Positions 1-43,229 of a stretch of DNA of 43,229 nucleotides are shown piece by piece. Numbering within the stretch: position 1 is the stretch's first letter; each line of letters opens with the position of its first letter. The notes under the pieces were generated by a model, which did no database searches, was not told the origin of the DNA, and worked only from the letters and a program-made list of their open reading frames with translations. The stretch covers positions 1 through 43,229 of the forward strand of contig JAGOXX010000001.1 of the NCBI GenBank assembly GCA_018059485.1, in the 5' to 3' direction. Made by a program: the position numbers and the translations under genes. Source of the DNA: Aeromonadaceae bacterium. Its GTDB lineage: Bacteria; Pseudomonadota; Gammaproteobacteria; Enterobacterales; Aeromonadaceae.

Positions 1-55
1 CTCTGGCTTCCAGCGCAGAGCGAACCAGGATGGCTTCTTTGCTCAAGGTTGACAT
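1..55 (-). CDS. folE: GTP cyclohydrolase I, 5' end only (runs off the window)
   Basis: Not in the ORF track. The reverse strand from ATG at 55 reads MSTLSKEAILVRSALEAR, close to the E. coli FolE N-terminus (MPSLSKEAALVHEALVARG). GGAG SD lies upstream. Confidence 0.8.
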   Translation of the reverse strand, partial: MSTLSKEAILVRSALEAR

Positions 56-214
56 CACATATTCTCCATCACCATCACGGGTGGCGGATCATACCACCAT
101 TCGTGAGCGAGATTAAAAAGGCCTTGCAGCCAGTCACTCAAATTGCGCCAGCAGAAGTCCGCCATACCGGCTTGCTGAATGCGGGCCGGGCACCAATCAT
201 CGATATCGGCCCAT

Positions 215-267
215 TTGCGTCTTGCAATAAAATTTGCATTTTGCAAAGAGCGATTCGCAAAATGCGG
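215..267. promoter_or_regulatory. Three LuxO-type enhancer boxes (TTGCA-W3-TGCAA)
   Basis: TTGCGTCTTGCAA at 215-227, perfect TTGCATTTTGCAA at 234-246, TCGCAAAATGCGG at 255-267. They are ~20 bp apart and ~110-160 bp upstream of the predicted sigma-54 start site. Confidence 0.7.
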
Positions 268-350
268 AACCTATTGAGCCCCATAGATGGCACAGGAGGC
301 CCAAATGGCGAAAAATGGCCGAAAAATGCCACTTTTGACGCCCAAAAAAG

Positions 351-367
351 TTGGCACGCTATTTTCA
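351..367 (+). promoter_or_regulatory. Sigma-54 (-24/-12) promoter
   Basis: TTGGCACGCTATTTTCA. The -24 element TGGCACG is perfect; the -12 element is TTTCA instead of TTGCA but at the correct spacing. Predicted +1 is ~377-379. Confidence 0.7.
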
Positions 368-377
368 TATACAAATA

Positions 378-453
378 CGTAAACCAGTTTTATCCCGTGC
401 TCTCTTCAGCGACAGCTGAAGTTTGGTCAACCTTCGAGTTGACCATTTTTTTT
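378..453 (+). ncRNA. Candidate LuxO/sigma-54-dependent small RNA, ~76 nt, not Qrr-like in sequence
   Basis: Bounded by the sigma-54 promoter and an intrinsic terminator. Single-stranded U/C-rich 5' part, then hairpin CTTCAGC-GACA-GCTGAAG (404-421). No credible ORF or RBS. Confidence 0.7.
424..453 (+). terminator. Intrinsic terminator of the candidate sRNA
   Basis: TGGTCAAC-CTTCGA-GTTGACCA followed by T8 on the + strand. Overlaps the last codons of the convergent kinase gene. Confidence 0.85.
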
Positions 454-2568
454 GCCAAAAATTGCTCCCAGAGCCTGCCGCAACCCCTTCGAGGTCACGG
501 GTTTGGCGACCAGATCACTCATGCCAACCTGTAGGCATGCGGCTCTATCCTCCTCGGCGGCATTCGCCGTCAACGCCAGGATCGGCAATTCGGGATAAAG
601 CCTCTTGAGCCTCTTGGATGCCTCCAGACCATCCATCTCCGGCATGCGCAGATCCATCAGCACCAGCTGCGGCCGCTCCTGCGCCACTGCCTCCAAGGCC
701 TCGTAGCCGTTGCCCGCCAGCCGGACCGAATGCCCCATCTTGTGCAGCAACGCCTGGATCACCTGCTGATTCACCGGGCTATCCTCCACCAGCAAGATAG
801 CCAGGGGCGGCGTGGAGAGCACCTCGGCGTCAGCCACAGATTCGGCGGCGTCTGCTTCCAGCAAGGTTCGACAGGGAATACGGAACCAGAAGCAACTTCC
901 CACACCGGGCTGGCTATCGACACCGATGCGCCCCCCCATCAGCTCCACCAGATGGCGGCAGATCGCCAGCCCCAGTCCACTCCCCCCGAAGCGGCGCGTC
1001 ATGGAGGGATCCAGCTGCCGAAATGGCAAAAACAGCTCATCGCATTGCTCGGGAGCTATGCCTATCCCGGTATCATGGACGCTGAAAGCCAGCTGTGTGC
1101 CTTCAACCATCACCTGCAACCGCACCGAACCCTGACTCGTGAATTTGATGGCATTGCCTAACAGGTTGAACAGGATCTGCGTCAGACGCAGGGGATCGCC
1201 GCGCAATTTAGCGGGCAGTGCCGGGTCGATATCAACCAGCAAGGCAATCCCCTTGCTGTGTGCCTGCTCTTCGAGTTGGGTCACCACCGAATGAATGACA
1301 AACTGACTCTCAAACGGAATGGACTCCAGCGTCACCTCTTTGGACTCGATTCTCGAGAGATCGAGCAGGTCATGGAGCAGGGTCTGCAACAAGGCGGCCG
1401 AATGAGTCACGTGACGACTCAGCTCCCGCTGCGCTGGCGTCAATTCACTCTGTTCAAGCAGTTCCAACATGCCCAGAATGGCTTGCATCGGTGTCTTGAT
1501 CTCATGACTCATGACGGCCAGAAACTGCGATTTGGCGCGGTTAGCCGCATCGGCTCGGGCCTTGGCTCGCTTGAGCTCCAGATTGCGACCCACCAGGCTG
1601 CTGATGTCGTTGGCGGTTCCTCGATAACCGAGAAAGCTCCCCTGTTCATCAAAATAGGGATCGGCATTGATCGACAACCAGCGGATCTGCCCACTGAAGA
1701 AGACTTCAAAACGAAACGAACGGATCGGCCTATGCTCCGTGATCTCCTGACGATAGCGCTGCCACTTGCTCTGCTTTAACCGTTCCTTGTCGGTCAGAAA
1801 ATCGGTGAAGCTGCGTCCCTGGATCTGGGACATCAGCGTGGAGGTAAATTGGTCACCTTCGATATCATCGGCAAACTGAATGAACCTGTGGTCAACATCC
1901 GTCTGCCAAAACCAGTCGCTGGCCATCTCGGCGAACTGGCGGAAACACTGCTGCGAGCGCCGTAAGGCCCGCGTCTTCTCGTCTACCAGAGTCTCCAGTC
2001 GTGAACGGTAATCCACATTCAAGATGGCTTGATCCATCAATGGACGATAGCGCTCAAGCAACTCTTTGGCCTGCAGATCCAAGCGATGACGAGCAGGATG
2101 CAGGCAAAGCAGCATCATGCGCCCCTGCACCAGGTTCAATGAGCAGAGCAGCGCACTCCCCGCCATGAGGCGGACCTCCGGGGCGCAAAGGGCAAACTCC
2201 GAGGTCAGCTCGGGAGCAAACAGTGCAACCGTCTCTCCGGCCAGGACGCGCTCAAACAGAGGCCCACTCTGCCACAGCTGTTGTTGCAGCAGGGGGTGAC
2301 TGGCCACGGCACACCGCAAGGGCCCACCAGCCTTGTCGACCAGCAGGATGGCCGCATGCTCAAAGCCAATCAGGGGGCGCAGAATGCGGATCAGCGCCTC
2401 AAACAGGTTGTGGATCCCCTGGGGCTGAGTCAGAACCGAAATGCCTTTAAGCAGCCAATTGTTCTCGGTCTCCCGCCGCGCCTCACGCTCCTGGCAGGCA
2501 ACCAGCTGTAGCCGGGTTTCATGCAACTCCAGCTCCAGCTCGGCACAACTCTTCATCGGCTGCTCCAT
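427..2568 (-). CDS. Cytoplasmic hybrid histidine kinase (GAF-like, PAS, HisKA, HATPase, REC), VpsS/NahK-like
   Basis: H-box SHEIKTP, N-box NLLGNAIKFT, DTGIGI, GGSGLGL, PAS (SDWFWQTD), REC (LVEDS...LMDLRMPEMDG...KP). No TM segments. An alternative start at 2556 gives an ATGA overlap with the FIST gene. Confidence 0.9.
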   Translation of the reverse strand: MEQPMKSCAELELELHETRLQLVACQEREARRETENNWLLKGISVLTQPQGIHNLFEALIRILRPLIGFEHAAILLVDKAGGPLRCAVASHPLLQQQLWQSGPLFERVLAGETVALFAPELTSEFALCAPEVRLMAGSALLCSLNLVQGRMMLLCLHPARHRLDLQAKELLERYRPLMDQAILNVDYRSRLETLVDEKTRALRRSQQCFRQFAEMASDWFWQTDVDHRFIQFADDIEGDQFTSTLMSQIQGRSFTDFLTDKERLKQSKWQRYRQEITEHRPIRSFRFEVFFSGQIRWLSINADPYFDEQGSFLGYRGTANDISSLVGRNLELKRAKARADAANRAKSQFLAVMSHEIKTPMQAILGMLELLEQSELTPAQRELSRHVTHSAALLQTLLHDLLDLSRIESKEVTLESIPFESQFVIHSVVTQLEEQAHSKGIALLVDIDPALPAKLRGDPLRLTQILFNLLGNAIKFTSQGSVRLQVMVEGTQLAFSVHDTGIGIAPEQCDELFLPFRQLDPSMTRRFGGSGLGLAICRHLVELMGGRIGVDSQPGVGSCFWFRIPCRTLLEADAAESVADAEVLSTPPLAILLVEDSPVNQQVIQALLHKMGHSVRLAGNGYEALEAVAQERPQLVLMDLRMPEMDGLEASKRLKRLYPELPILALTANAAEEDRAACLQVGMSDLVAKPVTSKGLRQALGAIFGKKNGQLEG

Positions 2569-3761
2569 CCATCCCCCCGCTCACGAAAAAAAATCACTGT
2601 CGAGATCATCAAGTTGCCGTGCGCATTCTCACCACCACGAAAACGCCCCTGCTCGCCAAAGGTATAGGGGGCAATAAAGGGCATCCCCTGCCGCGCGAGC
2701 GACCAGGAGTCGACCACCTGGTCCATCGCCGAATCCAGCGTCAGCATGCAGCCGGCACAGAAGATGTTCAGGGCGGCTATCTGCTCAATCTCGTGGGGAC
2801 CTAGCGGAAAATCGCTCGAACGCACGGCTCGCTCGAGAAGCCCGTTGCGATTGCCATGCATCAAGATCACGGTTTCCCCTTCGTGGATCTGGGTGAATAA
2901 TCGCAAGCCGCCACGCTCCGTGACCACCTCAGGGTGAGACAACTTGTAGTAGGAGAGTCCGGCCTGCCAACCCACCTGGCGAGCCAACGGGTAGAGGGTT
3001 GTCTCGGCCAGCACATAACTACCCGGCAGGACCGAGCTCAACAGACCATGGGTCCATTCGTTGTAAGCCTCGGCTGCTGGACGATGATCAATCTCGAGTA
3101 GTTCCCGCCCCTCGGCACGCGTCACAACGCCGCGGGGACCAGCAGGCATATAGGTCGAATGAAATTGGGTCGCCACACGACAGGAGGGATAAAACAGAGC
3201 CAAGGCGATGCCCTGCGACAGGCAGCCGTCTTGGGTAAGCAGCTGGCCGCTCTGCCCCTGCAGATTATGCGCCGCACTCCCGCCGACGATGGCGACGGAG
3301 TTGCCAAGCCGCTGCTCAATCGCCGCCATCACCTGCTCTTCACACCCGGGGCTGGCATGCAGCCAGACCAGCGAGGGTAATTCGCCCGGACGATTACTGC
3401 GCTGAATTGCGGTATCCAGCAACGAGGCGACGGCGGCATCAATATCGTCTTGCAACGGTGCCAAGGCACATCCATAGGCCCCCGACTCATCCCACAGCGC
3501 CCAGCAGGCCACGGCCATCCCATCGGCGGAGTGATAACCAGCCTCCGTCATGATGCCCTGGCAGGAGCTACAGCCCATGAGCTGGCTGGCGGGAAAGGCT
3601 TGCCGCAACAGAGCCAGCAGAGTTTCTCCTGCATGCTGCTCGGTAAAGTAGACCAATACCAGACGCGGAGGCGCCTTGGAGGTCAGGTTTAGCGTGGTGA
3701 TTAACTCTTCGACCGCGCACTCACTCTGTGAGTGTAAGGAAAAGGCTGTTGCGACCCTCAC
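2553..3761 (-). CDS. nosP: FIST-domain sensor (NosP-like heme/NO-sensing protein)
   Basis: FIST motifs GCSSCQG, IVGGSAA, EIDHRPAAE, CAGC, TFGEQG...HGNLMIS. Probable GTG start at 3761 behind GGAGAG. Coupled to the kinase gene. The symbol is inferred from family and context. Confidence 0.8.
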   Translation of the reverse strand: MRVATAFSLHSQSECAVEELITTLNLTSKAPPRLVLVYFTEQHAGETLLALLRQAFPASQLMGCSSCQGIMTEAGYHSADGMAVACWALWDESGAYGCALAPLQDDIDAAVASLLDTAIQRSNRPGELPSLVWLHASPGCEEQVMAAIEQRLGNSVAIVGGSAAHNLQGQSGQLLTQDGCLSQGIALALFYPSCRVATQFHSTYMPAGPRGVVTRAEGRELLEIDHRPAAEAYNEWTHGLLSSVLPGSYVLAETTLYPLARQVGWQAGLSYYKLSHPEVVTERGGLRLFTQIHEGETVILMHGNRNGLLERAVRSSDFPLGPHEIEQIAALNIFCAGCMLTLDSAMDQVVDSWSLARQGMPFIAPYTFGEQGRFRGGENAHGNLMISTVIFFRERGDGWSSR

Positions 3762-3878
3762 ATGGCTCTCCTGATACCACACTCTCAGGTTCGATAACCC
3801 GAGAATGGTTATATTTGACGACGCCCGGATTATATGATTAAAGCCTGATGGACCCTACGACTCTGGTGAATATCTGGA

Positions 3879-4784
3879 ATGAAACCGCCACTACACGCTT
3901 ATCAACGAATTGTTGCCTTGGGTGGCGGCCATGGCTTGGGGCGTCTGCTTTCTGCCTTGCAGGGGGTCGGCACTCGACTGACCGGGATCGTCACCACCAG
4001 TGACAATGGCGGCTCATCCGGACGATTACGCCAAAGCCAGGGCTGCATTGCCTGGGGCGATCTGCGCAACTGCATTAATCAGCTGGTCACCGAGCCCAGC
4101 ACCGGCAGTCGCCTATTTGAATATCGTTTCAGTGGGGATGGCGAACTGGCCGGCCATAATCTGGGAAATCTGATGCTGCTGGCCCTGGATAACATGACCA
4201 TACGTCCACTGGCTGCCATCGAGCTCATCCGCCATATGCTCGGCGTCAAGGCGCAGATTCTTCCCATGTCCGAGCAGCCGACCGATCTACTTGGGCTCAG
4301 TCCCTGCGGAACCGCCATCTTCGGCGAAACATCCATTGATGCCTGGCCTGCGTTACCAAACAAGTTGTGGCTCGAGCCCGCCGTCACGGCAACACCCGAG
4401 GCCGTCGAGGCGTTGTTGGCCGCCGATCTGATACTGCTCGGTCCCGGCAGTTTTCTCACCAGCCTATTGCCACCCCTGCTGGTGCCCGAACTGGCGAACG
4501 CTATCCGGATCAGTGAGGCTCGATTCGTCTTTCTGGCAAACTTGCAACCGGAACTGGGGCCTGTCGGCCAGCTTTCCCTGGCTGATCAGCTAGCGTGGAT
4601 AGCTCGTCTGACGGGACGCACCATCGATAGTGTGATAGCCCCCACGGATGCCCCCGAACTCAGCACTCCCTGCTATCGCAGCGAACTGGCCGAGCAGGGC
4701 TGCTACTGGCGGCACGACAGAGACAAGCTGCTACAGGCACTCGAGCACTTGATGGCTCAACCAGAGCATGTGACCTGTCAGTGA
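3879..4784 (+). CDS. yvcK: YvcK/YbhK family (UDP-GlcNAc-binding, gluconeogenesis factor)
   Basis: VALGGGHGL, TSDNGGSSGRLR, GDLRNC, GHNLGNL, LGPGSFLTS. Confidence 0.92.
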   Translation: MKPPLHAYQRIVALGGGHGLGRLLSALQGVGTRLTGIVTTSDNGGSSGRLRQSQGCIAWGDLRNCINQLVTEPSTGSRLFEYRFSGDGELAGHNLGNLMLLALDNMTIRPLAAIELIRHMLGVKAQILPMSEQPTDLLGLSPCGTAIFGETSIDAWPALPNKLWLEPAVTATPEAVEALLAADLILLGPGSFLTSLLPPLLVPELANAIRISEARFVFLANLQPELGPVGQLSLADQLAWIARLTGRTIDSVIAPTDAPELSTPCYRSELAEQGCYWRHDRDKLLQALEHLMAQPEHVTCQ

Positions 4785-4796
4785 GCTGAGGGCAAC

Positions 4797-5150
4797 TCAG
4801 CTCAGGTGCGGCTCGGCTACCAGTTCGGCTAAGGCCTGATTGCTGGCTTGCACACTGGTGTGCAACACGGCGACTCGTTGGGAAATCTGCGGCCAATCGA
4901 GCTGCTGGCACGCCTTTTCCAGCTGTTGGGCATCACAATGGCAGAGGGTCGCCCCATAGGTGGCGCAGACTGACTTCATGGTATGCGCCAGCAGCAGCAG
5001 TTTTTCAGCATCGCGCCGTTCCAGCGCTTGGTCTAATTCGGCCAGATTTTTCTGACCATCCTCGATAAAAATCGTCACCAGCTGCGGCAATAACTCATCG
5101 CCGACATCCTGGCTCAACTGCCCGAGGATCTCTTGATCGATCCAGTTCAT
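4797..5150 (-). CDS. luxU: Hpt phosphotransfer protein, LuxU-like
   Basis: 117 aa, LAHTMKSVCATYGA Hpt motif. Directly downstream of luxO and convergent with yvcK, as in Vibrio. Confidence 0.8.
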   Translation of the reverse strand: MNWIDQEILGQLSQDVGDELLPQLVTIFIEDGQKNLAELDQALERRDAEKLLLLAHTMKSVCATYGATLCHCDAQQLEKACQQLDWPQISQRVAVLHTSVQASNQALAELVAEPHLS

Positions 5151-5178
5151 GACGCGCTCCCGTGCTCACAGGACTTTC

Positions 5179-6603
5179 TTATTTATTAGATGCAGGCAAT
5201 AGCCCTTGTTGTTGCCACCCCTGCAGCTTGCGATACAGTGTCGAGGGGCTTACCTCCAGCAGGCGAGATGCTTGTGGAATATTACCGTGACAAACCTCGA
5301 TGGCGTGAAGGATAGCCGTTCGCTCCACCTCAGACAAGGGTCGAACGGGGCTCTTATCCATCACCGGCAGCGAAATCTCGCCGCTGGTAACGCTCGCAAC
5401 CAAAGGCTCACCCCTCGCATCCTTTGGTGATCGCAACGCATCCGGCAACATGTCGAACATGACGTCGGTACCATCGTGCAGCACGACAATCTGCCGAATG
5501 ACGTTTTGTAATTGGCGGATATTGCCTGGCCACGGATAACTGAGCAAAGCCTTGCGAGCGGGTTCGCTGAAGCGCAAGAAGCGTTTGCCCTCCTCGCGTG
5601 AAAAATCCTGTAAAAAAACCTCGGCTATGCGCAACACATCGTCACCACGCTCCCGTAAGGGCGGCAGGTGCAGTGGAATCACATGGAGTCGGTAATAGAG
5701 ATCCTCGCGAAAACGTCCGGCGGCAACCTCTTGAAGCGGATCACGGTTGGTCGCACAGACAATGCGTACATCAACCTGTTCGGTCACCGAGGAGCCAACT
5801 TTTTGGAAACAGCCAGTCTGCAAGAAACGTAGCAATTTGCTCTGCAGCTCAAGCTCCATCTCGCAGACCTCATCCATGAACAGGGTTCCACCGTGAGCTC
5901 GCCCGGCAGCACCGATCCGTTCACTGACCGCCCCGGTGTAGGCCCCCTTAACATGACCAAATATCTCGCTTTCCATCAAATCTTTGGGGATCGCGGCACA
6001 GTTGAGAGCAACCAGTTGCTGCCGCTGGCGGCCACTGAGCCGATGGATAGCTTCGGCGCATAACTCCTTGCCCGTTCCGCTCTCACCGGTAATAAAAATG
6101 GTCGCCCGCGATGGTGCCGCCGTCTCTATGGTGCGATAGACCGACTGCATGGTCACGCTGGCGCCGACGAAGCCCTCAAACTGTTCGCGAGGAAAAACCG
6201 TCTGATAGCGACTGACTAATGCATTGAGGCGACGGTGCTCAATCGTATTGCGAAGCGTGACCCGAAGCCGCTCCGCCTCAACCGGTTTGACAATATAATC
6301 GTGGGCGCCCAGACGCATCGCATCCACCGCCATATCCAGCGAGCTGTTGGCAGTCATCACGATAACGCTGATACCCAGAGCCGACTCCTGCAGAACACGC
6401 AAGATCTCCATGCCCGACATATCCGGGAGGTGGAGATCGAGTAGCAGAATATCAGGCTGCAATAAGGGGATCTGACGCAGTGCCTCTGATCCGCTGGCGA
6501 CCGAGATCAGCGTAAACGCCTCATGTTTCAAATAGGCCTGATAAACGGCACTGAGCGGTGCTGAATCTTCAACCATCAACACCTTGGGAATTGGATATTC
6601 CAT
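5179..6603 (-). CDS. luxO: Sigma-54-dependent response regulator, LuxO-like
   Basis: REC (MVEDS...LLDLHLPDMSG), Walker A GESGTGKE, ESEIFGHVKGAYTGA, Fis-type HTH. The N-terminus resembles Vibrio LuxO, and the luxO-luxU-yvcK order is kept. Confidence 0.85.
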   Translation of the reverse strand: MEYPIPKVLMVEDSAPLSAVYQAYLKHEAFTLISVASGSEALRQIPLLQPDILLLDLHLPDMSGMEILRVLQESALGISVIVMTANSSLDMAVDAMRLGAHDYIVKPVEAERLRVTLRNTIEHRRLNALVSRYQTVFPREQFEGFVGASVTMQSVYRTIETAAPSRATIFITGESGTGKELCAEAIHRLSGRQRQQLVALNCAAIPKDLMESEIFGHVKGAYTGAVSERIGAAGRAHGGTLFMDEVCEMELELQSKLLRFLQTGCFQKVGSSVTEQVDVRIVCATNRDPLQEVAAGRFREDLYYRLHVIPLHLPPLRERGDDVLRIAEVFLQDFSREEGKRFLRFSEPARKALLSYPWPGNIRQLQNVIRQIVVLHDGTDVMFDMLPDALRSPKDARGEPLVASVTSGEISLPVMDKSPVRPLSEVERTAILHAIEVCHGNIPQASRLLEVSPSTLYRKLQGWQQQGLLPASNK

Positions 6604-6749
6604 GTCACCTCTTAAGCTGGCTGCGCGCTAGAGTACCCGCAAGCCAGGAAACGGGACAAGACGAGCATAGATAACTGTTTCATTTACTTTATTTTTCTCG
6701 ATAGACCAACGATGCTTGAAGCAAGTCATCCACTCAATGCCCAGAGACA

Positions 6750-8507
6750 TTGCCTATGACAATGAACTTACGCACCAAAGCACGTCTATGGTTGATGCTG
6801 TTGTTCATGCTGCCACTGGGATTTTATATAACACTCAACCACTGGGGCCAATCAACACCGGAGCTAGAAGCCGGAGTACTGCAGGCTCTGCTGCAAGATT
6901 ACCAACGACTGAATCAGCAACAACTAATATTGGCGACTCATAATACCCGTTTGAACCAACCATTGCCGCCCGAATTTAGCGCCTATTGGCAAAAAACGGG
7001 GGAGAGTTGGCAAGGTAGTCGACGGCTACCCTATTTGGATGATGCGGATTGTCGCCCCGCCCCAGGTGGATTTTTTACTCAGGGAACCACCCATAGTGTA
7101 CAGCTCTATCTGTGCGTTGATGAGGGCTCCCAGCAACGCCTGTTCTTGCTGCAGCTATCGACACTGTTCAACCAACCGATGGCACACCCCGAGCTAAGAG
7201 TGGGGCTAGTGGCTCCGGACAAAAAACTGCTGCTGCAACCGGACCCGAAAAAGGGCGTCCCAGCAGTGGCCCCCATCCAAGCAGGCTCACCTCTGATCCA
7301 GCTGTTGACCCAACCTTCCGGCTTCATCAACGATGGTGAGCAAGATGTCGCCTGGCTAACCACCGAATACGGCTGGCGACTGCTACTGATGCAACCGCAT
7401 GAGAGCCTTCTCCATTCCGGATACTCCGGCATGATTCTGATCGTGACCCTATTATTCTGTCTACTGCTGAGCTGGTTCATCCCGCTGTGGGTAAAAAGCT
7501 TCATCTATCGTCGATTTGCTTATCTGACCAAGGCTGCCGCCAAGATAGCATTGGGGGATTATTCAGGGCACTTGCCCACAGAACAGCAAGATGAATTGAA
7601 ACTGTTCCATCAGGTGTTTAACCGCATGCTAGATGTCATCCAGCATCAGAAACAACAATTGCGCGAACAGAATCAGCAACTGCAAGCCAGCAATCTGACG
7701 CTCAAAGAGACCCTGGATACAGTGCAAAGCATGCAGAGCGAACGCTTTGTCACCGCCAATAACCTGCTGCAAAACACCGAGTTGCAGATACTGCGTCAGG
7801 CTCTGAAACTACCGTTGCAACAGCTGGATGAGCACTATCGACTGTTGCTAAACCACGTTAAACAGTTAAATGAGCTGATCCATCAGACCGCCATGGATCG
7901 CCGCCTACTCAGAGAGGTGAGTCAGGAGTGTATTCCTCTGTTCATCGAAATCGAAAGCCACATGGGGCAGGCCAAGCGATTGCTCCAATCCAATGTCACG
8001 GAAAAGGGGGAACTCGGAGAGAAACAACTCTTCGCATTGCAGCCATTGCTGCAAAGCAGCGTGCAGCACCTGATGGCACAAGGCCACGCGCAAGAGCACC
8101 ACATCTATCTGCGCTGCCCATCCACCATTGAACTTGATAGTTATCCCCTGGCACTGGGTCAGGTGATCAATAATCTGGTGAGCAACTCATTGCGCCACGG
8201 ATTCAAACCCGGCATGAGTGGCGAAATCATCATCAGCGCCAAACAGGAGGGCCAGCAGGTGATTCTGACCTACCGAGACAATGGCATCGGTATTGATGAA
8301 CAGATGCAATCCAAGCTATTTCAACCATTTTTCACGGCTGATAGTGCCAACAGCGGCAACAGCCTGGGGCTCTACCTGACCAAGCAGTTGGTCCAAAAAC
8401 TGCTCCAGGGATCCATCCATTACCAGCCAATGGAGAGCCAGGGAGCCTGTTTTATCATCACGCTCCCCCTTGGTAATGTGCCAATCCGAGACAGCGCGGC
8501 GGTTTAA
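6750..8507 (+). CDS. Membrane sensor with HAMP and HATPase domains, lacking the H-box histidine (probable pseudo-histidine kinase)
   Basis: Two TM segments, HAMP, coiled coil, N-box NNLVSNSLRHGF, DNGIGI, FQPFFT. The H-box position reads LRQALKLPL and G2 reads GNSLGL. Confidence 0.75.
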   Translation: MPMTMNLRTKARLWLMLLFMLPLGFYITLNHWGQSTPELEAGVLQALLQDYQRLNQQQLILATHNTRLNQPLPPEFSAYWQKTGESWQGSRRLPYLDDADCRPAPGGFFTQGTTHSVQLYLCVDEGSQQRLFLLQLSTLFNQPMAHPELRVGLVAPDKKLLLQPDPKKGVPAVAPIQAGSPLIQLLTQPSGFINDGEQDVAWLTTEYGWRLLLMQPHESLLHSGYSGMILIVTLLFCLLLSWFIPLWVKSFIYRRFAYLTKAAAKIALGDYSGHLPTEQQDELKLFHQVFNRMLDVIQHQKQQLREQNQQLQASNLTLKETLDTVQSMQSERFVTANNLLQNTELQILRQALKLPLQQLDEHYRLLLNHVKQLNELIHQTAMDRRLLREVSQECIPLFIEIESHMGQAKRLLQSNVTEKGELGEKQLFALQPLLQSSVQHLMAQGHAQEHHIYLRCPSTIELDSYPLALGQVINNLVSNSLRHGFKPGMSGEIIISAKQEGQQVILTYRDNGIGIDEQMQSKLFQPFFTADSANSGNSLGLYLTKQLVQKLLQGSIHYQPMESQGACFIITLPLGNVPIRDSAAV

Positions 8508-8511
8508 CCCG

Positions 8512-9270
8512 TCAGACCGGATTGTCGATATCGACAAACGTAACGTCCAACCCCTGTGTCGTCACCAACCAGTCACCCAACGCGCGGATGCCATAGCGTT
8601 CGGTGGCGTGATGACCCGCCGCGAAGAAGTGAATGCCCATCTCCCGCGCCACATGGACCGTCTGCTCGGATGCTTCGCCCGTGAAAAAGGCATCGAGGCC
8701 CTGCTCCGCAGCCAGGTTGATATAGCTCTGACCTCCTCCACTGCACCAGCCAATGCGACGGATCACATCGCTAGCATTTCCAGGACAATACAGCGGCGCG
8801 CGTCCCAGCCGCGCGGCCAGCCGTTCGGCAAACTCTTCGCCACTAAGCGGCACATCCAACTCACCGACTAACCCCAGGCTGCGAGGATTATCGGCCTCAA
8901 GGGTGCGCAGCACGGAGATCCCAAGCAGCGAGGCCAATTGCGCATTGTTGCCCAGCAGCGGATGGGCATCGAGAGGAAGATGGTAGGAATACAGGTTGAT
9001 ATCATGTTGCAACAGGGTCTGCAGACGACGCTTCTTCATGCCCCTAATCTGGGCCGGCTCATTACCCCAAAAATAGCCATGGTGTACCAGCACAGCATCC
9101 GCTTGCAGCCGCACAGCCTCATCCAGCAGTGCTTGACTGGCCGTTACCCCGGTCACGATATGCTGAACATCCGGTCGCCCTTCAACCTGCAAGCCATTCG
9201 GGCTGTAATCCTTGAATTGCCGACTCTCCAGCAGTTCGTCCAAACATGTTTCCAGTTGCAGGTGATTCAT
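8512..9270 (-). CDS. ybgI: Nif3-like dinuclear metal centre protein (YbgI)
   Basis: DYSPNGLQVEG, VHHGYFW, YHLPLDAHP, GHHATERYG. Confidence 0.92.
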   Translation of the reverse strand: MNHLQLETCLDELLESRQFKDYSPNGLQVEGRPDVQHIVTGVTASQALLDEAVRLQADAVLVHHGYFWGNEPAQIRGMKKRRLQTLLQHDINLYSYHLPLDAHPLLGNNAQLASLLGISVLRTLEADNPRSLGLVGELDVPLSGEEFAERLAARLGRAPLYCPGNASDVIRRIGWCSGGGQSYINLAAEQGLDAFFTGEASEQTVHVAREMGIHFFAAGHHATERYGIRALGDWLVTTQGLDVTFVDIDNPV

Positions 9271-9319
9271 CGCATCCCCCTAGTTGTCATTGATGTTCAG
9301 CGCAAAAACTAGTCACCAC

Positions 9320-9351
9320 AAAAACAAAGAGGTGAAAAATCACCTCTTTGT
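9320..9351 (-). terminator. Intrinsic terminator after dedD
   Basis: ACAAAGAGGTGA-AAAA-TCACCTCTTTGT with a T-run on the minus strand. Confidence 0.75.
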
Positions 9352-9391
9352 GCGTCTCTAGCTACAGAGATTATTCGGAACCTCGCTACCA

Positions 9392-10270
9392 CTAGCCGAG
9401 CGGACTGTAGGCTACCACCTTGGCCGAGGTCCCGGCGATCTGGCTGACGCGAGGAACCATACTATCGAGTTTAGCGCGCGACACGTTCGGACCAACGCTG
9501 ACCCGGTAAAGCAGAGTGCCGCCACTGCGGAACGAGCTGACGTTGGCGGGTAAACCACCGGCACGCAACTTACCCACCAGGGCATTGGCATTCACACTGC
9601 TGGAGAAAACCCCTGCCTGGATCACCCAGGCGGTACCGCTGGTGGTTGCCGTTTTGCTCGGTGTGGAAGGCTTGGGTTGCGTCACAGGCTGGACCTTGCC
9701 GGCCGTCGATGTGGATTGAACCCCGGCAACTTCGGCAAATGGCTTTACCTGACCCGCTTGCAATGTGGGCTGTACCGGTTTGACCGCCGTTGGTTTGGTT
9801 TCGGCAGGCTTACTGACCTCAGACTTGGCCACTGGCTTTTCTACAGTTTGCGCACTCGGGGTAGCCGCAGGCTTGGTTGCTGCTGGATTATTGGCCACGA
9901 CAACAGGTTTGGCTGCTGTTGAGTCACCAGCCACGACACTACCTGGTGTCGCAACCACAACTTGCCCAGCCGGAGCCGGCCCCGTGGTCACAGTCGGAGC
10001 AACTTCAGCCACCGACCACTGCTCATCAGCTGCCGATGCGTTATTGCTGACCACCACCCCTTCAGGCACAGCACCACTCACCACACCCTGGGTCGTCGTG
10101 GCGGCGGAGACCACGGGTAACGGGGCAGCCGCTTCTGGCCGCAGCGGAATGCTGGCAATTGGATCATGATGGTTCGACCGCTTGCCGCTCAATAGATCCG
10201 GCAAAAAAATCACGCCCAACGAAACCAGAATTACGGTTCCAATGAGTCGATTCTGAAATTGAGTGGCCAC
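9392..10270 (-). CDS. dedD: Cell division SPOR-domain protein DedD
   Basis: MATQFQNRLIGTVILVSLGVIFLP N-terminus, Pro/Ala/Thr-rich linker, C-terminal SPOR domain; follows folC. Confidence 0.9.
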   Translation of the reverse strand: MATQFQNRLIGTVILVSLGVIFLPDLLSGKRSNHHDPIASIPLRPEAAAPLPVVSAATTTQGVVSGAVPEGVVVSNNASAADEQWSVAEVAPTVTTGPAPAGQVVVATPGSVVAGDSTAAKPVVVANNPAATKPAATPSAQTVEKPVAKSEVSKPAETKPTAVKPVQPTLQAGQVKPFAEVAGVQSTSTAGKVQPVTQPKPSTPSKTATTSGTAWVIQAGVFSSSVNANALVGKLRAGGLPANVSSFRSGGTLLYRVSVGPNVSRAKLDSMVPRVSQIAGTSAKVVAYSPLG

Positions 10271-10279
10271 GTTAACTCC

Positions 10280-11542
10280 CTATTTACTATTCAGCTCTTC
10301 TGCCATTGCCTCGGCAACGGTATGAAAAGAACCCAATACGATAATTTCATCCTGTTCCTGAGCCGTCGCCAGGGCCTCCCGATAGGCATCCGCCACAGAG
10401 GCATAGCAATGCCGTGCCGACTCACTGGGCAAGACGGCAGACAACTCCTGAGCCAGAGCTGCGCGCGCACCATGCAGATCGGCGAGAAACCAGAGATCAA
10501 CCAATTCGACAAGCTCGCCGAGGGTCTGGCGAATATCCTTGTCCTTGAGCATACCGGCAACCGCCAAGCGGCGTCCAACCTTGCCTCGAGCAGCTAGCTG
10601 ACGAGCCAGATAGTGCGCAGAGTGAGGATTGTGTGCCACATCCAGCGTGACCTGTGGCTGAGTACGCAGCAATTGCATGCGTCCAGCCAAACGAGCCCCG
10701 GCCAAGCCGGTTCGAATGGCCGCACTATCGATCGGCAGCGACAACTGTTCGACCACAGCCAGGGCCGTCACGGCATTATCCAGCGGTAGCTCAGGATAGG
10801 GCAACTCCCGCCACTGCTGACGTGCCCCCTGAAAATGCCAGACTGCCTCTGCTTCGTGGCGACGAAAATCGGCACCCACCTGCAGCAATTTGGCACCAAT
10901 AGCCTGAGCCGTCTGCGCCAACGTCACTGGCGGATTGGGCTCGCCGCTAATGGCAGGTTTCCCCGGGCGATAGATGCCAGCCTTTTCGCTGGCAATTGCC
11001 TCTCGGGTATCCCCCAGCCAGTCACAGTGATCAAGAGCTATGCTGGTGACCACCGCCAGATCCGACTCAACCAGATTAGTCGCATCCAGCCGACCGCCCA
11101 GTCCGACCTCCAGCAAGACCAGATCCGGTGCAGCCGCGCGAAACAACCAGAGCGCCGCCAGAGTGCCAAACTCGAAGAAGGTCAGAGAGACCTCTCCTCG
11201 CGCCGCCTCAACAGCCGCAAACGCCTGACAGAGCTCCGCATCGGAGGCATCCTGCCCCTGGATCCGTACCCGTTCGTTGTAGCGCAGCAGATGGGGTGAT
11301 GAATAGACACCCACTCGGTAACCGGCCGCCCGATAGATGGCCTCCAGCAGGGCACAGGTAGTCCCCTTGCCATTGGTGCCACCAACGGTTACTACGGTCG
11401 CCGGTAACTGACGCAGTCCCAGACGATCGGCCACCAGGCCGACTCGATGCAAGCCCAGGTCGATGACCGACGGGTGTATCTTTTCTAAATAAGAAAGCCA
11501 GTCAGACAATGACTGGCTTTGCGCCATAACGGATTGCGACAT
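10280..11542 (-). CDS. folC: Dihydrofolate/folylpolyglutamate synthase
   Basis: GTNGKGTT, EVGLGGRLDATN, DVAHNP. The start codon is uncertain (11554, 11542 or 11527). Confidence 0.95.
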   Translation of the reverse strand: MSQSVMAQSQSLSDWLSYLEKIHPSVIDLGLHRVGLVADRLGLRQLPATVVTVGGTNGKGTTCALLEAIYRAAGYRVGVYSSPHLLRYNERVRIQGQDASDAELCQAFAAVEAARGEVSLTFFEFGTLAALWLFRAAAPDLVLLEVGLGGRLDATNLVESDLAVVTSIALDHCDWLGDTREAIASEKAGIYRPGKPAISGEPNPPVTLAQTAQAIGAKLLQVGADFRRHEAEAVWHFQGARQQWRELPYPELPLDNAVTALAVVEQLSLPIDSAAIRTGLAGARLAGRMQLLRTQPQVTLDVAHNPHSAHYLARQLAARGKVGRRLAVAGMLKDKDIRQTLGELVELVDLWFLADLHGARAALAQELSAVLPSESARHCYASVADAYREALATAQEQDEIIVLGSFHTVAEAMAEELNSK

Positions 11543-11555
11543 GAGCTGACTCAAA

Positions 11556-12413
11556 TCAGTCCTCTAACACCGAAAGGTGCATCAACTTGGCAATCAGACC
11601 CGCCAATCGATCACGCATGTCACGGCGATCGATGATCAGATCGATGGCCCCTTTTTCCAGCAGGAATTCAGAGCGCTGGAAGCCTTCTGGCAGCTTCTCG
11701 CGAACGGTCTGCTCGATGACGCGCGGACCGGCAAAACCAATCAATGCCTTCGGCTCACCGACGTTGATATCACCGAGCATCGCCAGGCTGGCAGAGACAC
11801 CACCCATAGTCGGGTCAGTCAGCACGGAGATGTAAGGCAAGCCTTCACTGCTCAACCGCTCCAGTGCAGCGCTGGTTTTGGCCATCTGCATCAGGGAGAA
11901 CAGAGCCTCCTGCATCCGGGCACCACCCGAGGTCGAAAAGCAGATCAGCGCACGACGCTCTTTGATGCAGGCTTCCACGGCTCGGACAAAACGGGCACCC
12001 ACCACGGAGGCCATCGAGCCCCCCATGAAGGAAAATTCAAATGCACAAGCCACAACCGGAATGCCTTTGACCTGCCCCTTCATGACGACCAGCGCATCTT
12101 TCTCGTTGGTCTCTTTTTGTGCGGCAACCAGGCGATCCTTATAACGCTTGGAGTCCTTGAACTTCAGCGCATCTTGCGGCTCCAGTTCAGCCCCCAGCTC
12201 AAGGCGATGATCCGCATCCAGGAAACGATTCAGACGATCGCGAGCACCAATCCGCATGTGGTGACTGCACTTCGGACAGACATGCAAATTACGCTCAACT
12301 TCAGCTCGGTACAGAACCTGCTCACAACCATCACACTTGGTCCACACCCCTTCCGGAATGTTATGACGGCGGGCGTTATCGCTCTTCGGGAGAATTTTTT
12401 CTAGCCAGCTCAT
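11556..12413 (-). CDS. accD: Acetyl-CoA carboxylase carboxyltransferase beta subunit
   Basis: C4 zinc finger (CDGC...CPKC), [19 protein letters not shown]. Confidence 0.97.
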
Positions 12414-12522
12414 GAAATACCTTTATTTCATTATCCAGGGAGTGTCGCGTCGTTTATCGCAGACAAACGCAACGCAGCATCGGCACATGACCGAGCATTT
12501 AAGCACAAATATTACGTGTTGT

Positions 12523-13335
12523 TTACTTAAAACTGGTCGTACCCGGTTCGCAATCCGGTAACCAAAGCGGCCCCAGCGGCATCCGCGGTAACCCAAAGTG
12601 GTCCGGATATGTGACATCAACCAGGTAGAGACCACCCGCTTTGGCAGTGGCCCCTGCTACATCACGATTCCGCGCAGCCAACACCTCGGCGACCCAGCTC
12701 TCCGGCCGATTCCCCATACCGACCTCCAGCAAAGAGCCGGTGATATTGCGCACCATATGGTGCAAAAAGGCATTCGCCCGAATATCTAGGATCACATAGG
12801 CCCCCTGCCGCGACACCGCCAGATGAGTGATGTTACGCCACGGGGTCTTGGACTGGCACTGCACAGCCCGAAATGAGGTGAAATCCTGCTCTCCGAGCAG
12901 ACACTGGCCAGCACTGTGCATCAACTGGGCATCCAGATCACCGTGATAGTGGCTGATGCCAGCCGACAGAATAGCCGGACGCAGGTTCGAATTCAGGATG
13001 ATGTAGCGATAACGGCGCGCCGTAGCCGAGAAACGGGCATGAAAATCATCCGCTACCGGATGAGCCCAACGAACCGCAATATCGGCCGGAAGATTGGAGT
13101 TAACACCTAGGGTCCATGCCGACATCTTCCGCTCGGAATGGGTATCAAAATGAATCACCTGGCCGGTGGCATGGACTCCGGCATCGGTGCGTCCGGCACA
13201 CTGGATCTCAACCGGATGGTTGGCAATGGTCGACAACACCCGCTCCAGTTCCGCCTGGATACTGTTCACTTCGCGCTGCCGCTGCCAGCCGAAATATCGG
13301 CTGCCATCATATTCGATGCCCATGGCAATACGCAT
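12523..13335 (-). CDS. truA: tRNA pseudouridine(38-40) synthase
   Basis: [33 protein letters not shown]. Confidence 0.97.
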
Positions 13336-13386
13336 GATTGTTCCCCTACTGCGTGATTTCGGCGGCGATTATACGAAATGCGCACC

Positions 13387-13419
13387 AAAAAAGAAGCGGT
13401 GGCTCGAGAGCCACCGCTT
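13387..13419 (-). terminator. Intrinsic terminator after fimV
   Basis: AAGCGGTGGCT-CGAG-AGCCACCGCTT with a T-tract on the minus strand. Confidence 0.75.
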
Positions 13420-13436
13420 GCCTGGTTCCGATGACC

Positions 13437-15869
13437 TTAGGCCAACCGCTTGAGCAGCCGTTGAGCCTCATCTTTTTGCACGCTTGAGCCGGAGGCCAAC
13501 ACTTCGTTGAGCAGTTCAACCGCACTAGCCTTGTCATCGATCTCCAGATAGGCCCGAGCCAGATCCAGTTTGGCACCCAGTTCACTATCCAGATCGACAT
13601 CAACCCCCTCGCCAGTTGGCAATACCTCGGGGAATTCATCGAGGCCAACATCCAAGGAGAGTCCCTGATAGGGTTCATCCTTCTCGGAGGACTCTTCCGC
13701 CTCGGCCAGCAACTCATCGATCGCCTTGAATGAGGGCTGGCTCGCGGACGCAGACTGGGCCAGTAAGGCATCGATGTCATCCGCGGCGACGGGGGCACTC
13801 AGATCAACGATTGGTTCTTCGTTATACCAATCAGCCACCGGAGCATCTTCTTCTGCAGCACGCAGAGGCTCGGCATGGGCTGCGCCCCTGTGCTCTAACT
13901 CGTGGCTGAGCTCTTCCAAGCTGGCATCCAGAGCCACATCATCGCTTTCCAGCTCTTCAGATTCACTTTCCAGCGAGGCAACAAGCTCCGCATCAGACTC
14001 TTTGCCGTCAACCGGCGCAAAGGGCTCATCCTCTAACTCATCGGCGCTGTCAAATAGAGCTTCGAGCTCATCATTGGAGAGATTGACCTCTTCTCGTGGC
14101 TCAAAGTGTTCATCGGTCACAGCGACGGCATCAGGCACCAGGGGGTGGCTCTCCGCGACCATGGCATCTGTGACGACAGGCTGGCTCTGTGTCTCACTGA
14201 CACCCAGCTCAGAGAGGAACTCTGACTCATCCAGCGGTTCGTTGAAATCGGCTGGCCACGCCGGCTCCGACTGCTCTTGCGCCGTCGGCACCGACAGATC
14301 GAGATCACTCTCGCTCAATTCAGGAACCAGCTCCGAATCCATGGAACTGGTCGTCTTGGCGCTCTCATTCAGGGCGAACGATGTCGGAATTGTGAAGGCA
14401 GGCTCTTTGCGTTCACTCAACACAATCTCCGGCTGCGGTTGTACCGTCTCATCCAGCTGATCCAGATCAGGCAAATCAGACATGGCCACCATGTCCGCCG
14501 CCAGCAAGTGATCAAAATGAGAGTCACCATGAGCCATCATCATCTCGGCCGATTCGGCATCTTCTAGCTCACGAGCAGCCTGATCACGCTTGCTACGAGC
14601 CATCAACCAAAGGCTGACCAGAGCCAGTGCCAGCAGGAAGGGAAGCGCCAGCATGAGACCAAGATTCAATGGGGTAGAAACCAATTGGCTCCAGAAGCCC
14701 TCCTCGCTGGCAGCAGGTTCTGCGTCTGCGCTTTGAGCTTCAGATGGCGTGCTGACTGCAGCCGGACTGGCTGCTTGCGCTGCCGAAACCTGACTCGTCA
14801 GAAGGGCCTTGAGCTGAGCCACATCCTGAGTCAATTGACTGACTTGAGACTCCAACTGGCCATTGGACTTGGTCAGCTCATCAATTTTGCCCTGATAGGC
14901 TTGCTGCCAGTTGGGGTCGGTTGCAGAAACAGCCCCGGAGGTAGCTGATGCGACCAGTGCGCTGACGGAGGCGTCAACGCTAGTTTGAGCCGAGGAGGTC
15001 GGTTGCGCCATGCTAGCAGCCAGAGGTTCGCTCTGGATGACTAGCTTGTTACTGACGACATCCTCTTGCTGTGGAGCAACCGTCGCCACAGGGGAAGAAA
15101 CCGGCTCGGCAGCGGTAGCCGCTGGTTCAGGCGCGGATACCCCCGGGTTGGTAGGCGTCAATTTGACAACCGGCTTGGCAGCTTCTTGTGTCGGCGCTGG
15201 CTCAACTGCTGATTCGGCCGACGGTGATAGCTTGATGACCCGGGTGGCCTTCGGCGTGGCAGAGTTTGTCGCATCCACCACTGTCGATGTGGTCGCCGGT
15301 TTGGTCGGAGTACGGGCAGTCAGCGTCAGACGGCCATTGCGCATCAACTGCTGTGCCTGAGCTTCGCTCTCGGCGCGGATCTGCTCTTGAGTAGGCAACG
15401 TCAGACGAGCCCCCCGATAGAGACCGTTGAGCTTGCCGCCTGCAAAGGCTTGCGGATTTTTGCGATAGATGGCCAGCATGGTCTGATGAACCGAGACCTG
15501 GCTGCTAGGGCGAACCTGCTGGGCAATCGACCAGAGAGTATCGTTATTCTTGACCGGGCCATAAACGCCGGCTGAAGCGCTATCGTCTACAACGGCGGCT
15601 TCAACGAAGGGCTCAGGAACGCCGACCTTCATCGTCGGCTTGGCTCGCTTCACCACTGGTTTAGCTCGCGCCGGTGCAGACTCAACCTGACTCTTCACTG
15701 GCGCCGCCATCGGCTGCGTGGTCTCGGGCACCATGAGAGTCGGAGCGGTTTTATCCGGCCCCTTGATCTCGATGTAAAACTCATCGAGCTGCTCGGCCGC
15801 ATGGAGCGGAGCCACCAACTGCATCGAGAGAGCAACAGCTAACGCCAGACGGGAGAAGTGCAGTCCCAT
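13437..15869 (-). CDS. fimV: FimV/HubP polar landmark protein
   Basis: Signal peptide from MGLHFS (15869), LysM (DTLWSIA), TM segment, acidic cytoplasmic region, C-terminal KLDLARAYLEIDD. Confidence 0.9.
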   Translation of the reverse strand: MGLHFSRLALAVALSMQLVAPLHAAEQLDEFYIEIKGPDKTAPTLMVPETTQPMAAPVKSQVESAPARAKPVVKRAKPTMKVGVPEPFVEAAVVDDSASAGVYGPVKNNDTLWSIAQQVRPSSQVSVHQTMLAIYRKNPQAFAGGKLNGLYRGARLTLPTQEQIRAESEAQAQQLMRNGRLTLTARTPTKPATTSTVVDATNSATPKATRVIKLSPSAESAVEPAPTQEAAKPVVKLTPTNPGVSAPEPAATAAEPVSSPVATVAPQQEDVVSNKLVIQSEPLAASMAQPTSSAQTSVDASVSALVASATSGAVSATDPNWQQAYQGKIDELTKSNGQLESQVSQLTQDVAQLKALLTSQVSAAQAASPAAVSTPSEAQSADAEPAASEEGFWSQLVSTPLNLGLMLALPFLLALALVSLWLMARSKRDQAARELEDAESAEMMMAHGDSHFDHLLAADMVAMSDLPDLDQLDETVQPQPEIVLSERKEPAFTIPTSFALNESAKTTSSMDSELVPELSESDLDLSVPTAQEQSEPAWPADFNEPLDESEFLSELGVSETQSQPVVTDAMVAESHPLVPDAVAVTDEHFEPREEVNLSNDELEALFDSADELEDEPFAPVDGKESDAELVASLESESEELESDDVALDASLEELSHELEHRGAAHAEPLRAAEEDAPVADWYNEEPIVDLSAPVAADDIDALLAQSASASQPSFKAIDELLAEAEESSEKDEPYQGLSLDVGLDEFPEVLPTGEGVDVDLDSELGAKLDLARAYLEIDDKASAVELLNEVLASGSSVQKDEAQRLLKRLA

Positions 15870-16054
15870 AATCGTTCCTTCGTGATTAGGCCTAACATGA
15901 AGAAGGCTAAGGCAGAGAGCGCCAATATAAAACACACCCTCGACTCATACCAGCACGATACGGAGGGCGCATTACTCCCACAAGTCTAGGAAAATTTTGA
16001 TTTGATTGATATTTCCCTCTGCAAGACGGGCCGCTGATTGCGGCCCGTGTCACA

Positions 16055-17065
16055 TCACAGATAATCGTGGATCAGACTTTCGGCTATTTGCAGGCAATTG
16101 AGTGCCCCGCCTTTGCGGATGTTGTCCGCGACCAGCCAGAAGTCAAAGCCCCGGGGATGAGAGTTGTCCTGCCGCAAACGAGAGACAAAGACCCCCTCTT
16201 GCCCAGCACCATGAGTCACAGGGGTCACTGGCTCATCCTCAATCAGGGTCACTCCTGGCGCGGCGGCCAATACTCGCCGGATCTCTTCGCGATCACAGCC
16301 ATGCTGGGTCTCCAGATGCACCACTTGGCTATGGCCGTAAAAAACCGGTACGCGGATACAGGTCGCATTGACCCGAATACTGGCATCCCCCAGCAACCGC
16401 TGGGTCTCGCTCTCCAGCCGTTTTTCTTCCAGCGTGAAACCATCCTCGGCAACCGTATCGATCTGTGGCAACAGGTTGAAGGCAATTTGGGCGTCATAGG
16501 TCTGCGCCTCCGCCGGTCGACCATTCAGCAAAGCCGCCGTCTGGCGGGCCAGCTCCTGCACACCGGCTTTGCCACTGCCGGAAACTGACTGCAGACTGAC
16601 CAGGTTGACGCGCTCAATGCCCACTTCATCGTGGATCGGTTTGAGAGCCAGCAGCAGTTCCGTCACTATGCAGGTCGGGCTGGCGACTATGTTGCGTTGA
16701 CGAAAATCAGCCAGCACCTCGCCATTGACTTCCGGGATCACCAGGGGCACTTCAAAATCATCGCGATAAAACAGGCTGTTATCGATGACCAGACAGCCTG
16801 CATCAGCAGCCTCTTGCGCCCATCGCTCGGTTGCCGCCGAACCCGCCATGAAAAAGGCAAATTGAACCTGACTCCAGTCAAAATCAGCCGCCGACTCGAC
16901 ATTCAACGCTCGTCCGGCAAAACGAACACTATCCAGTTCCCCTTCGGTGCTCACCAAGGGGTAGAGAGTAGCCACCGGAAACTCCCGCTCTTCGAGCAAC
17001 TCCAGCAAGGTTTCTCCACCGAGCGTGTCGACGCCCAAAATGGCGATATCAAAGTGCTGGCTCAT
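16055..17065 (-). CDS. Aspartate-semialdehyde dehydrogenase family protein (Usg/Asd2)
   Basis: VPLVIPEVN, SPTC, QSVSGSG, RVPVFYGHS, DNIRKGGALN; in the pdxB-usg-(fimV)-truA order. Confidence 0.88.
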   Translation of the reverse strand: MSQHFDIAILGVDTLGGETLLELLEEREFPVATLYPLVSTEGELDSVRFAGRALNVESAADFDWSQVQFAFFMAGSAATERWAQEAADAGCLVIDNSLFYRDDFEVPLVIPEVNGEVLADFRQRNIVASPTCIVTELLLALKPIHDEVGIERVNLVSLQSVSGSGKAGVQELARQTAALLNGRPAEAQTYDAQIAFNLLPQIDTVAEDGFTLEEKRLESETQRLLGDASIRVNATCIRVPVFYGHSQVVHLETQHGCDREEIRRVLAAAPGVTLIEDEPVTPVTHGAGQEGVFVSRLRQDNSHPRGFDFWLVADNIRKGGALNCLQIAESLIHDYL

Positions 17066-17108
17066 TATCTAGTTCCTCATGATGTAGTGAGTCTTGTACG
17101 CAGACTCG

Positions 17109-18221
17109 TCAAATAACGGTAAATCCAAGCGCAGTCAGACGCGGATCTGAACTCCCCTGTACTCTCAGAGAAGACCATTCACGACGCTCGGGATAGTGTT
17201 TACGCATCCAATCAAAACTGGCCGCATCCTGATAGCCAAGCCGGAACCGGGCATCATCACGGCGCACATCATAGACCAGATGGACTAACTGTTTGATCTG
17301 GGCCGCACTCAGTTCACCCTGCAACTGAACCTGCGATACGGCCGCCTGCGGCAGCAGATCCTGCCAAGACATGGCACACGAAATACCCGCCATCTGGCAA
17401 TAGGCCTGATAGAGCTGGTAAGTGCCCATGATCTTGCCCTCCAGGCTATAGCCTGCGATGTGTTGGGTCGCCAGTTCGGTATAGGCAATCAACTCGCGCA
17501 GAATATCCGGCTCATGCTCCCAGACATCCATGACCAGACGTAGCGGAGCCCCACCCTGCTGCCGCTGCAATAACGCCAGGTTATCCCAGACCTCGCCTCG
17601 GCTGGCATTGAGCAGAAACTGCCCCTCCGGCAGCTCGGCGATACGGTCGGCATCCAGAAGGTGGTGAGTCGAATAGGGACCCTGGTGGGTCAGCGGCACA
17701 TGAAATGAAACAAAATCACACTGCAGAGCCACCTCATAGGGCACGAAGGCTCGCGCATCACCGGCATCAGCCAGTGGTGGATCGCACAGGCACACTTGCA
17801 GACCCAAAGCCTGCGCCTTGGCGGCAACCGCCGACCCCGTATTACCGGCCCCAATCACCCCGAGCGTCATGCCCGCCAGGTTGAGCTGATAACGCTCGGC
17901 CAGCACCAGCAAGGCGCTGATCACATACTCGCCCACACTGATCTTGTTGCAACCCGGTGCACTGCTAAAGGCAATGCCGCGAGCGGCCAGCAGAGGCTCA
18001 TCGATATGATCCGTACCAATCGTCGCCGTCCCGACAAACTTCAGCCGCCGGGCCTGAGCCAGCAACTGTTCATCGACCCGGGTCACGGAGCGAACCAGTA
18101 GCACATCGGCATCCGCCACCTGCTCGGCCGTCATCTGTCGCCCAGGTAACCGCACCAGCTCGCCAAGTCCGGCAAACAGTTTGTCTGCCACCGGCATATT
18201 TTCATCTATCAGGATCCGCAC
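17109..18221 (-). CDS. pdxB: Erythronate-4-phosphate dehydrogenase
   Basis: Probable GTG start at 18221 (RILIDENMP), LLVRSVT, TATIGTDH, NASRG, DVWEHEP, HIAGYSLEGK. Confidence 0.95.
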   Translation of the reverse strand: MRILIDENMPVADKLFAGLGELVRLPGRQMTAEQVADADVLLVRSVTRVDEQLLAQARRLKFVGTATIGTDHIDEPLLAARGIAFSSAPGCNKISVGEYVISALLVLAERYQLNLAGMTLGVIGAGNTGSAVAAKAQALGLQVCLCDPPLADAGDARAFVPYEVALQCDFVSFHVPLTHQGPYSTHHLLDADRIAELPEGQFLLNASRGEVWDNLALLQRQQGGAPLRLVMDVWEHEPDILRELIAYTELATQHIAGYSLEGKIMGTYQLYQAYCQMAGISCAMSWQDLLPQAAVSQVQLQGELSAAQIKQLVHLVYDVRRDDARFRLGYQDAASFDWMRKHYPERREWSSLRVQGSSDPRLTALGFTVI

Positions 18222-18323
18222 TCTGTTTCCCCTCTGTGAAAACCACCCTACAGGTGAGGCATGGGCGCCATTGTAGCCACAACAGAAGCGCTTGGGCAGC
18301 CTAGCCGCCCACGGCAAGTCAAC

Positions 18324-19217
18324 TCAGTAGTGACTCGGTCGCCAGTGGTGGCAAAAGTCGATGAACTGCGCCAGCGCCGGATGCAGATACTTCTCGCGAT
18401 GCCACACCAGGCGCAAGGAGCGCTGAAGCCCGGGTTGCAGATCCAGTGCCACCACGCGACCATCCCGCAAGGCGGCCGCTGTTGCCACCCCGGATAACAG
18501 ACAGAGCCCCAAGCCATTAGCGACGGCATTGAGGATCGACTCAGTGGTACTAAGCTCCAGCCCTGGCGTCCAATCTTGCAGGTGCGACCCAATCAGTTGC
18601 TGAAATTGCTCTCGACTGCCGGAGCCCGGTTCCCGCAGCAACCAGCGTTGCCGCTCCAAATCCGTCATGCACAGAGGCCCGCGGGAAGCCAGCGGATGGG
18701 TGGGATCCGCCACCACCTGCATGCTGTCGCGTAACCACTCCTGTTGCTGCAATTGAGTGTCCGAGATGGCCCCCTCCAGCAGGGCCATATCCAGTTGAAA
18801 ATCTACCAACTGGGCAGCCAGCGTCCGGGTATTGCTGATCTCAACCTTGAATTCTACCTGGGGATACAAACGCAGATAATCGGCGATCAGCTGTGGCAGC
18901 AGATAATTGCCAATCGTGTTACTGGCGCCGATGCGCAGGAGCGTGTGGGTCTGATCGGGCCGCTGAAACAGATGTTCTATCGTCGCCAGACGCTGCAGAA
19001 GCTCCTCGGCCAGAGGCAACAACTGCTCTCCCTGGGTGTTGAGTTGCAGTCGATTCCGCACCCGATCAAACAGGCGACAATCTAACTGGTTTTCCAACTC
19101 ACGCAACGAGAGGCTTACCGCCGCCTTGGTTATACAGAGTCGCTCGGCCGCTTCGGCCAGATTGCTGGTTTGCACCAGAGTGACGAAGAGACGCAGTTGC
19201 TTGAAGGAAATATTCAT
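18324..19217 (-). CDS. LysR-family regulator, YeiE/CysL-like
   Basis: LysR HTH, IGASNTIGNYLLP, LLREPGSGSRE, WHREKY. Confidence 0.88.
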   Translation of the reverse strand: MNISFKQLRLFVTLVQTSNLAEAAERLCITKAAVSLSLRELENQLDCRLFDRVRNRLQLNTQGEQLLPLAEELLQRLATIEHLFQRPDQTHTLLRIGASNTIGNYLLPQLIADYLRLYPQVEFKVEISNTRTLAAQLVDFQLDMALLEGAISDTQLQQQEWLRDSMQVVADPTHPLASRGPLCMTDLERQRWLLREPGSGSREQFQQLIGSHLQDWTPGLELSTTESILNAVANGLGLCLLSGVATAAALRDGRVVALDLQPGLQRSLRLVWHREKYLHPALAQFIDFCHHWRPSHY

Positions 19218-19300
19218 ATTGTTCAGTAAAACTAAACACCGAGTTAAATAGATTAAGATATTTTTAAAATAATACCCATCTTATTCTGTAGCTCTGAACC
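19218..19300. promoter_or_regulatory. AT-rich divergent promoter with LysR T-N11-A-type sites
   Basis: TTCAGTAAAACTAAA and TTAAATAGATTAA between the LysR and transporter genes. Confidence 0.45.
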
Positions 19301-19318
19301 TTGTCGCGGAGATCCTCT

Positions 19319-20296
19319 ATGCAGCCATGCCAACACAGTAAACTAGCCCGGATCCCAACCCCGGTAGCCGGTCTGGCCTTGGCCATCGCCTCCCTCGGCT
19401 GGTGCTTGGAAAATGCAGCCCCGCTGGCACAATACGCCAAGTGGACCAGCGCCTGGATAGCCGCACTGATGCTGCTTAGCCTGGCCCTCAAGTTCATCCG
19501 CCACCCACGCCTGCTGCGCGATGACTTGGCGCATCCAGTGGTTGGCAGCGTGGTCCCGACGGCGGCGATGGGCTGGATGGTGATCTCTCATAGCCTCGGA
19601 CAATGGAATGCACTGCTGGGGCAAGGGCTTTGGCTGCTGGCAATTGCCATGCATACGACATTCCTCGCCTGTTTTATCTATCACAGAGCCAAGGACTTCG
19701 CTCTTCACCACATGGTGCCTAGCTGGTTTGTGCCGCCGGTTGGCTTAATCGTCGCCGATGTTGCCTTTCCCGGTGGAGCCATGCGTCCGCTGGCCGAAGC
19801 TATCTTCTACTTCGGTCTACTGGCCTACGCCGTCATGCTGCCAGCCATGCTCTATCGACTGATTTTCTGTCAGGATGTACCGGATCTGGCCAAACCAACG
19901 ATTGCCATCCTGGCGGCCCCAGCCAGTCTCTCTCTGGCTGGTTATCTGACCGTGGCCGAAGAGCCCTCCATGCTGCTGGTCGGCCTGCTGGCCGGGATTG
20001 CCGTGCTGATGACGCTGCTCATCTACGTCGCCTTCCTTCATTTGTTGCGACTGCCGTTCAATCCAGGCTATGCCGCCTTCACCTTCCCCATGGTGATTGG
20101 AGCTACCGCGCTCTTCAAACTGGCTCATCAGCTCCAGATCTGGGGCATGGCGGCCGATGACATTGCCTGGATCTCCCATCTGGCACAGCTGGAGTTGTTG
20201 GTTGCCACCCTGGTCGTCGGCTATGTCAGCCTGCGCTACCTGATGCACTATCGGCCAACTGCCGCATCACATGCGCAAAACGCCTCAGCCCGTTAG
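19319..20296 (+). CDS. TDT/SLAC1-family transporter (TehA/Mae1/Ssu1 superfamily)
   Basis: About 10 TM segments, HPVVGSVVPT, PSWFVPPVG, AAPASL, YAAFTFP. Confidence 0.85.
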   Translation: MQPCQHSKLARIPTPVAGLALAIASLGWCLENAAPLAQYAKWTSAWIAALMLLSLALKFIRHPRLLRDDLAHPVVGSVVPTAAMGWMVISHSLGQWNALLGQGLWLLAIAMHTTFLACFIYHRAKDFALHHMVPSWFVPPVGLIVADVAFPGGAMRPLAEAIFYFGLLAYAVMLPAMLYRLIFCQDVPDLAKPTIAILAAPASLSLAGYLTVAEEPSMLLVGLLAGIAVLMTLLIYVAFLHLLRLPFNPGYAAFTFPMVIGATALFKLAHQLQIWGMAADDIAWISHLAQLELLVATLVVGYVSLRYLMHYRPTAASHAQNASAR

Positions 20297-20662
20297 GCAA
20301 TCTATCACTCATCACACCATAGACCGCCCTGCACTGGGTGGTCTTGCTATGCAAAGCCCGCTATCCCCTTCCCCGCAGAAGCCCGCACCATAAGCCACAA
20401 CCAGCACCCTCGCATAACAAACACCTTGTCTGCCCCAAGCGCCGTAGCAATAGACTCCAGACTCTTGGGCATAGTGCCCACCTTCCAGCTATTTCAGATA
20501 CAGCAAAGCCTCAGATAACCTGATGAGGCGGTGATGAATCGACTTAGCAGACGAGATGACGAGAGTAGAACAAATCAGCGGGAGCAAATGCAAATAGAAT
20601 GAAGCGTGGTAGACCAGAATTAACCTCTGCTCTCCACGCTCTGCTGGATGGAACTAATTGAC

Positions 20663-20746
20663 TCAGTCGCGGTTCTTGGCAACACCCTTGGTGTTATCGA
20701 GAGCCTGACGGAATAGAGCAAAGCAGAGCGGATCGTAATTGAACAT
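20663..20746 (-). CDS. Unannotated 27-aa small protein MFNYDPLCFALFRQALDNTKGVAKNRD
   Basis: AGGGAG SD 8 nt before the ATG, its own sigma-70-like promoter, and downstream of the glgP terminator. Below the ORF-track length cutoff. Confidence 0.6.
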   Translation of the reverse strand: MFNYDPLCFALFRQALDNTKGVAKNRD

Positions 20747-20764
20747 TTGGGCTTCTCCCTGAAG

Positions 20765-20816
20765 TGTGATTAGAGTCACAACTCGATACTGCCAATAAAA
20801 TGTGATCCTCGCAACA
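20765..20816 (-). promoter_or_regulatory. Sigma-70 promoter overlapped by two CRP sites
   Basis: TTGCGA (20814-20809), 17 bp, then TG-extended CAGTAT (20791-20786). Perfect TGTGA-N6-TCACA at 20765-20780 and TGTGA-N6-CAACA at 20801-20816. Confidence 0.7.
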
Positions 20817-20822
20817 CTTTTG

Positions 20823-20854
20823 AAGAAAAACAAAGGGGACCCGAAGGTCCCCTT
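20823..20854 (-). terminator. Intrinsic terminator of glgP
   Basis: AAGGGGACC-CGAA-GGTCCCCTT followed by TGTTTTT on the minus strand. Confidence 0.85.
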
Positions 20855-20873
20855 GCTCTATCACTGTTGGCAA

Positions 20874-23345
20874 TTAAGCCACGGTGCAGGCCTTCAGATA
20901 CCAAATGTTATCGCAGTAGTCTTGGATGGAGCGGTCGGAGTTGAACTTGCCCATGGTGGCAGAGTTCACGATCACGGCCTTGGCCCATACCTTCTTGTCA
21001 CGATACATGGCATCAACCTTCTTCTGGGCTTCGGAGTAAGACTCGAAGTCGGCCAGAGCCAGGTAGGTATCACCACCGTCCAGCAAGGCACGCTTGATGG
21101 AGGAGAGCTCGCCCGGACGGCCCGGAGTGAAGAAGTCAGTGTCGAACCAGTCGAGAACAGCCTTCAGCTCTGGGTTGGCATAGTAGTAATCCCACGGGTT
21201 GTAACCCTTGGCCTTCAGTGCCTTCACTTCGTCAACTTCCAGACCGAAGATGGCGTTGTATTCAGCACCGGCTTCTTCGGCGATTTCGATGTTCGCGCCG
21301 TCGAGAGTACCCAGAGTGATGGCACCGTTCATGGCCAGCTTCATGTTACCAGTACCAGAAGCTTCGTAACCGGCAGTGGAGATCTGCTGGGATACGTCAG
21401 CCGCCGGGATCAGCTTCTCAGCCAGGCTCACACGGTAGTTCGGCATGAAGACAACCTTCAGCTTGCCTTGGATGCGCTCATCATTGTTCACACGCTCAGC
21501 AACCTTGTTGATTGCGTAAATGATGTCCTTGGCCAGCTTGTAACCTGGGGCAGCCTTGGAGCCGAAGATGAACACACGCGGGTGCATGTCGTAGTCCGGG
21601 TTAGCCAGCAGACGACGATACAGAGCCATGATGTGGATCAGGTTCAGCTGTTGACGCTTGTACTCGTGCAGACGCTTGATCTGGATGTCGAAGATCGCTT
21701 CGGCGCTAACGTCGATACCAGTTTCAGCCTTGATGACCTTGACCAGCTTTTTCTTGTTGGCGAGCTTGATGTCCATGAACTTCTTCTGGAACGCAGCGTC
21801 GTCGGCATGAGCCAGGGCACCACGCATCTTGTCCAGTTGCAGCGGCCATTCGTTACCGACAGTTTCGGTGTACAGCTTGGCCAGCTCCGGGTTGCAGGAG
21901 AGCAACCAGCGACGTGGGGTGACACCGTTGGTCACGTTGCACATCTTCTCCGGCCACAGTTCGGCAAACTCAGGGAACAAGTCTTCCTTCACCAGCTTGG
22001 AGTGGATTTCAGCAACACCGTTGACCTTGTGGGAACCGATCACACACAGGTTACCCATGCGAACCTTGCGTGCACTGCCCTCTTCGATGATGGACAGCTT
22101 GGCCTTGATGGCATCGTTGCCTGGCCACTTGGCTTCAACCATATCTTCCAGGAAGCGACGGTTGATTTCATAAATGATTTCGAGGTGACGCGGCAGTACG
22201 CGCTCGAACAGGTACACGGCCCACTTCTCCAGAGCTTCAGGCAGCAGAGTGTGGTTGGTGTAAGAGAATACCTTGTAGCAGATAGCCCAGGCAGCATCCC
22301 ATTCCAGCTCTTCTTCGTCGACCAGGATACGCATCAGTTCAGGGATGGCGATAGTCGGGTGAGTATCGTTCAGCTGAACGGCGATCTGATCGGCAAACTT
22401 GCTGAAGTCATTGCCATGCACGCGCTTGTAACGACGCATGATGTCCTTCAGGGAGCAAGCACAGAAGAAGTACTGTTGAACCAGACGCAGGATCTTACCA
22501 GCTTCGGTCTCATCGTTCGGATAGAGAACCTTGGAGATGGTTTCGGCTTGAGCCTTTTCAGCTTGGGAGTCGATGTAACCACCGGCGTTGAAAACGTCCC
22601 AGTCGAAGAATTCAGAGGCGCGGGATTCCCACAGACGCAGGATGTTGACAGTCTTACCTTGGTAACCAACAACCGGGATATCCCATGGCAGGCCCTTGAT
22701 CTTCTGACCGGCGTGCCACACCTTCTTCATCTTGCCATCTTCGCCAAATACGGTTTCAACATAACCGTACAGCGGGATTTCTTGGGCAGATTCTGGACGG
22801 CAGATTTCCCATGGGTTGCCGTATTCACGCCAGGAGTCCGGACGCTCGATTTGACGACCATCGCGAATTTCTTGACGGAACAGACCGTGTTCGTAATGGA
22901 TACCGTAACCGACAGCAGGCATGTTCAGAGTTGCCAAGGAGTCGATGAAGCAAGCAGCCAGACGACCCAGACCACCGTTACCCAGAGCCATGTCCGGCTC
23001 TTCTTCACACAGATCGGCGATGTCGATGCCCAGATCCTTGAGAGCCTCACCGCATACTTCGTACAGTGAGAGGTTATGCAGGTTGTTGGCAGTCAGACGA
23101 CCCATCAGGAATTCGGCAGACAGATAGTGAACTGCACGGGTATTTTCCTGGAAGTGGGTTTGTTGGGTCTGAGTCAGACGCTCAAACACCAGTTCGTTTA
23201 CTGCAGCGCAGGTAGCCTTCCACCAGGCCTGTCTGCTCGCCTTCTGTTCGCTGGTACCCAGCGTGGAGCGCAAGTGGTGGACGATATCCTGCTTCAACTG
23301 CTCTTTATTCAGGGCGCTGAGCTGTTCAACTTTTTTCTTCGCCAT
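20874..23345 (-). CDS. glgP: Glycogen/maltodextrin phosphorylase
   Basis: [33 protein letters not shown] motif EASGTGNMK. GlgP versus MalP cannot be resolved by eye. Confidence 0.93.
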
Positions 23346-23403
23346 AACCGATTTCCTTCGTTACTCGAGAGTAGTGAGCCAAATTTCAGGCTGCCGGGCG
23401 TGA

Positions 23404-23478
23404 ATTATAAGGGCTGTAGATCCGGCAGCAGAATACTAACGAAAGGTCTGACCCCAAAATTTAATCCAGGTCACATTT
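23404..23478 (-). promoter_or_regulatory. Probable glgP promoter with an upstream CRP-like site
   Basis: TATAAT at 23409-23404. AAATGTGA-CCTGGA-TTAAA is centred ~70 bp upstream of the predicted +1 (class I geometry). Confidence 0.5.
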
Positions 23479-23989
23479 TTTTCTGGTAAACGGATACATA
23501 GGCCATGAAACTATTTTCAGAAAAGAAATAATTGAAAAAATGTTTATTGCCTTAATATTCAATAAGATACGCAATATTTTGCCATCGATATGCATGTTTT
23601 TGACCATTTTGCTTGAAATGCTTTGAAAATAAATGAAAATACGCAGCAATTGCTCTTCTTGAGAAAGCGATTTCAGCCTTAGAGCTGCCAAATATAATTC
23701 CAACGTCTTGTCATTAAGTAATGCTCCGTTAGTATTCCTGACTGTCGATCCGCAACCCTCTAGATTCATTTACTATTCTTTAACAAATACCCACCAAGCG
23801 GGACTCTGCCAGTCAGCTGCCTGTTTATGCATTCCCCCTTCCCCTTCACACACACTGTACAAATGGTGCAAAAGGGCTAGCCGCAGACTGGTTCAAAGAC
23901 CTAGTTTCAGATACCTGAGCTCAGCCATTCATCATCCGTTATGACCTCGTTTCCTGCCTTGCGGAGTTGTCATGCCGCTTCACAAAGAA

Positions 23990-24005
23990 CTGTATTTTCA
24001 TACAG
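23990..24005. promoter_or_regulatory. LexA (SOS) box
   Basis: CTGT-ATTTTCAT-ACAG, 38 bp upstream of the AraC-GyrI ATG and over the -35/spacer of a TATGCT -10 (24015-24020). Confidence 0.75.
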
Positions 24006-24043
24006 CCACAGCGCTATGCTGACAACCGAGACAAGGAGGAACT

Positions 24044-24955
24044 ATGCGCCATCCACAGGAGTATCAACGTCGGCTCGACCGGGCTCTGGCATACATTGCC
24101 CGTCACCTGCATCGCGAAGTGACTCTGAACGAGGTGGCAGCCGAAGCCTGCTTCTCGCCGTATCACTTCCATCGACTGTTTGTGGCGCTTACGGGCGAGA
24201 CGGTCGCCGGCCACCAGCGCCGCTTGCGCCTTGAGCGCGCGGTGCAGCAGTTGATCCTCGAGCCTCAGCGGCCGATCGGTGAAATCGCGAGCGAACTAGG
24301 CTTCTCGACGTCGCAGAATTTTGCCAAATCGTTCCGCCTGTTTTACGGTCATTCGCCAAGCAGCATTCGCGCCTGTGGTGACTTCACCCGCGTCGATCAA
24401 CTGTTACGGCAACATGGCCCCATTAACCTGGCAGCTGAACCGTATCGCCGATGCCATCCGCTGCGCCCCATGACCACCAGTGACAGGAGTCCAACCATGC
24501 AAGTCAATGTTATCGAACGGCCGAGCCAGCAGATCGCCTATCTGCGCGTCAATGGCCCCTACTGTGAAACCATGCCCGCCGGCTTTGCCCGTCTCGAACA
24601 GTGGGCTGTCGCCAACGGTCATACCGACGGCGACTGGCTGGCACTGTATTGGGACAACCCGGAGACCACACCGGTGGAGCAGCTACGTGCCGATGTCGCC
24701 GTCTCTGTGGTGCCGGGCAGTGAGGTCAGTGGCGAGGTGCAGCTGCAGACGATTCCGGCCGGGCTCTATGCTAGCCACCGCTGCCGGGTCGAGAACGGTG
24801 ACTTCGCTGCTCCGTGGAACGCGCTGTTCGGCGAATGGCTGCCACACAGTGGCTATCAACCGACCGAAGGTCCCTGCTTCGAGCACTATCTCAATGATGG
24901 TCGTGCCAGTGGCGTGTGGGAACTGGTGATCTACACCCCGGTACGCCCGCTGTAA
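24044..24955 (+). CDS. AraC-family regulator with C-terminal GyrI-like small-molecule-binding domain
   Basis: FSPYHFHRLF, RLRLERA, LGFSTSQNFAKSF. GyrI part YLRVNGPY...YWDNP...GPCFEHYLND. AGGAGG SD. Confidence 0.9.
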   Translation: MRHPQEYQRRLDRALAYIARHLHREVTLNEVAAEACFSPYHFHRLFVALTGETVAGHQRRLRLERAVQQLILEPQRPIGEIASELGFSTSQNFAKSFRLFYGHSPSSIRACGDFTRVDQLLRQHGPINLAAEPYRRCHPLRPMTTSDRSPTMQVNVIERPSQQIAYLRVNGPYCETMPAGFARLEQWAVANGHTDGDWLALYWDNPETTPVEQLRADVAVSVVPGSEVSGEVQLQTIPAGLYASHRCRVENGDFAAPWNALFGEWLPHSGYQPTEGPCFEHYLNDGRASGVWELVIYTPVRPL

Positions 24956-24964
24956 GCACCAGCC

Positions 24965-25000
24965 AAAAAAAACGCCAGCGGTAACCCGCTGGCGTTTGTT
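24965..25000. terminator. Bidirectional terminator between the AraC gene and pgm
   Basis: A8-CGCCAGCGG-TAAC-CCGCTGGCG-TTTGTT. Confidence 0.85.
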
Positions 25001-25032
25001 CTCTTCAGTAATCTTGGCGGAGTAACAGCTCG

Positions 25033-26682
25033 TTACACGCCAGCCTTGGCCAAAGCAGCCGAGACTATCTCTTGCGCCTCTTTCTGGATGCGATCCAGGT
25101 GCTCGGCACCCTTGAAGCTCTCCATATAGATCTTGTAGATCGATTCGGTGCCACTCGGGCGAGCCGCGAACCAACCGTTCTCGGTCACCACCTTGAGGCC
25201 ACCGATGGCCGCGCCATTACCCGGAGCCGCAGTCAGCTTGGCAATGATCGGCTCACCCGCTAACTCGGCGGCCTCAACCATGGCCGGATCCAGCTTGGAG
25301 AGGACACTCTTCTGCTCGGTGTTGGCTGGCGCGTCAATACGACGGTACAGAGGAGCACCAAACTTGGCGGTCAGCTCGTCATAATGGGTTTGCGGATCCT
25401 TGCCCGTCACGGCCAGGATCTCGGCAGCTAACAAGCACAGCAAAATGCCATCCTTGTCGGTAGTCCAGACGCTGCCATCCTTACGCAGGAAGGATGCACC
25501 AGCACTCTCTTCACCACCAAAGCCAAAGCTGCCATCAAACAGCCCATCAACAAACCACTTGAAGCCAACCGGCACTTCCTTGAGCTCACGGCCGATCGAT
25601 GCAGCCACCCGATCGATAATCGAGGAGGAAACCAGCGTCTTGCCAACGGCAGCCTGAGCTGGCCAACCCGGACGATGGGTGAACAGATACTGGATGGCGA
25701 CCGCCAAGTAGTGGTTCGGGTTCATCAAACCAGCCTTGCAGACGATACCGTGACGATCGTTATCCGGATCGTTAGCCACAGCGACATCAAACTTGTCCTT
25801 GTGGCCAATCAGGCTGGCCATGGCCCACGGGCTGGAGCAGTCCATGCGGATCTTGCCATCTTTGTCCAGGGTCATGAACGAGAAGGTCGGGTCCACGGCA
25901 TAGTTGACCACTTCAATATTCAGACCATAGGTCTTGGCGATCACATCCCAGTAAGCGACGCCAGAGCCACCCAAGGGGTCAACACCGATCTTAACGCCAG
26001 CCTTCTTGATGGCCTCCATATCGATGACCTCGTTGAGATCATTGATGTAAGGCGTCATGAAATCGTGCTCTTGCACGTTTGCCATGGTCCGAGCCAGGGC
26101 GAAAGAGACGCGCTTAACGCCAGCCAACCCCTTCTCGAGCAGCTCGTTGGCGCGGTTTTCAACCCACTTGGTGATCTCGCCTTCGGCCGGGCCACCATGG
26201 GGCGGATTGTATTTGAAACCACCATCTTCCGGCGGATTGTGCGACGGAGTGATGACGATGCCGTCGGCCTTATCAGCCAGACCTGCCGAGTTGTAGCGCA
26301 GGATGGCATGGGAGACGACCGGGGTCGGGGTATAACCCAAGCCCTTGTCGATGCGCACTTCGACACCATTGGCGGCCAGCACTTCGACGGCAGAAGCCAG
26401 TGCCGACTCTGACAATGCATGGGTATCCATGCCGATAAACAGAGGCCCGGTGATGCCTTGCGCCGAGCGATATTCGGCAATCGCCTGGCTGACAGCCAGA
26501 ATGTGGGATTCGGTAAAAGCGCTGTTTAACGAGCTACCACGGTGACCAGAGGTGCCAAAAGCCACACGCTGTTCGGCCTTGCTCATGTCAGGCTTGTTCA
26601 GATAATAAGCCGCCATCAGACGAGGAATGTTAGTCAGGTCTTCCAGACGGGCCGGTTTCCCGGCATGGGAATGTTGAGCCAT
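25033..26682 (-). CDS. pgm: Phosphoglucomutase
   Basis: [28 protein letters not shown]; seqA-pgm operon. Confidence 0.97.
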
Positions 26683-26710
26683 TCAATTACTTCCTGATTG
26701 TATTTGTGAA

Positions 26711-27232
26711 TTAAATCTTTTCGCAGACCTGCGCGCTAAATTCGGCAGGATAGCCCATGGTCGTCATGACCTGAGCGACTATGTTTCGCTTACGACCAGT
26801 ATTGGTATTGGAGATCACCCAATACGGCGTCCCGGGAACTGACTTCGGCTTGGTGGTGTTACCCGCCGCCAGCAGCTCCTCTTCGGTACGGGCAAAATAG
26901 ACCCGCTTACGCCCCTTGATTTCAGTCGCTTGGGTAAACGCTTCTGGATTAGCTTGATACAGGGTGGAGAGGATCAACATGAAACGGTCAATGGCGCTTT
27001 CGCGCGCCGCCAGCTCACTGCTGGCCAGCAGATCCTGCAGCTCAATGATCCGCTCAGGTTCAACCGGAGTAACCGGCATGGTATCGCTCGGAAGCTGTGA
27101 CTCGGGGAGCTCCTCGGTACATGGTGACACGCCAAGCAGACGGCGCAGGATTTCCGAAGCACTCTCGCCGATATGCTGGGTTTGACGGGCTATGTAGCGG
27201 TAGAGCTCTTCATCAACCTCAATGGTCTTCAT
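26711..27232 (-). CDS. seqA: Replication initiation negative regulator SeqA
   Basis: [15 protein letters not shown]...[31 protein letters not shown]. Confidence 0.96.
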
Positions 27233-27467
27233 ACAGTCTCGACACCTAATCCAGAAAAACAAACGCGCGGATTATACATTGCCCCACGGCCAAGCCCAAC
27301 AGATGGGGTGGCTTTTGCGATCCATGAAAAGGATTCCACGAAAATCCGCTGCAACTTTTTGCCCTGCAGCGGCTATTGGGAGCAAGGTTCCGGGAAATTG
27401 CTGTAGAATGATGCAGAAGAATTACCACTTTCACGCATGGCTCGCGATACAAGCCAACGGAGGCCTC

Positions 27468-28229
27468 TTGCTTCATTACCGACAACAAGGAGCCGACTTA
27501 GCTCCCGCCATCATTCTGCTGCACGGTCTGTTTGGGGATAAGGAAAACCTGGGGGCATTGGCGCGGGCCCTGGCGGGTGAATTCCGTGTTATCCAAGTGG
27601 ACTTACCCAACCATGGTGACTCACCACACCAGGCCGATATGGCATACCCCGGCATGTGTGACGAGCTGCTGTACCTACTCGACGCACTCGGTTTAGGCAA
27701 AGTTCATCTACTGGGGCACTCCCTCGGCGGCAAGCTGGCAATGCAGTTTGCCCTGCGCCACCCCCTGCGAGTGAACAGGCTGATCGTCGTAGACATGGCT
27801 CCCGTCACCTACGCCCCCCGGCATGAGAGTGTCTTTACCGCACTGCAGGCAGTCGTCGATCGCGGCTGCCGATCCCGTCAAGACGCCGATGCGACCATGA
27901 CCGAAGAGTTGGCCGATCCCCGCGTCCGCCAGTTTTTATTGAAGAGTTTTCGCGCCAGTGGTGGCTGGCATTTCAACCTGCCCGCCCTGAAGGCCAACTA
28001 CCTGATGCTGATGGGCTGGCCATCACCGGAATCCAGCTTCTCCGGACCAAGCCTCTTCATCAAAGGGGGGCAATCGGACTATCTGCTGCCGGAACATCAG
28101 TCCCTGGTCAGTCACTACTTCCCAGATGCCAAAGCCCGGATCATCCCGGATGCAGGTCACTGGCTGCATGCCGAGAAACCCTTGTTGTTCAATCGACTGG
28201 TTGTGGATTTCCTGTCGACAAGCCGTTAA
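27468..28229 (+). CDS. ybfF: Alpha/beta-hydrolase esterase YbfF
   Basis: LHGLFG, DLPNHG, GHSLGGK, GHWLHAEKP; probable TTG start behind GGAGG. Confidence 0.88.
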   Translation: MLHYRQQGADLAPAIILLHGLFGDKENLGALARALAGEFRVIQVDLPNHGDSPHQADMAYPGMCDELLYLLDALGLGKVHLLGHSLGGKLAMQFALRHPLRVNRLIVVDMAPVTYAPRHESVFTALQAVVDRGCRSRQDADATMTEELADPRVRQFLLKSFRASGGWHFNLPALKANYLMLMGWPSPESSFSGPSLFIKGGQSDYLLPEHQSLVSHYFPDAKARIIPDAGHWLHAEKPLLFNRLVVDFLSTSR

Positions 28230-28438
28230 CAGTGGCTCCCTCGGTATGCTATAGTTCGCGACCTGATGATGTAGACCCTGGCAATGCCGATGATGCCCGC
28301 ATCTGTGTATCATCCATGGCAAGGGTCTCTAGCAGAGATGATTTGGCGGCGGCTTCCGTGTCTGAACCGGTGAGAATTGCCGCCAACATTCGGCAAGCGC
28401 CAGCAAGAATTTGGGTTCAGTTCGTAGTAGATGTAACC

Positions 28439-28735
28439 ATGGCAAAACACCAAGAAGATCGAACCACCCTGGATCTCTTCGCCGAAGAAAAGCGCCCAGG
28501 CAGACCCAAAACCAATCCACTCCCCCGCGCCCTGCAGTTGAAGGTGAACAAGCGAAATCAACTGAAACGGGACAAGGCCAACGGCCTGCGACGAGTGGAG
28601 TTGAAAGTGGAGGCGGAACTGCTCGACCGACTCAACGATCTGGCCAAACAGCAAAACATGAGTCGCGCGGATTTGATCCAGTGGTTACTGAAGCAACATA
28701 TTGACGCTGAGACTGGGCACCAGTCTCAAGATTAA
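28439..28735 (+). CDS. ybfE: YbfE ribbon-helix-helix protein
   Basis: MAKHQEDRTTLDLF...RPGRPKTNPL...NKRNQLKRDK; ybfF-ybfE-fldA synteny. Confidence 0.9.
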   Translation: MAKHQEDRTTLDLFAEEKRPGRPKTNPLPRALQLKVNKRNQLKRDKANGLRRVELKVEAELLDRLNDLAKQQNMSRADLIQWLLKQHIDAETGHQSQD

Positions 28736-28787
28736 CTCATAATCAACCATCATTATTTCAACTCAACACCAAGGGTATACAACCACT

Positions 28788-29312
28788 ATGGCAAGTGTAG
28801 GTCTGTTTTTCGGTAGCGATACCGGTAATACGGAAGCCGTGGCAGGCATGATCCAGAAAGAGTTGGGCTCACATCTGGTCGACGTCCATGACATCGCCAA
28901 GAGCACCAAAGCAGACATCGACAGCTTCGATCTGTTGATCCTCGGGATCCCGACCTGGTATTACGGCGAGTCACAGGCAGACTGGGACGACTTCATGCCG
29001 GAACTCGAAGAGATCGACTTCAGCAGCAAGCTGGTCGCCATCTTCGGCTGTGGCGATCAGGAAGACTATGCAGAGTACTTCCTTGATGCCATGGGCACAC
29101 TCCGGGACGTGGTCGAAGCCCGAGGCGCCACCATCATTGGCCACTGGCCGACGGAAGGCTACCAATTTGAGGCCTCCAAGGCTCTGGTCGATGACAAACA
29201 TTTTGTCGGACTGGGCATCGACGAGGATCGTCAGCCTGAGCTGACGGCTGGCCGGGTTACCGCCTGGTGCAAACAGCTCGTTGACGAGATGTGTCTCGCC
29301 GAATTGCAATAA
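28788..29312 (+). CDS. fldA: Flavodoxin
   Basis: FGSDTGNTE, GIPTWYYGE, FGCGDQEDY, DEDRQPELT. Confidence 0.97.
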   Translation: MASVGLFFGSDTGNTEAVAGMIQKELGSHLVDVHDIAKSTKADIDSFDLLILGIPTWYYGESQADWDDFMPELEEIDFSSKLVAIFGCGDQEDYAEYFLDAMGTLRDVVEARGATIIGHWPTEGYQFEASKALVDDKHFVGLGIDEDRQPELTAGRVTAWCKQLVDEMCLAELQ

Positions 29313-29318
29313 ACAACT

Positions 29319-29342
29319 GGCCCGCGATTGCGGGCCTGTTTT
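29319..29342 (+). terminator. Terminator after fldA
   Basis: GGCCCGC-GATT-GCGGGCC-TGTTTT. Confidence 0.7.
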
Positions 29343-29376
29343 ATGGTGAGCCTCCGACCCGTTGCAGGAGGCAAAC

Positions 29377-30312
29377 ATGTCAACGCTGTTCATATCTGGC
29401 CTGATCAATATCGAAACCACAGTCGCGATCCCGGGTTTCCCTCTCCCCTATGCGCCGGTTCACTACCCATTTCACGGTATTCACAGCTCGGTTTCCGGTG
29501 TTGGTGTCAATCTGGCCACCGCGTTACACCGGCTTGGCAACCAGGTGTATCTCCACAGCCTGATCGGTCCCGATCTCGCCGGCGAAACAGCTCTCCTCTC
29601 GCTCCAACAACTGGGGCTCGACTGCGAGGGGATCACGCCAAGCCTGAGCGCCACTCCCCAGAGTGTCATCCTGTATGACCCGCAAGGGCGTCGACAAATT
29701 CAGGTCGATCTCAAGGAGTGTCAGGAGCAGGAACTGCCCCGCGAGGCGGCACAGCGTCTACAGCGATGCGATATGGCATTGCTATGCAACATCAACTTCT
29801 CTCGCCCTCTGTTGGCCGAAGCCAAACGACAAAACAAGCCAATTGCTACCGATGTGCATGTGCTATGGGATATCGACGATCCCTACAATCGTGATTTCAT
29901 GGCCGCTGCCGATATTCTCTTTCTCAGCGATGAAGGGCTCGATGGTCGTCCAGCCGATGAGTTTCTGCGTGAGATAGCCGGACGTTATCACAACGCACTC
30001 ATAGTGCTCGGCCGTGGCGCCCATGGCTCTTTGCTCTATCAACACGCAGATCGTTCATTTTTCCATGTACCTGCGCTTGCCCCCCGAGGCGTACGCAACA
30101 CGGTTGGCGCAGGCGACGCACTCTTTTCAGCCTTCATTCACGAATGGCAACAACACCACGATGCCCGACTGGCATTGCAACGCGCCAGCCTATTTGCCGG
30201 TTGGAAAGTGGGAGCCGTCGGTGCCGCAGAAGGACTGCCTGATGTTAACGAATGGCAACAACTGTTAATGACACACGCCAAAAGCTGCGACCGTGGTAAC
30301 ATACGCAGCTGA
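29377..30312 (+). CDS. PfkB/ribokinase-family carbohydrate kinase
   Basis: SGVGVNLATALHRLG, NTVGAGDALF; GGAGG SD before ATG at 29377. Confidence 0.88.
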   Translation: MSTLFISGLINIETTVAIPGFPLPYAPVHYPFHGIHSSVSGVGVNLATALHRLGNQVYLHSLIGPDLAGETALLSLQQLGLDCEGITPSLSATPQSVILYDPQGRRQIQVDLKECQEQELPREAAQRLQRCDMALLCNINFSRPLLAEAKRQNKPIATDVHVLWDIDDPYNRDFMAAADILFLSDEGLDGRPADEFLREIAGRYHNALIVLGRGAHGSLLYQHADRSFFHVPALAPRGVRNTVGAGDALFSAFIHEWQQHHDARLALQRASLFAGWKVGAVGAAEGLPDVNEWQQLLMTHAKSCDRGNIRS

Positions 30313-30425
30313 GCTTAATCTTGGTAACTAGGTCCCTGACGGTTTCAATTCACCCGACATGGACCATATAATGCAATGCATCGACGCATGAATGCGGCCT
30401 TTGTCGCCTCAGAAGAAAGAGAGCC

Positions 30426-30866
30426 ATGACCCCGAATAATAAGCAGCTAAAAGACGCCGGCCTGAAGATCACCTCCCCGCGGATCAAGATATTGCAGTAT
30501 CTGCAGACTCCGGAGTGCCAACACATCAGCGCCGAAGAGCTCTATAAGAAACTGCTGGATCAAGGCGACGAGATTGGTCTAGCCACCGTCTATCGGGTGC
30601 TGAACCAGTTCGATGATGCGGGGATAGTGACGCGCCACCATTTTGAAGGTGGTAAGTCGGTCTTCGAACTAGCCCATCAGGAACATCACGACCATCTGGT
30701 CTGCCTCGACTGCGGTCGAGTCATCGAGTTTCACGATGATGTGATTGAACAGCGCCAAAATGAGATTGCCGAAAAATATGGGATGTCATTAACGCACCAC
30801 AGTCTCTATCTCTATGGTCATTGCGACCATCCGGAGTGCGTAGCCAAACGCAACAGGGTCAAATGA
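30426..30866 (+). CDS. fur: Ferric uptake regulator
   Basis: LKDAGLKITSPR, GLATVYRVL, HHDHLVCLDCG. Confidence 0.97.
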   Translation: MTPNNKQLKDAGLKITSPRIKILQYLQTPECQHISAEELYKKLLDQGDEIGLATVYRVLNQFDDAGIVTRHHFEGGKSVFELAHQEHHDHLVCLDCGRVIEFHDDVIEQRQNEIAEKYGMSLTHHSLYLYGHCDHPECVAKRNRVK

Positions 30867-30879
30867 ACCTTTGCCTGCG

Positions 30880-30909
30880 AAAAAAAACCGCCATGTTGGC
30901 GGTTTTTTT
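30880..30909. terminator. Bidirectional terminator between fur and glnS
   Basis: A8-CCGCCA-TGT-TGGCGG-T7. Confidence 0.88.
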
Positions 30910-30930
30910 ATCGCTAATTAAAGCACTGGA

Positions 30931-32592
30931 TCAACCCTGCCAGGTATCCCGCAGTGCGACCGTCAGATTAAAGACCAGGTGTTCCGGAGTAGACAACTTG
31001 CTGTCAGCACAGAAGTAGCCTTCCCGTTCAAACTGGTATGCCTGTTCCGCGACTGCGTGTCGCAGGCTCGGCTCAACACGAGCACCCTCGATAACCGTCA
31101 AAGACGCCGGATTGATGGTGGTCAGGAAATCCTCCGCGGCCCCCGGGTTGGCTACGGCGAACAATCGGTCATACAGACGAACCTGCGCAGGCAATGAGTG
31201 TTCGGCGGTCACCCAGTGGATCACCCCTTTGACCTTACGCCCATCGGCTGGGTCGACGCCCAGCGTATCTGGATCGTAGGTGCAATAGATGGTGGTAATT
31301 TTACCATCAGCATCCTTCTCGACCCGCTCCGCCTTGATGACGTAGGCATGACGCAGACGCACCTCTTTGCCCAACACCAGACGCTTGAACTGCTTGTTGG
31401 CCTCTTCGCGGAAATCCGCCTCGTCGATCAACAGCTCGCCGGCAAATGGCAGCTCATGACTACCCATCTCTGGCTTGTTCGGGTGATTGGGCGATTGCAG
31501 CAGCTCCACCTGACCGGCCGGATAGTTCTCGATCACCACGCGCACCGGGCGCAGCACGGCCATGGCTCGAGGAGCATTCTCGTTCAGGTCTTCACGAATG
31601 CAGGACTCCAGCGCACTCATCTCGACCGTATTATCCTGCTTGGTGACACCGATGCGGCGGCAGAACTCGCGGATCGCCGCCGGCGTGTAACCGCGACGAC
31701 GCAGGCCGGAAACAGTCGGCATCCGCGGATCATCCCACCCTTCAACCACTTGTTCGGTGACCAGCAGGTTTAGCTTACGCTTGGACATGATGCTGTATTC
31801 GAGGTTCAGACGGCTGAACTCGTACTGACGCGGGTGGCAGTCGATGCTGATGTTGTCGAGTACCCAATCATACAGACGGCGGTTGTCCTGGAACTCCAGA
31901 GTACAGATGGAGTGAGTGATCCCCTCCAAGGCGTCCGAGATGCAGTGGGTAAAATCATACATCGGATAGATGCACCACTTATCGCCCGTCTGATGATGCT
32001 CAGCAAACTTGACGCGGTAGATAACCGGATCGCGCATCACGATAAACGAGGAGGCCATATCGATCTTGGCTCGCAGACATGCCTCACCCTCTTGGAAACC
32101 ACCGCTGCGCATCTTCTCAAACAACGCTAGGTTTTCCTCGACGCTGCGGTCGCGATAGGGACTGTTCTTGCCTGGGCTGGTCAAGGTGCCACGGTATTCG
32201 CGGATCTCTTCGGCCGACAGCTCATCGACATAGGCCAATCCTTTTTCGATAAGTTCGATGGCATAGCCATACAGCTTATCGAAATAATCGGAGGAGTAAC
32301 GCACGTCACCGCTCCACTGGAAGCCAAGCCACTGAACGTCGCGCTGGATGGACTCCACATACTCAACCTCTTCTTTGGCCGGGTTGGTGTCGTCAAAACG
32401 CAGGTTACAGGTACCCTGATAATCTTGCGCAATGCCAAAGTTCAGACAGATGGACTTGGCATGGCCGATATGTAAATAACCATTCGGCTCCGGTGGAAAC
32501 CGGGTCGCAATACTGCTGTGTTTGCCGCTCGCCAGATCTTCATCGATGATCTGACGAATAAAATTGCTGGGGCGATGCTCCGCCTGAGTCAT
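30931..32592 (-). CDS. glnS: Glutamine--tRNA ligase
   Basis: [29 protein letters not shown]. Confidence 0.98.
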
Positions 32593-32702
32593 TCACTCAC
32601 CTCAAGAGATAATAGCTACAACTGCGTGATAACCGCTTATGTTCCATGAATCCTCGGTGTCACTCAAGGTATTTATCGGCGGCAAAGAGAAGTTGCCAGA
32701 CG

Positions 32703-32725
32703 AAAAAACCCCGCCGAAGCGGGGT
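32703..32725 (-). terminator. Terminator after nagE
   Basis: ACCCCGC-CGAA-GCGGGGT with T6 on the minus strand. Confidence 0.85.
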
Positions 32726-32776
32726 GAAAAAGGAGTAACCACTAAAAATAACCACATCAAGGAGCCAGGCTTATGT

Positions 32777-34279
32777 TCAGTTCGGTAACACAAGATCGCT
32801 CAAATCGGTGTCGTACGGGATCTTCTTCATCTCACCGGCGATAATCTCCGCCAGGGGGCCCAGCACAACTTGCAAGTTATTCTCACCCAGCTTCACCACA
32901 CCCGATGCACCAAGCGATTTCAATACTCGTTCGCTGACCACGGAACGATCCTTAAGCGTCAACCGCAAACGGGTGATACAGGCATCAATGGTCAACAGAT
33001 TATCGTGGCCACCCAGCGCCTTGAGATACTGCTTGGCCAGCACGGTTCGATCTGCGGTCTGAGCCACTGGCGCTGCGCTCGTGGAAACCCCGTCATCGTC
33101 TTCACGGCCCGGTGTTTTCAGGTTGAAACGAACGATGACAATCCGGAATACGAAGTAGTAGATGAAGAAGAAAGCTACGCCTTGCAGCAGCAACATGTAC
33201 CACTGTATCGCTAGTGGATTGTGGGAGGAGAGCACCATATCCACGAGGCCTGCGCTGAAGCCAAAGCCAGCAATCCAGTGCATGGAAGCGGCAATAAATA
33301 CCGAAATACCGGTCAGCAGGGCGTGCAACACATACAGCAGCGGCGCCACGAACATGAAGGCAAACTCCAGCGGTTCGGTCACCCCGGTAAAGAAGGCTGA
33401 GAACGCAGCGGCGATCATGATGGAGGCCACCTTCGCCTTATTCTCGGCCTTGGAGGTCTGGTAAATCGCCAAGGCCGCGCCCGGCAGACCAAACATCATG
33501 ATGGGGAAGAAGCCCGCCTGATACATACCAGTGACACCAACCACAGCCTTACCTTCGGCCAGTGATTTGGCGCCCCCGATGAAGTTTGGTATGTCATTGA
33601 TACCTGCCACATCAAACCAGAACACAGAGTTCAACGCGTGATGCAGACCAATCGGGATCAGCAAGCGATTGAAGAAGGCATAGATACCGGCCCCTGCAGC
33701 CCCCATCCCCTGGATCTGCTCGCCAAAACTGACCAGACCGCCATAGATCACCGGCCAGAGATACATCAACACGAAAGCCAATGGGATCATGGCAAACGAC
33801 GTCAGGATTGGAATCAATCGACGACCACTAAAGAATGCTAATGTCTTATGTAACTCGACACTGCTGAAACGGTTATACAGCTCGGCGGCAATAATCCCGG
33901 TCAGGATCCCGACAAACTGGTTTTGAATTTTGGTGAATGCAACCGGAACATCCGCAGGAGCCAGACCCATTATTTGTGCCACGGCACCCGGCGAACAGAG
34001 CGTTGTCAGTACAAGGAAACCGACAAAGCCAGCCAACGCGGCAGCCCCATCTTTATCTTTGGACATGCCATACGCCACACCGACAGCAAAGAGCATCGAC
34101 ATATTGTCGATGATGGCCCCACCAGACTTGATGAAAAACGCAGCCAGAGCACTATTTCCCCCCCATGCTACCGGATCGATCCAGTACCCCACCCCCATCA
34201 GGATCGCCGCTGCTGGCAAAGTCGCCACAGGCACCATCAAGGCACGCCCTACTTTTTGTAAGTAACCGAGAATATTCAC
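32777..34279 (-). CDS. nagE: PTS N-acetylglucosamine transporter EIICB (no fused EIIA)
   Basis: LQKVGRALMVPVATLP, GLHHALN, GVTEPLEF, EIIB motif DACITRLR; divergent from nagB. Confidence 0.95.
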   Translation of the reverse strand: MNILGYLQKVGRALMVPVATLPAAAILMGVGYWIDPVAWGGNSALAAFFIKSGGAIIDNMSMLFAVGVAYGMSKDKDGAAALAGFVGFLVLTTLCSPGAVAQIMGLAPADVPVAFTKIQNQFVGILTGIIAAELYNRFSSVELHKTLAFFSGRRLIPILTSFAMIPLAFVLMYLWPVIYGGLVSFGEQIQGMGAAGAGIYAFFNRLLIPIGLHHALNSVFWFDVAGINDIPNFIGGAKSLAEGKAVVGVTGMYQAGFFPIMMFGLPGAALAIYQTSKAENKAKVASIMIAAAFSAFFTGVTEPLEFAFMFVAPLLYVLHALLTGISVFIAASMHWIAGFGFSAGLVDMVLSSHNPLAIQWYMLLLQGVAFFFIYYFVFRIVIVRFNLKTPGREDDDGVSTSAAPVAQTADRTVLAKQYLKALGGHDNLLTIDACITRLRLTLKDRSVVSERVLKSLGASGVVKLGENNLQVVLGPLAEIIAGEMKKIPYDTDLSDLVLPN

Positions 34280-34458
34280 GTTCAGCTCCTAGTTTTTCAG
34301 TGAATTCCGTGTGCAGCAACACAGCGCCGACCCAACTTGATTCACAACTAATATCAACCTGTATTCCGCTCGCATCGAGCATTCACAAATTCAGGTTTGG
34401 TATCTCACTGCTCGCGACCGCAATGACAGTCGCGAGCTGATGAGTGAAGTCTAGAACA

Positions 34459-34575
34459 GTTATTTTTCGACGAGAAACAACATTGGCGTATATCGTGACA
34501 GGAATCACTAAAGAAGGATTTCATGACAGTGATAACTGGCCATAATACGCACCTTGATTTAGCATGTGAAATAAG
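34459..34575. promoter_or_regulatory. Paired NagC operators with an intervening CRP site
   Basis: 23-bp sites GTTATTTTTCGACGAGAAACAAC (34459-34481) and CTTGATTTAGCATGTGAAATAAG (34553-34575), 94 bp apart. CGTGA-N6-TCACT at 34494-34509. Confidence 0.75.
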
Positions 34576-34609
34576 TTGTAGCGTCACTGAGTTCTACAAG
34601 GAGACTTCG

Positions 34610-35410
34610 ATGCGCCTGATCCCGCTTAAACAAACCGCTCATGTTGGCTATTGGTCCGCTCGTTATATCGTCGATCGCATTAATCAATTTGCACCGACAC
34701 CGGAACGCCCCTTCATACTCGGATTACCAACTGGCGGCACGCCGCTGAACACCTATCGCCGTCTGATTGAGCTGCATCAGCAAGGAGAGGTCAGCTTCGC
34801 GAATGTGGTGACTTTCAACATGGATGAATATGTAGGTCTGGCAGAATCCCATCCCCAGAGTTATCACAGCTTCATGTTCGAGAACTTCTTCAATCACATC
34901 GATATTCGCCGGGAAAACATCAACATACTGGACGGCAATGCCCCGGATTTAATCGCCGAATGCCAGCGCTACGAAGAGAAGATCAAGTCCTATGGCCGCA
35001 TTCACCTCTTTATGGGTGGCGTGGGCAACGATGGACACATCGCCTTCAATGAGCCAGCATCCTCCCTGAGCTCTCGTACCCGCATCAAGACATTGACCGA
35101 GGACACCCGCATCGCCAATGCCCGTTTCTTCGATAATGATGTCTCTCAAGTTCCACGCTTGGCGCTGACCGTAGGGGTCGGAACCCTTCTCGATGCCGAA
35201 GAGATCCTGATCCTGGTGACTGGGCATGCCAAGGCGCAAGCCTTGCAAGCCGCTGTTGAAGGGAGTGTCAATCATCTGTGGACCATCTCAGCCCTGCAAC
35301 TGCATCCACGCGGTATTATCGTCTGTGACGAGCCCAGCACCATGGAGCTCAAGGTGAAGACAGTGCGTTACTTCCAGGAATTGGAAGCGGAAAACATCAA
35401 ACGGATTTGA
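34610..35410 (+). CDS. nagB: Glucosamine-6-phosphate deaminase
   Basis: MRLIPL start at 34610, [27 protein letters not shown]. Confidence 0.97.
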
Positions 35411-35420
35411 GGATAACCAC

Positions 35421-36569
35421 ATGTTTGTATTGCGTAATGGGCTAATCCATACCGAAGTAGGGTTACTCCAGCAGCACGCCCTGCTCATCGACCAGGGACG
35501 GATCGTCGCGATCCGTCCGCAATCAGCATTCAGCGCGGATCTCCCCTCCTATGACCTGCACGGTCAGCATCTGAGTGCAGGGTTTATCGATCTACAACTC
35601 AATGGCTGTGGCGGTGTCATGTTCAATGACGCCCCAACGCTGGAAACATTGGCCGTGATGCAGGCTGCGAATCTACGCTCTGGCACCACCAGCTTCTTGC
35701 CAACTCTGATCACCAGTCCGGATCTGGATATGTGCAGCGCCATCGAGGCCACTCGGGATTACATGCAGGTTCATCCCCATGAGGTGCTGGGTCTACATCT
35801 GGAGGGGCCCTACACCAATGTTCTGCGCAAGGGGATCCATCCAGCCGACCAGATCCGCCTCCCCACAACGGAGATGATCGATTATCTGTGTGAGCAAGCC
35901 CCTTGGATTGCCAAAATCACCCTGGCTCCGGAACAAAATAATCCGCAGCACATTCGTCAATTGCGCGATGCCGGTATTCTGGTCGCCATAGGTCACAGTG
36001 CGGCCACCTATGCAGAAGCAATGGCAGGTTTTGACGCCGGCATCCGTTTTGCAACTCACCTGTATAACGCCATGACACCGACGCTCAACGGTCGGGAGCC
36101 GGGCGTTGTCGGTGCCATCTATGACCGGGATGATATCTATGCAGGCATCATAGTGGATGGCCATCACGTGCACGCGGCCAATGTACGTTTAGCGCAGCGA
36201 GTGCTCGGTGAGCGTCTCTGCCTAGTAACCGATGCCACCGCCCCTGCCGGAGCACCTGCAGGCTTCAATCATTTCGACTTCTGTGGCACAACCGTCTTTT
36301 TCCGCCATGGGCAATGCGTGGACATGAATGGTACACTCGGCGGCTCGGCACTCACCATGATCGAAGGGGTTCAGAACCTGGTCCAGCACGTCGGGATCTC
36401 GCTGGCAGAAGCCCTGCGCATGGCCAGCCTCTACCCTGCTCGCGCCATAGGACGAGCCGATGAATTGGGCAGTGTTGCCGAGGGGAAGATTGCCAACCTG
36501 GTCATCTTTAACGATGCCTTCAAGGTCACGGCAACACTGGTCGATGGAACCTATCAAGAACACCGATAA
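35421..36569 (+). CDS. nagA: N-acetylglucosamine-6-phosphate deacetylase
   Basis: GFIDLQLNGCGG, HLEGPY, THLYNAM, VTDA. Confidence 0.96.
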   Translation: MFVLRNGLIHTEVGLLQQHALLIDQGRIVAIRPQSAFSADLPSYDLHGQHLSAGFIDLQLNGCGGVMFNDAPTLETLAVMQAANLRSGTTSFLPTLITSPDLDMCSAIEATRDYMQVHPHEVLGLHLEGPYTNVLRKGIHPADQIRLPTTEMIDYLCEQAPWIAKITLAPEQNNPQHIRQLRDAGILVAIGHSAATYAEAMAGFDAGIRFATHLYNAMTPTLNGREPGVVGAIYDRDDIYAGIIVDGHHVHAANVRLAQRVLGERLCLVTDATAPAGAPAGFNHFDFCGTTVFFRHGQCVDMNGTLGGSALTMIEGVQNLVQHVGISLAEALRMASLYPARAIGRADELGSVAEGKIANLVIFNDAFKVTATLVDGTYQEHR

Positions 36570-37784
36570 ATGACAGACGGACAAATAGCCAATATCGATC
36601 TGGTCAAGCAGGTAAATGCCGCGGCCGTATATCGCATCATCGACCTGCAAGGGCCAATCTCCCGCGTCAAAGTGGCTGAAATCAGTCAATTGGCTCCAGC
36701 GAGTGTCACCAAAATTACCCGGCAATTGCTGGAACATGACCTGATCCGCGAAGAGGCATTCCAGGAGTCCACTGGTGGTCGTAGAGCAATCTCGCTGATG
36801 ACAGTGCGCGAGCGATTTCAGTTTGTCTCCTGCCGCCTAGGACGCCGGACTCTCTATCTGGCGCTGTGTGATCTGGAGGGTCGGGAACTGGTGCAGATGC
36901 GTCGGGAACGAGATAGCCAATTGACAACCGAGCAGGTGCTTACCCTCCTGATCGATGCCATCGAGCAATTGATTGCCTCGCACCCTCGCAAGATCCGCAA
37001 GCTGATAGGTCTGGCCGTCACTCTACCCGGTCTGGTCAATCCAGAATCCGGGGAAGTGCTATATATGCCAACACTGACCCTCAATCGGGTACCCCTGGCT
37101 AACTTGCTGGAGAGCCACTTTCGCCTCCCCTGCTACGTGGGCAATGACACCCGCTCTTTGGCATTGGCCGAGCATTTCTTTGGCGCCTCCCGCGAGAATC
37201 AGGATGCCATCCTGATCACGGTGCACAACGGTGTTGGCTCAGGGATCATCAGCAAGGGCCGAGTGCTGCTAGGACAAAACCGCAATGTCGGTGAAATTGG
37301 TCATATCCAGGTTGAACGGTTTGGTCGTCGTTGCCACTGTGGCAACTTTGGCTGCTTGGAAACCATAGTATCCAATGCCGCTATCGTGGAGCGAACTCAG
37401 GAGCTGATTGCTCGTGGCCATAGCACCTCTCTTGCGGCAACCGATCTCACCATAGAACAGATCTGCCGGGCAGCGAATGCCGGGGATGGCCTTGCAGGCC
37501 AGATTATTCAAGAAACTGGTGAGTATCTGGGACGAACTATTGCCATCATGGTCAATCTCTTCAATCCCGAGAAGATCCTGCTCGCCGGTGAGGTAGTCGA
37601 GGCCGACAAAATCCTCTTCCCCGCGATACGTCGTTGTGTGGAACAGCAATCGCTCCCCAGCTTTCATCAGGATCTACCCATAGTTCGAGCTCATTTTCAG
37701 GGGAGACACACCATGGGCGGAATGGCCTTGATCAAACGAGCCCTGCTGGAAGGAGATCTTTTGCAGCGTATCATGGAAATGTGA
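36570..37784 (+). CDS. nagC: ROK-family repressor NagC
   Basis: GPISRVKVAEISQLAPASVTKITRQL, STGGRRA, GEIGH...CHCGNFGCLE. Confidence 0.96.
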   Translation: MTDGQIANIDLVKQVNAAAVYRIIDLQGPISRVKVAEISQLAPASVTKITRQLLEHDLIREEAFQESTGGRRAISLMTVRERFQFVSCRLGRRTLYLALCDLEGRELVQMRRERDSQLTTEQVLTLLIDAIEQLIASHPRKIRKLIGLAVTLPGLVNPESGEVLYMPTLTLNRVPLANLLESHFRLPCYVGNDTRSLALAEHFFGASRENQDAILITVHNGVGSGIISKGRVLLGQNRNVGEIGHIQVERFGRRCHCGNFGCLETIVSNAAIVERTQELIARGHSTSLAATDLTIEQICRAANAGDGLAGQIIQETGEYLGRTIAIMVNLFNPEKILLAGEVVEADKILFPAIRRCVEQQSLPSFHQDLPIVRAHFQGRHTMGGMALIKRALLEGDLLQRIMEM

Positions 37785-37800
37785 TGCAACCCGAGAATAC

Positions 37801-37825
37801 AAAAACCGGATAATCCGGTTTTTTT
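37801..37825 (+). terminator. Terminator after nagC
   Basis: AAAAACCGGA-TAA-TCCGG-T7. Confidence 0.85.
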
Positions 37826-38039
37826 ATATCGACTTGCCAAATTAGTTTGTAAAAACCCAGTTTTGTGCTTTTTTTCAGCTATTTACGCCATTTTTTCACG
37901 CCCAGAGCACAACATTTGCGCCGCTAGCGAGCAGGATTGACCTATGATAAAAATAATTTATCATCACGCGCAAATACTCGATTTTTAACTCTTTCCATGG
38001 CTGAACATACTTCCCGGCGATAGGACAACAACAATAGCA

Positions 38040-38387
38040 ATGACTACCATGAGCTTCGTATCTGATAAGCGTTTTAACGACTTCCAACATTTTCCCCGCG
38101 GGCTTCGTCGTAGCGGCCAATTTACCGTTGCTGAGGCAGACGTTCTAGAGCAGTGCGGTCAAGCCATGCTGGAACTCTACCAGGGTAAACGTGAACCGAC
38201 CGATGAGGTGGAAAAAGCGTTCCTGGAGCAGGTTCAAGCTGGCAGTGCCAGCGGTAGTGGCCACGCCAAGGTATGGTTCAAATACCTGAAGGTGATTGGC
38301 CCGCGCCGCGTGCATCGACTCTGTACCTCGGGAGGCAATGCCACCGATGACGCCGGTTTTGAACCCGTGGAAGAGTCGCTGGATTAA
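38040..38387 (+). CDS. maoP: MaoP/YifE (DUF413) family protein
   Basis: RFNDFQHFPRGLRRSGQFTVAEA...GKREP...VWFKY, acidic tail; similar to E. coli YifE. Confidence 0.85.
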   Translation: MTTMSFVSDKRFNDFQHFPRGLRRSGQFTVAEADVLEQCGQAMLELYQGKREPTDEVEKAFLEQVQAGSASGSGHAKVWFKYLKVIGPRRVHRLCTSGGNATDDAGFEPVEESLD

Positions 38388-39265
38388 TGGACACCGATCT
38401 GCTGCGCACCTTCATCGAAGTCAGCAAGACTCGACATTTTGGCCGCGCAGCAGAAACCCTCTATTTGACGCAATCTGCCGTCAGCTTCCGTATTCGCCAG
38501 TTGGAACAACAACTTGGTGTCACTCTGTTCGCTCGCCATCGCAATAATATTCAACTGACGGTCGCCGGAGAACGCCTGTTCCCCTATGCCGAAGCCATAC
38601 TGCAGACGCTGGGCAGAGCCAAGCAGGAGCTCGGTCAGCAGGATGCCACACAACGTCAGTTGGCCGTTGGGGCTCCGCTATTTTGTTGGGAGTTGGGACT
38701 GCAGGAGTGGGTTGCACCTTGGTTTGAACAAACCTTACAACCATCGGTTCGCTATGAAATTGGCAACCGGGAACAGCTGTGCCGCCAACTGCTGGAGCGA
38801 ACCCTCGACCTGGCTGTGCTCGGTGAACCCAGCAAGATTGATGAGGTAACGGTTCGACCACTGGCTGAATACCAACTCAGTCTCGTCTGCGATCAGCCCG
38901 GCGTAACACTGGAGCAAACCACAACACATCCCCTCGTCATGGTCGATACCCACGCCCATTTTGCCCACACGCATCTACCCGGCGAGCTGCAGGGGCGAAC
39001 TCCAACGCTCTTGACCAGCTCGTTACGACAAGCAGAACAGCATTTAAAACAGCATGGCGGTATTTCTTATCTACCACATCCTGCAGTGGCTTCCGCGCTC
39101 AAGCTCGGAACTCTGCATATGGTCGAGGGCGCCCCGCACCTGCCCCGCACCATCTATCTGGCCTGCCGTACCAGCTCGACACAGAATGAATCCCTATCTG
39201 GACTACTCAATAGCCACTGGCGTATCGGACAAAAAACATCCCGGACAGCCGCTTCCTCTCGGTAA
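38387..39265 (+). CDS. hdfR: LysR-family regulator HdfR
   Basis: MDTDLLRTFIEVSKTRHFGRAAETLYLTQSAVSFRIRQLE; TAATG overlap with maoP. Confidence 0.88.
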   Translation: MDTDLLRTFIEVSKTRHFGRAAETLYLTQSAVSFRIRQLEQQLGVTLFARHRNNIQLTVAGERLFPYAEAILQTLGRAKQELGQQDATQRQLAVGAPLFCWELGLQEWVAPWFEQTLQPSVRYEIGNREQLCRQLLERTLDLAVLGEPSKIDEVTVRPLAEYQLSLVCDQPGVTLEQTTTHPLVMVDTHAHFAHTHLPGELQGRTPTLLTSSLRQAEQHLKQHGGISYLPHPAVASALKLGTLHMVEGAPHLPRTIYLACRTSSTQNESLSGLLNSHWRIGQKTSRTAASSR

Positions 39266-39305
39266 AAGCCTGCGAACAATCTGTTTTACGCCTGAGCCTG
39301 CTGCT

Positions 39306-39863
39306 TCAGGCCTGAGCCAGGCGATGCTCCATCAAGAGAGCCCCATCGGCCACACCATGTATTGAGAAGATCCCCTCACGATAAATGGCAAAACTGGCCA
39401 CGCCGTTATTGCGTGGAAAGGTCACCGAGCCCGGATTAATAGCCCATACCCCGGCGGCGGCCTCCGTGAAGCCAGCCAGATGCGTATGACCGCTCAGTAT
39501 CAGATCGCCCTGCCGCACCCCAAGTTGCTCCACCGTATACAGATGACCATGTGTCAGACACAAGCGACGACCTTCTAAGATCAGAAAATTGTAGGGAGCC
39601 AGGCAGGGGAAATGCAGCAGCATCTGGTCGACTTCGCTGTCGCAATTGCCGCGCACCGCAATGATGCGATCATGCAGGCTATTCAGGCGATCCGCCACCA
39701 GGGCAGGGGCATACCCTTGGGGTACAGGGTTTCGCGGTCCATGATTGAGCAGATCACCCAACAGCAAATAATAATCAGGAGAGAAGTGTTGAGCGTGATG
39801 CAATGTCTGTTCGAGGCTTGGCAAGCAGCCATGAATGTCTGAAATGATGGCCAAGGTGGTCAC
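39306..39863 (-). CDS. yfcE: Metallophosphoesterase YfcE
   Basis: SDIHG, LGDLLNHGPRN, VRGNCDSEVDQ, GHTH, NPGS. Confidence 0.92.
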   Translation of the reverse strand: MTTLAIISDIHGCLPSLEQTLHHAQHFSPDYYLLLGDLLNHGPRNPVPQGYAPALVADRLNSLHDRIIAVRGNCDSEVDQMLLHFPCLAPYNFLILEGRRLCLTHGHLYTVEQLGVRQGDLILSGHTHLAGFTEAAAGVWAINPGSVTFPRNNGVASFAIYREGIFSIHGVADGALLMEHRLAQA

Positions 39864-39994
39864 AATAGACTCCAGCGAATAAAACCGACCCTCAGCTTAT
39901 CCCAACGAGGCCGTTCATGGCGAGCCAACCTAGACACGCGTAGGGCGGCTCGAGTTGAGCTCGCCGGCAATCGGGACCTTATCGAGAGTAGAGG

Positions 39995-40384
39995 CTAAAC
40001 ATCACTGGCCGTAAAGATCAGGCTGACGCTATTGACGCAATAACGCTGCCCTGTCGACGTCGGCCCATCATCAAAAACATGCCCAAGGTGTGCGCCGCAC
40101 TGCTGACACAGGATCTCGGTGCGGATCATCCCGGCGGAGCGATCTTCCTGATAACGCACGGCCCCCGGCAACGCCTGATCAAAACTAGGCCAGCCGCAGC
40201 CGGAGTCATATTTGGCTGAAGAGTCGAACAGCTGGCTACCGCAACAGACGCAGTGATAGTCACCACGCTGGCGATTATGCAACAGGGCACCAGAAAAGGG
40301 GGGCTCGGTCCCCTTCTGCCAACACACCTGATACTGTTCAGCCGTCAACTTTTCACGCCACATTTCAGATTGAGATTTGCTCAT
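39995..40384 (-). CDS. msrB: Peptide methionine (R)-sulfoxide reductase
   Basis: [33 protein letters not shown]. Confidence 0.95.
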
Positions 40385-40418
40385 CGTGAGAACCATGTTG
40401 CAGATATGTTGCAACAGT

Positions 40419-42533
40419 TTACCCGATCCGTGATGACATCTCATCCTTGGTTACCAATAGCTCCGAGGGGACACCAGCCATCTGCCGCAATAGCTTGACG
40501 GAGTGTGCCCGGCCGACGGCTATCTGCCGCTGAATATCATCCGGCAAGAAGAAACCATCCACGGCTGCGGTATCAATGACCTGTACCCACTCCATCCCAG
40601 GCCCGGCAGATGGTAAACGGAAGTGGATGTCATAGCCGCTGGCATTAAACAGCACCAACCAGCGCTCCTCGCTTCCCTTGAGATCGCCAATGTCCATGAC
40701 AAACACTTGGGAAACAGGAGCATTCCAGTCGGCATCTGAGAGCAAATGCCCATCTGGGTGGTACCAGGCGACTTGATGCAATGCTCGTTGCTGCCCCAGA
40801 TAGTGGTCATCGACCAACCGCAAGCCCGAAAACACCTCGGACTCGCGACGCAGGCGGATCATCTGCTGCACAAATTCCAGCAGTTGTTCATCCTCTTCAC
40901 GCAGCTCCCAGTGTTGCCAGCTGATGTGATTATCTTGGCAATAAGCATTGTTATTGCCCATCTGGGTTCGGCCAATTTCATCCCCGGCCAGCAGATGTGG
41001 TGTTCCTTGCGAGAGCAACAAGGTGGCAATCAGATTTCTCTTTTGCTGTTGACGCATATGATTGATGCGCAAATCGGCTGTCGGGCCTTCAATCCCGTAG
41101 TTTGCAGAGAGGTTGTGACCGTGGCCATCTCGGTTCTCTTCCGCATTGGCCTGATTATGCCGCTGGTTGTAACTGACCAGATCCTCCAGCGTAAAACCAT
41201 CGTGGTAGCAGATGAAGTTCACACTGGAATGGATCGAACGATAAGACTTGGGAAAAACATCCCGTGAACCCAGCAAGCGGGTGGCAAAATCGGCCATACG
41301 CCCCATGTCTCCCCGCCAGAAGGAGCGCACCGTATCGCGGAAGCGATCATTAGTCTCTTTCCACTGGCTGGGAAACTGTCCGAGTCGGTAACCAAAGGGA
41401 CCAATATCCCAGGGCTCCGCAATCAATTTGGCCTGTCCAATGACAGGATCTTGCATGATGGCTTTGAAGAAGCCACCACATGGATCATATTCATTCCCTT
41501 CTCGAGCCAGCGTCACCGCCAGATCAAAACGGAAACCATCAACCTGCATCTCCTGCAACCAGTAGCGCAGGCTGTCCATCACCAGACGCAAGACATGGGG
41601 ATGATCCACGTTGACGCTATTGCCACAGCCGGCAACATTGACATAGCGACCATAATCGGGGCCATGGCTGCCATCTTCGAATACATAGTAGTTCCTGTTA
41701 TCCAGCCCCTTGAAGCTGAGGATCGGTCCCCCCTGCCCCGCTTCGGCAGTATGGTTGAAGACCACATCCAGAATGACCTCAATCCCGGCTCGGTGCAGTT
41801 CACGGACCATGGTCTTGAACTCGAGCACGGCATCGCTGACCGCATAACGAGGATCGGGCGCCATAAAGCAGACGGGGTTGTAGCCCCAGTAGTTAACCAA
41901 CCCCAAACCAACCAGGCGAGGCTCACTCATGAAACTGGCAATTGGCATCAACTGCAGCGTAGTGACACCCAGATCGCGTAGATAATTCAGCACAGCAGGC
42001 TGACAGAGGGCGAGATATTTACCCCGATAAGGCTCAGGAACATCAGGGTGCAGCTGGGTAAAGCCTTTGACATGAGTTTCATAGAGGATGGTTTGATCAT
42101 CACCATAGCCCGGCTTGGAAACCCCCTGCCAGTCAAAGTGCTCATCGATAACCACCGATTTGCTCATCATGTGTTGACTATCCCCTTCATACAGGGACTC
42201 ATCCCACACCATTGGGCGACTCAGCTGGCGACTATAGGGATCGACCAACAATTTTTGCTCGTCAAACAGGAACCCCTGTTCGGGGAGCTGTGGGCCACCC
42301 ACCCGCCAGCCATAGGCTTGTCCGGCCTGGACTCCGGCCACAAAGCCGTACCAGTAATGGCCTTTGCGCTCGGTAAAAGGAATACGAACTAGCTCCTTGT
42401 CCGCTTTATCAAACAGACAAAGAGTCACACTGCTGGCATCCGGAGCCCACAGTGCAAAATTACACCCGTCACTATCGAGAAAGGCCCCTAAAGGGGCCTC
42501 TCTACCAGGCTTGAGCACGAAACTAGCGCCCAT
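40419..42533 (-). CDS. glgX: Glycogen debranching enzyme
   Basis: [38 protein letters not shown]. Confidence 0.96.
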
Positions 42534-42536
42534 GGA

Positions 42537-43229
42537 TTAATCTCCAACCCGCTTGATAAAGACTGTCGCCAACGGTGGTAGATTAATCAGAATCGATTGG
42601 GCTTGTCCATGAGTAGCTATCGTCTCACTCTGGAAACTCAAGCCGCCCATGTCGTAATCGCTTCCCCAGTAGTAACTGCTGTCAGTGTTCAGTACCACTT
42701 GGTAGGTTCCCGCTTCCGGTACACCGAGGCGATACCCCTCAACCGGAGTTGGCGTGAAATTGCCAACTGTGAGTATGGTGCGATCACCCGCCTTGTTACG
42801 GCGCAGCATGGCATAAACGCTACGTTCATAGTCGCTGTGATCCAGCCACACGAAACCATTCCGATCATAATCGGCATCGAACAACGCCGGCTCATTACGA
42901 TAGAGGTGGTTCAAATCGCGGATCACACACTTTTGCCCGTTGTGCTTATCAAACTTCAGCAACCACCACTGCAGCTGAGCATCATGGTTCCATTCGGTCG
43001 ACTGAGCGATCTCGGTCCCCATGAAATTCAGCTTCTTGCCCGGGTGTGCGTACATGAAGCCCATATAGGCCCGCAGATTAGCCGCCTGCTGCCACTCATC
43101 ACCCGGCATCTTGTACAACAGCGAGTGCTTGCCGTGCACTACTTCGTCATGAGAGAGCGACAGGATGAAGTTTTCATCGTAGTGATAGACCATCGAGAAG
43201 GTCATATCGTTGTGGTGATACTTGCGATG
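42537..43229 (-). CDS. glgB: 1,4-alpha-glucan branching enzyme, C-terminal part (starts outside the window)
   Basis: ENFILSLSHDEVVHGK, HPGKKLNFMG, NFTP, LPPLA. Confidence 0.95.
   Translation of the reverse strand, partial: HRKYHHNDMTFSMVYHYDENFILSLSHDEVVHGKHSLLYKMPGDEWQQAANLRAYMGFMYAHPGKKLNFMGTEIAQSTEWNHDAQLQWWLLKFDKHNGQKCVIRDLNHLYRNEPALFDADYDRNGFVWLDHSDYERSVYAMLRRNKAGDRTILTVGNFTPTPVEGYRLGVPEAGTYQVVLNTDSSYYWGSDYDMGGLSFQSETIATHGQAQSILINLPPLATVFIKRVGD

Follow-up and report, generated by a model that had tools for sequence, protein, structure and literature searches.

A conserved predicted sigma-54 small RNA locus of Aeromonadaceae with a candidate, clade-limited match of its seed to the luxU ribosome-binding site

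The window analysed here, by which we mean the whole stretch of 43,229 nucleotides, likely encodes on its plus strand a sigma-54-dependent small RNA that would be switched on by a LuxO-type activator. In the clade formed by two genera of relatives, g1 and g3, we consider it somewhat more probable than an even chance that the seed of this RNA pairs with the ribosome-binding site of luxU and lowers LuxU synthesis, which would constitute a secondary negative feedback. At the level of sequence, this reading draws support from the identities of the genes, the promoter elements, the family-wide conservation of the RNA, the complementarity of seed and leader and the clade-limited conservation of that complementarity. 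By its promoter logic and its predicted feedback the RNA locus is an analogue of the Qrr RNAs, not a member of the Qrr family. The features of the locus are collected in Table 1. The assembly that holds the window (G000; 1.65 Mb, 72% complete) includes at least one contig that is 98% identical to a genome of another genus, g6, and all rankings of candidate targets were made on our own gene calls for it (1,572 genes).

Table 1 Features of the small RNA locus and the adjoining luxO-luxU cluster, in window coordinates
Feature	Position	Strand	Remarks
LuxO-type enhancer box, 1 mismatch	215..227	+	motif TTGCA-N3-TGCAA
LuxO-type enhancer box, exact	234..246	+	motif TTGCA-N3-TGCAA; sole exact copy in the G000 assembly
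Sigma-54-type promoter	351..366	+	-24 TGGCA, -12 TTTCA; predicted start ~378-379
Predicted small RNA, ~75 nt	379..453	+	fold prediction, homolog model
Invariant seed region, 19 nt	389..407	+	393-402 pairs with the luxU leader, 387-396 with the hapR/litR leader (outside the window)
Hybrid histidine kinase (HisKA, HATPase, receiver)	427..2556	-	Pfam; convergent with the RNA
FIST-domain (NosP-like) sensor	2553..3761	-	Pfam; FIST N and C domains
yvcK (CofD-like)	3879..4784	+	Pfam
luxU-like stand-alone Hpt protein	4797..5150	-	Pfam; weak match to LuxU structure 1y6d, E 4e-4
Predicted target site	5158..5167	-	-17..-8 of luxU (start 5150); covers GGGA of the GGGAG Shine-Dalgarno
Predicted luxU leader hairpin, 6 bp + 4-nt loop	5158..5173	-	3′ arm holds the Shine-Dalgarno
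luxO-like sigma-54 response regulator	5179..6603	-	Pfam; ends 28 nt before luxU

The predicted fold of the RNA comprises a single-stranded 5′ part, a 7-bp hairpin (hairpin 1; 404-421), a terminator hairpin (424-445) and a U8 tail (446-453), with a folding z of about -3.7, and the sequence matches no Rfam family. The seed is unpaired in this fold, in agreement with an earlier note on this DNA, which had placed positions 393-402 in the unpaired part of the RNA. Using a search model built from 20 homologs, we found the locus in 97 of 102 other Aeromonadaceae genomes, among them 44 of the 46 genomes of g6, with one strong match in each. Outside the family, 10 of 144 genomes of other families in the order matched at E ≤ 0.01, strongly only in a single genome, G199. 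The 19-nt seed is identical in 83 of the 84 genomes examined, the exception (G086) differing at the 3′ end of the seed, and both hairpins are 100% paired in 20 sequences, with double changes at 2 of 14 pairs. An unpaired conserved seed followed by an intrinsic terminator with a U-tail is the combination expected of an Hfq-dependent trans-acting small RNA, and an hfq gene is present. In g1, g2, g3 and g6 the RNA runs convergently towards the end of the luxU locus; the gene upstream of it is divergent in g1, g2, g3 and g5 and co-directional in g6. Genus g6 is likely Aeromonas, partly because its luxU lies apart from luxO, the arrangement described for A. salmonicida (PMC2556355).

Upstream of the RNA, TGGCA is present at the -24 place in all 83 homologs, a count that must be read with the fact that TGGCA formed part of homolog selection, and TTTCA stands at the -12 place in 79 of 83. 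The consensus -12 element of sigma-54 promoters is TTGCA, so that TTTCA (window 362-366) is one change from it; we take the pair of elements to be a conserved, non-consensus predicted sigma-54 promoter. Sequence conservation begins at about 378-379, the predicted start of transcription. An exact LuxO box lies upstream of the RNA in 29 of 83 homologs and a box with at most one mismatch in 66 of 83, against 0 and 8, respectively, of 1,541 ordinary upstream regions. The 13 letters of the exact box in the window are those of the V. cholerae qrr3 site identified by LuxO ChIP (PMC10328515).

The genes beside the RNA resemble a phosphorelay that could act on this promoter. We consider the names luxO-like and luxU-like to be fair readings of the sequences, because the best family for the regulator is the LuxO equivalog NF041946, albeit under its cut-off, and the Hpt protein weakly matches the LuxU structure. 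That equivalog is also the best family for a second LuxO paralog in G000 (C194:2204-3592), the scores of the two being 637 and 626 bits against a cut-off of 800. The second paralog is as close to Vibrio LuxO as the window paralog; the earlier note had missed it, together with the hairpin over the luxU site and the hapR/litR leader site described below. Paralogs that are 57-59% identical occur throughout the family, also in genomes that lack the linked luxO, and either of the two in G000 could drive the RNA. The second luxO adjoins small genes that by eye look anti-sigma-antagonist-like and kinase-like. At the window locus the gene order is luxO-luxU-yvcK. The FIST protein, whose gene has an in-frame GTG start at 3761, scores 50 bits against the NosP family (NF041558), far short of the curated cut-off of 450; nosP serves here as a label for its gene. 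Divergent from luxO, positions 6750-8507 (plus strand) encode a histidine-kinase-like protein that most g1 loci retain next to luxO or luxU and that may also feed into LuxU. Some 20-30 nt upstream of luxO (window ~6620-6635, minus strand) lies a motif that is conserved in g1 and is probably the -10 element of the luxO promoter.

The window contains exactly two copies of the 10-mer TCCCGTGCTC, at 393-402 and 5158-5167, each on the plus strand. Our sequence search thereby confirmed what the earlier note had reported, namely that the seed is antisense to positions -17 to -8 of luxU, over its GGGAG Shine-Dalgarno, with 11 of 12 nt pairing when the match is extended. The extended pairing contains one U-U mismatch and its 12th base is the first base of hairpin 1; four of the ten pairs in the site are formed by Shine-Dalgarno bases. 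By chance, 0.15 copies of the 10-mer would be expected in the window, and one of 100 shuffles reached two copies. The 1.65-Mb assembly contains four copies, the remaining two lying inside called ORFs.

A genome-wide ranking of targets had been proposed in the earlier note, and its outcome was favourable, with a drop in rank once accessibility was counted. Among the 1,572 leaders of G000, that of luxU has the strongest contiguous helix (-19.0 kcal/mol); when duplexfold is applied to -30 to +15, it takes fourth place. Opening the luxU target costs 6.8 kcal/mol, and once opening energies are counted (calculated with a window of -100 to +25) luxU stands third of 182 helices. Shuffled seeds put these ranks in perspective. 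Because the best helix in the genome was equally strong for 22 of 60 shuffled seeds, the strength of the luxU helix is by itself ordinary and proves little; it is conservation that carries the case. Any of five genes of the locus was placed in the top 1% by 20 of the 60 shuffled seeds, and none of the 60 ranked one of these genes first.

For comparison across relatives, a site was scored as present if it fell within the top 1% of the G000 distribution. Loci were fetched for all 31 g2 genomes and for 35 of the 44 g6 genomes that bear the RNA, one g6 locus being incomplete; start codons in the relatives were chosen by script, and that of G089 looks misplaced. By this measure 10 of 12 g1 genomes and the one g3 genome have a luxU site, as opposed to none of 31 g2 and none of 34 g6 genomes. 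The co-conservation of seed and luxU leader anticipated in the earlier note thus holds for 11 of the 13 genomes of g1 and g3 and stops there. Within g1 the site is lost in G004 and weak in G007, which keeps 7 bp. The g2 luxU leader falls inside the coding end of luxO. Group g5 keeps the seed, and in the four g5 genomes searched we found no stand-alone luxU, just an Hpt domain within a 678-aa protein. Leaders of luxO, nosP and nif3 never reach the top 1% across the relatives. The g1 and g3 LuxU proteins form one clade (support 96/95) with pairwise identities of 43-98%. Because all 13 genomes belong to this clade, the distribution of the site is best read as one gain, long retained, with no independent events. 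Given that the g2 and g6 genomes compared are without the site, and that the seed persists in g5 although the four genomes searched there yielded no stand-alone luxU, luxU can be no more than a target of one lineage and cannot account for the invariance of the seed.

Two loci types beyond the standard arrangement were observed. In G003, G005 and G008, luxU stands alone and directly convergent with the RNA; the luxU site and the LuxO boxes remain, the linked luxO, FIST gene and kinase are absent, and no hapR/litR was found. In G199, the member of another family with a strong match (locus in contig C46), the same seed and a LuxO box are present, and a stand-alone LuxU-like gene lies elsewhere, with a leader that lacks the site.

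The immediate surroundings of the site are also conserved in the clade. Over the 4 nt 5′ of the Shine-Dalgarno, identity among ten luxU leaders is 0.64, and the same measure gives 0.17-0.38 in luxO, nosP, nif3 and kinase leaders; further upstream, too, conservation is higher among the luxU leaders (0.48). The pattern G-Y-R-C before GGGA is found in seven of nine collapsed lineages that keep the core, as against 7 of 172 GGGA leaders in G000. A second, 9-nt seed match lies at -9 to -1 of luxU in G011 and G001. The invariance of the seed leaves no compensatory change visible, and the sole recurrent substitution in the site, A to G in 3 of 12 genomes, suits a leader hairpin and an RNA duplex equally.

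This last point bears on the strongest alternative, to which we give a substantial but clearly smaller share of belief: that the RNA is a real LuxO/sigma-54 regulator, and that the luxU match is a by-product of a leader kept for a hairpin that hides the Shine-Dalgarno, or for some local constraint. Such a hairpin would serve translational coupling to luxO, and a seed that resembles an anti-Shine-Dalgarno would match the leader by chance. The 10-nt site consists precisely of the loop and 3′ arm of the predicted leader hairpin. Six genomes keep all six pairs of the stem, G001 keeps five of six with a change on both sides, and G007 keeps four; G011 has changed loop bases and kept the stem. The helices of equal strength obtained from shuffled seeds and the lack of a luxU site in most of the family point in the same direction. 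However, two loop bases that take no part in the stem are conserved, the G in 10 and the C in 11 of 12 genomes, and four genomes (G013, G003, G005 and G008) keep an 8-9-nt match with only one to three of the six stem pairs, three of them without an upstream luxO. Moreover, the top match genome-wide falls within the RNA's own locus. A CsrA site was set aside as the cause of the conservation because the luxU site lacks the A of the CsrA motif ANGGA.

The reading that we prefer, negative feedback through luxU, would proceed as follows. The FIST sensor and hybrid kinase, perhaps with other kinases, would phosphorylate LuxU, from which the phosphate would pass to a LuxO paralog. LuxO~P would bind the boxes at 215-246 and start sigma-54 transcription at about 378-379. 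With the help of Hfq, the seed would dock on the 4-nt loop of the luxU hairpin, replace the 5′ arm and cover the Shine-Dalgarno. Less LuxU would then cap the flow of phosphate to LuxO, with luxO translation unchanged. Feedback on luxU rather than luxO would have a rationale, because repressing the shared Hpt protein would damp both LuxO paralogs.

A duplex over the Shine-Dalgarno is a repressive geometry in known small RNAs. It is nonetheless conceivable, if improbable, that the RNA binds the luxU leader to an effect other than negative feedback, such as remodelling of the hairpin, cleavage of the luxO-luxU message or prolongation of LuxO~P through slower dephosphorylation. These effects would suit a site made up of the loop and 3′ arm of a hairpin in which the Shine-Dalgarno is hidden in any case, and also the fact that LuxU carries phosphate both ways in Vibrio (PMC6769237); against them, the duplex itself covers four Shine-Dalgarno bases, so that the ribosome would stay blocked.

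Least probable of all is a conserved terminator or 3′-UTR between convergent transcripts with no free trans-acting RNA: on the g6 genome G054, reads extend across the promoter and the 5′ half of the RNA and stop within the seed, a pattern consistent with read-through from a co-directional upstream gene, but the promoter and seed persist in g1, g2, g3 and g5, where the upstream gene is divergent, and a terminator needs neither an invariant single-stranded stretch nor a sigma-54 box at fixed spacing. The reads come from one stranded raw-read run (X24; 151-nt paired-end) mapped to G054. On the RNA strand, coverage is 68-97x across the promoter and 5′ half and does not exceed 8x across the hairpins, as would be expected if transcription of the upstream gene, co-directional in g6, ran on into the locus. 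No discrete short RNA was seen in this run on G054, and libraries of this kind tend to lose species of about 75 nt. Fragment ends pile up within the seed (L097:6686-6689; 9 and 14 molecules), either because priming fails to pass the hairpins, an artefact, or because the read-through transcript is processed there.

Other candidate targets at the locus and elsewhere were rejected. The weaker pairing with the nosP Shine-Dalgarno suggested in the earlier note does exist in the sequence as 8 bp with one G:U, but it is not conserved: the 8-bp form occurs in two of eight genomes, G000 and G009, which are the two closest, and the leader reaches the top 1% in none of eight g1 and none of 34 g6 genomes. 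In G000 it ranks 74th of 1,572, and the pairing needs three bases of hairpin 1. The leader of luxO ranks 360th of 1,572 and none of 40 luxO leaders reaches the top 1%, so by prediction luxO is not a target; the hybrid kinase ranks 213th of 1,572. The match of an ArsR-family gene (presumably HlyU-like), whose leader is fourth in G000, is kept in none of five relatives. The 8-nt match of a sensor-domain gene is kept in neither of two relatives, one of which has a shifted 8-nt match. Pattern searches gave no shared target: for an 11-mer-plus-ATG pattern in 103 genomes, 55 matches were listed and the 30 loci examined share no gene across genera, and a 12-mer wobble pattern in five genomes found the RNA itself and seven scattered matches.

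The family-wide main target of the seed would on this evidence be another mRNA, for which the hapR/litR leader is a candidate in g1. A HapR/LitR-like gene lies at C8:1866-2480 of G000 and has counterparts in eight of the 11 other g1 genomes and in 44 of 46 g6 genomes; with the G000 query none was found in g2, g3 or g5. Pairing at its ribosome-binding site is not predicted, the leader from -30 to +15 ranking 944th of 1,572. Further upstream, at about -71, the leader carries a 9-11-nt complement of RNA positions 387-397, the 5′ register of the seed, in nine of nine g1 leaders and in none of 21 g6 leaders. This complement forms the 3′ arm of a hairpin predicted in the 5′ leader, and with accessibility counted it stands 18th of 182. 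G007 keeps the site though the 5′ arm of the hairpin has decayed. A cis hairpin or an inverted repeat in the DNA could explain the site just as well. In G010 the matching hapR/litR sequence (C11:42828-43355) contains an internal TAG stop.

A further seed match, of 9 nt at about -100, was observed upstream of a LuxR-family autoinducer-binding regulator (G000 C130:12202-12978), which is top after accessibility. It stands in 15 of 30 loci, with shorter forms in others, and the regulator is a possible g6 target. The contig on which it lies in G000 is likely contamination or a recent transfer, because it is 98% identical to the g6 genome G062. In G054 the LuxR-family gene (C1:4708323-4708931) is in two pieces.

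Among known systems, the locus is closest in logic to Vibrio Qrr1-5 (RF00378), with which it shares a sigma-54 promoter, LuxO boxes, a U-tailed terminator and a link to the luxO-luxU locus. The Qrr covariance model finds no match in the window at the gathering score or at E ≤ 10 and none in 103 family genomes; as a positive control it finds four copies in G126, one of five control genomes. With no sequence link between this RNA and Qrr, the term convergent, which the earlier note had applied to the feedback, is fair. Qrr RNAs repress luxO translation as a negative feedback (PMC9732341, PMC13501541) and qrr1 is divergent from luxO (PMC10328515), whereas the RNA described here is single-copy, about 75 nt long, and downstream of and convergent with the luxU locus. 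The predicted feedback target is luxU and not luxO, and the match in hapR/litR is at about -71 and not at the ribosome-binding site. Of the attributes of a Qrr, the RNA has the LuxO box and sigma-54 promoter and lacks the covariance match and, by prediction, pairing at the hapR/litR ribosome-binding site and repression of luxO.

The gene cluster itself recalls the NosP-VpsS-LuxU-LuxO branch of V. cholerae, in that a FIST protein lies beside a hybrid kinase that would feed LuxU (PMC6769237). It differs in that sensor, kinase, luxU, luxO and RNA occupy one 6.6-kb cluster, and in the low NosP score of the FIST protein, so that sensing of NO is putative. A third comparison is with Spot 42.

Spot 42 acts on galK and thereby uncouples genes of one operon. 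Here, too, pairing is predicted at the ribosome-binding site of a downstream cistron, but what is targeted is a phosphotransfer protein that acts ahead of the activator predicted for the RNA itself, and the RNA has no Rfam match. Repression of galK by Spot 42 is named in PMC13501541. The literature searched contains no description of the RNA or of a small RNA acting on luxU; the locus may be listed among Aeromonas small RNAs catalogued in supplements or in subscription journals. In the account given by one review (PMC5247445), Aeromonas LuxQ/LuxU/LuxO/LitR signalling rests on genetic evidence only and no small RNA is named.

A broader proposal, which we put forward tentatively and hold to be rather doubtful as a whole, is that in Aeromonadaceae a single RNA unrelated to Qrr has taken its place as the output of the LuxU/LuxO relay. 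Within the clade of g1 and g3 this RNA would use two overlapping seed registers, one controlling the master regulator hapR/litR by way of its 5′ leader hairpin and the other acting as a throttle on the shared Hpt node LuxU that would damp both LuxO paralogs at once. If this were true, the RNA would be the missing link in LuxO-to-LitR signalling of the Aeromonas family, and would provide a case of small RNA feedback on a phosphotransfer protein. The interest of the locus is carried equally by the family-wide RNA and by the luxU loop. The RNA locus, single-copy and found in 44 of the 46 genomes of genus g6 (likely Aeromonas), offers a concrete candidate output for the LuxU/LuxO relay. If the pairing with luxU works, the feedback logic of Qrr and luxO would have evolved twice, with a different RNA and at a different node, and the clade pattern would be a natural experiment in the gain and loss of a target around a frozen seed.
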